This document shows positions 1-64,000 of a stretch of DNA of 64,000 bases, one piece after another (the stretch's first letter is position 1; the number at the start of each line of letters is the position of its first letter). The notes beneath the pieces are model-generated. The model had not been told where the DNA came from. It saw only the letters and a list, made by a program, of their open reading frames with translations, and did not search any database. The stretch is from a virus. The stretch covers positions 15,625 through 79,624 of IMG/VR virus record IMGVR_UViG_3300017788_003020. The stretch is one strand, 5' to 3'. The position numbers and the translations under genes were made by a program.

Positions 1-44
1 TCGGATATTGAACTATAATTTTCAAATAATTTGATATATTTCAT
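1..44 (-). CDS. 5' end of a gene running off the left edge (MKYIKLFENYSSIS...), carrying the capsid-targeting-like N-terminal motif
   Basis: ATG at 44 on the minus strand, translated by hand; GATATATA (minus, 66-73) just upstream. Confidence 0.7.
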   Translation of the reverse strand, partial: MKYIKLFENYSSIS

Positions 45-81
45 TTGTAAATTTATATTTGTATGTATATATCTATATAAA

Positions 82-118
82 ACAAAACCCCAACCATATT
101 TTGGTTGAGGTCTTGTTT
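82..118 (-). terminator. Probable intrinsic terminator downstream of 147..1367
   Basis: CAACC/GGTTG stem with extended imperfect pairing; T-rich tail on the minus strand. Confidence 0.5.
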
Positions 119-146
119 ATTAGAAGGTGCTTATTATTCTTTGGTA

Positions 147-1367
147 TTATTGGATAACCATCCAATTTGTTCCTGTATACCACAATGTTCTTGATTGACC
201 TGCTGGAATAACAACATTCAAGAATGTATCAATACTCCAAGTAACGCCATTAAGGGTTACAACATTTGCTGTAGAACCATTGTGTATAGTAACCAATTGA
301 CCCATAATTGGATTTGTAATAGTTACCATATTATAGTCTACTGCAACACGGCTAACAATGTAGCGTGATGTATTTGAAAGAGTTGCAGGTGAAATTGTGT
401 GAAGTTGCACAGAACTTGTAAAATGATGTGGATTTACAGCCCATGTGAGACCACTTACACCAGCCATTGCATAAGAACCAATGGTAGCAGAGTTTCCACC
501 ATGAAGAGCGTTCAATTTAACAGAACCATTTTTGAAGTGACTCGCTACAATCACTGAATCTTGAAGATTGCTTGCGATTGAAGAAGTTGCTGAATGCCCT
601 GCATTAAGAGCATATTGTGCTGTATCTGAATGAACAGAGTGATTTGCATTTACAGCATACAGGGAAGAATCAGAACGATAAGAACGACCAGCAGTTCCTG
701 CATAAAATGCGGTATCTGCAATATCTGCTCTTCCTGAACTTGCTGAATATCCTGAAACTTTTGCATAAATTGCAAGAAGAGCTACATCAGAAGTATCAGC
801 AAATGCTGAGTGAACAGAGTGTTTAGAGTTGATTGCAGAATCTGCAATAGAACTACGAACTGAATGAGCGGATTTCACAGAAGAATCTGCTACACCAGAA
901 ACTAAACTTCTTAGTGACAGAACAGATGTATCTGCGATTCCTGCTCGTCTTGCTACAACAGCTCTTTCAGCATTAACTGCATTTTGTGCAAGTTCTGCTT
1001 TGCTACTGAATCTTGAAGAAACAGCATAAGGAACTTTATGCAAAGCAAGTTTTCCAAGAGAAACTCCATTTACATAAGCATAAACAAAGATATTTCCTTG
1101 ATTTCTTGTAAAAATAGAATCTGCAATGTTTTCTAAAAGAACATTAATCATTCCATTATTTACACTAACTGATTTTTCTTCAACATACCAGAATGCTGAT
1201 GTGTTTAAGTGTGAGTTCTCATTAAAAGAACTATCTGCGAGATAAGCTGAAAATTTAATTTCATTGCTAACTCCAGAAGGAACATGTGCTTGATATTGCA
1301 AATCTGTTGTTTGAGCGGACAGATTAACTGCGATAAGCGTAAGAAACGCAATCAAAAAGGTTTTCAT
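147..1367 (-). CDS. Secreted fibre/adhesin-like protein of Bacteroidota type (signal peptide, YQA...VPYA N-domain, Ala-periodic stalk, small beta C-domain)
   Basis: Sec signal MKTFLIAFLTLIAVNLSAQ; LQYQA and KVPYA motifs; repeated ADSA/ADTA/AxxA pattern. Confidence 0.6.
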   Translation of the reverse strand: MKTFLIAFLTLIAVNLSAQTTDLQYQAHVPSGVSNEIKFSAYLADSSFNENSHLNTSAFWYVEEKSVSVNNGMINVLLENIADSIFTRNQGNIFVYAYVNGVSLGKLALHKVPYAVSSRFSSKAELAQNAVNAERAVVARRAGIADTSVLSLRSLVSGVADSSVKSAHSVRSSIADSAINSKHSVHSAFADTSDVALLAIYAKVSGYSASSGRADIADTAFYAGTAGRSYRSDSSLYAVNANHSVHSDTAQYALNAGHSATSSIASNLQDSVIVASHFKNGSVKLNALHGGNSATIGSYAMAGVSGLTWAVNPHHFTSSVQLHTISPATLSNTSRYIVSRVAVDYNMVTITNPIMGQLVTIHNGSTANVVTLNGVTWSIDTFLNVVIPAGQSRTLWYTGTNWMVIQ

Positions 1368-1382
1368 TAAATCCTCGTATTT

Positions 1383-1835
1383 TTAGTTAAAAATGACTCT
1401 TGATGAGTAAACTTTATCGTTTGTTGTGGTGAATGTGATATAAAATACGCCTCTATAAGGAAGAGTGATTTTACGAGCTGACAAATCATATGCATTTGTG
1501 ATGATTGTTCCGTAGATGTCATAAATCAAAATAGACTTAACATCATCCATCATAAAAAATACAGTTTCTTGATTTGTCGGGTTTGGATATACAGTAGAAA
1601 TATATGAAATTTCTTTACCTGAAAAATCTTCAACAGAAGTTGTTAGTCTTCTTGGTATTCTAATTCCAATATGATTTCCATTTTTATATCCTGCTATTAC
1701 CTGACCGATAGTAGCGTTGTTATTACCACCTGTTACTACTTTTTTGAACAAGTCGATGGTATAACATGAATATGTAGTAGTATATGTAACTACACACAGA
1801 AAAAGCGCAATGATATACTTCATTGTGGTCTCCAT
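1383..1835 (-). CDS. Small T9SS type A sorting-domain (CTD) protein
   Basis: Signal peptide (likely start MKYII at 1823); TSVED linker, then VYPNPT, IYDIYG and GVFYI motifs typical of a T9SS CTD. Confidence 0.75.
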   Translation of the reverse strand: METTMKYIIALFLCVVTYTTTYSCYTIDLFKKVVTGGNNNATIGQVIAGYKNGNHIGIRIPRRLTTSVEDFSGKEISYISTVYPNPTNQETVFFMMDDVKSILIYDIYGTIITNAYDLSARKITLPYRGVFYITFTTTNDKVYSSRVIFN

Positions 1836-1972
1836 TCATTTATGTTTATTAGATTGCATCATAGTTTATATAAAGAGTTGGAAAAAAGTTCAATTTAATC
1901 GGAAACTATTTTTTAAGTTTTAAGTTCGATATATAAGATTATCTGGTATAAACATAAATAAAAACCCTTAGA

Positions 1973-2392
1973 ATGGACTTGATGAACAGAAAATTTACTA
2001 TTAATTTAACTACCCTTATAGGCATAATATCAGCCATATCTACAATTATTGGGGGGTACTGGTATTTCAAAAACACGATAGAAACAACAAGAGATGGTAT
2101 AAAATCAGCAAATGAAAACTACAAAGAACTTAAAAACGAAATACAACTTTTAAGAGAAAGGTTATATGAAATGGCTATTACCTATAATAAAAATGTCCAG
2201 CTTGAAAATGAGATACATCCAGATAAAAAAATCAGAAGAAGTTATACAAAATATGAAGAAGATACTGTTATAACCCCTCCTTTTAGGATGGTTCCTGAAG
2301 AAAAAAGGATAAAACCTGTAATGGATACGATAGACATATCAAAGATAAAGATAAAACCAAATATTCAATTACCTATTAAACTAAAAAAATAA
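1973..2392 (+). CDS. Hypothetical membrane protein (N-terminal TM plus coiled coil)
   Basis: ORF; hydrophobic segment LTTLIGIISAISTIIGGYWYF; GATATATA upstream. Confidence 0.6.
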   Translation: MDLMNRKFTINLTTLIGIISAISTIIGGYWYFKNTIETTRDGIKSANENYKELKNEIQLLRERLYEMAITYNKNVQLENEIHPDKKIRRSYTKYEEDTVITPPFRMVPEEKRIKPVMDTIDISKIKIKPNIQLPIKLKK

Positions 2393-2425
2393 AAAAGCCC
2401 CTAAAAGTATTTATTTAGGGACTTT
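2391..2425. terminator. Bidirectional intrinsic terminator
   Basis: AAAAAAGCCCCTAAA...TTTAGGGACTTT between converging transcripts. Confidence 0.7.
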
Positions 2426-2430
2426 ATATA

Positions 2431-2651
2431 TGGTTGCGCCAGAAACGAAACAACGATATTTAAGTGCAGTGAGAAAAATCTAAGAAAAATCTACACTCAT
2501 CGCAGGGAAAATTACTTTTACCCTTTTCCGCCAAACTATTCTTCTGGATGGACTAAGGAGTTTATATCTTAAAACATAAAAGAACTAAGTTTTAGATATA
2601 AAGGCGGTTTCCATAGCATTAGGAGATTTAATACTCACAAGCTCAATTCCT
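2431..2651 (-). ncRNA. Candidate structured non-coding RNA (~220 nt), family unknown
   Basis: Own promoter (TTTG 2686-2683, TATATTTG 2662-2655) and terminator; no ORF; at least five helices whose G-U pairs and GUAA tetraloop occur only on the minus strand. Confidence 0.6.
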
Positions 2652-2706
2652 GTACAAATATAAAGAACTTTCCAATAAAGTTCAAATTTTTCTGAAAATT
2701 TTATTT

Positions 2707-2737
2707 TTTGTTTTCCCGATTCTTTTTATTAGATTTG
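2707..2737 (+). promoter_or_regulatory. Bacteroidota sigma70-type promoter (TTTG-N19-TAGATTTG)
   Basis: Matches the -33/-7 consensus, upstream of 2799. Confidence 0.75.
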
Positions 2738-2798
2738 TAACAATAGTGATATTAAACGATATTAGTTAAAACATAACGATAATTTAGAGGGTTTATTT

Positions 2799-3689
2799 AT
2801 GATTCAAAACACCAGAATACCTCAAGGGTATGATAGCCTAAAACGCTATAATGAAAGAGAGCAGTATGAAAATGCTATCTTAGACTATTATCACAAAAAC
2901 AAAAATTATCAAAACCTTGTTTTATGTGAAAATGGAGATTTCTTTTATATAGACTATTCTAATAGAGGCAAAGCCTTTGATAGAAAGGATAGTAACTATA
3001 TTGGCTCTATTTATGATGATAAGATAAATTTCGCAACGGCTAAGTTCATCTATGATTATAATTATATGTCAAATTATGATTGGGCAGTAAAACTTAAAAA
3101 GCATATTTCAAGATGGATTGATGAAATAAGAATAAAACAATCAAATAATACAGATTCTGTTTACTTAATGTTCAAACTCCCACAGAATGAAAAGCAATAT
3201 TCTGTTAGATTTTCAGACCATAGCGATAGAAAATTTATCGCAGATTTTAATTTTGCAATTCCTCTTGGTTCAAACTTAAATGGTAAAAATTGGGATGATT
3301 TGATTAATTGGTTTGATTTTTTGCTCAACAACAATATTGTTACCCTTAGTCAGCCTTATTTATACCATGCTACATATGCTCCTTTAATTGAGAGTATTAA
3401 AAGAAATGGGATAGATAGTTCTTTATCTGAATTTAATTGGATAGACTCTAAAATAGGTGTGAATTATCTTTCAAGAGACCCTATGATGGCTTATAATTAC
3501 GCAAAAGTTTCATCTATCGTTCCTGAGTCTTATTTAAGAGATATAGTCGTTTTGACTATTTCTTCAAGTAAATTAGATAAAACTAAGTTGTTTTCGCCGA
3601 CAAATACAACTTGTTTTGATGATAATTCTACGATTGAATGTAGAGATTTCATACCATATGAAAGTATATTAAAAATTGAGAAGTATTGA
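2799..3689 (+). CDS. Protein with a C-terminal ADP-ribosyltransferase-fold (Tpt1/KptA-like) domain
   Basis: YLYHAT..IESIKRNGI, NYLSRDPMMAYNYA, VVLTI and IPYESI pattern; N-terminal part has a VRFSDH motif. Confidence 0.55.
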   Translation: MIQNTRIPQGYDSLKRYNEREQYENAILDYYHKNKNYQNLVLCENGDFFYIDYSNRGKAFDRKDSNYIGSIYDDKINFATAKFIYDYNYMSNYDWAVKLKKHISRWIDEIRIKQSNNTDSVYLMFKLPQNEKQYSVRFSDHSDRKFIADFNFAIPLGSNLNGKNWDDLINWFDFLLNNNIVTLSQPYLYHATYAPLIESIKRNGIDSSLSEFNWIDSKIGVNYLSRDPMMAYNYAKVSSIVPESYLRDIVVLTISSSKLDKTKLFSPTNTTCFDDNSTIECRDFIPYESILKIEKY

Positions 3690-3719
3690 TTTGATATATA
3701 GAGAAAATAAATTTTTCCT

Positions 3720-4421
3720 ATGAAATATATCAAAATCTATGAATCTTGGGTAAATGAAGCAGAAGCCACAAAATTTGATGTAAGTAAGCCACAAGCATAT
3801 CCTATGTTAAAAATAACACAAGGAGAACTTTATACAGGAAATGAAGAAAACTTCAGAAAAACCTTGGCAAGTCTTTATAGCAGAGGTATAGAAAAGAAAG
3901 AAGTCAGTGAGACTGACCCATATGGTGTTATTAATTTTTTTAATATAAAGATAAAGTCAATAGATTCTAAAAAAAACTCAATGTCTTTTAAGTTCGCAAA
4001 AGCCCAACAAGATGTTTCTATAACAACTGAATTGAAAGTTACCGCTGGATTTACAAGCGTGATGAATGAAATGGGATATGATATAAAGTCCGAGTCGGGT
4101 TTAGAACAAATAAAAAATGCTTTTTTAGTTTATCCCAAAGCAACTGATAAATCAAAAGTAATCACAAAATCTGAAGATGGTTCTATAAAAGTATCCACAG
4201 AATCCGCAGTCATAGTAATTTTACCCAAAGAACCTTACGATAAAGAAGACTTAGCTATAAATTTAGATAGTTTATGTATAGCAAAAGGAGAAGCGAAAGA
4301 TTGTGTTGTAGGTCAATCTTCTGCTTATATTGCTCTTGAATTCAAAATTCCAGGTGCATTATCTTCAACTCAATATGGGGATGATAAATTCTTCACAAAG
4401 ACTATATTCAAAAAAGCGTAA
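3720..4421 (+). CDS. Hypothetical protein with capsid-targeting-like N-terminus (MKYIKIYESWVNE)
   Basis: ORF; GATATATA at 3693-3700. Confidence 0.7.
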   Translation: MKYIKIYESWVNEAEATKFDVSKPQAYPMLKITQGELYTGNEENFRKTLASLYSRGIEKKEVSETDPYGVINFFNIKIKSIDSKKNSMSFKFAKAQQDVSITTELKVTAGFTSVMNEMGYDIKSESGLEQIKNAFLVYPKATDKSKVITKSEDGSIKVSTESAVIVILPKEPYDKEDLAINLDSLCIAKGEAKDCVVGQSSAYIALEFKIPGALSSTQYGDDKFFTKTIFKKA

Positions 4422-4437
4422 AAATAATATTACTTAT

Positions 4438-4593
4438 ATGAATTACAATTCTGAATTTGATTTCGAAGATACAGGTGATTTAGTATGTTGGGATACTGTA
4501 TATTATGCAACAACAACTTCAAACAAAAAGATAAATATAGTTTATACACAATCTGAAAAATCTGAACATCCCGTTGAACATAATCAAAAGTAA
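4438..4593 (+). CDS. Small hypothetical protein
   Basis: ATG just after the stop of the previous gene; 51 aa. Confidence 0.4.
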   Translation: MNYNSEFDFEDTGDLVCWDTVYYATTTSNKKINIVYTQSEKSEHPVEHNQK

Positions 4594-4649
4594 CAACTAT
4601 ATTCTGTAAATTGAGTTAATTTCTATAAACAGATTATATTGGTTAATTT

Positions 4650-4919
4650 ATGAAAGTATATGAGCCTCTTTGTTGGATATGGGATGATTATTCAGCATCA
4701 ACTATCGATGTAAAAGAAATGGGTCTTTATTCAACAATAGAACTCGCAAAAGAAAAGATTGAATCTTTCTACAAAGAAATGATGTCTCCCTCGGAAAAGG
4801 TATTAAGGCTAAATGAAGATATAAAAGTCCAAAATGAAGATAGATACAACCTATCTGTATTTACAAATAAATATGAATTTCATTTTAGAGTTATAGAACG
4901 AGAACTCATTTTAGAATGA
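4650..4919 (+). CDS. Hypothetical protein
   Basis: ORF. Confidence 0.6.
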   Translation: MKVYEPLCWIWDDYSASTIDVKEMGLYSTIELAKEKIESFYKEMMSPSEKVLRLNEDIKVQNEDRYNLSVFTNKYEFHFRVIERELILE

Positions 4920-4955
4920 GTCTCTTAGATTAAATCACAGTTAAAGGAAAGCACT

Positions 4956-5207
4956 ATGATGCTTGACATTAAAAATGACCATATGATGCGTATGGAGTTT
5001 GATGAAAATACCCTGTTAAAAATGGGTTTTACTATTTCTTATTTAGGTAAAGAAAATAGTTATACAATATCGACAAAACAAAAGGGAACTCATTTCATCT
5101 TGCAAAAGGATGGAACTTTGCTTGTTCATGATGAATACGATACAATCAAATTAGCTAAGGTAGAAAACTTAGAGGAATTGAATCAGATTATTGGTCTCTT
5201 TTGCTGA
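4956..5207 (+). CDS. Hypothetical protein
   Basis: ORF with AAGGA upstream. Confidence 0.6.
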   Translation: MMLDIKNDHMMRMEFDENTLLKMGFTISYLGKENSYTISTKQKGTHFILQKDGTLLVHDEYDTIKLAKVENLEELNQIIGLFC

Positions 5208-5232
5208 TTTTACTTTACATGTTTTGTAAAAC

Positions 5233-5263
5233 AAAAACCCCAGAATTTCTGGGGTTTTCTTTT
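5233..5263. terminator. Bidirectional intrinsic terminator
   Basis: AAAAACCCCAGAATTTCTGGGGTTTTCTTTT inverted repeat. Confidence 0.8.
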
Positions 5264-5267
5264 AATA

Positions 5268-5474
5268 TTAAAGTATAGAACGAAATGTTCTGAAAACATT
5301 CCAAAAAATCGGAGCATATTTAATGATGATATATGCTGATGTTGAATAATATAATATGGATATAATTATAGATATAACCCTAAGCTTTTTTTCCAAATCG
5401 GGTTTGTTTTTAATACGAATCTCTAAAAAAAGTTTAGCGATTGATATTACTGACAGAAATAACAGTAAAAGCAT
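5268..5474 (-). CDS. Small two-TM membrane protein
   Basis: Two hydrophobic stretches; converges on the terminator. Confidence 0.45.
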   Translation of the reverse strand: MLLLLFLSVISIAKLFLEIRIKNKPDLEKKLRVISIIISILYYSTSAYIIIKYAPIFWNVFRTFRSIL

Positions 5475-5541
5475 GATATTTGATATTTTTAATTTGAACT
5501 TTTCTATTTAGAATATATACCAGCAAACAAATAAAGTTCTT

Positions 5542-5892
5542 ATGAAATCAAAAAAATACATATTTAAGTATGAAGAGTTACATGAAACAATACATAGAAC
5601 TCTTACAAAATTAAAGCTCATAATAACAGCAGAAACAATACTATTCAAAGATAAAGAATTCAGAAATGGACTAAACAATACTTTATACAGAAATGCCCTT
5701 TCTTACAAATTAGTTGAGTCTTACCCTAATAAATTAATATACTCAATTCAAATAGACTACAGTAAATTCAAAATTTTAACTGATTTTTCAAATAACATAA
5801 CAAGAGACATAAATGTAATGTTAGATACAAAAGGATTAAAGGGGGCAGAATCTTCAGTAGACCATCACAGGATTTGGATAAAACTTCCATAA
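5542..5892 (+). CDS. Hypothetical protein
   Basis: ORF; AATATATA at 5512-5519. Confidence 0.6.
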   Translation: MKSKKYIFKYEELHETIHRTLTKLKLIITAETILFKDKEFRNGLNNTLYRNALSYKLVESYPNKLIYSIQIDYSKFKILTDFSNNITRDINVMLDTKGLKGAESSVDHHRIWIKLP

Positions 5893-5960
5893 TTTTTTTT
5901 GAACTAAATCGGCTATTTTTCTATAAATAATAAGTATTAACTTAAAATATAAGGTAAGCT

Positions 5961-6908
5961 ATGCCTCAAGGTTCTTATTTAGATTCCAAATTTTATATTC
6001 TGTTGATTGAAAACAAATACTTTCTAACTTCTGAATTGTATAGAAAGGAAAAACCTCTCGATGAGTTTTTTTCAAATAGATGTTTTTTAACAACTGAGTC
6101 TGATATTATTTCTGCGGTTTCAATCTATAAAAGCATCAAAGATAAAGTTTCAGCTTCTATGTATATGTATACTTATGATTCTGAGGCTATTACAAAATCA
6201 AGAAAAATTCTTGAAGATTTTGAAATAGATAATCTTATGGATAATGTCTTATCTCATTATATCCCTGATGTTTTTTCTTTACAGCCCATAATCAAAGAGA
6301 TTACATTGGAATCTTTAAGAAGCACAGAAATCTATAAAATGCTATGCGAAGCTCATACTTCACCAGAAGGAAATCTATTAGAGAATATTGTAAACTTAGA
6401 AACAACAAATGCTCAAATTTCCTTTTTTAAGTATGCCTTAAATATAATAAAGAATCAAAATATTGAAGGTTGTCTTTTAGAAGTAGGGACAAATAAAGGA
6501 TTCTTTGGATATATTGCTTCAACTATTTTGGGAAAAAGAACTTTGCATACAGTAGATGTAAATATGGAAAGTTCGAAGGTAGTTCCAATTCTTGCAAAAA
6601 TGGGTATGAATGTTATATTTAACTGTGGTGATTCAACACATATATTAAATAACTACACGATAGACGAACCTGTAGCATTTGCTTGGGTAGATGGTGGTCA
6701 TAAATACGAAGAAGCTTTATCTGATTTAAGAAATGCCGCAAGACTTGGGGCAAAATACATTGCTCTGGATGATGTTAAATTTTTCCGTGGTAAAGTAAAT
6801 ACCGCATATATTGATTTCTTGACTGAACATCAAGAATATATGAACATAGATAATCCTTATTGGGAACATGATGATGTTGGAATAGCTTGGTGTAAATTAA
6901 CAGATTAA
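5961..6908 (+). CDS. Class I SAM-dependent methyltransferase (Methyltransf_24-like C-domain)
   Basis: LLEVGTNKG, GDS, WVDGGHKYE, IALDD motifs. Confidence 0.8.
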   Translation: MPQGSYLDSKFYILLIENKYFLTSELYRKEKPLDEFFSNRCFLTTESDIISAVSIYKSIKDKVSASMYMYTYDSEAITKSRKILEDFEIDNLMDNVLSHYIPDVFSLQPIIKEITLESLRSTEIYKMLCEAHTSPEGNLLENIVNLETTNAQISFFKYALNIIKNQNIEGCLLEVGTNKGFFGYIASTILGKRTLHTVDVNMESSKVVPILAKMGMNVIFNCGDSTHILNNYTIDEPVAFAWVDGGHKYEEALSDLRNAARLGAKYIALDDVKFFRGKVNTAYIDFLTEHQEYMNIDNPYWEHDDVGIAWCKLTD

Positions 6909-6909
6909 T

Positions 6910-7233
6910 TCACATCTTATCTTCATAATAAAATGAAGTAAACTTTTTTATTGTGATTAAACCAAATTTTTCGGCTACTTTCACGATATAGAGCTTAGAA
7001 ATCTTATTATGAATATTTTGCATCATAGACTTGAATTTGAATATATTTGAATGCCCCTTATAGTGATTACATATTTCACAACTTGGCATTAAATTTTCAA
7101 ATTCCTCAGTTCCACCTAATTTTTTAGGAATAAAGTGGTCAATTTTTAAGTCTTTATATTCTAAATAATTACCACAATAAGCACATTTTCCATCAAATTT
7201 TCTGTACACTAATTTTCTTAAATCTTTATTCAT
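6910..7233 (-). CDS. HNH endonuclease
   Basis: CAYCG...IDHFIP...NLMPSCEICNHYK; likely start MNKDLRK at 7233. Confidence 0.85.
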   Translation of the reverse strand: MNKDLRKLVYRKFDGKCAYCGNYLEYKDLKIDHFIPKKLGGTEEFENLMPSCEICNHYKGHSNIFKFKSMMQNIHNKISKLYIVKVAEKFGLITIKKFTSFYYEDKM

Positions 7234-7423
7234 AAAAGAAAGTTTTTGTATATTGCTCACATGGAACATTTACTCTATATACTTCAATCTATACAGACTT
7301 TTCTTAAGTCAAGGGAGTTTGTGGATTATAACATTTATTTTTGTGTTTTTGTGATAAGCATGTTTTTTTATTTGTTCGTAGCTTATCCAATACTGTTAAA
7401 TTATATAAAAAAGGAAAAAGATT

Positions 7424-7675
7424 ATGCAGATGATTAAAGAAAAAATAGTAAGATTCGTAGAGGCATTTGAGTTTGTTCAAAAACATCAAATTTTGAATGC
7501 TTTAGAGATGTATAATGTAGAACGAGTTCAAAATTGTATAAATGAACTGGTTAGCGAAGATGCTCTTGCTATGAAAGAAAATCCAATTGATGGGACTTGG
7601 CATTACTATCTTTCTTATATGTACAAGAATAGTCCAAATTTTAATTATCTAAAACCGCTCGATAAACAAATTTAA
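7424..7675 (+). CDS. Hypothetical protein (possible winged helix)
   Basis: ORF; helical pattern followed by a beta-hairpin. Confidence 0.5.
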   Translation: MQMIKEKIVRFVEAFEFVQKHQILNALEMYNVERVQNCINELVSEDALAMKENPIDGTWHYYLSYMYKNSPNFNYLKPLDKQI

Positions 7676-7678
7676 GTT

Positions 7679-8755
7679 TCATCTGGGTAAAGAAAGAGCA
7701 TGGGGTCTACTTTCATTTATAGATGAATTAGAAACTCTAACATAAGTTGCATTTGTATAAAGGCCAGATAACTTATTCACACCTGAATAAGAGCAACCGC
7801 TCCCTATACTACCTATTATTGACCTCATAGAGTCTCTCAGAGCCCCTTTATATGGAACAACGGTAGAAACTCCCTCTGAGACAGAAACTCCCCCCAGCCA
7901 GTCTTCTTGGGCTTCTTTTGAAGCCATGCCTCTAAATTCCTTCATTGGCGAATTATAGCCATCTCGAATGAGTTCTCCTGGTGATTCATCATAACCACTC
8001 AATAAAGAACCAAGCATAACAGCAGAAGCACCAAATGCAAATGCTTTTACCATATCACCTGTATTTCTTATACCACCATCTGCTATAATAGAATATAATC
8101 CATCTTTTTTATTAAAAATCTCTTCATGATGCTTACAATCCATAATAGAAGAAAGAGTAGGCATTCCGTGGCCTGTTACTATTCTTGTTGTGCAAGCACT
8201 ACCGCCTCCTATCCCAACTCTAACTGAATCAGCACCAGCATTGATTAAATCAATATAAGCTTCATAGGTTGATACATTACCGCACATGATATGAATATGA
8301 GGGTTAACTATTTTTCGAAGCTCTGTGACCGATTCTAATGCCCTTTTTGCATGTCCATTTGCAGTATCTATGCAGATAACATTTGAACCAGCATCTAATA
8401 AACTATAGATTATAGATTTATCTTTTGCTTCCAATAAAGAAACAGCTATTCCTTTATTGCCCTCTACTTTTTTCAAATTTTCTATTCTCTTTTCCACCTC
8501 CATGAATCTATGAATTATGCCAATAGCTCCAGCTTTACTTAATTCTTGAGCCATTTTATATTCACATACAGTATCCATAGGAGATGCTATAATAGGAACT
8601 TTAAGAGAAATTATGGCTTTCTCATTTTTTTCATGACCTAATTTCATCTCTAAATCAACGGAAAAACGGCTTTCTACGTTTGACTTAGATTGGGGGAGAA
8701 GTAAAACATCATCAAAACATAATGCTAATTCAGTTTGTAAATTCTTTTCTCTCAT
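7679..8755 (-). CDS. IMPDH/GMP reductase family enzyme (no CBS domains)
   Basis: FDDVLL, ASPMDTV, IDTANGH, GIGGGSACTTR (catalytic Cys), ADGGIR, GMAS, SEGV. Confidence 0.9.
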   Translation of the reverse strand: MREKNLQTELALCFDDVLLLPQSKSNVESRFSVDLEMKLGHEKNEKAIISLKVPIIASPMDTVCEYKMAQELSKAGAIGIIHRFMEVEKRIENLKKVEGNKGIAVSLLEAKDKSIIYSLLDAGSNVICIDTANGHAKRALESVTELRKIVNPHIHIMCGNVSTYEAYIDLINAGADSVRVGIGGGSACTTRIVTGHGMPTLSSIMDCKHHEEIFNKKDGLYSIIADGGIRNTGDMVKAFAFGASAVMLGSLLSGYDESPGELIRDGYNSPMKEFRGMASKEAQEDWLGGVSVSEGVSTVVPYKGALRDSMRSIIGSIGSGCSYSGVNKLSGLYTNATYVRVSNSSINESRPHALSLPR

Positions 8756-8887
8756 GTTTTTGTTTTGCTATTTTTATGAAACATATCAGGTCTGTAGATT
8801 TATAGAGTTGTTCGGAAAGTTTGTTTATTCTTAAAAAAATTTAGATATATAGGACTATAGATAAAAAACTAAAAAAACCTTATTTTT

Positions 8888-9169
8888 ATGGGAAATGTTC
8901 TTAAATTCGAGGACTATGTTCTTAACGAAGCGAAGAAAACGGTATCTAAAGTAAATGTTAAAGAAGGAAAAATGCATAAACTTTTGGGAGTTCCTTCTGG
9001 AGAAAAGATTGAAGACCATTACAAAACAGGTATGGAATTAGCAAAAGCTTTGGTTAAAGCTCTTAAAGGAGACCAGAAAAAAGCGGCTGGAATGCTTGCT
9101 TGGGCGGCTAATATCCAAAAGCGTGGAGATATTTTCGATAATGCTTTGGCCTCATTAAAAAAAATCTAA
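8888..9169 (+). CDS. Small basic protein with capsid-targeting-like N-terminus (LKFEDYVLNE)
   Basis: ORF; GATATATA at 8844-8851. Confidence 0.7.
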   Translation: MGNVLKFEDYVLNEAKKTVSKVNVKEGKMHKLLGVPSGEKIEDHYKTGMELAKALVKALKGDQKKAAGMLAWAANIQKRGDIFDNALASLKKI

Positions 9170-9174
9170 TAGAA

Positions 9175-10065
9175 ATGTCTGTATATTCATTTGAACAATG
9201 GAATCTTAACGAAAAATCAGGTAAAAAGAAAGCTACGCCTGAAAAAAGCTTGATGGACACCATCTCAAATCTTATGCCTAATAAGCAACCCGCAGTTTCT
9301 ACTGAGGTAGCGAGGAGATTTAAGTTTTTAGATTTTGAAGAAAAGGAAAAAGGCGCAAAGACTGTTGAACAAATGAAACTAATAAAGGATGTAGATTTCT
9401 TTTTGAAAACTTTCAAATACATAGAGTCTTTGAAAGTTTTAGTTAATCCAGAAGTAGCGAAACAAGGATTGAACTTTGAAAATCAAATTCCAAATTACGC
9501 ATATGATTATGGTAATTTACCTGACCTTATAAACTTGCCCGTTGATTTGACGAAATATATTGTTCGCTTCTTTATGACGGCGGGTTTATCTAAAAGCGGT
9601 GCAGTTGCGTTGGCTGCTAACTTTTGGAAAGAATCGAGATTCAATCCGCATCAAAATCAAATTGGGGGAGGACCTGGATTTGGTTTAGCACAATGGGGCA
9701 AAACGGATAGATGGAGTAGATTCGTTAACTCTTTCCTTTCGGTGTTTAGAAGCTCAGACCCAAAGTTCTCTTCTATGAATAAAGAAGATTTAGATGCACA
9801 ATTAAGTTATACGATATATGAACTAAAGACATTCTATAATGATGTATATTTAGAACTATTGAAGCCATATAGATTAGAGTCAAAGGTTATCTTGATTATG
9901 AAGAAATATGAAGTATGTAGAGATAGAGATAAACCAGAGGAACAAAGAGAAAGATTTGACATATCAAAGAACATAGCTGTTATTATAGCTTTTGACCATT
10001 GGATAGATATTATAGAGAAGTCTATTTTTGTTTTGAAAGATTTAGACTTAGGGAAATTCTATTAA
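9175..10065 (+). CDS. Phage tail-type lysozyme domain protein (Phage_lysozyme2-like) with capsid-targeting-like N-terminus
   Basis: AVALAANFWKESRFNP...GPGFGLAQW...DRW and QLSYTIYEL motifs; N-terminus YSFEQWNLNE. Confidence 0.75.
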   Translation: MSVYSFEQWNLNEKSGKKKATPEKSLMDTISNLMPNKQPAVSTEVARRFKFLDFEEKEKGAKTVEQMKLIKDVDFFLKTFKYIESLKVLVNPEVAKQGLNFENQIPNYAYDYGNLPDLINLPVDLTKYIVRFFMTAGLSKSGAVALAANFWKESRFNPHQNQIGGGPGFGLAQWGKTDRWSRFVNSFLSVFRSSDPKFSSMNKEDLDAQLSYTIYELKTFYNDVYLELLKPYRLESKVILIMKKYEVCRDRDKPEEQRERFDISKNIAVIIAFDHWIDIIEKSIFVLKDLDLGKFY

Positions 10066-10086
10066 AATTAATAGACCGCGAAAACA

Positions 10087-10228
10087 CTTGCTTTTTATCG
10101 AATATTCCTTTATATTTGTGTTATGAAAGAAATTTTAATCTATTTTATGCTCTAAAATGTCGAAAATCACCAAAAAGAAAAAAAGTTTCAGATTTTCCTT
10201 GCTTTATCGAAAAAACCCCTTATATTTG
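10087..10228 (+). promoter_or_regulatory. Two tandem Bacteroidota-type promoters upstream of HU
   Basis: CTTG-N20-TATATTTG (10087-10118) and CTTG-N19-TATATTTG (10198-10228). Confidence 0.75.
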
Positions 10229-10328
10229 CAGTTGTGAATCGGAAAGTTGATATACAGAACGAAAGAATTTTTAACAATACATATACCAAAATGGTATAAT
10301 TTTCATTTTCATTTTTTGGAGTTATTTT

Positions 10329-10613
10329 ATGAATAAGACAGAATTGATTAAATCAATCGTCGAAAAGTCTGGTCAAGACAAAAAAACAGTAGATGCTGTT
10401 TTAGGTGCTCTTGATGAAATCGTGAAGACAAGTGCTTCTAATGGAGACTCAGTCCCAGTAGCAGGTCTTGGAATCTTCAAGGTCTCTGATAGACCTGCGA
10501 GAACAGCACGCAATCCTATGACTGGTGAGACTGTTCAAGTCCCAGCAAAAAGAGTTGCGAAATTTGCAGTATCAAAATCCCTCAAGGATATTGTTGCTGG
10601 AAATTCTAAATAA
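10329..10613 (+). CDS. hup: HU family DNA-binding protein
   Basis: MNKTELI, GLGIF, RPARTARNPMTGE, PAKRVAKF. Confidence 0.95.
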   Translation: MNKTELIKSIVEKSGQDKKTVDAVLGALDEIVKTSASNGDSVPVAGLGIFKVSDRPARTARNPMTGETVQVPAKRVAKFAVSKSLKDIVAGNSK

Positions 10614-10620
10614 ATAAGAT

Positions 10621-10657
10621 GGGGCTTTTCTTCATCGAAGAAGAGCCCTATACTTTA
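10621..10657 (+). terminator. Stem-loop, probable terminator after HU
   Basis: GGGCTTTTCTTC-ATC-GAAGAAGAGCCC. Confidence 0.6.
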
Positions 10658-10745
10658 CCCCACCTGTATAACTTCGGACAAAGTTATATTGAACCTCAAA
10701 TAGTCCACTATATTAATATTGTATTTGTAATTAGGTAAAAACACT

Positions 10746-11753
10746 ATGGAAAATCAAACAAAAAATCAGAGAAATTTGAAAATTGGCGTATTTTATGATG
10801 GTAATTTCGTAAATCATGTTTCAGATTATTACGCATTTAGACATCCAATAAAAAGTAGGCTATCTCTAAAGGGATTGGAAGAATATATCATAGCCGAAAT
10901 AGCAAAAAGAGAAAATTTGGATTCTACTTTTAATTGTAAAATTATTGAATCACATGTGTATAGAGGGCGCTCAACAGCCCGAGAAGCAGATGAAAGAGAT
11001 GTTCTCTATGGAGAACGTGTATTTGATGATGCTTGTATGTATGATGGGATTACTACCCACTATCTTCCTATCAAAATCCAAAATGGAAGAATTCAAAATA
11101 AAGGTATAGATGTTTGGATGGCATTGGATGCATATGAATTAACATCTATGAAAGATTTGGATGTAGTTGTATTGGTGACAAGCGATACTGACTTCAAACC
11201 GCTTATTAGAAAATTGCACTCTTTGAATGCTAAAACATTGCTTTTAGGTTGGAATTTTGAATGGGAAGGAGAAGGTGGCCCTTATATTTCAAGAACATCG
11301 AGAGAATTGACAGAATCTGTTAATTGGTTTATTGATGTTGCATCAAAGGTTAATGAAGATTCAGAAGGAATGAAGAAAATTTTTGTTCCAAAGATAGAAA
11401 GAGAATATAAAGAAAATTCAGAAGAGTATTCAACTCAAACATATTCTGCAAGACAAAGATTTTCAAAATACCCTAAGCCAGATGAAGTTCAAAATTCAGA
11501 TATTCCTTTTGACCCAGATAATAGAATAGAGTCTGAGATTTTGAATATAAAGAATGGTTTTGGTTTTATATTATATCCACCGAGTAATATATTCTTCCAC
11601 GCCTCAGATGTTATAGACGGAGCCTTTAATCATTTAGAAGAAGGCGATGCTGTGGAATTTCAAATTTATACAAAACCGAATGGTGAGATAGTAGCAAAGC
11701 ATATTAAGCTATTATTCGGTAATGATGGAATGAATCATAGTTATTCTATGTGA
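10746..11753 (+). CDS. NYN (PIN-like) domain RNase fused to a C-terminal cold-shock domain
   Basis: FYDGN, KGIDVWMALD, SDTDFKPL; C-terminal GFGFI..IFFHAS. Confidence 0.88.
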   Translation: MENQTKNQRNLKIGVFYDGNFVNHVSDYYAFRHPIKSRLSLKGLEEYIIAEIAKRENLDSTFNCKIIESHVYRGRSTAREADERDVLYGERVFDDACMYDGITTHYLPIKIQNGRIQNKGIDVWMALDAYELTSMKDLDVVVLVTSDTDFKPLIRKLHSLNAKTLLLGWNFEWEGEGGPYISRTSRELTESVNWFIDVASKVNEDSEGMKKIFVPKIEREYKENSEEYSTQTYSARQRFSKYPKPDEVQNSDIPFDPDNRIESEILNIKNGFGFILYPPSNIFFHASDVIDGAFNHLEEGDAVEFQIYTKPNGEIVAKHIKLLFGNDGMNHSYSM

Positions 11754-11798
11754 TGGCTTCCCACAATCACCACCACTAAGACAAAAAAACCCATTCAG

Positions 11799-13094
11799 TT
11801 ATCTGATTGGGTTTTTTGTTATTATTCCTAATCCGTTGTATAAAGGATAATAGTAGTAATGCATGTTATATTTTCTTGCCAAGTCTTTTACTGCCACATT
11901 TACTTCTTCAAAGCTAACAACATCATGAAAAACAACAAAATCAGAATGTTTCAAAGCCCAATCTCCAGCTGAGAATGTGTTTTTATAATCATGGATTATA
12001 TCAATATGGACAAAATCAAATCTTTCTTCATCTGCTATTGTTTTAGACCATGATTCCCAATCTGATTTGATTAAGGTTATATTTGAGAAGTCTCTTAAAC
12101 ATTCTTTTGTATGTTCGAAGTGATTTTCTTTTACTCCACTATGTATGTCGCCAGTGAATGTATCGATTCCTATAACTTCTTTGAAGCAACCAGAGAATAC
12201 GGATGTGCTATATCCCCACTCTACTCCAAATTCTAATGCTTTATTCGGATTGATATTAAAATCCCGAATCATAGGCTCCATTATTCTCTCAAGACCAACC
12301 CAAGCAGATATAACATCATACTTAGGCTTATTCCAAGATTCTTCAATTGTTTTATACTCTATTCTTTCTATTTCTTTATACTCTTCAAATTCTATGTAAT
12401 TGTCAAATGTATATTCTTTCTCATAATGATTTACATTAGAATTATGGGCTTCATACATTCTGGCATTATCTCCGCTACCAATCCAAAACTCAGAATAAAC
12501 TCTGTCATCTTTTCTTCCGAGGTCTTCAAGAAAATATTCTTTTTTTAACGATGAAAGATATTTTGTAGTTGCCCACCAAAAATTACCGCTATAGTGGATG
12601 TGATAACCATAATAATCATTAGCTTCTCTTAGATTTACACCATAAGAATCCCACAAACCACTGGACAGAACTACTTCTGCGTTTTTCCATAAGTTTATGT
12701 TGAAATGTTCCATGTACTTACGCCAAGCGATTTGTTTTCTCCTAAAACTTCCAGATAAAGAATAGTCTTCTTCAAGAAAATACGATATTCCTTTTGTATG
12801 CATATAGAGAATCATTTCATTCTCTTCTCTTTCTTTTGCAAATTCATTTATTCTTGATAAAGTAGTTCTTTCTGCTAAATATTCATTTTCATCCAGAATA
12901 ACTTTTATTTTTTCAAATTTTGAAGTTAAATTCAAAAGCCACTCTAAATTACTTTTATCTGAACATAAAAGTATTATGTTTAAGGATTCTATTTTATCAT
13001 AAAGGCCACTTTCAAATACTCTTGAAAGTTGTTCCTGAACTAAATCGCACCAGTTAAATCTGGGAAAAATATGATAGAATATGTGTTTTTTCAT
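11799..13094 (-). CDS. Glycosyltransferase-like domain fused to a class I methyltransferase
   Basis: N-half YMHTKG, HYSGNFWWA, EFWIG; C-half LEFGVEWGYS, IDTF, HIDIIHDY, FHD. Confidence 0.7.
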   Translation of the reverse strand: MKKHIFYHIFPRFNWCDLVQEQLSRVFESGLYDKIESLNIILLCSDKSNLEWLLNLTSKFEKIKVILDENEYLAERTTLSRINEFAKEREENEMILYMHTKGISYFLEEDYSLSGSFRRKQIAWRKYMEHFNINLWKNAEVVLSSGLWDSYGVNLREANDYYGYHIHYSGNFWWATTKYLSSLKKEYFLEDLGRKDDRVYSEFWIGSGDNARMYEAHNSNVNHYEKEYTFDNYIEFEEYKEIERIEYKTIEESWNKPKYDVISAWVGLERIMEPMIRDFNINPNKALEFGVEWGYSTSVFSGCFKEVIGIDTFTGDIHSGVKENHFEHTKECLRDFSNITLIKSDWESWSKTIADEERFDFVHIDIIHDYKNTFSAGDWALKHSDFVVFHDVVSFEEVNVAVKDLARKYNMHYYYYPLYNGLGIITKNPIR

Positions 13095-13446
13095 GTTACT
13101 TTTACTTTTATATTTTATTTATTATAGTTTTAGATTAAGTATTGTTCAAAATTAAAATGAAAGTCAAAAAATGGAAATTCCTACTTAAAAATAGGGATAT
13201 ATATGAGATATAAAATAAATTAAAAAAGTCACATGCTTAACTTTATTGTAACTCATAAGGTTAAGAGTATAAACGGGATATGATTAAAAAAGTAATGCCC
13301 CAGTGATGTTTTTGAATGTAATCGGGAAAATAACGGATATGAATGATTACATTTATTCAGAAAAATAAGGTCAAATGGCTAAATTTTTCATTTTAAGTAA
13401 ACTATATTTCACTATATAGTAGTTAAAAATTATCAGGGCATAATAT

Positions 13447-13872
13447 ATGGAACTTGATGAAAACACTCGAATGTGTTTAGGTATAGGAATAATAGGCTCT
13501 AAAAATTTCAAAGATTCTGATTTAATTCATGCTTGGCTGGATAGATTACATAAAGAATTAGGCCCATTTGACAAAATCATCATAGGTGGTGTTGGTGGAA
13601 CTGATAGCTTTGCACAGAGCTGGGCTAAAAAGAATGGAATAGATATAAAGGTTTATTATGCCGATTGGTCAAACTATGGGAAAAAGGCTGTTTATGTTAG
13701 AAATATTTTCATAGTTGAGCACTCCGATATTTTAGTTTCATTCTGGGATGGAGACTCTAAAGATTCTGCACATGCTATACGGATAGCAAGGGTTTCAAAC
13801 AAACCTCTCTTAGTAATTTCAGAAAGAGGAGAAATAAACGAAATTCTCTCAAACATAAAACTTTCTGATTAA
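13447..13872 (+). CDS. SLOG superfamily protein (DUF2493/YspA-like)
   Basis: IIGSKNF, IIGGVGGTD, ADWSNYGK..RN, FWDGDSK. Confidence 0.8.
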   Translation: MELDENTRMCLGIGIIGSKNFKDSDLIHAWLDRLHKELGPFDKIIIGGVGGTDSFAQSWAKKNGIDIKVYYADWSNYGKKAVYVRNIFIVEHSDILVSFWDGDSKDSAHAIRIARVSNKPLLVISERGEINEILSNIKLSD

Positions 13873-13909
13873 ACTAAACTTTTCTGATTGGATTAAACTT
13901 TTTCTGATT
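13858..13909 (+). repeat. Three imperfect tandem copies of AAAC(T)nCTGATT
   Basis: Seen directly; the third copy forms the upstream element of a promoter-like motif. Confidence 0.6.
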
Positions 13910-13940
13910 CAACTCTATAATAGGTAATTCTCATGCTAAT

Positions 13941-14082
13941 TGCGAGTTAGTTTGAAAATATAAACCGCGAGCTGATTAAGATTCTTTTTACTCCGTTTGA
14001 GTCTTTGTCAAATCTAACATTGCCCTGATGCCAAGATTTATAGCGAGTTTATATTTAATCAAAAACTAACTCGCATTTTTTT
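13941..14082 (+). ncRNA. Candidate structured RNA (three-way junction; sRNA or cis-regulatory leader of dCMP deaminase)
   Basis: 13-bp perfect closing stem 13941-13953/14063-14075, a second 10+3-bp stem, two inner hairpins, then T7. Confidence 0.55.
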
Positions 14083-14094
14083 AAAAATTGACAT

Positions 14095-14523
14095 ATGGAT
14101 ACACGACCAAATTGGGACGAATACTTTTTAGATATTGCAGAAAAGGTTGCAACTCGCTCTACTTGTTTAAGATTAAAGGTAGGTTCTGTTCTTGTGGCAG
14201 AAGATAATAGAATTTTAGCAACGGGGTATAATGGTTCTCCGAAGGGAACTCCACACTGCATAGAAGTAGGATGTCTAAAAAATGAAGAAGGAAGATGTAT
14301 AAGAACAATACACGCTGAGATAAATGCTATTCTTTCTGTTGATATGCATGTAAGAAAAAACAGTATTCTTTATTGTACACATGAGCCTTGTGAAAACTGC
14401 ACGAAATCTATTATTCAAGCTGGAATAAAAAAGGTCGTTTTTAAGAATTCCTATTCACATCCAAACTCAGCAAATTCTTATTTCAATCCTTATTTAGAGT
14501 GGATTCAATACAAAAAAGACTAA
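14095..14523 (+). CDS. dCMP deaminase (ComEB-like)
   Basis: RSTC, GYNG, HAEINA, PCENC zinc motifs. Confidence 0.92.
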   Translation: MDTRPNWDEYFLDIAEKVATRSTCLRLKVGSVLVAEDNRILATGYNGSPKGTPHCIEVGCLKNEEGRCIRTIHAEINAILSVDMHVRKNSILYCTHEPCENCTKSIIQAGIKKVVFKNSYSHPNSANSYFNPYLEWIQYKKD

Positions 14524-14525
14524 AA

Positions 14526-14556
14526 CAAAAAAGCCAATCTTTCGATTGGCTTTTTC
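14526..14556. terminator. Bidirectional intrinsic terminator
   Basis: AAAAAGCCAATC-TTTC-GATTGGCTTTTT. Confidence 0.85.
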
Positions 14557-14557
14557 T

Positions 14558-17095
14558 TTACTCAGGTTCTGTTGTTATTTGACTTGAACTCGAAGAGGTG
14601 AATATAAGTTTTTCTGATTTCTTATCCAGTTTTATTTTCACAGAACTGCCATCTTTAATGAGACCAGATAGCAATTCTTCTGAGAGCGGGTCTTCTAAGT
14701 GTTGTTGGATACTTCTACGAAGTGGTCTTACTCCATACTTCTCATCAAATCCCTTATCAACCAAAAACTCTTTAATGGGCTTCGGTATTGAAAGAGTAAT
14801 GCTTCTTTCAGATAATCTATCTTCGAGCTTTTTAATTTGAATATCGATAATGCTAATCATATCTTCTTTCTTCAATCTCTTGAAGTATACGATTCTATCA
14901 AGTCTATTTATGAATTCAGGTGAGAAATTTTGCTTTATTGAAGTATCTATTGTTTCTTTAATATGAACTTCATTGCTTCCACCTTTATCAACAGAAAAAC
15001 CAAGGCTACCACCTGCTTTGATATCCTTCTGTCCTATATTGGATGTCATTATCAAAATGGTGTTTCTAAAGTCGACCTTTCTTCCTAAACCATCTGTTAG
15101 ATGGCCATCATCAAAAACTTGAAGAAGAGTATTCAAAGCATCTGGATGTGCCTTTTCAACTTCATCGAGAAGAACTACGCTAAATGGTCTTCTTCTTACT
15201 TTTTCTGTAAGTTGTCCTCCTTCATTATATCCAACATAGCCAGGAGGAGCTCCAATCAGCTTACTAACAGAAAACTTTTCCATATACTCAGACATATCTA
15301 CTCTAATTAGAGATTCTTCTGAGTCAAATAAATGAGAAGCCAAAGTCTTAGCAAGTTCTGTTTTACCTACACCAGTTGGCCCAGTAAAGAGAAAAACTCC
15401 AATAGGTCTTGATTTATCTTTTAGACCAGCTCTTGAACGCTTTATGGATTTTGAAATAACTTCTATTGCTTCGTCTTGTCCAATTACTTTTTTGTTTAAC
15501 TCTTCGTGAAGAGTAAGTAATCTATTTGCTTCATTTTGAGTAACTTTTGTAACTGGTATTCCTGTCATCATTGATACTATTGATGCGACATCATCTTCTG
15601 TTACAGTTTGAATATCACCTTCAAGATTTTTTTCCCAATTTTTTTTGAACGCTTCAAGTTCCTCTCTCAGTTTACGCTCAGCATCCCTTATCTCAGCGGC
15701 TTTCTCAAATAATTGAGACTTAACTGCTGAGTTCTTTTCTATGCTTAGTTCTGAGAGCTTATCTTCTATAACAACTATTTCTTTAGGTATTTTTATGTTT
15801 GTGATTTTAACCTTAGAGCCAGTTTCATCTAAAACATCAAATGCTTTATCTGGTAAAAATCTATCGGTGATGTATCTATCTGAGAATTTAACACAAGCTT
15901 CAATTGCAGAGTCTGTATATCTCACACCATGATGCGATTCATACTTATTCTTTACATTATGTAGAATCTCAAGAGTTTCATCAATCGAAGGTGGTTCAAC
16001 TAAAATCTTTTGAAATCTTCTATCAAGAGCACCATCTTTCTCGATGTTTTCTCTATATTCATCTAATGTTGTTGCTCCTATACATTGGATTTCTCCTCTT
16101 GCAAGAGCTGGTTTAAGCATGTTCGCAGCATCCAAAGAACCAGACGCACCACCTGCCCCAACAATTGTATGTAATTCATCGATGAAAAGAATAACATCAT
16201 CATTTTTTTCCAATTCTTGAACAACAGACTTAACTCTTTCCTCGAATTGACCACGATATTTTGTCCCAGCTACCATAGAACCTAAATCTAAAGTTATAAC
16301 TCTTTTATCTAAAAGAACTTTTGGGACTTTTCTTTCAATGATTCTTAAAGCTAATCCTTCTACGATTGCGGTTTTACCGACACCTGGTTCACCAATCAAT
16401 ACAGGATTATTCTTTTTTCTTCTTGCTAAAACCTGAACAACTCTTTCTATTTCTTTTTCTCTACCAATAACTGGGTCAAGTTTGTCTTCAATAGCAAGAC
16501 GAGTTAAATCTTTACCGAAGTTATCAAGAACTGGGGTCTTTTTGAGTTTGTTTGTTCCAGTATTGTTTACTGGTTTATTTCTTCCAGTTTTAGAGGAAGG
16601 CTTTCTTGATTTAGAATTATTTACATCTGTGTCTGAATCAGAATCAGATTCTTCATCTAAGTTCAAACTTTTGTCCAATTCTTTTCTGAAAACGTCATAA
16701 TTGATGTCTTGTTTATGAAGGCATTTTGTTGCTTCATTTTCTTCATCTCTCAAAATAGAAAGAATCAAATGCTCAGTTCCGATTCTGTCTGACTTATAAA
16801 GTCTTGATTCGAGGTATGTTACTTTCAATACTTTTTCAGAATTTTTAGAAAGTGGGGTAGATGATTCTCCTATTAGAGTGACAATAGAATTTTCCATCTC
16901 TTTTTCTATGTCTTTCTTTAATTTTTTGAAATTAACTCCAAGAGATGTCAAAACTTCAATACCCAAACCTTCTCCTCTGCGAACAACCCCAAGTAAAAGG
17001 TGACCGATGCTAATCACATCATGTCCGAGTCTTAGAGCTTCTTCTCTTGAAAATCTTATGACTTCTTGTAATCCATCTGAAAAATTTCCTTTCAT
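14558..17095 (-). CDS. clpC: ATP-dependent Clp protease ATPase subunit ClpC
   Basis: Clp N-domain, two AAA+ modules ([16 protein letters not shown]), UVR coiled coil, GYVG pore loop, LGF ClpP-docking loop. Confidence 0.95.
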
Positions 17096-17183
17096 ATATT
17101 ATCCTGTTTCCTTTTTAGTTCTATAATTTTCGTCTAAACGAACTTATTCTGTATATATCGATAAAAGACATATCATCTTTAAT

Positions 17184-17765
17184 TTATTGGAGTATTTTAT
17201 CAATTATGCCATAATTCAAGGCATCCTGAGGAGACATCCAATTATCTCTATCAGCATCGCTTCTAATTTTGTTTATATCCTGTCCAGTATGTTCAGAAAT
17301 CAAGGAATATAAGGTTTCCCTTATTTTTATCATTTCCTTCGTATAGATTTCAATATCGGAGGCTTGACCATTTGTTCCTCCCAAGGGCTGATGCATCATT
17401 ATTCTTGAATGAGGTAAAGAAAACCTCTTTCCTTTTGCTCCCGCTGTCAATAAAAATTGACCCATAGAGGCGGCAAGACCTACACAAATTGTAGATACAT
17501 CAGGCTTAATATACTGCATTGTATCATAAATAGCCATACCAGCGCTTACGCTCCCTCCTGGGGAATTTATGTAGAGAAATATGTCTTTTGTTGAATCTTC
17601 GGATTGTAAAAACAACATTTGTGCTACAATAAGAGAAGCAATAGTATCATCTACTTGAGTTCCTAAAAAGATGATTCTATCTTTAAGAAGACGTGAATAT
17701 ATGTCATATGACCTTTCTCCACGGGAGGTTTGCTCTATAACATAAGGAACAAGATGTGAATACAT
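17184..17765 (-). CDS. clpP: ATP-dependent Clp protease proteolytic subunit
   Basis: [27 protein letters not shown] (catalytic Ser), MMHQP, DRDNWM. Confidence 0.97.
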
Positions 17766-18034
17766 AATAACTCTTGAATGAGGATTAAATAGTTAATTTC
17801 TGAGGTTTTTGATAAGAATCGCCACTTCTTACACTTTCACTTATAGTCAAATATCAATAAATGTTCTACAATTTATCCAATAAATGACAAAATCAAAACA
17901 GGAAAATCTCTATTATTTTTAGCTATATCATCTAAACTCTTATTATTCAAAGGAATAGGTGAAATACGTAGAAATATGAAATTAGACTTGTATTCTCAAA
18001 ATATATACGAGATAAGTTTAATTATCAAAAAACC

Positions 18035-18460
18035 ATGGGTATTTTAGAGAAAAAGAATGTCTGTAAAATTGTATGCATCGAATGGGACAATGTATGCGAA
18101 AGATGGATTATCAAAATAGATGAACCCAAGTCTGTTTCTATAATCAAAAGCAATTTCGAGTTTATATTAAATAAATCCAAAAAAAGAATTTACATACATG
18201 AATCCGCATTTGATTTTTTAGTTTTATTTTATCCAGTAGATGAAAATGACAAATATCTTACAAACATGATTTGGGCGGCTTCTAACTTACATGAGTGTAT
18301 TTTTTTTGTAGAATCTGAAGAAGATATAATAAGAGGAATTTGTAACTTTTACAGAAATTTAATAGTCATGGAAAATAGAGAGACCTTAAAAGGATATAGA
18401 ACTGAGCAGTTTTTGAAAAAAATACAATTTTCACATGGTCTTTCTATTGATTTTTTTTAG
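18035..18460 (+). CDS. Hypothetical protein
   Basis: ORF; AATATATA at 18000-18007. Confidence 0.6.
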   Translation: MGILEKKNVCKIVCIEWDNVCERWIIKIDEPKSVSIIKSNFEFILNKSKKRIYIHESAFDFLVLFYPVDENDKYLTNMIWAASNLHECIFFVESEEDIIRGICNFYRNLIVMENRETLKGYRTEQFLKKIQFSHGLSIDFF

Positions 18461-18533
18461 AAGCTCTTGTTTTTAGTCAAATCTTTTATTATTTTTGTAA
18501 CGGCTTATTTAATTGTTTTAGCAAAATAATACT

Positions 18534-19208
18534 ATGAAAAATTTAGAAAAAATGCTTTTTGAAGGTACTCGAGAAAATAATATCAACAAAGTTAGATGGG
18601 CTTTGAATTTAGGAGCAGATATAACAAAAAGAGATAGATTAAAAAGATGTCCATTGCACTATACTACATCCAAAAAAGATTTAGAGCTGGCGAAGTTTTT
18701 AATTCTTTTAGGGGCTGATGTAAATGCAAAAGATTGGATGGACAGAGTTCCAATACATAATACACGCAACATCGAAACGGTTAGATTATTAGTCGAATCT
18801 GGGGCAGATTTAAGTGTAAAGGAAGGAGTCAGTGAGTTCCCCATTTTACATAATTATATAGATTGTTCGGATAATTTAGAAATATTTAAATTCCTAATAC
18901 CATTAGGGATTGATGTCAATGCGTCAGACTGTGATGGATATACTACATTACATAGAATAGCAGATAGTGTGTGTAATTTATCAAGATTGGTTGATATTAT
19001 GGTTCTACATGGGGCTGATATAAATGCAAAAAATAAGTTTGGTGAAACCCCATTGCATATAGCAGTAAAGAGAGAGAATGCAATATTGGTAGAATCTATT
19101 TACAAAGCGGGCGCAGACACAACTATCGAAGACAATAACGGTCTGATGCCATATTCCGTAAAGAATAATAGTAGAATCAGAAGAATTTTGATTCAAAGAA
19201 GAAAATAA
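18534..19208 (+). CDS. Ankyrin repeat protein
   Basis: Repeated PLH...LI..GADVNA units; host-type promoter CTTG-N20-TATTTTTG at 18466-18497. Confidence 0.9.
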   Translation: MKNLEKMLFEGTRENNINKVRWALNLGADITKRDRLKRCPLHYTTSKKDLELAKFLILLGADVNAKDWMDRVPIHNTRNIETVRLLVESGADLSVKEGVSEFPILHNYIDCSDNLEIFKFLIPLGIDVNASDCDGYTTLHRIADSVCNLSRLVDIMVLHGADINAKNKFGETPLHIAVKRENAILVESIYKAGADTTIEDNNGLMPYSVKNNSRIRRILIQRRK

Positions 19209-19216
19209 AAAAATAG

Positions 19217-19247
19217 TTTGCAGATATCAGAATTTTCATTATATTTG
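19217..19247 (+). promoter_or_regulatory. Bacteroidota-type promoter of tmRNA
   Basis: TTTG-N19-TATATTTG. Confidence 0.75.
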
Positions 19248-19265
19248 TAATAGTTCATTGAAAAT

Positions 19266-19655
19266 GGGGGTGTCATTGGTTTCGATTGGCTTTTGACGCA
19301 CTAAGAAGCAACCCGTGCTGATACTCGGTGGAGCACGATAATACAACTGAGTAAATCATAAGTGGCAATAATAGCACACATATTTTCAATCAATATCCAT
19401 TGGTTGGAAATACCCAGACACAATACGCAGTAGCGGCTTGAGTCCGAGTGATGTAATTTGTAGCTGTTCTCATTATATCACTCGTCGCCTATAACAGCAT
19501 ATACTATAAAGGGCTTTCACTTTATAGTGAATTTTTGAAAGCAAAAGAATTATCGGCTGTCCTTTGCCTAAATAATTCTTACTATAAAAGGACTATGGTT
19601 GTAGTGGTCTGGTAACTTGATAGTCAAGACGGGGGTTCGAATCCCCCCACCTCCA
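19266..19655 (+). ncRNA. ssrA: tmRNA; predicted tag (A)GNNSTHIFNQYPLVGNTQTQYAVAA
   Basis: Acceptor stem GGGGGTG/CACCTCC-A with a G3:U pair, GGTTTCGA 5' motif, T-arm GGGGG-TTCGAAT-CCCCC, tag ORF 19364-19441 ending YAVAA-stop. Confidence 0.93.
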
Positions 19656-19687
19656 CAATTTTTTATTTTTATTTTAAGGTTAATGTT

Positions 19688-20452
19688 ATGGAATATTATG
19701 AGAAAATGTGCTCGATGGCATCAGACCCGAGCAAGAAAAAAACTAAAAGTGACTTGGAATTATTAGATTTACTAAAAACATGTGAAATTTTTTGTATTCA
19801 TCCTAATAACCCAAACCCTACGCATATTGAAAGTGACCATGAACTCATCCATGACCCAGAAGGGTATAAAGGAGATTTAGATTCTCCATTCAAGACTGTT
19901 TGGATAGAAATGGGAGAATTGAATGGTTCAAAATATAAACTGACTGTCGATGAACATCCATACAAAATCCACGAACCAGTTGTTGATTGTCTTGGGATTC
20001 TTATTCATGAAACTACTCCTAAGATTTTTAGAATATGGGGCTTGTTTGAAGTTTATGGAGCTTTCAGTGACTTAAATAAAAAACGATTAGTCATAATTGA
20101 AACTTCTACTTTAAGCTCTCTTGCTGAATCCATGATTGATAGAATAAACAAAGAAGCATGGGGATTGGAAGCACCAAAAACAAAGTTAAAAATAGGAACA
20201 GGTGACTTAAAACAAATTAGAAGAATAAATAGAGTTATTCATATAACTCCAAAAAGAAATACCAAGAATATAAAAGGTAGCGGTAAGAAAATAGATTGGT
20301 CTCATACTTGGACAGTAAGAGGACATTGGAGAATTATAAAAGGAATCGGAAAAGACAGAGATGGTATAGCTTCAGTTCAAGGTCATACTTGGATTGGTTC
20401 TTATCTGAAAGGAGCTGGTGAACTTATCAAAAAAGCAAGACTTATTAAATAA
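19688..20452 (+). CDS. Hypothetical phage protein with a C-terminal HxxxVRGHWR motif
   Basis: ORF; HTWTVRGHWR...WIGSYLKG. Confidence 0.7.
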   Translation: MEYYEKMCSMASDPSKKKTKSDLELLDLLKTCEIFCIHPNNPNPTHIESDHELIHDPEGYKGDLDSPFKTVWIEMGELNGSKYKLTVDEHPYKIHEPVVDCLGILIHETTPKIFRIWGLFEVYGAFSDLNKKRLVIIETSTLSSLAESMIDRINKEAWGLEAPKTKLKIGTGDLKQIRRINRVIHITPKRNTKNIKGSGKKIDWSHTWTVRGHWRIIKGIGKDRDGIASVQGHTWIGSYLKGAGELIKKARLIK

Positions 20453-20475
20453 AAGATTAGGCATTAAAATTTACT

Positions 20476-21270
20476 ATGGAAAATGAAAAAATCTCAGAAT
20501 ATGAATTATTGAGAATATTCTCTGAACTACAGTCGAATTCTTCTTTTGATAAATTAGCTCCAACTTGGACACCGAGGCTACTTAAAATTAAAGAATTGTT
20601 AGGACTATTTCAAATTCCATATAAAGTCAAGCATTATGTAGTTCCTGGTTATGAGAGTAGATATTTTACTAATTTCTATGTCTCATTTAATAAGGATAGC
20701 CAAGAGAAAGGTCTTATTTTCCTTGCCCACCATGACATAACTAATGAAAGGTCTGAGAACTCGCAAGACAATACATCTTCTGTTTGTCAGTTACTTTCAT
20801 TGATGCAAATAATTAAAAATAAAGAATTGACTCGACCTATTCATTTTGCACTTGTTGATTCAGAAGAACATAAAAATTTTAATTGTTGCGGTAGCCAAGT
20901 TTTATCAGAAGATATACACAATCGAGAGTTCGGAGAAGTAGAGTTATGTATTAATTTAGAATTAACAGGTCTTGGGAAAAATATATGGGTTAGTAATTAT
21001 GAAAAATTCCCCGAATCTTCTCAAGATATAATACAAAAACTAAATGCTCAGAGGGTTAAAACGCCCTTTAATGATGCATATGTTTTGTCTCTTTATGATG
21101 TTCCAGCTATTTGCATTGGTCTTTTAGATGATGATGATATAATTACAGCTATTGAATCAACAGGATACCCCAAAATTTGGTCATTATGTCATAGCATGGA
21201 AGATACTTTTGATAAAATATCAGAAGAAGATATGGTTCAATTTCAAAACTTAATTTCAAGCCTTTTATGA
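20476..21270 (+). CDS. M28 family zinc peptidase
   Basis: AHHD, QDNTSSV, DSEE, INLE, CHSMEDT. Confidence 0.8.
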   Translation: MENEKISEYELLRIFSELQSNSSFDKLAPTWTPRLLKIKELLGLFQIPYKVKHYVVPGYESRYFTNFYVSFNKDSQEKGLIFLAHHDITNERSENSQDNTSSVCQLLSLMQIIKNKELTRPIHFALVDSEEHKNFNCCGSQVLSEDIHNREFGEVELCINLELTGLGKNIWVSNYEKFPESSQDIIQKLNAQRVKTPFNDAYVLSLYDVPAICIGLLDDDDIITAIESTGYPKIWSLCHSMEDTFDKISEEDMVQFQNLISSLL

Positions 21271-22247
21271 AACATGCATTAGTTACTGGTGGTTTAGGAT
21301 TTATTGGTAGCTCTTTTGTAAGACTATTGATTCGATATGGAGTAAAGGTTACAATAATTGATAATTATAGTTATGCTTCTGATGAAAATAGAGTAAATTC
21401 CGAGAATCCAAATCTTTCAATTAAACGTGCAAATATATGCAACGATGAAGCTTATGACTCTCTCTCTGATGATATAGATTCTATATTTCATTTTGCGGCA
21501 GAAACTCATGTTGACCGTTCTATAAAATATCCTCATATATTTTTGGAAACGAATGTTATCGGAACTCAAAAGGTTTTAGAATACGCTAAAAAAATAAAAA
21601 AAAGAATAGTAATTATATCAACAGATGAGGTGTATGGTTCAGCTCCCGATGGAAAGCATTTTTCAGAAACGGATGTATTAAATCCAAGTTCGCCTTATTC
21701 AGCATCAAAGGCATCTTCTGATTTGTTAGGACTTTCTTACCATACTACTTTCAATACTGATGTTATAATAACCCGTTGTAGTAATAACTATGGCGAATAT
21801 CAAACAATAGAAAAATTAATACCCCTTTCTATTTACAATATTTTACATGATATACCAATACCTATTTATGGAGATGGTATGCAACAAAGAGATTGGATTC
21901 ATGTAAATGACCATTGTATCGGAGTTCTCTATGCATTTAACTACGGTCAATCTGGAGAAATTTACAACATAGGAACGGGAGTAGAAACTCCAAACATAGA
22001 ACTTTTGAAAATTCTTGCAAAAGAGTTGAATAAAGATGTGACATTTGAGTTCATAGGTGATAGATTAGGGCATGATGTTAGATATGCTCTTGATAGTTCT
22101 AAACTCATGGGACTTGGATGGAGACCTTTTTATTCTTTACAAGATGGAATGAGCGATATTGCCCATTGGTATAAAAACAATACTGATTGGCTTGAACAAA
22201 ACAGAGATAAAAATAAACAATGGTTGAGTGAGCAATATGGAAAATAA
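21267..22247 (+). CDS. rfbB: dTDP-glucose 4,6-dehydratase
   Basis: VTGGLGFIG, HFAAETHVDRS, STDEVYG, YSASK, RCSNNYG, GHDVRY. Confidence 0.93.
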   Translation: MKHALVTGGLGFIGSSFVRLLIRYGVKVTIIDNYSYASDENRVNSENPNLSIKRANICNDEAYDSLSDDIDSIFHFAAETHVDRSIKYPHIFLETNVIGTQKVLEYAKKIKKRIVIISTDEVYGSAPDGKHFSETDVLNPSSPYSASKASSDLLGLSYHTTFNTDVIITRCSNNYGEYQTIEKLIPLSIYNILHDIPIPIYGDGMQQRDWIHVNDHCIGVLYAFNYGQSGEIYNIGTGVETPNIELLKILAKELNKDVTFEFIGDRLGHDVRYALDSSKLMGLGWRPFYSLQDGMSDIAHWYKNNTDWLEQNRDKNKQWLSEQYGK

Positions 22248-22434
22248 TAGATTAAGACCTTTGAAACAACCTTCTATTGACTTGAATGAAGAAACTATGA
22301 ATCCTCTTCTTAAAAAGATGATAAAGAAGATGAACTCAGAGTCATTCATGACCGATGAAAAAGATGTTTTAGTAAGACTTGAGAATTACAAGAAAAAGAA
22401 AGGTTCCTTTGAAGAGGATGGAGAAAGTGAATAA
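22237..22434 (+). CDS. Small hypothetical protein
   Basis: ORF coupled to rfbB. Confidence 0.5.
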   Translation: MENNRLRPLKQPSIDLNEETMNPLLKKMIKKMNSESFMTDEKDVLVRLENYKKKKGSFEEDGESE

Positions 22435-22436
22435 TG

Positions 22437-22463
22437 AAAAAGGAGGCATTTGCCTCCTTTTTT
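22437..22463. terminator. Bidirectional intrinsic terminator
   Basis: AAAAAGGAGGC-ATTT-GCCTCCTTTTT. Confidence 0.85.
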
Positions 22464-23364
22464 ACTCGTAGCTTACAATAGAACTGCTGAATTCTTCTGA
22501 AAAATAATGAAGTATAAATTCATACATAAAGTCATTAATATAGTGAAGTATATTCCACCCAATCGTAGATGCTGTTGTATCTGGTCTTTTTAGTTTCATT
22601 TGTAAAAACCCTCTTGCATTAGAAAGAACTTCGATATATTCTTCCATTCCAAATGCTGGATTTTCTTTAACTCCATCGCTTGTTTGCTTTTTATATGCTT
22701 CTACGCATTCATCCTTTTGATTTACAATTTTAAGGATTTCTGATACAGTTACATAATCGGGTTCCATTCTTAGTATTTCTCTTAATTGACCGCTTCTTGC
22801 CAACTTTCTTACATTTTCTGGGTTTTCTAATTTATATTTCTTCAAACTGGGGCTAAATGTCATGTTCCACTTACCATATTGATTTAACATATTTATAAGT
22901 TTATCTATAAGTCCTCCAAGATATCCAGTTGAGTAATAACCTGCATTGACCGCTTGTTCTTGTTGCATTTGGATATACCATTCTTCGTTTCTATAATCTT
23001 TTGATGCTCCATCTGTCAAATAATCCATTTTTCCTTCTAAGTCTTCTTTACTTATATTTCTATCACTTGTATATTGGTCTATATTTGACCATAAAACATA
23101 AAACAACTCATTGGCTTTTATTTCATCTGTCCCATATTTTATGACAATATTATTGTTCATGGGGTCTCCTTGAAATTCCTTACCGTAAACTATATTTTTG
23201 GCTACTCTCCACATTCTATCGTGAATGTAATCATATAAATCCTTGTAAGTTATGCTTCCAGCTTTCAAGTTCTTGTATTGATATTTTTCGTTTAAGATGC
23301 TTTCTATCTCTGAAAAATTCAAACTTTCATTCACGAATTGCTCAAAATTTGCTATTCTTTTCAT
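22462..23364 (-). CDS. Hypothetical protein with capsid-targeting-like N-terminus (MKRIANFEQFVNE)
   Basis: ORF; GATATATA (minus) at 23394-23401. Confidence 0.7.
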   Translation of the reverse strand: MKRIANFEQFVNESLNFSEIESILNEKYQYKNLKAGSITYKDLYDYIHDRMWRVAKNIVYGKEFQGDPMNNNIVIKYGTDEIKANELFYVLWSNIDQYTSDRNISKEDLEGKMDYLTDGASKDYRNEEWYIQMQQEQAVNAGYYSTGYLGGLIDKLINMLNQYGKWNMTFSPSLKKYKLENPENVRKLARSGQLREILRMEPDYVTVSEILKIVNQKDECVEAYKKQTSDGVKENPAFGMEEYIEVLSNARGFLQMKLKRPDTTASTIGWNILHYINDFMYEFILHYFSEEFSSSIVSYE

Positions 23365-23519
23365 TTGTTTTAAGTTAAATTTCTTTGTTTTTCTATATAT
23401 CCATTATTTTAATCCACATGGTAAAATTTAGTTAAAACTTAAAAATAAAGAGTCTTTCAAACTTTAATCTATAAATTGATATATACTTATACATGGTGAT
23501 TTCTTAAAAATAAATAGGC

Positions 23520-23888
23520 ATGTTTATGGAATTAATTATTTTGGTTGTTCTTTTAGCTGTTATAGCTGGAGCAATCGGTATCGCTACAAAAAATTCAGAT
23601 GGTGGCGAAACATCAAGTAATGTTGGATTTGATTTAGAGGCAAGAGGTCCTTTTGAATCAACTCCTTCATTAAGCACTTCAGCAAAACCTGCAAGAAAGG
23701 CATCAAAAAAGGTTAGTGCAAAATCTACAAAGGAAACTCCTGCTGTAAGTGTTAAGAAAGGAAAGCCTGCGAAAAAGGCAACTACGCCAACTCCTGCTCC
23801 TACAACTTCTAAAAGAGCTGTTGAAAAAGCTCAACCTGCAATTGAAGTAAAGGCTACAAGAAAAGGAAAAGCAGGAAAAAGAAAATAA
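23520..23888 (+). CDS. Single-TM protein with a Lys/Ala/Pro-rich (histone H1-like) tail
   Basis: N-terminal hydrophobic helix; low-complexity basic C-terminus; GATATATA at 23478. Confidence 0.7.
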   Translation: MFMELIILVVLLAVIAGAIGIATKNSDGGETSSNVGFDLEARGPFESTPSLSTSAKPARKASKKVSAKSTKETPAVSVKKGKPAKKATTPTPAPTTSKRAVEKAQPAIEVKATRKGKAGKRK

Positions 23889-23920
23889 AAAATTACTATA
23901 TAGACTAAGTAGTTATTTTC

Positions 23921-23949
23921 AAATGCTCTCATGTGAGAGCATTTTTTTT
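23921..23949 (+). terminator. Intrinsic terminator
   Basis: AAATGCTCTC-ATGT-GAGAGCATTTTTTTT. Confidence 0.85.
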
Positions 23950-24014
23950 AGGTTGTCTTGAACTAATTGCTATTTTTGCATATAAAAATATGCAACCCAA
24001 ATGGAGATTTGGTT

Positions 24015-24251
24015 ATGATAACCATAGAAGACCTCTCTCGTATAATCGAGGTAGTGAAAATAAAAAAGATATGTGAAGATTGTGGAATGAACTATTCTAC
24101 AATCATGGCTAAAATTCAAAGAAAGACTGAGCTTTCTATTAAAGAAAGTGAATGTATAACTAATGTCTTACAGGCATATGGATTAAAGTTTGGATATCCT
24201 CCGAATCCAGACAAAGAAGAAAAAAAACAAGAACAATATGAAAATAAGTGA
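24015..24251 (+). CDS. Small HTH-like protein
   Basis: IKKICEDCGMNYSTIMAKI resembles an HTH; start revised to ATG 24015. Confidence 0.5.
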   Translation: MITIEDLSRIIEVVKIKKICEDCGMNYSTIMAKIQRKTELSIKESECITNVLQAYGLKFGYPPNPDKEEKKQEQYENK

Positions 24252-24480
24252 ACTAAAACAATTTTTGAATAATATACCAGAAGAATTAGAGTCATATCAG
24301 ATAATCTATCGAAGATTTGAAGATGAAGGAGAAAATATACTATTCTTAGATTATCCTCTAAGTACACTCTATGTCGATGATGAAAATGGTGAATTTATAT
24401 TTCTTGATAAAGACGGTTGGGATTATTTTGACAATAATCTGCTTCTTCGTGATGGTGATGATGATTCTGAGGATGCTTAA
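24238..24480 (+). CDS. Hypothetical acidic protein
   Basis: MKISELKQFL start overlapping the previous stop region. Confidence 0.6.
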   Translation: MKISELKQFLNNIPEELESYQIIYRRFEDEGENILFLDYPLSTLYVDDENGEFIFLDKDGWDYFDNNLLLRDGDDDSEDA

Positions 24481-24516
24481 AAGTAAACAAATAACTTAAA
24501 AACTTATATATTAGAT

Positions 24517-24609
24517 ATGAAAAAGAAAATACAAATAGAAGAATTGGTGCCTTATTTAAGCATAGCTATAGCATTATCTTATATTATTTTTGACTTGGTA
24601 AAATCATAA
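24517..24609 (+). CDS. 30-aa single-TM peptide (not in the ORF track)
   Basis: MKKKIQIEELVPYLSIAIALSYIIFDLVKS, translated by hand. Confidence 0.4.
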   Translation: MKKKIQIEELVPYLSIAIALSYIIFDLVKS

Positions 24610-24621
24610 AAGGACTTTGAT

Positions 24622-24816
24622 ATGTTGTTTTTATTCTCGATTACCCTGCTTATTTCCATTTTTACATTTTCTTTTCTATTTAACACTTTAAATAGATACT
24701 GGAAAACACTCGTTCCCAAAAGAAAAAGACTTTATATTATACTTACGACTATTAACTTTAGTATGATTATCTTAAATATATTTCTCATATTCAATTTTTT
24801 CTTAAAATTTATTTAA
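24622..24816 (+). CDS. Small two-TM membrane protein
   Basis: Hydrophobic ORF with AAGGA upstream. Confidence 0.45.
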   Translation: MLFLFSITLLISIFTFSFLFNTLNRYWKTLVPKRKRLYIILTTINFSMIILNIFLIFNFFLKFI

Positions 24817-24911
24817 TATAATTGATATATAGTTTACTCTTACTTTTAGGGATTTAGTTATTTTCTCTACATATAATGAAAAAAACAAAAAATAATATAA
24901 AAAATTAAACA

Positions 24912-25289
24912 ATGGTAATTTTAGGCGCATCTGAGTCTTATGAAAATAGGGGAAATATTGAAGAACTTACAAGGGTAATAGGTGATTCAACAAAGAAAAT
25001 AGAAAAAATCAAAAGTAATTTCGATACCCTTCTTTATGATATTTTTGATGAAATGATTGAGTCTGACAAAAACTTGGTATATGTGTTAAATGAAAAGTTT
25101 CAAAAAGAAATAGAAACCCTACCTGATTTTGTTGATTTATATGCTATATCCACAGAAATAGACCTAATGACCTCAGACATGAAAGCAACTGAAGAATCAG
25201 AAGCCTTAATAGAAATATGCAAAGAACATGAGTCTTATTTTGAATATTACATAGACATACAAAAAACTCTGATAAACATATACAGATGA
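24912..25289 (+). CDS. Hypothetical protein
   Basis: ORF; GATATATA at 24824; terminator at 25291-25317. Confidence 0.6.
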   Translation: MVILGASESYENRGNIEELTRVIGDSTKKIEKIKSNFDTLLYDIFDEMIESDKNLVYVLNEKFQKEIETLPDFVDLYAISTEIDLMTSDMKATEESEALIEICKEHESYFEYYIDIQKTLINIYR

Positions 25290-25409
25290 CAAAAGCCCCC
25301 AAAAATGGGGGTTTTTTATTTTATGGAGCCATTATACATTTTTTTAAGAAGTAGACCTAATATTTAATTTTTAAGATATATAGAATCATAAAATTTAACC
25401 TTATTGCAC

Positions 25410-26141
25410 ATGACGCGTGATGAATTAGTTGAACTTGTCCAAGATGAGTTGACAGTTTCGAGTGGATTGCCTAACTCAATCTCTCCAAAAGAAATAGAGC
25501 GTATAATAAAGAATGCAGAACGTTGGTTTTTCATAAACTATAAAAATGCGGTTGAATCTGATTTTTATGTAGTTCCTCATTCATATTTCACCTCATCTGA
25601 ATTTACAGATAGAAGATATATTCAATTACCTGACTGTGTTATGACTATCCAAGATTTTCGTGAAATTAGAGGTGGTTCAAGAATTGGTATAGTTGACCGA
25701 GACATTACAGAAAATAAAATCATAGCTTCTGAATTATTCCTCTCACCAGTTATTGGAGATGACCTTGTTATGAGGACTGCCCAATATGCTTACTGGGATT
25801 TAACAAAAGCATATTTCTTAGATACAGTCGCTTACACGTTTAATCAAAATACAAAAAGAATAAAAATATTAGGTAGAAATCCAAGAACAAGCACAATTAT
25901 CAAATGCTTTTCTAAAATACCAGAAGCTAATCTATATGATGATGATTTATTCATTAGGTGGATTTTTGCTAAAAGTAAAATAGCACTTGGGTATATGTAT
26001 TCACTTTATACATATCAATTGCCAGGTGGCGTAACAATAAATGGAAGCATCTTAAAGGATGCTGGTGAAAAAGAACTTCAAGAAGTAAAAGAACAGATAG
26101 ATAAAGAAGCACCACCAGATTGGTTCTTGGTTTATAATTGA
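25410..26141 (+). CDS. Neck/head-tail adaptor protein (T4 gp13-like)
   Basis: QLPGGVTING motif, length and composition typical of gp13-like proteins; GATATATA at 25375. Confidence 0.75.
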   Translation: MTRDELVELVQDELTVSSGLPNSISPKEIERIIKNAERWFFINYKNAVESDFYVVPHSYFTSSEFTDRRYIQLPDCVMTIQDFREIRGGSRIGIVDRDITENKIIASELFLSPVIGDDLVMRTAQYAYWDLTKAYFLDTVAYTFNQNTKRIKILGRNPRTSTIIKCFSKIPEANLYDDDLFIRWIFAKSKIALGYMYSLYTYQLPGGVTINGSILKDAGEKELQEVKEQIDKEAPPDWFLVYN

Positions 26142-26181
26142 TGATTTTACTAAAAGAATATATAAAATAAACATAATAAAC

Positions 26182-26745
26182 ATGCCTGCTAAATCTAAAG
26201 CCCAAGGTCGTTTAATGAGAATAGCCCTTGCATATAAAAAAGGTCATTTGAAAGCAAGTGAAGTCTCAGATTCGGCTAAAGAAATAGCTAACTCCATGAC
26301 AATAAAGGAGTTAGAAAAATATGCAACAACACCTGAAAAGGGTTTGCCTATGCATGTAGATGAAGAGTTTGCAACTCTTGATGCTACTCCTGGTATGGGG
26401 GATGTAACTCCACCAACAGCAACTACTCCTGGAAGTGGTGATGTATTTAACGCATACGGTTTATACACACAAGGATTTTTGAAAAAGACTAAAAAGGATA
26501 GGAAAGCTAAAAAAACAGACCCTATGAAACATTATCATCCTGAAAAAGGAATAGTTAATTTTCAACCTCATGGTAGTATTGTATATTTTGAAGACTTCAT
26601 TAAAAATTTGAGAACAACAAGTTCCAATTCTTTTAATGACCATAATGATGATTATCAAGGTTTCATAAATACAGATTCACAATATACAGGCCCAGAATCT
26701 GGGGATGGTGGATATGATGGTGGATATGATGGTGCTGGTGATTAA
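26182..26745 (+). CDS. DUF3008-like N-terminal domain protein
   Basis: MPAKSKAQ...AKEIANSMTIKELEKYATT..KGLP. Confidence 0.65.
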   Translation: MPAKSKAQGRLMRIALAYKKGHLKASEVSDSAKEIANSMTIKELEKYATTPEKGLPMHVDEEFATLDATPGMGDVTPPTATTPGSGDVFNAYGLYTQGFLKKTKKDRKAKKTDPMKHYHPEKGIVNFQPHGSIVYFEDFIKNLRTTSSNSFNDHNDDYQGFINTDSQYTGPESGDGGYDGGYDGAGD

Positions 26746-26792
26746 ATAGTTCTAATTAAACAATTAAGTATAAACATAAGTATTGAATTTTA

Positions 26793-29700
26793 ATGGTATA
26801 CGCTGCTGATAAATATCTAAGAACGTTTTTAGGTTTAAATGGTATAAGGAATCCTGCTCTTTTGGCTAATACAGAGTATGAAGACCCTACATATCCTATG
26901 TTTCATGTCCAATTTAAATTTGGGCCAGCATTGCCAGATGCTAAACATCCAGACTATGTCGCAAATAGGTTGCTTGATTCTGGTAGTAATCCAGAGTCCG
27001 CCATAAGTTACTTAAAAAGTATATCTGAACCCGAAAGAGCAGAAAGTTTAAGTAAGTTTATAGATGCTCTAAAAACTATAAGCGAAAAGACACCATATTA
27101 TTTTCAAGGTATATCTGGAATAGATAATCTTATGAAAATGCATTATCCTGTTGATTCAAAAACTCCATTTGCAGAACAACAGGATATTCTTCTTTCGGTA
27201 AAAACTCTTGAAAGTATTGACTTTAGAATTTTAGCGCTAAAGGACTTGTATAATAAATCAGTTTTCGATAGAAAGTATAGAAGATGGGTGTTACCTGTAA
27301 ATCTCAGAAGATTCAGAATGAGAATTATGATAGGCGAGTATCGCCAGATGGCTATTACAGAAGAAAATTTTTCTGTAAATCCAAGGCAACTTATGGACAC
27401 ATTAAGAGATGTTGATATATTTAATGCTTCTAATGTTGGTGGTAAATTATTAGGAAGAGTAAGTGAAGGAAGTTTAAGTTTTATAAAAAGATTACAGTGG
27501 TGGGATAATCATTTTTCATGTCTTGTATTTGATTGTCATGATTGTGAGTTTGAAATGAACTCAGCCCCTGAAGCTTTTTCTAATTTATCACATGGAGATA
27601 GTCTAAGGAATCCTTTAACTAACTCATTTGGAATTAGAGTAGGTAGAGTTGTAAATACGAATGTGTATAGTTTGTTGAAATTTGTTTTAACTGATGATAT
27701 TTTATACCAATCGTTTTTGAGAGCTCAGGCTCAATCAACAACTAAAAATAGTACAGCGGATGATAAGAAGTATGGTAATATAATGAAAAAATTAACTAAA
27801 GAAGATACAGAAGAAAAGGCAGCTATACTTTCAAAACAATATCAACAAATATTCAAGCCTGTATATGATTCTTGGGGTAGCTATCAGAATCTTTTAAGAG
27901 AGAAGGGTGATAATAAAAGGGTTATACTGGAAAATAGGGATTTTGAAAGTGCTGTAAGTGCAGATTTAAATGAAGGATTAGGTGCTTTAGGTATAGGAGA
28001 TGCTTTAGGTAATGGAACAAATTTCGGACCTGGTTTGGGTTCAGTTGGTAATTTTGTTGGCGATACTCTTTCAGGTTTAGCACAAGAAGCATTAGGAATG
28101 GCGACCGAACAGGTTACTAAAAATGTATTTGATAATGCTCTTTATAATTCTATTGCAGGAACTGCTCTTGGTGTATTAAATGGAGACTTAAATGCGGCGG
28201 CAAGAAACTTTACAAACCCAGCATTAGCGGCTCAATTGGGTATAAATTTAGAATTTTCAAATAATCCTGTCCCTCCAAATCTAAGAGATGGAGTTCCATC
28301 TAAATTGGATTTGACTCCTCCAAATGTTCAGCGTTCTCTTACGGACGTTAGAGCTAATTTAACGGGAGAGGGAGCTGACCCAAGATTTCAAGCTATTGGT
28401 AGACCTGGTCAGAGTTTATTCTCTAACCCAGAAAGCATAGAAAAAGCTATGCAACCTCAAACCATAGAATTTACTGAAGTTAGAAAAGAAACTAAGATGT
28501 CTACTACTAATGTAGAATTTACTGAAGTAAAAAAAGAAACTCGATTAAATCCACAGAAAGAAACTCTCGTTGGAGCTACTCCAAAGAAAACCTTTGATTC
28601 TACAAATGCAGACTTGCAGGGCGCTCAGGCTCTTAAAGACCTAACACCATCTAATGCAGATTTAACTGGTGCTCAGCCTATAAGAGACTTGAATCCTACA
28701 AATGCAGACTTGCAGGGCGCTCAGGCTCTTAAAGACCTAACGCCATCTAATGCAGATTTAACTGGTGCTCAACCTATACGAGACTTGAACCCTACAAATG
28801 CAGATTTAGAAGGAGCTCAACCTATACGAGACTTGAACCCTACAAATGCAGATTTAGAAGGAGCTCAGCCACTTAAAGACTTAACGCCATCTAATGCAGA
28901 TTTACAAGGCGCGCGACCTCTCAAAGACTTAACGCCATCTAATGCAGATTTAACTGGTGCTGAACCTATTAAAGACTTAACGCCATCTAATGCAGATTTA
29001 ACTGGTGCTGAACCTATTAAGGACTTAAAGCCATCTAATGCAGATTTGCAGGGCGCACAACCTCTCAAAGACTTAACGCCATCTAATGCAGATTTAGAGG
29101 GGGCTCAACCTATAAGAGACTTAAATCCTATAAATGCAGATTTGATTGGTTCTCAACCTCTCAAAGACTTAACGCCATCTAATGCAGATTTACAGGGAGC
29201 ACAACCTATACGAGACCTAACTCCATCTAATGCAGATTTACAGGGCGCACAGGCAATAAAAGACCTAACTCCATCTAATGCAGATTTGCAGGGGGCGGAG
29301 GCAATAAAAGACTTAACGCCATCTAATGTAGGCCTACAAGGCATACAGCCCATGAGAGATTTGAATACTACAAATGCAGACTTAACTGGCGCTGAGGCAA
29401 TAAGAGACCTAACACCGTCTAATGCAGATTTACAAGGTACACAACCTATACGAGACCTAACACCATCTAATGCAGATTTACAAGGAGCTTCTGCTCAAAG
29501 AGCATTTACGGAAACAAACGCTGATTTGAATGGAGCCTCTCCATCAATGAGATTCGATAATGATAATGTAAAATTGGAGGGTAAACTTTCTTCTGACAAA
29601 TTCAATTCTTCAAATGTAGGTTTTACTGGTTCTTCTACAAAAACTGTAAATAATTTAGGAGTAGAAAATCTTGAAGGTAAAGATGCTCTAAGAGAGTTTA

Positions 29701-30359
29701 CAGAAACAAATGTTGGTGACATGCAATCTAACACAAAAGAATATTCTTCATTGGGAACTGAAGCACTTGTAGGCTCTGAACCCATAAGAAATATGAATAT
29801 GTCAAATGCTGACTTAGATATAAACAGCTCTAATTCTAAATTACAGACAAATGTTGAATTATCTGGATATGAACCAACTCAGCCAATATTGGGAGTAGAA
29901 AATTTAACAGGAGCCAAACCTTTAACTAATTTAGTTATGAGAAATTCAGAATTAGTCGGAGCGGATAATAATTCAGGCGCTACAAGAATTGTGAATGTTG
30001 ATTTAGAAGGTGCTCAAAAGCAAACTTCCATGATGAATAAAGATGAATTAAAGGGGGCGGGTAAATTAACATCTATGAATCAAAAAAATGTTAACTTAAA
30101 ACAAGCTGCTCCAAGTAATACTATGGTTCCAAAAAATACAGAATTAATTGGTTTTAATCCGTCAGTTACAATGACTCAAAATGTAGATTTTATAACTATG
30201 TCTTCAAGTGAAACATTGGAAATACAAACTGTTGAACTTGAAGGGAAACCTAAAACTGTGGATGTTTCTATGACAAATGTAGGTTTAAGTGGGTCTTCAA
30301 AAGAAGAGACTTTTCAGATTAAAAATATCTTAGGAATACAACCTCCAAAGACTGATTAA
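26793..30359 (+). CDS. Large putative virion protein with a 16-aa tandem repeat region
   Basis: 1188-aa ORF between neck and baseplate-hub genes. Confidence 0.7.
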   Translation: MVYAADKYLRTFLGLNGIRNPALLANTEYEDPTYPMFHVQFKFGPALPDAKHPDYVANRLLDSGSNPESAISYLKSISEPERAESLSKFIDALKTISEKTPYYFQGISGIDNLMKMHYPVDSKTPFAEQQDILLSVKTLESIDFRILALKDLYNKSVFDRKYRRWVLPVNLRRFRMRIMIGEYRQMAITEENFSVNPRQLMDTLRDVDIFNASNVGGKLLGRVSEGSLSFIKRLQWWDNHFSCLVFDCHDCEFEMNSAPEAFSNLSHGDSLRNPLTNSFGIRVGRVVNTNVYSLLKFVLTDDILYQSFLRAQAQSTTKNSTADDKKYGNIMKKLTKEDTEEKAAILSKQYQQIFKPVYDSWGSYQNLLREKGDNKRVILENRDFESAVSADLNEGLGALGIGDALGNGTNFGPGLGSVGNFVGDTLSGLAQEALGMATEQVTKNVFDNALYNSIAGTALGVLNGDLNAAARNFTNPALAAQLGINLEFSNNPVPPNLRDGVPSKLDLTPPNVQRSLTDVRANLTGEGADPRFQAIGRPGQSLFSNPESIEKAMQPQTIEFTEVRKETKMSTTNVEFTEVKKETRLNPQKETLVGATPKKTFDSTNADLQGAQALKDLTPSNADLTGAQPIRDLNPTNADLQGAQALKDLTPSNADLTGAQPIRDLNPTNADLEGAQPIRDLNPTNADLEGAQPLKDLTPSNADLQGARPLKDLTPSNADLTGAEPIKDLTPSNADLTGAEPIKDLKPSNADLQGAQPLKDLTPSNADLEGAQPIRDLNPINADLIGSQPLKDLTPSNADLQGAQPIRDLTPSNADLQGAQAIKDLTPSNADLQGAEAIKDLTPSNVGLQGIQPMRDLNTTNADLTGAEAIRDLTPSNADLQGTQPIRDLTPSNADLQGASAQRAFTETNADLNGASPSMRFDNDNVKLEGKLSSDKFNSSNVGFTGSSTKTVNNLGVENLEGKDALREFTETNVGDMQSNTKEYSSLGTEALVGSEPIRNMNMSNADLDINSSNSKLQTNVELSGYEPTQPILGVENLTGAKPLTNLVMRNSELVGADNNSGATRIVNVDLEGAQKQTSMMNKDELKGAGKLTSMNQKNVNLKQAAPSNTMVPKNTELIGFNPSVTMTQNVDFITMSSSETLEIQTVELEGKPKTVDVSMTNVGLSGSSKEETFQIKNILGIQPPKTD
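28598..29560 (+). repeat. ~20 tandem 48-nt units encoding TPSNADL(Q/T/E)GA(Q/E)P(I/L)(K/R)DL
   Basis: Seen directly in DNA (aatgcagattt...) and protein. Confidence 0.95.
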
Positions 30360-30391
30360 CTAAGTTTATTTTTTTAGGATATATACTAATT

Positions 30392-31141
30392 ATGAACAGA
30401 AATCACACTTATTTTGGTAAAGTAGTCATAAGCGATGACCCAGAAAGAATGGGTAGATGTAAGGTTAGAATCTTAGGTGTTCTTGATGAACTTAAAGATG
30501 AAGATTTACCTTGGGCTTTTCCTGCATATAATTCTACTTTTGCAGGAGGAGAATCAAAAGGGTATGGTTCTATAAGTGTTCCTAAAAAAGATACAGTAGT
30601 TAGAGTAAGATTTGAAAATGGAGATGTGTATACCCCAGTTTATTGGAGTATACCGATTGTAAATGAAGCTATGAAAGCTGAGATAGATGCTTCATATCTT
30701 AATTCTCATGTTTTAACATATGATGAAGATGAAGATATGAAAGTTCTTTATAGTCCATCTATTGGTCTTAAATATCATCTAAATGGCTCACATCTTACTA
30801 TCAATCCAGATAATTCTATAACTATTGAGCATGAGGCAACACAGTCTGTTATCGAATTGAATGGCTCAAATATAACTATCGTTGCGAATAATCAAACGGA
30901 AATAACTGCTCCTACGAAGATAGAAATTAATAGTTCTTATGTTCATGTAAATGGAGTAAAAACAGAGCTTGGTGCGGCTCCTGTATTTTCAAATATATGC
31001 GCAGAACCACTTTGGGTTTTTCTCAAAGCTCTTGCGGCAGCTACTGATGCTAAATGGCCACCTTCACCTGGAGTTTTATCAGGTTTAGCGGCGACAGCCG
31101 AGGTAGCAAGCACTTCAAAAACAGTAAAAACATCTCTATAA
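30392..31141 (+). CDS. Baseplate hub/spike protein (gp5/gpV-like N-terminal OB fold plus beta-helix, no lysozyme domain)
   Basis: GKVVISDDPERMGRCKVRILG, LPWA, VPKKDTVVRVRFENGD. Confidence 0.85.
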   Translation: MNRNHTYFGKVVISDDPERMGRCKVRILGVLDELKDEDLPWAFPAYNSTFAGGESKGYGSISVPKKDTVVRVRFENGDVYTPVYWSIPIVNEAMKAEIDASYLNSHVLTYDEDEDMKVLYSPSIGLKYHLNGSHLTINPDNSITIEHEATQSVIELNGSNITIVANNQTEITAPTKIEINSSYVHVNGVKTELGAAPVFSNICAEPLWVFLKALAAATDAKWPPSPGVLSGLAATAEVASTSKTVKTSL

Positions 31142-31147
31142 AATACA

Positions 31148-34100
31148 ATGGTTCAATCTTTATTACAAATAACACCATACGCTTTAGTTGAATACAACTA
31201 TGATATAACAGAGTTGGGAACGGAAGATATATCATTTATTTTAATAGATTCTTCATATACGAATTCTCGTCAAATACTAAACGAAACAAAGGGAAATAAT
31301 CCAACTTCTAATATATTGGATAGGTCTGCTGTTAGACTATCCGATACAAGAACTTGGGGTTATTTAGACCAAGATAGACCTATACCCTACAATATTCTTG
31401 ATGCATCGAATTTAATTTCAAATAATTTAAGTGAAATTACAAATACGAATTGGCCAGTAAAATATGAAACTGTAAAGTTGCATTTACTTTCTGGATACAA
31501 TTTAGAAGACTTGGATGGTCTTTTATTATCAATAGAATATCCAGAGGTTTCTGGTAAAACTAATGTTGTAGCTCAGATTGCTTATTTGAAAGGCGATGAG
31601 TATGTAAACTTAAACCCAAGACCTATCATCATAAATGGGATTACTTATGATAGATATATCGAGGTTCAGATTCCATCTTTGTATTATTTGAATTCTGCTT
31701 TTTATGCAACACCTACAAGCGCTTCTTTGGCTTATTGGTTAACATCCGATAACAAAGGTTTCGTAAGAGAAGGCTTAATCAATATAACTCTGAGGGAGAT
31801 TGCAACATCATCAGATGATGGTTCAAAACTTTTACTTACAACAGGAAATGAGAGAAGCGTATCTTTCAAACAAAGAGATGCTTATAGCTCTCTTGTAGCT
31901 GTTTTGAAAGAAAATGAAGAGGAAGATTGTTTTGAGTATTATCCAACATGGGAAGGTAATTTCATAGAAGATTTAGTTGCTAACTTAAATGGGATAGGTG
32001 GAGATTATTATGTTTTCCACGAACTTTATGTATATGAGCAAGTTGGATTTAGTCAAATAAAAACAGATTATTTCGTTTCCTTACAAGAAGGCGACTTCAA
32101 TTCCCCAAAGAAATTTAGACCTGTTTTGAAACAAGCAGATTCTGCATATTCTTTTAGCATTGACTATGTTATGCGTCTGACTGACAGGGGCAGTGGTAAT
32201 CAAATAATTAGGATGGCAAGTTTAACCTCATTCGACCCCAAACGATATGGTAGAAAGATAGAGAAGGTAAATCTCGATGGTTCTGTAAAATCATTCAAAA
32301 TTTATAATAAGATTGTAGAAGAAAATAAACTTAGCATAAATAAAAAGTCTGTAGAAAGGAAAATAGAAAAACTCTATACTCCCACATTTTTTGATTTTAA
32401 TGAAGTTGCAGTAAATACATCAAATGTTATTCTAAAATCAGATGGGACTTTTACAAGTGAATCTGTTTGGAATTGGGATGTTATATTTGGTCAAGGTGAG
32501 GCTATAATTCTTTTACATCCTTTTGAGAATTATGTTAAATTCAAATTACATAGATTCTTAGAAGCAAATAAAACTCAATACTTAGATTTAAGATATGAAG
32601 TTGATTTATTCTTAGTAATAGAATATGCTGGAAAGCAAGTAAGATTTTCTAAGGTTGATGGGTTTTACTCAACAAATTTAGCAGAAGGTGAAGTTATATT
32701 TAAGATACCTACCAGAGAAGCTAATGCGATATATGCAAACGAAGGTGGAACATTTTACATAACTTCAAAAGTCCCTTCTTTCATTAAAGTTAAAGTAAAA
32801 GACAATTTCATAGGCGGTATTGCAAATAGAGAAGCTAATATAATATCAAAGGAATTCTACTCTAAAGGTGAGACAGATAACTTAGAATTGATATTTGAAG
32901 GAACTACTTATTTTGTTCCAAAGAATATGCTACAAGTAATCCAAGTTATACCAAATGGTTCTGGTGTTAGTGAAACAACACTTTACACAGGAAAATGGAG
33001 AAGAATGCAAGAAGCTGATAAAGTTAAAGACGAAATTGAAAACATTAGGAAAGCAGAGCTCGAAAAAGTAATAAATCAGATTAGAACTTCTCAATTATCT
33101 CTAAATGCAAGACAAACAGAATTAGACAAAAAATCCGCTGAGCTCTTAGCTCTTGAAGCAAAACTCACAGCACAATCTGCTTCTTTGACTTCAAAGGATA
33201 GTTTGCTTAATAATTTACAACAAGATTTAACCTCAAGGGATAAAGTTTTATCTCAAAGAGAAAAGGAATTGAGAGATAATGCCAAAAAAGCTGCTGATGC
33301 TGAAAATGCTAATATAGCCGCCTTTCAAAACCAATTAAATAAAATCTTAGATGCTATTGAGAACATAGATACCTCTGGTTCTGGAACAGGTGGAGGAACA
33401 GGTGGAGGAACAGGTGGAGGACAAGGCTCTAATACAGATGAAGGCGGAGGAACAGGCTCAGGCACAGGCACGGGAACAGGCACAGGAACGGGAACAGGCA
33501 CGGGAACAGGCACAGGCTCAGGTACAGGTGGAGGAACAGGTACAGGTGGAGGAACAGGTTCTGGAACAAGAGTTACCGCGAAGGATGTTATAAATTCTAC
33601 TGGCACATTTAATAACAGAGTATCTAATAATGTTACAATAACGAATGTTGCTTCAAGGATAAACTATGTTGATTTTGCAGGACGTTCTGGTAATGATTTA
33701 GGAGTTCTACCAGGCCTTGGTCTTAAACCATTAGATACGGATTCTGGGCTTAATAGTTCTCAAAAAGGTTTCGGTATAGCTAATTCAGGTTCAAAAGTAG
33801 GTGGAACTACAGCTACATTCGTAGGCTCAAAATCAAGCCTAACTTTACCTAAATCGACTACAAGTGCAAATCGTTCAAATAACTTTACAGATAGTTATAG
33901 TAATACTGGTGTAGGTAACAATAAAAAGTTAAATAACAATGCAGACTCAAACTCAGGCTCTTCATCTACACCACCAGCAGGGAATACAGAAAAGGTAGTT
34001 ATTGGTAAAATAAAAGATTGGATTGTAGGATTAGATAATGAATCTCAATTCTTCCAGACTGATATTAATCTCAATAAAGTATTTTCAAGAAATTCCGCAG

Positions 34101-34444
34101 TTAATTCAAGATATCTCTGCGAATTACAGGTTGATACAATTAAATATTTATCAGTTGGAGATATTTTAGTAAGTAGTGATGGGTATGTAAATGTTCAAAT
34201 TACAAGCGTAACTACACCAAATAAAGTAATAGCTCTTTGGTTAAAAGGAACAAAGGAATATCCTACCAATAATCCTTTTATCAACTTAGGAATCACAAGC
34301 ACAACAGGAACTCAATATATCTATAATACAGCCTTATACGATACAAACAAGATTTCTTGGACGATAATCAAGCCTGTCCCTGAAGATAAAGGGAAGGGTG
34401 GCGGAGGCGGAGGAGAAGGCTCTTCAGTTAAACGACCATTATAA
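31148..34444 (+). CDS. Large virion structural protein with coiled coil and Gly-Thr linker
   Basis: 1098-aa ORF in the structural operon. Confidence 0.65.
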   Translation: MVQSLLQITPYALVEYNYDITELGTEDISFILIDSSYTNSRQILNETKGNNPTSNILDRSAVRLSDTRTWGYLDQDRPIPYNILDASNLISNNLSEITNTNWPVKYETVKLHLLSGYNLEDLDGLLLSIEYPEVSGKTNVVAQIAYLKGDEYVNLNPRPIIINGITYDRYIEVQIPSLYYLNSAFYATPTSASLAYWLTSDNKGFVREGLINITLREIATSSDDGSKLLLTTGNERSVSFKQRDAYSSLVAVLKENEEEDCFEYYPTWEGNFIEDLVANLNGIGGDYYVFHELYVYEQVGFSQIKTDYFVSLQEGDFNSPKKFRPVLKQADSAYSFSIDYVMRLTDRGSGNQIIRMASLTSFDPKRYGRKIEKVNLDGSVKSFKIYNKIVEENKLSINKKSVERKIEKLYTPTFFDFNEVAVNTSNVILKSDGTFTSESVWNWDVIFGQGEAIILLHPFENYVKFKLHRFLEANKTQYLDLRYEVDLFLVIEYAGKQVRFSKVDGFYSTNLAEGEVIFKIPTREANAIYANEGGTFYITSKVPSFIKVKVKDNFIGGIANREANIISKEFYSKGETDNLELIFEGTTYFVPKNMLQVIQVIPNGSGVSETTLYTGKWRRMQEADKVKDEIENIRKAELEKVINQIRTSQLSLNARQTELDKKSAELLALEAKLTAQSASLTSKDSLLNNLQQDLTSRDKVLSQREKELRDNAKKAADAENANIAAFQNQLNKILDAIENIDTSGSGTGGGTGGGTGGGQGSNTDEGGGTGSGTGTGTGTGTGTGTGTGTGSGTGGGTGTGGGTGSGTRVTAKDVINSTGTFNNRVSNNVTITNVASRINYVDFAGRSGNDLGVLPGLGLKPLDTDSGLNSSQKGFGIANSGSKVGGTTATFVGSKSSLTLPKSTTSANRSNNFTDSYSNTGVGNNKKLNNNADSNSGSSSTPPAGNTEKVVIGKIKDWIVGLDNESQFFQTDINLNKVFSRNSAVNSRYLCELQVDTIKYLSVGDILVSSDGYVNVQITSVTTPNKVIALWLKGTKEYPTNNPFINLGITSTTGTQYIYNTALYDTNKISWTIIKPVPEDKGKGGGGGGEGSSVKRPL
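33376..33568 (+). repeat. Gly/Thr low-complexity repeat (GGAACAGG units)
   Basis: Seen directly. Confidence 0.9.
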
Positions 34445-34458
34445 AATTTCATTCTTAA

Positions 34459-35004
34459 ATGATACTAAATGCCAGACAAAACTTATTTGATTTTAGATTC
34501 CCAAAGGGATTTTTCTTTCCAGAAATAGAAGAGAAGTATAAGCCGTATATTAGGGCTTTACCTTTGCCTATTGATAATGTATCAGATTTCATAAATCATA
34601 CAATACAATCATTTAGGATGCCTTCTATATCTGTTCCTTCCGCAGAACAAAGACTAAGTGCAAGAAGAACACTTTGGAGGGGAGGTTTACCTTTTCATTT
34701 ACTAACAGACCAGAAATTCTCCGTTACTTTCAAATTAACTGAAGGTTATGTGAATTATTTCATCATATATGACCAACTTCGTCTATTTCTTGAATTTTCA
34801 AATGAAATAGAATATCTACCTACATGTAAACTTAGGCTATTAGACTATGGTGGAAAAGAATTTGTTTCTATTAGACTTCAACAAATAACCATGGTTGGAA
34901 TAGGAACTCTTGAACTAAGTTTCACATCCGCTTTGCCTCAACAAAGTAATTTTACCTGCGATTTCACATTCAATATTTTTGAATTAGAGAAAGAATATCA
35001 ATAA
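34459..35004 (+). CDS. Tail-tube-fold protein (T4 gp3/gp19/gp54-like)
   Basis: QSFRMPSIS, FSVTFKLTEGYVNY, FTCDFTF pattern; structural context. Confidence 0.55.
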   Translation: MILNARQNLFDFRFPKGFFFPEIEEKYKPYIRALPLPIDNVSDFINHTIQSFRMPSISVPSAEQRLSARRTLWRGGLPFHLLTDQKFSVTFKLTEGYVNYFIIYDQLRLFLEFSNEIEYLPTCKLRLLDYGGKEFVSIRLQQITMVGIGTLELSFTSALPQQSNFTCDFTFNIFELEKEYQ

Positions 35005-35054
35005 TATTCCTTATATTTGCATACAAATTTTCAATTACATAAGGAGGTATTTGT

Positions 35055-35765
35055 ATGTATAATATTGCATATCTTAGAAACTGTTTGTTTTTTGATATCG
35101 AAACAGTAGGGAGATGTCAAACATTTGATGAATGTTTGGAAAAAGAACCTGTCGTAGCTGACATTTGGTTGGAAAAAGGTTCTATGATGGATAAGTTCAA
35201 ATCTAACCCAGAGGGATTTTATGAAACTAATGCGGGTCTTTATCCTGAATATGGAAAAATTATTTGTATTTCTTTTGGGTATTGGGATACATCAGATAAG
35301 AAATGGAAAATAGAGTGTCTTGATGAATCCAATATGACTGAAAAAGAAATGCTTTTTGAATTCGGTAAAAGATTAAATACTGATTTTAGAAATCATGTTC
35401 TTTCAGGGTATAATATCAAAAATTTTGATATCCCATATGTTTACAGAAGAATGCTCGCTAACAAGATACTTCCACCATCTCAAATAGATAATGGCGATAA
35501 AAAACCATGGGAAGTTAGAGCATATGATTTGTATAGAACTTGGACTGAATCCAGTGGAATAGTTGGAATGTGTAACTTTGAATTAGTATGCACATTGATG
35601 GGAGTTCCTTCATCAAAGGGCGGTTCAGTTAAAGGTAAGTATGTTTCTAAAGCATATTACGAAGGAAGGATAAAAGAAATTAGCGAATATTGCGAAAGAG
35701 ATGTAGAAGCATCTATAAAATTAGCAATAGAATTTTCGGCGGAAAAACTTGAAGAAACAATATAA
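35055..35765 (+). CDS. Stand-alone DEDD 3'-5' exonuclease (PolB-related exo2 family)
   Basis: FFDIETV, GYNIKNFDIPY, YCERDV; TATATTTG at 35012-35019. Confidence 0.85.
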   Translation: MYNIAYLRNCLFFDIETVGRCQTFDECLEKEPVVADIWLEKGSMMDKFKSNPEGFYETNAGLYPEYGKIICISFGYWDTSDKKWKIECLDESNMTEKEMLFEFGKRLNTDFRNHVLSGYNIKNFDIPYVYRRMLANKILPPSQIDNGDKKPWEVRAYDLYRTWTESSGIVGMCNFELVCTLMGVPSSKGGSVKGKYVSKAYYEGRIKEISEYCERDVEASIKLAIEFSAEKLEETI

Positions 35766-35798
35766 AAAAGTAGAACTTAAATGTTCTCCTTTTTATTT

Positions 35799-36572
35799 TT
35801 AAAGTTCATCGAACAGCTCTTTGAAACTTGGAATATTTCTATACTTAGAAAGAGACCAAATTTTTTCAAGTTCTGAGTATTTAGATGTCTTCAATATATG
35901 ATTTATTGGTGTATTAGAAGTTGCTCTTTCGATATAAGGACTTTTACCTTTTTTCCAAGCAACATAATTCAAAAGTTCATATTCGGTGTGCGTATCTTTT
36001 GGTATAATATGATATGTGCCTTCTTTTATTTGGGTATGGTTTTCTACTATAGTTTGAATTAAAGAGTTAAGAGCAGTTTTAGTTATCATTGAACGTTTTA
36101 TATCAATAGCACCATGATACACTCTATCTTCCGAAAAGTCTATATTGCTAATTGACATTTCATCAAACAATTCATATCTTAAAGTCCATACTCTGTTGCT
36201 TACAATTTCTTCTTTGGAAATGATTTCTAAAAATTCTTGTTCGGGATTATATTCATCAATTTCTGTAGATTCATTCCAGTTTGAATTTCCAAATACATAT
36301 CCAGATGATGTGAAAATAAATTTAAGATTAGGATATGTTTCATACAAAAATTTAGAAACTCCTGAATGAAATACCCATGGATAGTTTGTATCATAAATTA
36401 CCCACTCTATTGAGTTATTACTTTCCAAAGTCTTAATGATAAATTCTTTTGGATTATCATCTGAATAATCTTCATTAGATACAAAAACACTTGCGTTCCA
36501 TGGTTTTATTACTTTAGATAGTACAAGAACTTTTATTCCTTCGTTATGATGATGAGTTGGTTCTATCTGCAT
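35799..36572 (-). CDS. Divergent RmlD (dTDP-4-dehydrorhamnose reductase)-like protein
   Basis: FIFTSSGYVFG, GTYHI, TEYELL, INHIL resemble the RmlD C-half; GxxGxxG and YxxxK not evident. Confidence 0.45.
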   Translation of the reverse strand: MQIEPTHHHNEGIKVLVLSKVIKPWNASVFVSNEDYSDDNPKEFIIKTLESNNSIEWVIYDTNYPWVFHSGVSKFLYETYPNLKFIFTSSGYVFGNSNWNESTEIDEYNPEQEFLEIISKEEIVSNRVWTLRYELFDEMSISNIDFSEDRVYHGAIDIKRSMITKTALNSLIQTIVENHTQIKEGTYHIIPKDTHTEYELLNYVAWKKGKSPYIERATSNTPINHILKTSKYSELEKIWSLSKYRNIPSFKELFDEL

Positions 36573-36608
36573 GAGGGTATATCCTAACTTTATTACTGGA
36601 ATTTATAG

Positions 36609-37313
36609 TTATAGTGAATTTTCAGGATTTTGTTCTTCTTCGTTAGGTTCTTCATATTTTAACTTTATAACATCAATCTTCTGCTCTGTTATTTCGTCAA
36701 TTCTTTTTTCTTCTTCAAAAGTTTTTCGAGTTTCTTCTATCTCAGTTGCATTTTTTATAGCCATGAGAAGATTCTTAGTTCCTCGAAATTTAAGAGACTC
36801 TGAATTAACATTTTCAGTGTTTTCAATCGACAGCTTGTTTTGCTCAAATAATTCACTCTTTAAATCTTTATAGTTTTTCTCCAAAACCATTATAGTTTGG
36901 AGTAATTCTTTGGGTAAATTATTTTTTGTTCCTAAAATAGAAGAAAGAGCGGCATACATCTTATAGTCATCATCTCCAGAATCTATTCTTTCCATGATTT
37001 GAATTACCGCAACATCACTCACAGCTTTTTTCCAAAGAATTTCAGATAAGGCTATTGAATCTATATTCAATCTCTGTTGAATCTTTGGGTCGAGCATATT
37101 TTCATTTGTGACATAAGATTCACAAAATGCTTCTATGATTGGTCTAACACTTTGATTAGTTTCATCAAGAAGTTTTCTGAAATCTGTAAAACCAACCTTT
37201 GGTTTTGTAACAGATTGCATGATTTTAGGGTCTTGGCGTATTTTTCCTTGGAGGTCTTGATTTACCTTTTCAAGTTCTCTAAGTATGTCTATTTCTTGAC
37301 TATTTGAATCCAT
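36609..37313 (-). CDS. Hypothetical protein, possibly terminase small subunit (T4 gp16-like)
   Basis: KMYAALSSIL coiled coil and FRGTKNLLMAIK resemble the gp16 family pattern. Confidence 0.4.
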   Translation of the reverse strand: MDSNSQEIDILRELEKVNQDLQGKIRQDPKIMQSVTKPKVGFTDFRKLLDETNQSVRPIIEAFCESYVTNENMLDPKIQQRLNIDSIALSEILWKKAVSDVAVIQIMERIDSGDDDYKMYAALSSILGTKNNLPKELLQTIMVLEKNYKDLKSELFEQNKLSIENTENVNSESLKFRGTKNLLMAIKNATEIEETRKTFEEEKRIDEITEQKIDVIKLKYEEPNEEEQNPENSL

Positions 37314-37344
37314 ATTGTAACCTTTCTTTAACTATTATATAAAA

Positions 37345-39315
37345 TTATAGCAATTTGTTTGGATGCCCACCAACGTAAGGCAATTTAATTCTTGGTATTG
37401 CATTATCTATGATTAAAGATTGATTAGAATCTGCAACTATTGATTCATTCAAGAATTTTTGCATCTTTTCAGGTTCAATAGTAACTGACATCAATCTTAG
37501 ATTTGTAATCTTCATATAACTTGCAGGTAACTTATACTTGTAAACATGAGATACATCTGTTACTGCAATATCATTATAGGTGTATTCATATAAAACATCC
37601 ATATCTGTAGTTGTAGGCATATTTGTAGCAGGACTCCACTTTCTTTTTAAGATGCTCAAAGAAACTTGCTTATATTTTGCTGAATAATTAAATACCAAAC
37701 AATACCAAGTATCGAGCTCTAACTTGTTAGGCAAAACGAAATTATAATCTATAGTTCCTATTCTTGCTAAAAAGAACCTACCTTCATGTGATTGTAAAAC
37801 CACACCTTTATTAGTATAAATTCCATCTATGAAAACATTTGGTAAGTTCTTTCTTACTTTAACGCCAACATAAAATTCCCATCCTGTAAAATTACCGTCT
37901 ACATAGGCTTTTACCTCTGGTTCAATGCTTATTCTAACTTTGTTAGCGGCTATTTTTTGAATGACTACTCCCCATAGTGAAAACCCACTATCTGCTTTTG
38001 AGAAGGTGACGACTTCTCCTAATTTTGCGCCAATATCGGCATTTGTTGTAATAATATATTCAAGACCATATTCTTCAATATTTGTTACGCTTCTAACGAT
38101 AGTCGTTGGGTTTTTAAGTAAAAACCAACAAGTAAATGCCCTTTCTGCACTTGTATCCCACGAAACAGGAACGAGATAATCTACCATAGTTCTCGTAACT
38201 CCTTCTTTATCAATAGGAGATGCGCTTAAATCATATCTATAATGTGATATAAGTGTATGATAATTGAGTAGGTCTCTTTCTTCTATTTGTAGATTTGGGT
38301 CAATATAGTCTCTAACTTTATCTGAACGCCTTGTTGCGATTGTAAACTGTTGTTCATTCGTTATTTTATCTATTTCATTATCAAGAGCAACACCGAATAA
38401 CTCTTCTGTTGAATTTGATAATTGGTCTATTTCCGACAATAAGCTTTCATCTTTAATAACATTTGCTTTATCAGCATACTTAACAAGAGAAACTATAAAG
38501 TATAAGTCTTTATACATGAAATCTCTATGTGGATAAGAAGAAGATACTTCATATAAACGATTTGTAATAGGAAGATAAATGATATCTCTTTTTTGAGGCA
38601 TTAGTCCTTTTCCAAAAAATGCTTCAAAATATCTTTTGTCTATATGAACTAAAAATGGCTCTTCATAATCAATATTAAATGGATTAAAATTTAATTTTGA
38701 ATCTGGGAATTGATTCTGAGGAACCATAATTTTAAGACACTTATAGTCTTTCGATGATTGATATATGCCATATTCTTTAAGTATAACATCCAAAGAACGC
38801 ATTTGTGGGGTTACACGAATATAAGCGGCATTGTGACCAAATATCTTATTTATATTTAAGGATAGATTCTTTTGAAGCTCAAGGCCTAAATTAACGGCAT
38901 ATGGGTCAAATGAAAAATCGTTTAAGAAAGCTGTTCCGCGAGAGTTACCAACGCTAAAGGCATTCACTGGCGTTGGCATAAAGCTATCTCTTGGGTCTGG
39001 GACTGTTGTTGTAATAAGTTTCCCTATGCTATTTATAGTTATCGGAGAACCCGATGCGAGGATATATTTAAGTTGTAAATATAATATATCTTCGCCTACA
39101 ACATCTATGTTTTGAAGGTTCGTTAAGTTAAATTCTATCCAAGCAGACCAAGTATCTTGGTCATAACTCCAACGAAGTTGGCGGTCTATAGAAGTTCCGT
39201 CATAATCATCATATTGTATATCTTCATCTATTTGATAAGTTTCAATCTTATCAAGATTTGTATAACTTTGGGTTAGAACTATATAATCACCAGGAAGTGA
39301 TAGATATGATGCCAT
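37345..39315 (-). CDS. Neck/head-closure protein (T4 gp14-like) with extra beta domains
   Basis: INKIFGHNAAYI, VHIDKRYFE, PQKRDIIYLPITNRLYEV; GATATATA (minus) at 39342-39349. Confidence 0.65.
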   Translation of the reverse strand: MASYLSLPGDYIVLTQSYTNLDKIETYQIDEDIQYDDYDGTSIDRQLRWSYDQDTWSAWIEFNLTNLQNIDVVGEDILYLQLKYILASGSPITINSIGKLITTTVPDPRDSFMPTPVNAFSVGNSRGTAFLNDFSFDPYAVNLGLELQKNLSLNINKIFGHNAAYIRVTPQMRSLDVILKEYGIYQSSKDYKCLKIMVPQNQFPDSKLNFNPFNIDYEEPFLVHIDKRYFEAFFGKGLMPQKRDIIYLPITNRLYEVSSSYPHRDFMYKDLYFIVSLVKYADKANVIKDESLLSEIDQLSNSTEELFGVALDNEIDKITNEQQFTIATRRSDKVRDYIDPNLQIEERDLLNYHTLISHYRYDLSASPIDKEGVTRTMVDYLVPVSWDTSAERAFTCWFLLKNPTTIVRSVTNIEEYGLEYIITTNADIGAKLGEVVTFSKADSGFSLWGVVIQKIAANKVRISIEPEVKAYVDGNFTGWEFYVGVKVRKNLPNVFIDGIYTNKGVVLQSHEGRFFLARIGTIDYNFVLPNKLELDTWYCLVFNYSAKYKQVSLSILKRKWSPATNMPTTTDMDVLYEYTYNDIAVTDVSHVYKYKLPASYMKITNLRLMSVTIEPEKMQKFLNESIVADSNQSLIIDNAIPRIKLPYVGGHPNKLL

Positions 39316-39466
39316 TTTGATTAAATATAATATTACCCCTCTATATATCTTATATTTTTAAGTGTTTGTATATTCCACAGTAAAAACTTCAGGTTAGAAC
39401 TTTAACATGGTGTAAGCAAAATATGCTAAATTTTAGATATATAAATCTCAAATTAATAGAATAACT

Positions 39467-39646
39467 ATGAATTATCTTGAATTATTCGAAAAATGGTCTG
39501 AAAAATACAAGAAGAGCATAAATTGCAAAAACCCCAAGGGATTTTCTCAAAGGGCTCACTGTGCAGGAAGGAAAAAGAAAGCTCGTAAAAAATTGAAGAA
39601 TTATGAGTCTTGGGTTATAGAAAATTATTATCTAAAGCAAACTTGA
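39467..39646 (+). CDS. 59-aa basic protein with the KWSEKYKKSINCKNPKGFSQRAHCAGRKK motif (not in the ORF track)
   Basis: Translated by hand; motif I recognise from T4-like/jumbo phage hypothetical proteins; GATATATA at 39436-39443. Confidence 0.75.
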   Translation: MNYLELFEKWSEKYKKSINCKNPKGFSQRAHCAGRKKKARKKLKNYESWVIENYYLKQT

Positions 39647-40222
39647 TATATTAGAATTACTCTTATTTAATCCCGTAGTTTTACTTAATAATGGTGTTAT
39701 ATCAACTACAGCCCCATATTCAATAAATACATCAAAAAATTTAGAATAATTATCACCCCAGTATGTCATGGCACAAGCCATAGGAGCGCCCTTTCCAACA
39801 TCTTTTCCATTTTCTAAAAAGCGCAGTCTTGTATCATATAGAAAACATATAGATTTAGCCTTACTAAAAACATAATTTTTCCAATGGGATGTATTAGAAG
39901 CAACAGGTATTAGTGCTAAAACTTCTGAATTATATTTTTCATTGGCAAACGCACACTTTTCAAGCCAATGCTTAATAGATGTTTTTCTAATTTTGTCTAT
40001 ACCATATGGGGGATTGACATAGATTGATGGATAATTCCATTGCTCTTTAAGTCCATCATGTTTAGGTAGTCTATATTCAACAATAGCATTTACTATTGAG
40101 TATTCATTAGAACATGGGTCTAAGTGTATTTTACCGCCAAAAAATTTTCTTACAGCGTTTACATATTTTTCAGGCGTGCCCCAACTTTGACTTTTAGTAT
40201 TTATTTTTCGACCTGCACTCAT
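39632..40222 (-). CDS. Phage N6-adenine DNA methyltransferase
   Basis: WGTP, LDPCS, NPPY, LIP..SNTSHW, RLRF. Confidence 0.85.
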   Translation of the reverse strand: MSAGRKINTKSQSWGTPEKYVNAVRKFFGGKIHLDPCSNEYSIVNAIVEYRLPKHDGLKEQWNYPSIYVNPPYGIDKIRKTSIKHWLEKCAFANEKYNSEVLALIPVASNTSHWKNYVFSKAKSICFLYDTRLRFLENGKDVGKGAPMACAMTYWGDNYSKFFDVFIEYGAVVDITPLLSKTTGLNKSNSNISSLL

Positions 40223-40244
40223 TATAGATGTATTAAGATTTGAA

Positions 40245-40937
40245 TTAAATATCTCTTGGTTGCATTATAGCCGAGTCTCTTTCTTTTTTACCGTCAATAA
40301 AAAATACATCAAACGGAGTTTGTTTTCTTAGTTCTTTTTCAAAAACAACAACACTATCGTGATAATGAATCCCAGAAATTGTATTTGCATAATACTTATT
40401 CTCTGTTTCTGGATTATCAAAATGATAAGCGGTTAAGTGGTCTATTAAATTTTTAGTAAATTCCACCATAGTATGAGGTTCTCTAAATCCACCACCATAA
40501 TATGACCAATAAGATGTATGAGTATCTTCTATAAAATAAATTCCACCATCGTTTATGATAGGAAAAAGCCATGTGAAAGAATTTATCACATGTTCATTCA
40601 GATGGCTACCATCATCTATGATGATATCAAAACTTCCATATTTTTGTATAATTCTATCTATATCATCTTTACTGTTTTGACTACCTATAAAAACTTCTAT
40701 ATTTTCACCAGAATGTTCTAAACAATTTGAGTCTATATCTAATCCAACTATTAAGGAGTTTTTACCGAAATAATTTTTCCACATTCTAAGTGAGCCCCCA
40801 CCGCTCACGCCTATTTCTAATAGACGGATGTCTTTATCCTTAAACTTTGAGAAATATTTTCTGTAAAGTTCAAAATAATGGTTCCACTTGTGGACAAGTC
40901 TGCCCTCTGTATTCCCTAAAAAATCTAAATTTTCCAT
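40245..40937 (-). CDS. Class I SAM-dependent (sugar O-)methyltransferase
   Basis: HKWNHYFELY, LLEIGVSGGGS, IIIDDGSH, YFIEDTHTSYW. Confidence 0.85.
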   Translation of the reverse strand: MENLDFLGNTEGRLVHKWNHYFELYRKYFSKFKDKDIRLLEIGVSGGGSLRMWKNYFGKNSLIVGLDIDSNCLEHSGENIEVFIGSQNSKDDIDRIIQKYGSFDIIIDDGSHLNEHVINSFTWLFPIINDGGIYFIEDTHTSYWSYYGGGFREPHTMVEFTKNLIDHLTAYHFDNPETENKYYANTISGIHYHDSVVVFEKELRKQTPFDVFFIDGKKERDSAIMQPRDI

Positions 40938-40949
40938 ATATTTTTTACT

Positions 40950-41408
40950 TTAGAATAGTCTTCCTATTTTTTTATTTTTGAATATTTTATAATCAACATT
41001 TAATTCGTTTAAGAGCTCTTCTTTGAATTTTACTGGGATTGCATTAAAAAACTGGGAAAGATTAATCTTTAGAATTTCTGATGTTTTATTGATAAGTTCA
41101 ACTCTTGACCACTCTAAATTTTTAGTATTTGCATGTACAAAAACATATAATTCAGATAGATGGTTTTTTGGAAATTTCTTTTGCTCAACTAAATAGTGAG
41201 CAAATTCTGATTTTTCTATTATCTCTACAAGGTGGTCTTCTAATCTGGATTTTCTATCATACTCTTGTGGGTCAGTGCAATAGTCCATATAATCATTAAC
41301 AAAGACGGAATCGAGAGTATTGCTTGAATTTGCAGTGAACTCAATATTGCTTTGGTTATAATCATTATCTAAGATTTTATCTCCTCTTTTATACTTCGAA
41401 TTGCTCAT
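40950..41408 (-). CDS. Putative late-transcription coactivator (T4 gp33-like)
   Basis: C-terminal ELINKTSEILKINLSQFFNAIPVKFKEELLNE..LF follows the gp33 pattern; lies in the replication operon. Confidence 0.45.
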   Translation of the reverse strand: MSNSKYKRGDKILDNDYNQSNIEFTANSSNTLDSVFVNDYMDYCTDPQEYDRKSRLEDHLVEIIEKSEFAHYLVEQKKFPKNHLSELYVFVHANTKNLEWSRVELINKTSEILKINLSQFFNAIPVKFKEELLNELNVDYKIFKNKKIGRLF

Positions 41409-41425
41409 ATTTATTTCCTTTATTT

Positions 41426-42745
41426 TTATTCCAAATCTTGTGTTATTTCAGACTCATCATCCTCAACAATTCTCATTAAGCTATAATTAACATTAAATCT
41501 CTTTCTGAAATTTTTAGCTTGTGCATGTCTTGTCAATAAGGCTTTAATGATATAACTTTGTTCACTATACATAAGAGGGTCTTGGATGATTGCACCCATG
41601 AAATCAACAGTATGAGCAAGAGAAGCACCTTCTGCTATGTTTGTTATATTGATATTTGTAGAAGCAAATGCTCCTCTATTTACCTGCATAGCAGTAACTA
41701 CACACCATTTATTTTTTTGACCCATAGCTCTAAGGTCTTCAGAAATATGCTTGATTTTTATATATGTATTTTCTGAGTTGGGAATACGCCAATTTTTTAC
41801 AATCCCGATATAATCAATAACAACCACATCAAATTGTATACCATGCAATTCCTGTTCTCTTTTAAGATAAGATTCAAAGTCAAGTACAGAAGCAGTTGAC
41901 ATTGGAAATTCTTTTATGAAAAGCTGACCTGGGATTATAAAGTTTGATGTTGAATTTTCAAACTTAAACTCCTTTATCTTCTGTTTCATGGTTGCAGAAT
42001 CTTCAGCTGATTCTGAATATTCATCCATGGAAAGATTCAGAAGATTAGCTCCACATCTTTGTGTAATATCAAAATCTTGCAATTCAAGTGTTATGTAACA
42101 TACATTGTGTCCATTTCTAACCGCATTACAAGCAAGATTTACAAGCCAAACGCTTTTTCCAACTTTAGGTTCACCAAGCAAAACAACTAAATTACCATAA
42201 CCATAACCGCCACCCATCACAACATCAAAGAAATCATAGCCAGTTTTGAACCTTTCTATTCTTTTTGATTTGTGAGAATCAGCATTATAGAAGTCCAAAC
42301 CTCCATTAAAATCTAACCCTAATGAATCTCCTTCACTTACGGTTTTTTTAAGAGTATGGACAAAGTCGTTTATGTTTTCTGTATTGACTTCGGTTGTTTG
42401 AGCATAATCAACCGCACTTTCAAGTTTAATAAGTATGTTTCTATATTCAAGAAAAGTATGAAAATTCTCTTTCAACCATTCTTGGTCATACTCATTTATG
42501 TCAGTATCAAAAACAGAATCTACCGCTTCGTTGCTAATTTTATCCGTTATTTTCTTAGCAATAAGAAGATGCTCGAATTGCTTTTTCGTAGGGACTTTGT
42601 TATATCTTTCGAAAAAGCTTTTGACTACCTTAAAAAAATGTTGGTATTCTTTAATTCTAAAGAACTCTGGATTTATCTTGTGTAGATAATCAGGATTTTC
42701 TATGGTATATCTTAGATATAAACGCTCAAATTGAGTAGATTCCAT
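41426..42745 (-). CDS. Replicative DNA helicase (DnaB/T4 gp41-like)
   Basis: GEPKVGKS Walker A, YITLE, VVIDYI, TAMQVNR. Confidence 0.9.
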   Translation of the reverse strand: MESTQFERLYLRYTIENPDYLHKINPEFFRIKEYQHFFKVVKSFFERYNKVPTKKQFEHLLIAKKITDKISNEAVDSVFDTDINEYDQEWLKENFHTFLEYRNILIKLESAVDYAQTTEVNTENINDFVHTLKKTVSEGDSLGLDFNGGLDFYNADSHKSKRIERFKTGYDFFDVVMGGGYGYGNLVVLLGEPKVGKSVWLVNLACNAVRNGHNVCYITLELQDFDITQRCGANLLNLSMDEYSESAEDSATMKQKIKEFKFENSTSNFIIPGQLFIKEFPMSTASVLDFESYLKREQELHGIQFDVVVIDYIGIVKNWRIPNSENTYIKIKHISEDLRAMGQKNKWCVVTAMQVNRGAFASTNINITNIAEGASLAHTVDFMGAIIQDPLMYSEQSYIIKALLTRHAQAKNFRKRFNVNYSLMRIVEDDESEITQDLE

Positions 42746-42753
42746 TATGTATT

Positions 42754-43032
42754 TTATTCCCAGCCATGTTTTAGCATCTGGAAGTTTTCATCATCCATTT
42801 GCTTCAAAAATTGTTTTTTGCAAAGTTTTGATGTAAGCATCTCTAACTTTTCTTCATCATTGGATAATATCTCCAATATCTTTTTTCTACTTATAACATC
42901 TTTATCTTGATGTTCAAGATATCTTGCAATTTCATACAAAACACCTTCTTCATCGGGCCATTTTTTTGTTTTTCTATGAATCTTCAATTCATATTTAACG
43001 GGTATTTTTTGTGGGTCTAATGGTATTCCCAT
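42754..43032 (-). CDS. Hypothetical protein
   Basis: ORF between recombinase and helicase; start revised to 43032. Confidence 0.6.
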   Translation of the reverse strand: MGIPLDPQKIPVKYELKIHRKTKKWPDEEGVLYEIARYLEHQDKDVISRKKILEILSNDEEKLEMLTSKLCKKQFLKQMDDENFQMLKHGWE

Positions 43033-43033
43033 A

Positions 43034-44326
43034 TTATTCCTCATCACCATCATCATTGACAGAATCAATACCTAATTGTTCCAAGTCTTCATCTAAAGCA
43101 ACAAATTCATCATCATTGATAGCTTCAGGAAGTAAGAAGATTCCAGCCATCTTTTTATCTAATGCTTCTAATACTTCAGGTGTGAAAACATGCTTTGTAA
43201 ACAAATCTTTTGCAGAGCGGATGTTTTTACCCAGATGTCTAACTGCCCATGTTTTTGAATTATCATCTGCAACAAACTCAATTTCATTTGTTTCTATTTC
43301 TTCAAACTTGGGCTTTCCTCTGTAAATAACCTGCTCTCCATTTTCATCAAGAACTGGTCTCTTTTCAATCTTTTTAGTCAAACTTCCTTTTTGGATTCCA
43401 CAAGTTTCCCAATCAACATAGTTTTCCAAGAAGATGTATTTATTCATACCAGTAAAGAAGTTGATTTGCATCTTAATTGGAATAGGTCTTGTAAATCTTG
43501 ACTTATCAAGTTTTGATGTTACAATGATACCAGTTTGAGACATATTTGCTTCTTTTGATTGCTTGGTTTCTTCTTTCAACTTTGCTTTTGATAAGATAAT
43601 GTTGACGGAAGGATTATACATAACACCGCTACCACCTGCAATTTTATCAGTTGGAACATAAGCTGTTGTATCTGTATAAGTATGATTCACAAAAAGAATA
43701 GGAACATTTAGTTTACCAGATTGAACAGTAACTGTTCTGAACAGAGATTTGATTTCAGAAGGTCTTGTCATATCTCTCTTATGTTCACCTAATTTAGAAT
43801 CGGCTTCTTCTTTTGCAGTTTTTAAGTTACCGATTGAGTCAATTATGATGATAAATTTACCTGGGTCTTTTTTTGCTTTTTGAGCATCTTTCATTGCTTC
43901 AAAAATTTCAATAATTTGATGTTTTACATTATGAATAACATCTTCTGGAATAAGAGTAAATTCATTAGTATCAATACCAAACTTCGATACGTGGTTTTCA
44001 TCAATTGCAAATTCTGTATCAAAATACAAAACGTGATAGCCTATTTTTTGAGCTTCTCTTGCCATATTTAGAGCAAGATAAGTTTTACCAGTTCCAGACG
44101 GGCCACTGATTCCAATGATTCTGTTTGAAGGAATACCTTTGTAAATAGAACCAGAAATCTGACAGTTAAGAGCAAAATTTCCAGTAGGAATCCACTCTTT
44201 AATTTCACCAAAAGCAGATTCGCTAATTAAAGCAGCATCTGGATTCATTTTTTTTAATCTTGATAAAATAGAACCTTTTGCAGATTTAGCTCCATCCTGT
44301 GATTGTTCTTCTTTTTGCTTAGCCAT
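43034..44326 (-). CDS. uvsX: RecA/UvsX-like recombinase
   Basis: GPSGTGKT, YFDTEFA, IIDSIGNL, DMTR, VNHTY, AGGSG. Confidence 0.9.
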   Translation of the reverse strand: MAKQKEEQSQDGAKSAKGSILSRLKKMNPDAALISESAFGEIKEWIPTGNFALNCQISGSIYKGIPSNRIIGISGPSGTGKTYLALNMAREAQKIGYHVLYFDTEFAIDENHVSKFGIDTNEFTLIPEDVIHNVKHQIIEIFEAMKDAQKAKKDPGKFIIIIDSIGNLKTAKEEADSKLGEHKRDMTRPSEIKSLFRTVTVQSGKLNVPILFVNHTYTDTTAYVPTDKIAGGSGVMYNPSVNIILSKAKLKEETKQSKEANMSQTGIIVTSKLDKSRFTRPIPIKMQINFFTGMNKYIFLENYVDWETCGIQKGSLTKKIEKRPVLDENGEQVIYRGKPKFEEIETNEIEFVADDNSKTWAVRHLGKNIRSAKDLFTKHVFTPEVLEALDKKMAGIFLLPEAINDDEFVALDEDLEQLGIDSVNDDGDEE

Positions 44327-44336
44327 AATATTTTCT

Positions 44337-45578
44337 TTAGAATAATGAATTTGTTACAATTAATGTTTCAGGTATAGGTCGAACACCTATAACTTCAAGA
44401 ATCCTATTTGTAGGTTCTATGATTTTTTTAGCAAATTGTTTATCGAAATCGATAAATGGTGCAAATTCTTTTGGGTGACTCATTGGAAGAAAGCAAAAAA
44501 CATCATCCTTTTTAGATGAGGTTTTTGCATAATATAACTTTACCTTATCACCTGATTTTATTCTGTGATATTTCATGCTATATTTAGACTTATTCAAAGT
44601 ATAGTTGTAAATCGCAGCGCCCCTTACATGTATTGGACATCCTGATTTTACAGCAATCTCTGAGCGGTCATTTAATATGAATTTATCATAATCAGATATT
44701 TTTTTAGTCTCTGATATTTCTTCCAATTCCTTCATTTCCATTTCTTTACGCCATTTCTTCAAAACCTTTACTATATCTTCATACTTGATTTTACCATCCG
44801 ACTTTTTAGAAGTCAGAATAATTTCAATCATTTCTTTTAGCTTTTTTCTACACCATGAGGGATGTGAAGGTTTAACTGCTTCTAAGCCAGTTACAGTTAT
44901 TTTAACATCTTTATATTTAATTCCTTCAACTTCAACTGTTCCATCTTCAAGAGAATAAATTGAAGTTGTTTTCCATGCTAATTCTATCGCATAGTTTTTC
45001 TTTGCTATAAAAATACCAATTCTAATGAGCTTCTCAAATTCAAAATCCATCAGATTTTCTGTATTTCTTTTTTGAGCATACATATTATATGCGTTGACAA
45101 TATAACCATGTAATCTATTTTTATAGATTGCTAAAATAAATTCTACAGGGTCATCTCCATCATAATTCGCAGACTCCAAAACTCTATCAAATCTAAAATA
45201 AGCAGAGTCTGTATCTCCTTGAATTAGAAGGCTATCTTCTCCAAGAGAAGTTACCTTAGATGAGTCTAATTTCAATAAATTATGTAGTTTTTTATCTTTA
45301 TGCCAATGGTTAGTAAAATAATTGTCAAATATTTTTTTTGCATGTAAGGATATATCAACACTTTGCTGAGTAATAGCCTCTGCTACATTTATATTGTAGC
45401 ATAAGAAGTGTTGATTACCAAATGCGCCATAAACAGAATTGATGAAGATTTTAATACCTTGTTCTTCATTAAACAAATCATGTTGAAGTTTTGTCAATCT
45501 TGCTATTTCAAGTTTGATTTCTTCATATGTTGCTTTATCTGGGTCTATTTGACAATATTTTAAGCCATTAGACTGCAT
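44337..45578 (-). CDS. Family B DNA polymerase, C-terminal half only (split PolB)
   Basis: KIFINSVYGAFG (motif B), GDTDS (motif C), KKNYA, GLEAV, PIHVRGA; no exonuclease domain or motif A. Confidence 0.88.
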   Translation of the reverse strand: MQSNGLKYCQIDPDKATYEEIKLEIARLTKLQHDLFNEEQGIKIFINSVYGAFGNQHFLCYNINVAEAITQQSVDISLHAKKIFDNYFTNHWHKDKKLHNLLKLDSSKVTSLGEDSLLIQGDTDSAYFRFDRVLESANYDGDDPVEFILAIYKNRLHGYIVNAYNMYAQKRNTENLMDFEFEKLIRIGIFIAKKNYAIELAWKTTSIYSLEDGTVEVEGIKYKDVKITVTGLEAVKPSHPSWCRKKLKEMIEIILTSKKSDGKIKYEDIVKVLKKWRKEMEMKELEEISETKKISDYDKFILNDRSEIAVKSGCPIHVRGAAIYNYTLNKSKYSMKYHRIKSGDKVKLYYAKTSSKKDDVFCFLPMSHPKEFAPFIDFDKQFAKKIIEPTNRILEVIGVRPIPETLIVTNSLF

Positions 45579-46362
45579 CGTTTCTTCCTACAACAAGATA
45601 GGTTTTAGAATCTGTGGATGTAAATACTAAGCGATTTTCTCCAACAGAAACTCTATATGATTCGCCGTCAAGCATGCTTAAATAATTCTTAGGGAATCTT
45701 GCTGTACCGTTTTTACGAGATTCTGTGTTTTTAGATGTGATTTTGTATTTGAATGTTTGATTTCCAAAGACGATATCATTGACTTTACACTCAACATTCA
45801 AGTTATTATCGATTTTATCTATGGCAGAGAACTTCTTTATTTTCAATAAATCTTCAAGTTCTAAGTCAAATTCAAATATAGGTTCTTCTATATTTGCTAT
45901 TTCTTTGAAGAACTTATCATTTGTGATTGTTCCATATATGGAAAGAGAACCATTCTCGAATGAGAATTGAAGGTCTTTGTTATTATTGAGAGAAGTTTTC
46001 GTTGCTACTGATTCTTCTTCTACATCTAAACCAGCTAAATTTAGGTAATGAATATCCAAAGAAACTTGGTCAGATGAAGAATCCAAAAACTTCAATGCTT
46101 GTTGGTATTGTTTAATATTAATCAATCCAATTTTAAGTAATTCTGGTAAATCTCCATCTTCTTTCATCTGCAATACTTCTTCAAACGGCAAGGCAGAATA
46201 CTTAATAGCACTTCTATCAGGAGTATATGTTTTGGCGTATAATTCACTTTCATTCAATTCTAAAAGAAGATTTTCATCGAATTGGTGGAATCTATCCAAA
46301 AATTCATGGACTTTGTTGACATGAATGTTGACAAAGTTTAAGGTTTTACCTTTTTGTTTCAT
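45568..46362 (-). CDS. Putative sliding clamp (T4 gp45-like)
   Basis: 264 aa with a two-domain alpha/beta pattern, directly upstream of PolB. Confidence 0.5.
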   Translation of the reverse strand: MKQKGKTLNFVNIHVNKVHEFLDRFHQFDENLLLELNESELYAKTYTPDRSAIKYSALPFEEVLQMKEDGDLPELLKIGLINIKQYQQALKFLDSSSDQVSLDIHYLNLAGLDVEEESVATKTSLNNNKDLQFSFENGSLSIYGTITNDKFFKEIANIEEPIFEFDLELEDLLKIKKFSAIDKIDNNLNVECKVNDIVFGNQTFKYKITSKNTESRKNGTARFPKNYLSMLDGESYRVSVGENRLVFTSTDSKTYLVVGRNDAV

Positions 46363-46721
46363 TTTTTTCTCCGTAAAATATATTCGTTATCAATAGTATT
46401 CAGAGTCTAATTCTGAAAAATAACCAGAAACAAAGGTTATTTTCTTCAAATTATTTCGATTTCGGTTTTTCTATACCAGAAATCTATCCTTACTTTATGG
46501 CTTTTAGCTTAATATTAAGCCTTTTATTCCTTTTTGAGTCTTTTCGTGACCTATACATTATACTCTAAATTGGAAATAAGTTCATTCGGAAATATAGGTA
46601 AAATCCAAAAGGGTCATTTTTTAATTTTAGGAAATAGAAAATATTGTTAAAAAAATAACTTTTTCTAAAAAATTGATATATACTAATAGAGAAAGTATTA
46701 CCTAATTAAAACATTAAAAAA

Positions 46722-49700
46722 ATGACACCTGCTGATAATAGTTTACACGATATTTTACAAGAATTGATGAGAACACATGCCAATTCTATTGAAATATTAT
46801 CAAAATTTTCAGAAGCGTTTACTTCTACGACAGAATCTGTTACTGTTAACTTAAAAACAGATAGTGGGCAAACAACTTCATATCAAGTTCCTTCTTTGGG
46901 ATTTTTACAATCTGAGATAAAAAGACTTGAAGAAAATGTAAGAGGACTTGCTGGATTAGACTCAGGGAGTGCTAATATCCGTTTAGAAGATGGCACATAT
47001 AAAAGAATTATGACATCTTCCACAAATCAAGAGCCTTCAAGAATTGGAAATGTGACCGTTCCTTCTTCTTTTTCAAGAAGAAATAATTGGTTTTTTGATA
47101 ATTTCATCAATCCTATGTTGATGGTTAGTTTTGATGTTTCAAACTATGTTTCTTCAAATATACGAAATGTATGGTATAGAAGAGTTATTGTAAACACAGA
47201 TACTGACGAAAAAAGACAAATATTTGATGATAACATAAGAGGTAGAAATGATATTGAATATGAAACCCTTATGTTATTCTTAAACGCAAGAGGAATGAAT
47301 CACTTTGTTGATGAAGATGAATATAGGTTTCCCCCATCTGTAAGTCAATTTACAGGAACTTTTGATGTTATTAGCATTCTGAATACAGATACCGCTTCAA
47401 GTGGAAACATACGCTCTTATAGATTAAATAAATTAACCTATACGAATAATTTAAGCCCAAATGTTGATACTGAAACCCTAAAAATCGGAGATATTGTAGC
47501 AACAAAGGGCGGTGCAAGATATAGAGTAGAGGAAGTCAATAAAATTGAGAATACAGTTAGATTAACTTTAACGAGTGGATATGAATTGATTAGTATAGGA
47601 ACCGATGTTTTGTATATCATTTCGGATGCTCTTACAATTCGTCAAGTTGAAGTTTCCGTTGGTCATGATGAAAGACAGGTTATATTTTTTAGACCAGTTG
47701 ATTCTGGAACTCAAGTCGCTTCTACAAAATGGTCACCAGGGGTTGGCATTTATTCAAATGAACTTAGAATTAGAACCGCTGACTCTGAAATGAGTTTGGA
47801 TGACTATTATAGAACATATTGTATAGATTTCGGTTCACAATTGCTTGATGCGGCTAAAAACAAGCCAGTTCCTAAAATTCTCGGTATTAAGCCAGATGCA
47901 CCTACTTTAAGAACTGAAGATTTTAAGGTTTTAGTCATAAATGAGCATAAAACACAATCTCAAGATTCTGAAACTCTTCGTCAAAAATTTTCAGAAAAAA
48001 CAAGGCTACAATCAGAAATTCAACAACTCGACTCTGCTATTTCGAAAACAAAAGAAGAAATACAAACTTCAAATAATGCAACTTCTTTTGATAAGAGAGC
48101 CTTAACGAATAAGTTAAATGCTCTTGTAGAAAAAAGAAATTCCCTCTCAAGTTTATATTCAACAACCGTTAGAGAATTGGGCGCTTTAAGCACAACAACA
48201 GTTGCTACCGAATCACCTAAATATAGAATTAGAGGATTTTTCCCTATTCCTTCACCTAAGGTTGAAAATAAAACTGGTCAGCAACAGATTATCCAGTTTA
48301 TTGTTCAATATCGTTATTTAAGATTAGATGGAACAGCAACTGGGCCGAAATCATTTGAATTTGTAGATTCTTCTGGGAACACTATTAAAGGTTATTATTC
48401 AGAATGGAACGAAGTTCAAAGTCCAATTAGAAAACAATTTTACGATGAAGTAAGTCAAAGATATATTTGGGCAAATGAGGATGTGAATGACCCAGAATCC
48501 GTAAACATCAATCAAGTTGATATTCCAATCAGCCCAAATGAAAAAGTTGAAATAAGAGTCGCTTCCGTAAGTGAGGCTGGTTATCCAACTAATCCTATGA
48601 AGTCTGATTATTCTCAAAGTATAACAATCACATTCCCAACTGAGCTCATTCCTTCTAATGAAGTTACTCTATTAAAAGAAACTCAAATGGAATTAAATAA
48701 AGTTGAGGTAATCGAAGACTTAAATTCAAAAGGATTGGACATTGTTTTGAGTAATGTATTCACTCAAGGTGACCAAGTATTTGTTGCAAAGGGCGAGTCT
48801 GTTGCTTCTGGTTTCGTTTCAGATGCTGGTTCTCCAGTTTCCGTTTATGAAAAGTTCAAAGCAATGGAACAGCAAATCTCTATTTTGAATTCTATGGTTA
48901 CATCAGGTAGAGGAAAACTTGATGTTTACATTCTCGATGAAGCTAATAACAGATATAGCATTTCAAATGGCGGTGCAATTGAATTAAACGCTGGTTTTTA
49001 TTCTGAAATTGTTCAGCAATTCCCAGAATCCGAGAGAAAGGGTGCTATCGTCACTATGAAATATTGTATTGTTATAGAGAATCTAAATCCAACTCCACTT
49101 GAACTTGTAACAAGATTCCCAGGTGGAATAAATCAAAAACTCCAAACTTTATACGGAACAGGAAATTCAGAATATTCAGGAAGAGATTATCATTTAGCAC
49201 CACTTCTTTATAATGATGTTCCTCTTGAATTACTCACAAGAAGTAGCGCATATTGGAACGCTCCTTATATGAGTTCACAAGTTCCAAGCCAATATGCTTA
49301 TCTACGAGGTAGAGGTTTAGGTTTAACCCAAAGCGATGAACTCTATAAATCAACGGGTTTAGAAGATAGGCACTTATTCCCAACGAGAGACCTTAATAGT
49401 GGTATAAATATAAACGAAGCTTTTGTTTGGAATAATACAACCGCTTTAAGTGCTCCACCACAAGCAATAACTAAAATTACAGATTTCTGTATTCATGTAG
49501 ACCATCCTGAAATAGCATTAGGAAGTTCTAAATCATATTCTCAATTAGTCTACCCACAGGTAAGTTCATTAACATCTACTCAAATCAATCCAAGAATTAG
49601 ACATTCTAATTTATTTTATTTGAAGATTGATGAACCAGATGGATTGAAGCAATTATCATACAAACCTTCTAATTGGAGTCAGGCTCCAAGTCCAACTAAT

Positions 49701-50207
49701 TACAACCCTAACCATATTGCTATAAGCGATAATGTTTTGAATAATCTGCTTACAAACTATCAAGATAAATTAGGTTTCTACCCGAATGATAGGTATCTAA
49801 TTGGTAAGAAAACTTGTGGTTCTTATCTTATGGTTGCCCCAGCTTCTACGCAACAGATGATGGCAAATGGAACAGATTTCAGGTCTAATTATATTCTACA
49901 ACAAGGTGAAGATAATGCAATTAGAATACCTGTTATATTCCAATTTAGAATGACTGATTATTTTGGTGTAGGGAATACAGGGACTGGAAAAGTTGGAGGA
50001 TTTGACACTCAAAACCCAAATGTTAATCTAACAAATGTTACTTATGGTAAAAAGATAGGTATGGATATTTTCGTTAAAGATGAAGGAACATTCAGCTTTG
50101 ATTTAACCGTAAAAGCAAGTTACAAGAGAGAAAGTTTAACACAGGTCGTTCAATCCCCAGGATTCATAGACAGAACAAGAAGAACTATTAGAGATTTCTT
50201 CTCATAA
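46722..50207 (+). CDS. Large virion structural protein (baseplate/tail-associated)
   Basis: 1161-aa ORF; GATATATA at 46675; central coiled coil. Confidence 0.65.
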   Translation: MTPADNSLHDILQELMRTHANSIEILSKFSEAFTSTTESVTVNLKTDSGQTTSYQVPSLGFLQSEIKRLEENVRGLAGLDSGSANIRLEDGTYKRIMTSSTNQEPSRIGNVTVPSSFSRRNNWFFDNFINPMLMVSFDVSNYVSSNIRNVWYRRVIVNTDTDEKRQIFDDNIRGRNDIEYETLMLFLNARGMNHFVDEDEYRFPPSVSQFTGTFDVISILNTDTASSGNIRSYRLNKLTYTNNLSPNVDTETLKIGDIVATKGGARYRVEEVNKIENTVRLTLTSGYELISIGTDVLYIISDALTIRQVEVSVGHDERQVIFFRPVDSGTQVASTKWSPGVGIYSNELRIRTADSEMSLDDYYRTYCIDFGSQLLDAAKNKPVPKILGIKPDAPTLRTEDFKVLVINEHKTQSQDSETLRQKFSEKTRLQSEIQQLDSAISKTKEEIQTSNNATSFDKRALTNKLNALVEKRNSLSSLYSTTVRELGALSTTTVATESPKYRIRGFFPIPSPKVENKTGQQQIIQFIVQYRYLRLDGTATGPKSFEFVDSSGNTIKGYYSEWNEVQSPIRKQFYDEVSQRYIWANEDVNDPESVNINQVDIPISPNEKVEIRVASVSEAGYPTNPMKSDYSQSITITFPTELIPSNEVTLLKETQMELNKVEVIEDLNSKGLDIVLSNVFTQGDQVFVAKGESVASGFVSDAGSPVSVYEKFKAMEQQISILNSMVTSGRGKLDVYILDEANNRYSISNGGAIELNAGFYSEIVQQFPESERKGAIVTMKYCIVIENLNPTPLELVTRFPGGINQKLQTLYGTGNSEYSGRDYHLAPLLYNDVPLELLTRSSAYWNAPYMSSQVPSQYAYLRGRGLGLTQSDELYKSTGLEDRHLFPTRDLNSGININEAFVWNNTTALSAPPQAITKITDFCIHVDHPEIALGSSKSYSQLVYPQVSSLTSTQINPRIRHSNLFYLKIDEPDGLKQLSYKPSNWSQAPSPTNYNPNHIAISDNVLNNLLTNYQDKLGFYPNDRYLIGKKTCGSYLMVAPASTQQMMANGTDFRSNYILQQGEDNAIRIPVIFQFRMTDYFGVGNTGTGKVGGFDTQNPNVNLTNVTYGKKIGMDIFVKDEGTFSFDLTVKASYKRESLTQVVQSPGFIDRTRRTIRDFFS

Positions 50208-50232
50208 CAAATATTCTACATAAAATCATAAA

Positions 50233-53200
50233 ATGGCAAAATTAGAGTTTACAAGTTTAGATACTGTATTATTTTCAAAAGAAGATGTTTTTTTCGTTAC
50301 TATAAAAAAGAATATAGCTCAATTAAACGATAATGATGAAATACTCGTTTGGTTTGAAAATAATACTACATCCAAACCAGAATACTGGAATATAGAACGG
50401 GATTTTGATTGCTCCGATTATACATCGAGAACAAACTCCTTTTCTTTGTATTCTCCGAAAACTCAAACAGACACTATATCTTTAGCCATATCTTTGAAAA
50501 AGGACATAGAGCTTCCTGTTTCTACTTCACTTACAATTAGATGTGAATTATCTTCTGTTGATGAGATAAGTAAGCCATCGACAACTATTTATTATCAATC
50601 TACTTACAATCCATTTTCAGAATCAGATTCTATTTATAGTTCTAATTCAAACTATAATATTCCAGATAGTTCTGATGGAACAAAACAACTACTTAGGACT
50701 AATCCAAAGTTGTCTGGTAATATTAAAATAACGGTAGATTCTAATGATAATGTTTGGTTAAATACCATAGATGCAAACATAGACTTATCGGCAAATAAAT
50801 TCAAAAAGTATAAAGTATCTTCAAATAATACATACGCATACGATTTAAGAAACTTATTAGATAATGGAAATATAGAACCCAAGACTCTTTTTTTCATGGA
50901 TGGTCAAGATAATAGCTCTGTTAAATCAGAGTATAAAGAACAATATAAAACTCAATATTGGAGCGGTTCTGAGTATCTATCGAGTTTATTTTATGATGAA
51001 GAGTTTTCAGTCTTTGCTCCACTTTGGATAGATGAAAATATACCAGATTTTTTTGTTGTATTTTCTTCAAATTATATCACAAACGATAATCAAAAAGACT
51101 TTACCCATAATTTCAAACAATCTATCATAAAAAATTCAAAGATAGTAAAGGTATTCTCACTTAAAGAAGGAACGGTTATAGGAAATTATATTCGAGGGAT
51201 AGTTAATTCACCTTCATATAAATCCACTCCAATTAGTGTTGTCTTTAATGAATTGCCTACTATAACATATAGAGGAATTGATTACAAGAATGGGGTTTTT
51301 GCAGAAAAAGATGTTTTAATAGATGACTTGGTTGAAAATGATTCTCCAATATCATTTTTTGAGAAAAAAATTATAGAAGGTTTTGAAAAGAATGGTTTGA
51401 TTTCATATAATCTATTAAATCTTGAATTTTTATTTGATGATACACAAGCACATGAATATGATATAAATAGATATTTTGGATTTTATGTTTCAGAAAATGA
51501 ACTCTCTAAATTTGTTATAGATGGGGGTTCTATGAGTGAGTTATATCCTTGGATTCCTAAAAATAAATTTAACATTGATAATAGTTCAAATGTAACAATC
51601 TACGATGAAAGTGGGATATCTATAATAGCAGATTTACATACAAACGATTTAACAAATATTCCAAGTTCTTCTCTTATTTCAGACTTAGAGCATATTTTTT
51701 ATATCAAAGGAAAATTCAATCTTTATAAGATAGATGACTCTGAGATTATTCAAAATAGAGGAACTGGCAATGAAATAAAAACAGCAGGTAAGTTAAAAAC
51801 ATCTCAGAAGAGAATTGATTTATCGGATATAACTGGATTTAGTTCGACAAAGATTATAGCAAAATCCGAATTAAAAGATAATTTAGGATTTCCTTTTCAT
51901 ATCAAAAACTCTGATAAATTCAGAGACTCCGATTCTATAAGTTTTATTTATCAAAAGGGAGATAAACAAAAAGAGTGGAAAGTTATAGCTAATTCGTATG
52001 CTGTTTCAAAAGGCTCTACTCTTGAACAGGAATTCATATCAAATCCTGTTAATGTAAATCAGTCTTTAGGGATAGATTCTGTTGTCTCTTATGGAGAATA
52101 CAATATAGGTAAATTTATTTTGCCAGATTTGTTAGATTTTTCGATAGGTTCGAGTGTTTTATTGGATTTTGGATATAAGATTATTAGTGCAACTCCTTAT
52201 TCTCAAAAAACAGTAACGCTTTCAAGTGGAACTAATACATTTACAGTTGCATCTACTTCTAATCTTTATGTAAATCAACCTTTGTATGGAACTGGAATAC
52301 AGGCAAATACCTATATCACAAATGTAAATACCACTACAAACACTATTACAATATCTCAAAATGCAACAACATCAGGTTCTTCTACTATTACCTTTTCAGC
52401 TTCTATCATAATTAAAGGTAATCATTTAGATAAAGTCTCAGATGGAGATGAAATAAGCATTAAAGATGTAATTAATTTGACTCCTTATTATTTTTCTGTA
52501 AATAATGATACTTTTACTATTTCTGGAAATACCGTAATACCTTTACAAAATGTTCAATCTATTTCAAATATAGTTTCAACTCCTCATAATTTTTTAGTTA
52601 GACTTTCTGGCTTCAAAATTGTAAGTGCTACTAATTCTATTCTAAAAGAAACTACTCTTATATCAGGAACAAACATTTTTACAGTTTCATCCGTAACAGG
52701 TATAAGCGTCCACCAACCAGTATTTGGAAATGGCATCCAAGAGGGAAGTTATGTTACCGCTATCAATACAATGACTAATGCGGTTAGTATATCCAAGAAT
52801 GCTACTATAACTGGATTCAGCAATATTACATTTGGTTCTTCAATAAAGATAGAAGGAAATTACGCTTCTATTAATTTGAATGGCTCTAAAGTTACGGTTA
52901 AAGAATTGCCAACAGAGCTTACTTATCAATTATACTTAAATGCAGATGCAATAAATGTTTCAACTTATACTATTTTACCTCTTGAAAATGCATCTATAAT
53001 TGATAATATCATATCAGACCCTATTGAATATTCTTTACGATTCTCGGTTGATATAACAGATGTATTCAAATCAAAGTCATGTGAGATTGTAGATGTAGAA
53101 AAAGACTTGGATTATTATAAAACGACTTTGTCTATAAAAGATTCTACTAAGTCTATATTGAATGATGTCAACAACACAGATGATATTTTTGTTCATATTT

Positions 53201-56200
53201 ACTACTACAATGAAACAATCTATAATTACTTCAATCCTGAGGGTTCGACCAAAGATTATTTACAATCAATAGTCAATGCGTTTAATACATTTGATAATAA
53301 GAATTTTACTATAACAGCAACAGATGATTCTTTTATCATCCGTTCTAATTTTGAAGATGGTTCTCTCTACAAAATTAGGGTAGATTTATTGGGTAGTTCG
53401 ACAGAAGTAAGTAATATACTTATACATAATATTCAAAGCGTTGGGTTGGAATATTCAAAAGATTCTTCAAACAATCCAATCTATAAGAAAATCATAAATG
53501 TTGAATATAAAAATCCGAAAAATAGAAAGGTTTTTACTGTTCCTAAACAATACTCAAATAATATAACAGGAGAAGAGTGGGTTAGGACAAATAATTCAAA
53601 TAAAAACCTGAAATCATATTCAATACAAAATTCAATAACATACTACTTATACAATGAAAATAGTGATGTTCTTGAATTAGAATTATCAGAACCAATTTTT
53701 CCAGAGCTCGATAATCAATCAAATGTTTCATTTTTGAATTTACATAAGAACTCTCTTGGGGTAATGAGTTTCTTACCTATTTCGGATTTCGATTTTGATT
53801 TTTTTGAATCTGATTATTCTTATTTACCAGCAGAAGAATTAAAAAAATATTTTGCTATCTATTACACAGGAGACCCTATACCCGTCAATAATATTTACAG
53901 GGTATTTTGTGAGTCTGGTGTAAAAATTTCGTTATTTGCCATAACTACCGATGGAGATAAAATTCAGGTTGCTCTTACAAATTCAACAGATGAAAGAACA
54001 ATCTCATTTAATACATCCACAGATTTAATTTCTATACATACAATTCCAGCTTTATATTCGGATACAATAGGAAATGTAGAAGTCAGTCATTTTATTTTTG
54101 AGAATACTAATCCTATAGATAAAGCAAATGAAACTTATTTGCAAAATGTAAGTAGCTGGTCATTAGCAAACATAACTGGTAGAAATGAATCGGAAACACA
54201 AGAATCAGGGTTAATAGGCTTTGAAGGATTTGGAGCTCTAACTGATTTGATAGAACAAACTGAATTAGAAGATATTAAAAGACTTAAAGAACAGAATTCC
54301 ATAGAAAGATTTTCTAATTTCATTTTGGGTAGTGAATATGATTATTTGAGAGAAAATTTCAATAAACATTTATTTGATAAAGGAAGAGTCATTCCTTATA
54401 TCAACAAATGGGTAGCACCTAATTCATCAGATGTTAGAAATAATGAGTATAGACTAAACTTAAATTTAGCGATGGGGGATACAGGTTTTTTCCCTGACTA
54501 TAACATAAAAGATAAAAATCCTATCGTTTTTACTCACGAATGGTATTATTTAGAAGGAATCCCATCTTGGTATTCTTCTGGTGCTGTTGAAAAAGATAGA
54601 AATTATACATTCTCAAAAGTAAATGAAGATGACTTAAAATCTGTAGATTTTGATGGCTTCGTAAGAGCTTTTATTAGAGGAAGTCATAAAGAACTCTATG
54701 AGGGAAATATCTTAAATACAGAATCTAAAAAACTGTATACATATGTTAAATATGATAAGAAGTTAAATAAATCTAATTTCTTCTTTAAGGGTGCTAAATT
54801 TAATTTGAATGTATCTAATCCTTCGGATTATGATAATTGGAAATTCACTGCTGTTTTAAGACCAAAAAGAAAAGAATCATTCGCAAAGGGAGATAATTTA
54901 ACTTATACTCTTGTAGAAAATAAAAAATGGAAATCATTAACATTCATAATAGATGCTTATCTCCCTTCGTATATTTTTCCAGATAGGGGATTAAATCTTT
55001 TAGGTTTATACACATCAGAATCTGCAAAACAAATTTCAATTCAGCATGGCGCTTATGATAAGTTTACATTATCATATTCAGATATACAACTCAGCGGTGG
55101 TTTGATTCCTACATTTAGTAATACTCAGGTCGATGGGATATCTAAGATTTCTATAAATACATCATTAGACTTAAAGAATGAAATCAATAGAGCTGGAAAT
55201 CTGAATTTTAATGATTTAAGATTATTTGGATATGGAAGAAGAGACGTAGATTCATCTTTAAGTAACATTTATCTGCAATTCTATGGAAGAAGCATAGATT
55301 CCATAACAGACAGTAAGGTTTTATTTAATTACAATCCAACAGATAATTTACCAGATGTTGTGCCTACTGATGGCCAAGCTATTGCTTATGAATTTTTAGC
55401 AAGTTCATTACGAGCATTTTATCCACCTATACATGTAGATTATCTATTAGAAACTCCAAACTCATTCTTAAATTCCTCTTCTTATTATGTAAAAGGTGGC
55501 TATAATTTCTTTGAGGATATATTCAAGAATATATCTTTTGCTTCAATTAAAGAAATTATGGAATCTGGTTCTTTTTCTCACACTATCATATCTGAAACAG
55601 GTGATATAACAGAATCTGAAGTAGCATCTGGTATGGGATTTACTTATATCTTACCTTCGATTATTTCTAAAAATAATTTTGTTCAACCTTATCCTGATTC
55701 TGATATACCTTCTGAATTTTTAATAGAAAATATCATAGGTTATTCTTTGGCTACAACAGATTATAGGTTTAGCATTATGAGATATGGTGGAGAATTTATA
55801 CCTAAAACTAAAAACACACTTTATTTCACAGCATCAGAATCTAAAAAATTCTTAGATGAATTTAATGTAAGTCTAAAACCAAATACAAGATTTTTCTATA
55901 ATCACAACAATTTCGGTAAAATTAAAAATCAAGGATTACATAAAGTATCAGATAAGAAGATTTTGGCTCTTGCTGAGTCTCAAAAATACACAAGTGTATA
56001 TCCTCTTCTTGATGAAACAGGTATAGACTATAAAGACTTATCTATAATATCTACGAATTGGGATTATGATTTTTATAGATACTACGATAACAAAAGAACA
56101 TTTAGTTCATTAACTCCACTGAAAGAATCTAATGAAATTAAAGCATTTTTAGGTTCAAAACTTGTCAATACACCAATGACTCTATTAGTTGAGAATTTTA

Positions 56201-56634
56201 CATACAGCACATCTTTAGATAATAGCAAAGATTTCTGGTATGAAATAAATAACTCAATAATAGACATACACCTTCTTCCTTTCAATATACTATTGAAGAC
56301 TTTGAAAACAGATAAGTTTAGAGAAAATATACTCTCTTCGATATCTAATTTGAGGAATACTGAGTTATTTACAGAAGATTTTTTTGACGAATATATACTA
56401 AATAACTTAGTTAAAATATATAGAATATCCTCTGTTAAGTTATTTTACAAAGGCGATAGAAAAGAACAAGACTTATTCTTAAATACAGATGAAGGAACAA
56501 GATTGAATCTTTCATTTACAGAGGTTTCAGGAATTTCCATAGACAATAGAATTGAAGATGTTTTGATAAAGAAAGATATTAGCGACTTATCAAATCCTCA
56601 ATTAAGTTTATCTATAACATTTGAAAAAATATAA
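50233..56634 (+). CDS. Very large virion structural protein (baseplate wedge-like) with an internal duplicated beta domain
   Basis: 2133-aa ORF in a late operon. Confidence 0.65.
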   Translation: MAKLEFTSLDTVLFSKEDVFFVTIKKNIAQLNDNDEILVWFENNTTSKPEYWNIERDFDCSDYTSRTNSFSLYSPKTQTDTISLAISLKKDIELPVSTSLTIRCELSSVDEISKPSTTIYYQSTYNPFSESDSIYSSNSNYNIPDSSDGTKQLLRTNPKLSGNIKITVDSNDNVWLNTIDANIDLSANKFKKYKVSSNNTYAYDLRNLLDNGNIEPKTLFFMDGQDNSSVKSEYKEQYKTQYWSGSEYLSSLFYDEEFSVFAPLWIDENIPDFFVVFSSNYITNDNQKDFTHNFKQSIIKNSKIVKVFSLKEGTVIGNYIRGIVNSPSYKSTPISVVFNELPTITYRGIDYKNGVFAEKDVLIDDLVENDSPISFFEKKIIEGFEKNGLISYNLLNLEFLFDDTQAHEYDINRYFGFYVSENELSKFVIDGGSMSELYPWIPKNKFNIDNSSNVTIYDESGISIIADLHTNDLTNIPSSSLISDLEHIFYIKGKFNLYKIDDSEIIQNRGTGNEIKTAGKLKTSQKRIDLSDITGFSSTKIIAKSELKDNLGFPFHIKNSDKFRDSDSISFIYQKGDKQKEWKVIANSYAVSKGSTLEQEFISNPVNVNQSLGIDSVVSYGEYNIGKFILPDLLDFSIGSSVLLDFGYKIISATPYSQKTVTLSSGTNTFTVASTSNLYVNQPLYGTGIQANTYITNVNTTTNTITISQNATTSGSSTITFSASIIIKGNHLDKVSDGDEISIKDVINLTPYYFSVNNDTFTISGNTVIPLQNVQSISNIVSTPHNFLVRLSGFKIVSATNSILKETTLISGTNIFTVSSVTGISVHQPVFGNGIQEGSYVTAINTMTNAVSISKNATITGFSNITFGSSIKIEGNYASINLNGSKVTVKELPTELTYQLYLNADAINVSTYTILPLENASIIDNIISDPIEYSLRFSVDITDVFKSKSCEIVDVEKDLDYYKTTLSIKDSTKSILNDVNNTDDIFVHIYYYNETIYNYFNPEGSTKDYLQSIVNAFNTFDNKNFTITATDDSFIIRSNFEDGSLYKIRVDLLGSSTEVSNILIHNIQSVGLEYSKDSSNNPIYKKIINVEYKNPKNRKVFTVPKQYSNNITGEEWVRTNNSNKNLKSYSIQNSITYYLYNENSDVLELELSEPIFPELDNQSNVSFLNLHKNSLGVMSFLPISDFDFDFFESDYSYLPAEELKKYFAIYYTGDPIPVNNIYRVFCESGVKISLFAITTDGDKIQVALTNSTDERTISFNTSTDLISIHTIPALYSDTIGNVEVSHFIFENTNPIDKANETYLQNVSSWSLANITGRNESETQESGLIGFEGFGALTDLIEQTELEDIKRLKEQNSIERFSNFILGSEYDYLRENFNKHLFDKGRVIPYINKWVAPNSSDVRNNEYRLNLNLAMGDTGFFPDYNIKDKNPIVFTHEWYYLEGIPSWYSSGAVEKDRNYTFSKVNEDDLKSVDFDGFVRAFIRGSHKELYEGNILNTESKKLYTYVKYDKKLNKSNFFFKGAKFNLNVSNPSDYDNWKFTAVLRPKRKESFAKGDNLTYTLVENKKWKSLTFIIDAYLPSYIFPDRGLNLLGLYTSESAKQISIQHGAYDKFTLSYSDIQLSGGLIPTFSNTQVDGISKISINTSLDLKNEINRAGNLNFNDLRLFGYGRRDVDSSLSNIYLQFYGRSIDSITDSKVLFNYNPTDNLPDVVPTDGQAIAYEFLASSLRAFYPPIHVDYLLETPNSFLNSSSYYVKGGYNFFEDIFKNISFASIKEIMESGSFSHTIISETGDITESEVASGMGFTYILPSIISKNNFVQPYPDSDIPSEFLIENIIGYSLATTDYRFSIMRYGGEFIPKTKNTLYFTASESKKFLDEFNVSLKPNTRFFYNHNNFGKIKNQGLHKVSDKKILALAESQKYTSVYPLLDETGIDYKDLSIISTNWDYDFYRYYDNKRTFSSLTPLKESNEIKAFLGSKLVNTPMTLLVENFTYSTSLDNSKDFWYEINNSIIDIHLLPFNILLKTLKTDKFRENILSSISNLRNTELFTEDFFDEYILNNLVKIYRISSVKLFYKGDRKEQDLFLNTDEGTRLNLSFTEVSGISIDNRIEDVLIKKDISDLSNPQLSLSITFEKI

Positions 56635-56650
56635 AATTTAGAGAAAAATC

Positions 56651-58639
56651 ATGCCTACTTTAAGTTTAACAAAACTCGTTACAAGTCAAGATACCTTCGG
56701 TGAAATGATTGAAAAAATCAACACCAATTTTGATATAATATCTCAAGCTCAGGGTATAAAAGGCGAAGAAGGAAAAAGAGGAGCAAATGGCGTTCCAGGG
56801 CCTCCTGGTTTAATCGGGCCACAGGGTATGCAAGGAGCTTCTGGACAAAGAGGAAGTAGATGGCATTTCGCTCCTAATATTAGTTCTTATACAAGTTCTG
56901 ATATAATAAATGGAGACTTTTTCTTAGAAGGAAATTCTGGCGAAGTATATGAAAGAATAACAAATAACTGGTTAGTAAAGGGAACAATTAGTTCGGTTTC
57001 TGCTGGTGGAGAGTCTTCTCTTTTTGATACGTTTGATACAGCAGATGGAACAATCATTAAACCTAAAAAAACAAATTACACATTAGAAATAACAGATATT
57101 GCTTACGACTCTTCATATCAAGCAACTGAATTTGCAAACGCAACAGATACGGCAGATTATACATTTGCAACTATACCACCTGGTTCAACAGCAAGCAAAT
57201 GGCTTCAAGAAATGGGGTTGAAGATTTATACATCAGAAGCGGATTCTTCTAACTCTACTTATTATGGATTTGGTAAGAATATGCACTTAGCAAATTCTTT
57301 AGCTTCTTTGGAAAATACTTCTTTTGGTTGGGATAAAAAGTCTGGATTTACATTAACAGTAGACTGGGATTATGCTTTAGATTCAGTAGATAGACATCTT
57401 GAGGTTTTAAGAATAAAAGGAATGCCATCGGGTAATGTTAATCACAAACAAAGAATAGAACTTTCAGCTGATAGATTGGATATAAATACAGACTATATTT
57501 ATGCTAATGCGCCTCTAAAGTTTTACACAGTAGATAGAACTACTATAACTCCACAATTAGGTACTATAGTGTATGATAGTAATGCTCTATATGCTTATGT
57601 AGGCTCTTCTCCATCATGGCAACCTATACAGACCGTAGCGGGTGGTGCTTCTACTCCTGCATATGATGTTTTCAAAATATTTGATAGTTCGGGTGCCGCA
57701 GATGGTTCACAAAATGCAAGTTCTGGGAATACTACTTTAAGACTGAAAGAAGGAACTGGAATTGTAATAACTTCAACGACTGTAAATGACCCAACTCCAA
57801 AACAAGCTTGGGAAATTGCTCTTGCTGGGGCTGGTTCCCCTGGGACGAATGATTTTGGTTCTGCTAAAGTTTATTTCGACAATGGAACTCAGAATTTCAC
57901 AATATCTGCATCTACACCTGGGTCTATTTTGAAATTTGAAGAGGGCGATGGGATAACGATATCAAATCCTATCGGAACAGATAGGATAAGAATTAGTGCA
58001 ACTGGTGCGATTGCAGGAACTAATACATTCCAAGGGTTTAAGTATAGATTCGGTCAAACTCCATCAGCTTATCCTGTGAATAGTCAACCTTTAAGTACAT
58101 CACCATTATCATTTGCTCTTTCTTCAAATAATGATGGAACGGTAGTAAATGTAAGAACTTTAAGATTTCCAACCGCAACAGATGAGTTGGATTTCCAATT
58201 CCCAGGTACTGTAATAGATAGTGGAAATGAAACATTCTTTCAACCAAATCAAGCTGGATATTGGCAAATTAATGCATTTGCTTTTGGATTATTGCAAGTA
58301 AATGAAACAGAAGACCCATTTGAAATTGGAGCTTATTACACAGTAGCTGGGATGATTCAAAAGAATAGAGAAGTGTTTTCACATGTAGCGATAGCAGAAA
58401 GTTCTTTCATGAATCCATATCACTATTTTGTAGGAATTGCTCAAAATCCAACAGGTGGAACTTTAAGCTCACCTTGGCCAACGTGGACGGTTAATTGTTC
58501 CGATGTTGTATACTTAGATGGGAATGATTATGTATCATTAGGCGTAGGTCTTCTATATTCTCCTGATATTTCTTCTAATATCAATCTTTGGTATATGTCA
58601 GGATTTATTAGTGGTCATTATTTAGGTGATAGACCGTAA
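56651..58639 (+). CDS. Tail fibre-like protein: short collagen segment and C1q-like C-terminal head
   Basis: KINTNF, GxY run then GSRW; C-terminal FQPNQAGYWQIN...VVYLDGNDYVSL...FISGHYL. Confidence 0.65.
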   Translation: MPTLSLTKLVTSQDTFGEMIEKINTNFDIISQAQGIKGEEGKRGANGVPGPPGLIGPQGMQGASGQRGSRWHFAPNISSYTSSDIINGDFFLEGNSGEVYERITNNWLVKGTISSVSAGGESSLFDTFDTADGTIIKPKKTNYTLEITDIAYDSSYQATEFANATDTADYTFATIPPGSTASKWLQEMGLKIYTSEADSSNSTYYGFGKNMHLANSLASLENTSFGWDKKSGFTLTVDWDYALDSVDRHLEVLRIKGMPSGNVNHKQRIELSADRLDINTDYIYANAPLKFYTVDRTTITPQLGTIVYDSNALYAYVGSSPSWQPIQTVAGGASTPAYDVFKIFDSSGAADGSQNASSGNTTLRLKEGTGIVITSTTVNDPTPKQAWEIALAGAGSPGTNDFGSAKVYFDNGTQNFTISASTPGSILKFEEGDGITISNPIGTDRIRISATGAIAGTNTFQGFKYRFGQTPSAYPVNSQPLSTSPLSFALSSNNDGTVVNVRTLRFPTATDELDFQFPGTVIDSGNETFFQPNQAGYWQINAFAFGLLQVNETEDPFEIGAYYTVAGMIQKNREVFSHVAIAESSFMNPYHYFVGIAQNPTGGTLSSPWPTWTVNCSDVVYLDGNDYVSLGVGLLYSPDISSNINLWYMSGFISGHYLGDRP

Positions 58640-58642
58640 AGG

Positions 58643-59470
58643 TTAAAATCCTATAATTCTATACATTATGCCTATTCCTATTTGAGGTGTTATAGAAAAT
58701 GTATTATTTACACCAGCACCTATGTATGGGCCTATAATCCATTTATCTTGTTCTTCTTTAGGAAAATAATCCTTAAACATCATAGGGTCAACAAAGCCTT
58801 CTGGAATCAGATTAGCCTCAGGATAGGAAGTAGATAAAACATATTCATATTTACCATCTGATTCTCTTCTAACCAAAGTAGCCTTTATATTTAATTTCAA
58901 TCTATCTTTTTGAAGAATATCATACTGATGAAATACTTTTGTATTCGGGGTAGCATCTTTGATATAAAACGCACTTTTAGCTTGAACTAATCTTTCCCAG
59001 TCTTTTCCGCCATCTTTGAATGTAAAATTGTGAAATAGAGTATCATTTTTTAATGCAACAGGAGTATTTGAATTTCCTCTGATTGTGTCTCCTTCTAATG
59101 TTCCTTTAATTTCAACAATAGTTTTTGACATTCCTATAACTTTACCCTTCATAGCTTGAACTTCTTCATATAAATCTTTATTTAGATTTTTTAAGTTCTC
59201 TACATCGCTTACAAAACTCAATTTTAGGTATTGTAAACGCCCCAGTTTGTCTTTATCTTGCCTAACTGTATCTTTGAGTGCATCTATGTTATTTTGAGCG
59301 TCCTGAGCCTTTCTGGTGGCTTGTTTTGCTATTTCTTTGGCATTCTCACAGCTCTTTGATGTAAAAATTAGTGCAATTACCAGTAAACCGATTAAAAACC
59401 AATAAAAGTATCTTGAATCTTCTTTCATTTTATTAAAAAAAGAGCTCAATAAATCAAATATAACATTCAT
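58643..59470 (-). CDS. Membrane-anchored coiled-coil protein with terminal beta-hairpin (spanin-like)
   Basis: N-terminal TM, coiled coil, C-terminal GPYIGAGV...QIGIGIMYRIIGF. Confidence 0.5.
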   Translation of the reverse strand: MNVIFDLLSSFFNKMKEDSRYFYWFLIGLLVIALIFTSKSCENAKEIAKQATRKAQDAQNNIDALKDTVRQDKDKLGRLQYLKLSFVSDVENLKNLNKDLYEEVQAMKGKVIGMSKTIVEIKGTLEGDTIRGNSNTPVALKNDTLFHNFTFKDGGKDWERLVQAKSAFYIKDATPNTKVFHQYDILQKDRLKLNIKATLVRRESDGKYEYVLSTSYPEANLIPEGFVDPMMFKDYFPKEEQDKWIIGPYIGAGVNNTFSITPQIGIGIMYRIIGF

Positions 59471-59484
59471 ATAATCACCTTATA

Positions 59485-62313
59485 TTAAACAAGTGTAACT
59501 CCGCTAAATACCTTGTAGTTTCCTCTAATTCTAACTTGAACTTCTCCAGTTCTTAATGTAGAACCAAAAGTCACAGTTCTGCTTGTTGCTGTTGAATTAT
59601 CAACATCAAGACATGGGTCTCCATAGTTAGAAGGGTTGCCTGAAATAAACTTTGTATTTGCATCCAACCAATCTGTTCCAGTTAAACCAACTACTTTAAC
59701 TTCTACTTCTAAATTATTTGTCATTTTATTTCCATCTGTGAAATCAGATGTAATTGTTCCGTTTGAATTATTTATAGTAAATTCAAAATTAGAAGCATTT
59801 GTAATATTACCTATTGTGAAATAAACCCAATCAGAATTGATATTAGATTGTTCATATTTTACAATATCTCTGAATTTGATACTTGATAAATAATCAAATC
59901 CTATTCTTACGAGCAAAGTCCCAGATTTTGCTTCTTGTCCAAATGTTATTCTTCTAAATGTAGCAGTAGAAGAACCTAAATCTAATGCCGCTTCTCCATC
60001 ATTAGAAGGACTTTCAACAGATATTGGGTCATACGCTTGATTTGCATCTACCCATCCTGCTGTTGGGTTTGTTCCATCTACTCTAACTTGAAGATAAAGC
60101 CCATCAGACATAGTTAATCCATTCGTTAAATCTATTCCTATATTTTCAGCAGAACGAATAACAAATGATACAAACTTTTCATCTTCTATTTCACCTAAAT
60201 TAAATGTTGCCCAACGAATTCCAACAAATCCATCATAGTCAGGACCACTTACATTTACAGATGAGCCATCTACCATATCTGATGATGTATAATCACCTTG
60301 AGGGTATCTATAAATTCCACCCCACATTTGAAGTTCCTCATTTGCATATAGTGATTGTTGTGCTTCTGTAAGTGTATAAAGATTGCCATATCCTGTTGTT
60401 GGATATGTTCCAGTACCAGAAGTATAACGCACTCCAACTTCTTGTGATATATCGTCTATGTAAATTTTATAATTAGATGTTGTTACATCAGTTTTCCCTA
60501 TCGTTCCAATTCCTTTTGCATTATGAACAGAAAGATTAAAATCTGTTGATATAGAATCACTAAAAGCATCTGCGCTAACAATAGCTTCAGCATCTGTAAA
60601 ATTAACAACCTGAGTTCCATCATTCAAGAAAGGTAGAGAAATTGTGCAAGACGAATCAGTTTGAGGTAATAACTTTTCATCTACATAAGGGCCTAATATT
60701 TTCACTATATGGTCTTTATGATAAAACAGACCAACACAATTTTCAGCAGCAAAGGAGAATTTAATAATATCATTTTCTTCTAATACTGGAACTCCTGAGA
60801 TATATTTATTTCCCCATAAACCACTAACAAATATGCTACTTAATGCAGGAGCTGAACCAATTTGTTCTACATAAAAATTAAGAGTTTGATTGGCTATTCC
60901 ATGAAATGTCTCATATGATATTCCCATATTATATGATGTGCTTTCACTTGAAGCAAGAGGAGAGCCTGTTTTAGATAATTCAAAAGTATATTCATTAAAG
61001 AATTTTCCTTTTAATTCATCATTAGATGCAAAAGCATCATTCTTTTCTAAATAAAGAGACATATCTCCACCAGTTACGGTGTAATTTGTAGCAGGAGGAT
61101 GAACCGTTGGGGTAACACTATGACTTCCAGTTGAAACCAATCCTGCTCCAAAATCAGCATAACCATATATGATGCCTTGTTCAAAAGATTTCATAGGTTT
61201 AGTGCTTTCTATAACAGGGAGTTCTTGGTCTGTAAAAACATGATTTTCTACGCTTCCATCATCATACCATCTCGCAGGAAAGCCATTTTGAACATCTATT
61301 TCTATAATATTTGATGGTATATTCGATGGCATTGAGCGAGTATAGTTGTATATGAATTCACTTATATCATCAAACGCATCTAATATGAGGGTATTTGGCT
61401 CCCAAGTATCAAAGAAACCATCTGACCAGTTTCCATCAGATGGATATGCTCCTATATCATTAAATAAAGGGCCTTGAGCACCTTGATTACCAGAACCACT
61501 TGAACCACAACATATTCTTATAATTTTACCACTATCAATGTCTGTTTGTATAGAAGAGGAATCAGATTGGTGTGTTTTAATTACCCAATAAAGCTGTTGG
61601 TTATACTTAACGATTTGTTCACTAAATAAAGTTTTATTAGGAGTCCAAAGTTCAACAGTAAGTCTCTTTCTTTGTATAAAATCTTTTGTTGTTACAACAG
61701 GTAATGGGAATGTTGATAAATCACCTAATGAATGACTTGTTGGATAAAGTGTAGAAGTTGGAAGACCGTTTGGATAAATCCAACAAACACCTATAAAATA
61801 ATATCCTTCTGGAACATCTGGTGGAGTTGGTTCAGTAGCAGGTGTTCCTTTTACAACCAAAAATTCAGTTCCATAGAGTTCTAATGTAGGATAGTATAAA
61901 GTCAGGTCTCCCTTTATACAAATCAAATCTATTCTTGGATTACTTGAAGTATTAGGTTGAATAAAAATATTTGTATCTGCTACATCAACTGGCGTTGGTG
62001 TATAATATGTTTTTCCATTTATTCTTATCTTTCCTTGTGTAACAGAAAGATATTGTGAAGATACACCAGATGTTTGTAAAACATGTCCCCCAAGTATAGC
62101 ATCTTCTGTATTTAATTCAACAGGTTGACTTCCATCCTGAGTAAATAAGGTTCCTTTTTCTACATTAATACCCAACTCTCCTTTATAAAGAGTATCAGAT
62201 GTCCATTGATTATAATCATCTACATGATTTGTCCCAACAGGTGGCATCTTAGGTCTGGAGCCAACAATTAGTTTTTCAACTCTTCGTATAAATTCAGTGA
62301 TAAGAGAGCTCAT
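59485..62313 (-). CDS. Virion structural/fibre-associated protein
   Basis: LYKGELGIN, PRIDLICI, duplicated C-terminal W.DAN...GT..VRI module. Confidence 0.6.
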   Translation of the reverse strand: MSSLITEFIRRVEKLIVGSRPKMPPVGTNHVDDYNQWTSDTLYKGELGINVEKGTLFTQDGSQPVELNTEDAILGGHVLQTSGVSSQYLSVTQGKIRINGKTYYTPTPVDVADTNIFIQPNTSSNPRIDLICIKGDLTLYYPTLELYGTEFLVVKGTPATEPTPPDVPEGYYFIGVCWIYPNGLPTSTLYPTSHSLGDLSTFPLPVVTTKDFIQRKRLTVELWTPNKTLFSEQIVKYNQQLYWVIKTHQSDSSSIQTDIDSGKIIRICCGSSGSGNQGAQGPLFNDIGAYPSDGNWSDGFFDTWEPNTLILDAFDDISEFIYNYTRSMPSNIPSNIIEIDVQNGFPARWYDDGSVENHVFTDQELPVIESTKPMKSFEQGIIYGYADFGAGLVSTGSHSVTPTVHPPATNYTVTGGDMSLYLEKNDAFASNDELKGKFFNEYTFELSKTGSPLASSESTSYNMGISYETFHGIANQTLNFYVEQIGSAPALSSIFVSGLWGNKYISGVPVLEENDIIKFSFAAENCVGLFYHKDHIVKILGPYVDEKLLPQTDSSCTISLPFLNDGTQVVNFTDAEAIVSADAFSDSISTDFNLSVHNAKGIGTIGKTDVTTSNYKIYIDDISQEVGVRYTSGTGTYPTTGYGNLYTLTEAQQSLYANEELQMWGGIYRYPQGDYTSSDMVDGSSVNVSGPDYDGFVGIRWATFNLGEIEDEKFVSFVIRSAENIGIDLTNGLTMSDGLYLQVRVDGTNPTAGWVDANQAYDPISVESPSNDGEAALDLGSSTATFRRITFGQEAKSGTLLVRIGFDYLSSIKFRDIVKYEQSNINSDWVYFTIGNITNASNFEFTINNSNGTITSDFTDGNKMTNNLEVEVKVVGLTGTDWLDANTKFISGNPSNYGDPCLDVDNSTATSRTVTFGSTLRTGEVQVRIRGNYKVFSGVTLV

Positions 62314-62318
62314 GTTTA

Positions 62319-62645
62319 TTATTTTTGTTTATTGTTTACATATCTTGACATCCACCCTTTTGGCATATAATTAGGTATAATATTACTACCGTTTTTATAT
62401 CCAATAAAAGAAGCTTCACCTACTTGAAATTCCATTTTATAGACAATTATAGGATAAACAGCTCCTTGAATAAAACTTCCTGGTGAAAATTCTATTGAAT
62501 TTGTTTGTGAGCTATAGGTCCATATTTTTACTGGGCATTCATTAGTTTTTAAGCAATGTATTTGGTAAATCACAGATTCATTATTTTCTGGAACATACTC
62601 TACATTTGGTTCAATTTGAACAAATATGTCTGCTGGATGTATCAT
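62319..62645 (-). CDS. Hypothetical protein
   Basis: ORF; GATATATA (minus) at 62652-62659. Confidence 0.6.
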   Translation of the reverse strand: MIHPADIFVQIEPNVEYVPENNESVIYQIHCLKTNECPVKIWTYSSQTNSIEFSPGSFIQGAVYPIIVYKMEFQVGEASFIGYKNGSNIIPNYMPKGWMSRYVNNKQK

Positions 62646-62721
62646 AACAAGTATATATCGTATTTTTTATAAAGAAAACAAAATTGAATTGATATAATAA
62701 ATTATTTAATTTTGTTTTACA

Positions 62722-63999
62722 TTAAACTATCAAATAAGTGAAAATTATAGAAATTTTAAAGGCACTTGTAGTAATAGCTCTAAATTCAACTATTGCTTCA
62801 TCATTACCTACATCTCCAAATATTCTACCCGCGTGATTTATATCAACTCCATTAAAAGAGCCGCATTCTAATGCTGCAGTTCCTGCTAATTGGCATGATA
62901 TAGCAAAATTAGATGCAATAGGTAAAGTAATTCTAATAGCATCTGTTTGGTCAGGAGGAGGCCCGCCTATTCCATCTGGTAAATCTACAACAATTTCTCC
63001 ACTCACATTTACAACAGAACCTACTCTTAAATATTGAAAACAATTAACAGTTAAACTTGTAAATTCACTTACATTTTCATTACATCCAGAACGGGTTGCT
63101 GTAAGAGTTGGAGTATATGTTCCAGAGGCAAGAGTTAGTACAGTTCCAGATGGGCCCTGATTACCTTGAACTCCTATAATGCCTTGAATTCCTTGTATAC
63201 CTTGGACACCTTGGATACCTTGGACACCTTGATTTCCCGTTGAGCCTTGGTTACCTTGGTTGCCCTGAGACCCTGTTGAACCTTGATTACCTTGATTGCC
63301 TTGGTTGCCCTGAGAACCAGTTGCACCTTGATTGCCTTGGTTGCCTTGAGAACCAGTTGAACCTTGGTTTCCTTGATTGCCCTGAGAACCAGTTGAGCCT
63401 TGGTTTCCTTGATTGCCCTGAGGCCCTGTTGAACCTTGGTTTCCTTGATTGCCCTGAGAACCAGTTGAGCCTTGGTTTCCTTGATTGCCCTGAGAACCAG
63501 TTGAGCCTTGGTTACCTTGGTTGCCTTGAGAACCAGTTGCACCTTGGTTTCCTTGGTTGCCCTGAGAACCAGTTGAGCCTTGGTTACCTTGGTTGCCCTG
63601 AGGCCCTGTTGAACCTTGGTTTCCTTGGTTGCCCTGAGAACCAGTTGAGCCTTGGTTACCTTGGTTGCCCTGAGGCCCTGTTGAACCTTGGTTACCTTGG
63701 TTGCCCTGAGGCCCTGTTGAACCTTGATTACCTTGATTACCCTGAGAACCAGTTGCACCTTGGTTGCCTTGATTACCCTGAGAACCAGTTGAACCTTGGT
63801 TTCCTTGATTACCTTGAGTCCCTTGAACACCTTGAGTTCCTTGAACACCTTGAGTTCCTTGTGAGCCTTGGTTACCCTGATTGCCCTGAGAACCAGTTGA
63901 GCCTTGGTTACCTTGGTTGCCTTGATTGCCTTGGGTTCCTTGAACACCTTGAGTTCCTTGTGAGCCTTGGTTACCCTGATTGCCCTGAGAACCAGTTGA
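62722..63999 (-). CDS. Collagen-like fibre protein (start lies beyond the window); C-terminal beta head
   Basis: The frame of 62722..63006 stays open to the edge and encodes GST-GSQ-GNQ-GNQ triplets, then SGTYTPTL...YLRVGSVVNVSG. Confidence 0.85.
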   Translation of the reverse strand, partial: STGSQGNQGNQGSQGTQGVQGTQGNQGNQGNQGSTGSQGNQGNQGSQGTQGVQGTQGVQGTQGNQGNQGSTGSQGNQGNQGATGSQGNQGNQGSTGPQGNQGNQGSTGPQGNQGNQGSTGSQGNQGNQGSTGPQGNQGNQGSTGSQGNQGNQGATGSQGNQGNQGSTGSQGNQGNQGSTGSQGNQGNQGSTGPQGNQGNQGSTGSQGNQGNQGSTGSQGNQGNQGATGSQGNQGNQGNQGSTGSQGNQGNQGSTGNQGVQGIQGVQGIQGIQGIIGVQGNQGPSGTVLTLASGTYTPTLTATRSGCNENVSEFTSLTVNCFQYLRVGSVVNVSGEIVVDLPDGIGGPPPDQTDAIRITLPIASNFAISCQLAGTAALECGSFNGVDINHAGRIFGDVGNDEAIVEFRAITTSAFKISIIFTYLIV

Positions 64000-64000
64000 G
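63155..64000 (-). repeat. Collagen Gly-X-Y repeat, 9-nt units grouped in ~36-nt higher-order units
   Basis: Seen directly. Confidence 0.95.

What the first reader, a model, noticed from the sequence alone, without database searches (positions are those of the whole stretch)
2431..2651. Stand-alone ~220-nt structured ncRNA of unknown family with a tandem-repeat loop
This ORF-free interval has its own host-type promoter (TTTG-N20-TATATTTG, minus), overlapped by a GAAC-N16-TTATAT element, and ends at a terminator. Helices visible (plus coordinates): 2615-21/2629-35; 2528-32/2603-07 enclosing 2561-75/2589-2602; a GUAA-capped hairpin at 2504-2524; and 2453-57/2499-2503 extended by 2462-69/2491-98. 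A pseudoknot 2548-52/2610-14 is possible. G-U pairs and the GNRA loop form only on the minus strand, matching the promoter. The last loop region carries an 11-nt direct repeat (UAGAUUUUUCU x2, 2472-2493), and the structured part ends ...GGCGCAACCA. It is not a tRNA or tmRNA and lacks RNase P hallmarks. Function is inference only: a protein/RNAP decoy, an anti-defence sponge, or a repeat-template RNA.
Basis: partly seen in the sequence, partly recalled or inferred. Interest (0 to 1): 0.78.

Follow-up and report, generated by a model that had tools for sequence, protein, structure and literature searches.

The report
Orphan small-RNA gene candidate in jumbo phage
A 400-base gene-free gap in a large phage of Bacteroidota has its own host-type promoter and terminator and probably makes a ~255-nt non-coding RNA. 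Its fold is no better than chance, no relative carries it, and its function is untested, so it is a plausible but ordinary phage small-RNA candidate.

Summary
The sequence features are real. The minus strand of 2394-2686 has an exact Bacteroidota promoter (TTTG-N20-TATATTTG), no ORF of 30 aa or more, the helices and the 11-nt tandem repeat described, and a strong terminator whose U-tract lies on the minus strand. The same -7 box drives the phage's own tmRNA. The gap is the second largest ORF-free stretch in the 79.6-kb record, and it is GC-richer than other gaps.

The "structured RNA" part is not supported statistically. Without the terminator the fold has z = -1.35, and the opposite strand gives -1.38. 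No Rfam family matches, even at E up to 10, and there is no tRNA or tmRNA here.

No homologue was found:
- GenBank phages
- ten related IMG/VR records, one of them complete (BLAST and a covariance model)
- two IMG/VR pattern scans
- 151 genomes sampled from one bacterial phylum (one draw)

The closest syntenic relative keeps the tmRNA at 84% nt identity but lacks the whole 2393-6909 island. Covariation therefore could not be tested. The tool that could fetch the closer relatives' DNA (look-up of encoding contigs) was closed.

A 67-codon frame interrupted only by two TAGs was tested as a recoded gene and rejected.

Best reading: an early, stand-alone, orphan sRNA gene of the Bacteroidota intergenic-sRNA type on a variable island (confidence 0.45). 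The same stretch was flagged once more by this scan, in an overlapping window of the same genome.

The parts
2683..2686 (-). -33 element TTTG of a Bacteroidota-type promoter
   Evidence: Read. Exact-motif scan (13 copies against 2.2 expected).
2655..2662 (-). -7 element TATATTTG, 20 nt downstream of the -33 element. It is the same -7 box as the tmRNA promoter at 19217-19247.
2658..2683 (-). Overlapping GAAC-N16-TTATAT. This is a near match to the phage motif GAAC-N16-nTATAA; the last base differs.
   Evidence: the strict motif occurs 8 times against 2.1 in shuffles. This copy matches only the relaxed form.
2427..2651 (-). Predicted RNA body of about 225 nt. The 5' end is inferred from the promoter, not measured.
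   Evidence: No ORF of 30 aa or more. GC 0.348.
2613..2637 (-). Hairpin 1: 7 bp, pairing 2615-21 with 2629-35.
   Evidence: Pairing probability 0.63-0.70. -4.0 kcal/mol.
2561..2602 (-). Long A-U-rich hairpin. A possible 5-bp helix, 2528-32 with 2603-07, encloses it.
   Evidence: I4; -10.1 kcal/mol.
2504..2524 (-). GUAA-capped hairpin (GGG-U-AAAA / UUUU-CCC).
   Evidence: -6.2 kcal/mol.
2453..2503 (-). Hairpin of 5 + 8 bp with a 21-nt loop.
   Evidence: Pairing probability 0.60-0.97. -10.9 kcal/mol.
2472..2493 (-). Tandem 11-nt repeat UAGAUUUUUCU x2. It fills most of the 21-nt loop and runs into the stem.
   Evidence: D4, 100% identical copies.
2427..2446 (-). 3' strand of a weak closing stem (2440-2446 pairs with 2646-2652), then the single-stranded tail GCGCAACCAUAUA.
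   Evidence: MFE and centroid structures.
2394..2425 (-). Intrinsic terminator: 12-bp stem, 8-nt loop, then a U-tract that runs into the last codons of the convergent gene 1973-2392.
   Evidence: -15.1 kcal/mol, z -4.5.
2707..2737 (+). Back-to-back divergent promoter TTTG-N19-TAGATTTG of the 296-aa gene (2799-3689).

Best explanation
This is a stand-alone small-RNA gene.

How it is made. Host RNA polymerase with the Bacteroidota primary sigma factor starts at about 2650 on the minus strand. It stops at the intrinsic terminator at 2425-2394 and gives a primary transcript of about 255 nt that encodes no protein. Because the promoter is host-type, the RNA should be made early, together with the divergent 296-aa gene.

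Where it sits. The gene lies on a roughly 4.5-kb island (2393-6909) that the nearest syntenic relative lacks. It is therefore accessory cargo, not core machinery.

How it most likely works (inferred, not shown). It would act like the intergenic sRNAs of Bacteroidota, which are AT-rich, about 35% GC and only loosely folded. It would bind targets through exposed U-rich segments: the 21-nt loop carrying UAGAUUUUUCU twice, and the 3' tail. Those segments could pair with the A-rich leaders of host or phage mRNAs.

Shown versus inferred. Shown: the signals, the lack of coding capacity and the lack of any family match. Inferred: that the RNA accumulates, its ends and its targets.
For: - The promoter matches the consensus exactly and is rare: 13 copies against 2.2 expected. 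Only three are intergenic and point at something, and one of those drives the confirmed tmRNA with the same -7 box.
- The terminator has its strong U-tract on the minus strand.
- There is no ORF of 30 aa or more.
- This is the second largest ORF-free gap, and its GC of 0.348 is like the tmRNA gap (0.365) and unlike ordinary spacers (0.19-0.30).
[quoted passage not shown] Their mean GC was about 35%, several looked unstructured, and GibS pairs with translation-initiation regions (PMC7366714, read).
- Codon scoring and protein searches give no support for a coding reading.
Against: - Fold stability of the body is at chance level and equal on both strands.
- No homologue was found anywhere searched.
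- The syntenic relative G006 keeps the tmRNA at 84% nt identity but has no counterpart of this RNA or its island. There is thus no evidence of purifying selection.
- The terminator may exist partly for the convergent gene.
- GC of 0.348 is also close to the record's overall GC (0.319, 90% coding), so it is equally what a decayed gene would show.
Confidence: 0.45

Rival explanations
1. Relic cassette. A promoter and terminator remain from an accessory gene whose ORF has decayed or been deleted. The interval may be transcribed but has no function of its own.
For: - It lies on a variable island that the nearest syntenic relative lacks.
- No conservation is detectable.
- The fold is at chance level.
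- GC is close to the record's overall GC, which is 90% coding.
- One frame, ATG 2614 to TAA 2411, has only two in-frame stops.
Against: - That frame's codon score (-0.087) is at the 1st percentile of real genes, and 20% of off-frame windows do as well.
- The read-through protein has no homologue among 1.84 billion representatives; the three hits are repeat artefacts.
- tblastx against the syntenic relative found nothing.
- The promoter is still a perfect consensus and the terminator is intact.
Confidence: 0.25
2. The signals act only in cis or at the DNA level. The hairpin is the terminator of the convergent spanin-like gene. The minus-strand promoter is then either a chance match or drives a short transcript whose role is transcriptional interference with, or insulation of, the convergent lysis gene and the divergent promoter.
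For: - The hairpin is also scored as a plus-strand terminator directly after the stop codon of 1973-2392.
- Ten of the 13 exact promoter motifs lie inside ORFs, so matches without an obvious function do occur.
- The two promoters are back to back within 50 nt.
Against: - The U-tract is much better on the minus strand (TTTTTTATTTTTTT) than on the plus strand (ACTTTATATA).
- About 225 nt of GC-enriched sequence between promoter and terminator is unnecessary for either role.
Confidence: 0.15
3. A small protein gene. Either it is a 67-aa protein read through two TAG codons (TAG as sense, as in recoded Bacteroidota phages), or one of the 16-24-aa micro-ORFs is translated.
For: - ATG 2614 lies about 36 nt after the predicted start.
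- The frame's only internal stops are two TAGs, and it ends with TAA inside the terminator.
- TAG ends only 3 of 80 ORFs.
Against: - Reading TAG as sense changes coding density only from 0.900 to 0.902, and no large gene contains an in-frame TAG.
- There is no suppressor tRNA in the 79.6 kb held.
- The codon score is at the 1st percentile of real genes.
- There are no homologues.
- By my own calculation from base composition (not a tool result), a 66-codon frame free of TAA and TGA has a chance of about 2% per frame, or about 6% over the three minus frames.
Confidence: 0.07
4. A very diverged member of a known RNA class (6S-like RNA polymerase decoy, tRNA-like decoy, RNase P-like RNA) that the family models miss.
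For: - The loop repeat UAGAUUUU resembles the host -7 element TAnnTTTG, and it resembles the neighbour's promoter segment at 2723-2736 (I3).
- The tail ends in ACCA.
Against: - No Rfam model reaches E 10 on a 551-nt search except terminator-driven noise.
- ARAGORN finds nothing here.
- The predicted shape is a multi-branch junction, not a 6S rod with a central bubble.
- No 7-bp acceptor stem can be formed with the bases before ACCA (reading).
Confidence: 0.05

Closest known systems
Intergenic trans-acting sRNAs of Bacteroidota, e.g. GibS of Bacteroides thetaiotaomicron (PMC7366714)
   Same: Its own promoter of the TTTG/TAnnTTTG type plus an intrinsic terminator; intergenic; no ORF; about 35% GC; loosely structured with exposed AU-rich segments; sits next to a gene it might regulate.
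   Different: It is carried by a phage rather than a chromosome and has no sequence similarity. Expression, conservation and targets are all untested. At about 255 nt it is a fairly long primary transcript.
Phage-encoded stand-alone small RNAs of unknown or regulatory function (T4 species 1/2 'RNA C/D', prophage sRNAs such as DicF and AgvB) - from general knowledge, not tested here
   Same: Small non-coding transcripts carried by phage genomes as accessory cargo, often lineage-specific.
   Different: No homology. Those RNAs were found as transcripts, whereas this one is only a prediction from sequence signals.
6S RNA (Rfam RF00013 and the Flavobacteria/Bacteroidales variants)
   Same: About 200 nt, with 5' and 3' ends predicted to pair.
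   Different: No model match. The predicted structure is a branched junction rather than a rod with a central bubble.
Type III toxin-antitoxin RNA (ToxI-like repeats)
   Same: Tandem direct repeats inside a non-coding transcript, followed by a terminator.
   Different: There are only two copies of 11 nt, against several copies of roughly 36 nt. No toxin gene lies downstream on the same strand; the next gene is convergent.

Membership tests
Any Rfam 15 family (including 6S, RNase P, SRP, tmRNA, Bacteroidales-1, Flavo-1, ribozymes, riboswitches) | Score at or above the family's gathering threshold | tested here: not met
   the only match in the window is the tmRNA at 19266-19658; at E up to 10 on 2300-2850 there are only six matches of 17-19 bits, all centred on the terminator.
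tRNA / tmRNA | Cloverleaf or tRNA-like domain recognised by ARAGORN | tested here: not met
   one gene in 64 kb, the tmRNA at 19266-19656, and nothing at 2394-2652.
Bacteroidota-type intergenic sRNA | Own promoter (TTTG, 19-21 nt, TAnnTTTG) and intrinsic terminator, intergenic, no ORF | tested here: met
   The criteria are as used in PMC7366714.
Bacteroidota-type intergenic sRNA | Detectable discrete transcript | not testable with these tools
   No transcriptome is available for this uncultured phage.
Bacteroidota-type intergenic sRNA | Sequence or promoter conservation among relatives | tested here: not met
   No counterpart in ten related IMG/VR records. G006 keeps the tmRNA at 84% identity but lacks the island. 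The closer relatives (84-95% aa) could not be fetched.
Structured ncRNA (in the sense of a conserved fold) | Fold more stable than shuffled sequence, and covariation in the helices | tested here: not met
   z = -1.35 for the minus strand and -1.38 for the plus strand. Covariation is untestable because there are no homologues.
6S RNA | Long rod with a central open-promoter-like bubble | tested here: not met
   MFE and centroid structures are a multi-branch junction. No Rfam 6S match.
Type III TA antitoxin RNA | Array of repeats of about 34-45 nt, directly upstream of a toxin gene on the same strand | tested here: not met
   Two 11-nt copies only. The next gene downstream is on the opposite strand.
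TAG-recoded protein gene | In-frame TAG in many (late) genes, a suppressor tRNA, and a coding-like codon profile | tested here: not met
   (codon score at the 1st percentile). (no real homologues).

The most novel reading that the evidence does not exclude
The RNA is an early phage decoy or partner RNA. In one version its 21-nt loop displays two tandem copies of a host -7-promoter-like motif (UAGAUUUU) and titrates the host primary sigma factor or another nucleic-acid-binding protein. That would be a 6S-like outcome reached with a different architecture. In the other version it is the RNA partner or substrate of the divergently co-transcribed 296-aa protein. The only functional leads for that protein are weak ADP-ribosyltransferase (PARP / Tox-ART) look-alikes, so the analogy would be to RNA-linked ADP-ribosylation by T4 ModB.
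Probability: 0.05. Interest if true: 0.8.

Novelty: new member of a known kind. Interest (0 to 1): 0.33.

Why it matters
If it is real, it would be one of the first small RNAs proposed for a jumbo phage of Bacteroidota. It would be transcribed by the host polymerase from the same promoter type as the phage's tmRNA and carried on a strain-variable island next to a possible host-takeover enzyme. That would give a handle on RNA-based host manipulation in a phylum that lacks Hfq and ProQ. As it stands it is a single-sequence prediction with no sign of conservation, so its present value is as a target for transcriptomics, not as a discovery.

Tried and rejected
1. Rfam at the gathering threshold and at E up to 10: nothing.
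2. blastn against 50,697 GenBank phages: no match. tblastn of both flanking proteins against the same set: no match.
3. Flanking proteins as bait in IMG/VR, JGI metagenomes and GTDB genomes. The only syntenic hit is L017/G006, and the locus there holds different genes. L015 and L016 are cut on the wrong side.
This was the most promising route.
5. BLAST and covariance model R1 over ten related records, the phage's own record, and 151 genomes drawn from one bacterial phylum. The tool did not name the phylum; the centre was an Ignavibacteria MAG. Only the query itself and two chance hits (E 0.03 and 0.07 per genome) came back.
6. Two DNA-pattern scans of IMG/VR: only random hits. The five hits of the first scan were in GC-rich contigs, and model R1 matched none of the seven hits of the second.
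7. Searching the protein collection for spurious ORFs called over the interval in relatives: nothing.
8. Reading TAG as Q: rejected.
9. Pseudogene remnants by tblastx against the relative: nothing.
10. Antisense targets. An 11-nt plus a 9-nt complementarity to the neighbour's 5' UTR is unusual by shuffling (6 of 2000) but ranks 25th of 81 by co-folding energy, so it is kept only as a lead. Unconstrained duplexfold was uninformative.
11. Replication origin: no skew turning point is visible at this position at 2-kb resolution, and there are only two iteron-like copies.
12. AlphaFold2 of the 296-aa neighbour: pLDDT 47.7, unusable.
13. ClpP as bait to find a host lineage: too conserved, with hits across several phyla.

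Full report
**What the window is.** The window is bases 15625-79624 of a 79.6-kb IMG/VR virus record that CheckV rates 32% complete, so the genome is about 250 kb. A conserved 1161-aa protein links it, at 31% identity or less, to jumbo phages of Tenacibaculum, Flavobacterium, Chryseobacterium and Prevotella (Lak) and to Sphingomonas phage PAU. The window carries a full-length tmRNA at 19266-19658 (126.9 bits; ARAGORN) and ClpP/ClpC genes.

**Checking the observation.** Between the stop of a spanin-like gene (1973-2392, plus strand; PHROG 739) and the start of a 296-aa gene of unknown family (2799-3689, plus strand) lie 406 nt with no ORF of 30 aa or more on either strand.
- The minus strand reads TTTG (2686-2683), 20 nt, TATATTTG (2662-2655). 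About 225 nt follow, and then a hairpin of 12 pairs (2425-2394) followed by TTTTTTATTTTTTT.
- The overlapping GAAC-N16-TTATAT is present, but its last base differs from the enriched phage motif GAAC-N16-nTATAA, which occurs 8 times against 2.1 expected.

**Is it more than chance?** For the transcription signals, yes.
- The exact Bacteroidota consensus (TTTG, 19-21 nt, TAnnTTTG; consensus as cited in PMC7366714) occurs 13 times in the record, against 2.2 in shuffles.
- Only three copies are intergenic and aimed at something. One aims at this interval. One lies back to back with it and serves the 296-aa gene (2707-2737). One lies in front of the tmRNA (19217-19247) and has the identical -7 box TATATTTG. 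The confirmed RNA gene of this phage therefore uses the same promoter type.
- The gap is the second largest ORF-free stretch after the tmRNA gap. Its core GC of 0.348 resembles the tmRNA gap (0.365), not ordinary spacers at 0.19-0.30.
- The terminator's U-tract is far better on the minus strand, although the tool also scores a weaker plus-strand reading that would serve the convergent gene.

**For the structure, no.**
- With the terminator included the fold has z = -2.7.
- The body alone (2427-2652) gives -48.3 kcal/mol and z = -1.35, with 24 of 200 shuffles folding as well.
- The opposite strand gives z = -1.38.
- Single hairpins have z of -2 to -4, but they were chosen after the fact.
- The proposed pseudoknot is five complementary bases with low pairing probability.

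**Family membership.** Rfam gives nothing at the gathering threshold. At E up to 10 it gives nothing but terminator-driven noise. ARAGORN finds nothing here.

**The hunt for homologues.** This decides between a conserved RNA and an orphan, so most of the effort went here.
- GenBank phages: no nucleotide match and no match to either flanking protein.
- The 296-aa protein has only six relatives in 5.8 billion clusters, all from Logan or ENA assemblies.
- Scans with an alignment of those proteins gave only two loci, both cut on the wrong side.
- The 406-aa protein at 147-1367 has many relatives. An alignment of 28 of them recovered five IMG/VR loci.
- One of those, L017 (record G006), is truly syntenic. 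It has the 406-aa, 150-aa and spanin-like genes at 67, 54-55 and 54% identity. Beyond the spanin gene its content differs, and it has no similarity to the interval.
- A whole-record comparison shows that G006 shares genes with this phage at 26-86% aa identity (most at 50-85%), but has no counterpart for anything in 2393-6909: the RNA, the 296-aa and 233-aa genes, several small ORFs and a methyltransferase.
- G006 does keep the tmRNA, at 84% nucleotide identity over 415 nt. A conserved RNA would therefore have been easy to see at this divergence.
- BLAST and a covariance model built from the sequence and its centroid structure (R1) found nothing in ten related records, one of them 100% complete. 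They found no second copy in the phage's own record.
- Among 151 genomes drawn from one bacterial phylum, the model found only two chance-level hits. The tool did not name the phylum; the centre was an Ignavibacteria MAG.
- Two pattern scans of IMG/VR gave only random matches.
- The result is that the RNA is an orphan in everything I could reach. Covariation is untested.

**Is it really non-coding?**
- The frame from ATG 2614 to TAA 2411 has only two in-frame stops, and both are TAG. That raised the possibility of a TAG-recoded gene, as is known in some phages of Bacteroidota.
- Reading TAG as sense changes coding density only from 0.900 to 0.902, and no large gene contains an in-frame TAG.
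- No suppressor tRNA is present in the 79.6 kb held.
- The frame's codon score is at the 1st percentile of real genes.
- The read-through protein has no real homologue among 1.84 billion representatives; the three hits are repeat artefacts.
- tblastx against the relative found no gene remnant. A 55-codon open stretch on the other strand has no relatives in the protein collection.

**How it most likely works.** The signals fit a stand-alone gene transcribed early by the host polymerase.
- In Bacteroides thetaiotaomicron, eight of the nine validated intergenic sRNAs had both a start site and an intrinsic terminator. The class averages about 35% GC and several members look unstructured. GibS acts through extended single-stranded seeds on translation-initiation regions, without Hfq or ProQ (PMC7366714). 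This interval fits that profile better than it fits a rigid, structured RNA.
- I therefore commit, at 0.45, to an accessory regulatory sRNA whose exposed U-rich segments (the repeat loop and the 3' tail) are its working surface.
- One lead is that 2569-2579 and 2452-2460 are perfectly complementary to adjacent segments (2766-2776 and 2755-2763) of the neighbour's 5' UTR. Only 6 of 2000 shuffled RNAs match that coverage. By co-folding energy, however, that UTR ranks only 25th of 81, so it remains a lead.
- The neighbour's function is unknown. The AlphaFold2 model is unusable, and the ESM Atlas gives only sub-threshold ADP-ribosyltransferase look-alikes.

**Rivals.**
- A relic cassette that has lost its ORF: 0.25.
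- Purely cis or DNA-level roles for the promoter and terminator: 0.15.
- A small protein: 0.07.
- A diverged member of a known RNA class: 0.05.

**Verdict.** The interpretation as a stand-alone ncRNA of no known family is reasonable but unproven. It would be a new member of a known kind, phage-borne small RNAs. Interest is moderate to low until a transcript or conservation is shown.

Noticed in passing
window 2393-6909: This whole segment has no counterpart in the related record G006, which otherwise shares most genes at 50-85% aa identity. It holds the RNA candidate, the 296-aa and 233-aa genes, several small ORFs and a methyltransferase (5961-6908, PF13578). It looks like a variable accessory island.
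   Followed up: partly
window 19217-19658; L034 4785-5174: The phage tmRNA (25-aa tag ending YAVAA) has an exact host-type promoter, TTTG-N19-TATATTTG. It is conserved in relative G006 at 84% nt identity, with tag GKNTHIFNHYPMVEVSQNQYAIAA.
   Followed up: partly
window 2755-2776 (+) against 2452-2460 and 2569-2579 (-): Two adjacent segments of the 296-aa gene's 5' UTR are perfectly complementary (9 nt and 11 nt) to two separate parts of the candidate RNA. Only 6 of 2000 shuffles match that coverage, but co-folding energy ranks the UTR 25th of 81.
   Followed up: partly
window 2499-2518 (-) and 34943-34962 (+): 19 of 20 nt are identical between the GUAA-hairpin region of the candidate and the sense strand near the 3' end of gene 34459-35004 (E 0.003 within the record). 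The match is same-sense, so it is not an antisense site. It may be chance.
   Followed up: no
L017 1966-2402: In relative G006, two small ORFs beyond the spanin homologue, lies a 437-nt ORF-free stretch. It has several long perfect hairpins and one terminator. The 291-nt core (2045-2335) folds at -63.9 kcal/mol with z -2.1. It has no Rfam match and is unrelated in sequence to the candidate.
   Followed up: partly
window 5356-5892 and 39482-40222: TAG ends only 3 of 80 ORFs. ORFs 5356-5511 and 5542-5892 are in the same frame and separated by one TAG. Gene 39632-40222 would gain 50 codons if its TAG were read through. There is no other sign of recoding.
   Followed up: partly
window 1891, 5901, 13147, 17866, 23960, 46583 and others: The motif GAAC-N16-nTATAA occurs 8 times against 2.1 in shuffles, mostly in front of genes.
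   Followed up: partly
window 17184-17765: The nearest cellular relatives of the phage ClpP among GTDB species genomes (about 62-71% aa) are spread over Bacillota, Ignavibacteria and Proteobacteria rather than Bacteroidota.
   Followed up: no
window 147-1835: The 406-aa secreted fibre-like protein has more than 235 relatives, and its partner carries a T9SS C-terminal domain. The pair recurs in five IMG/VR phage records at 45-67% identity.
   Followed up: partly
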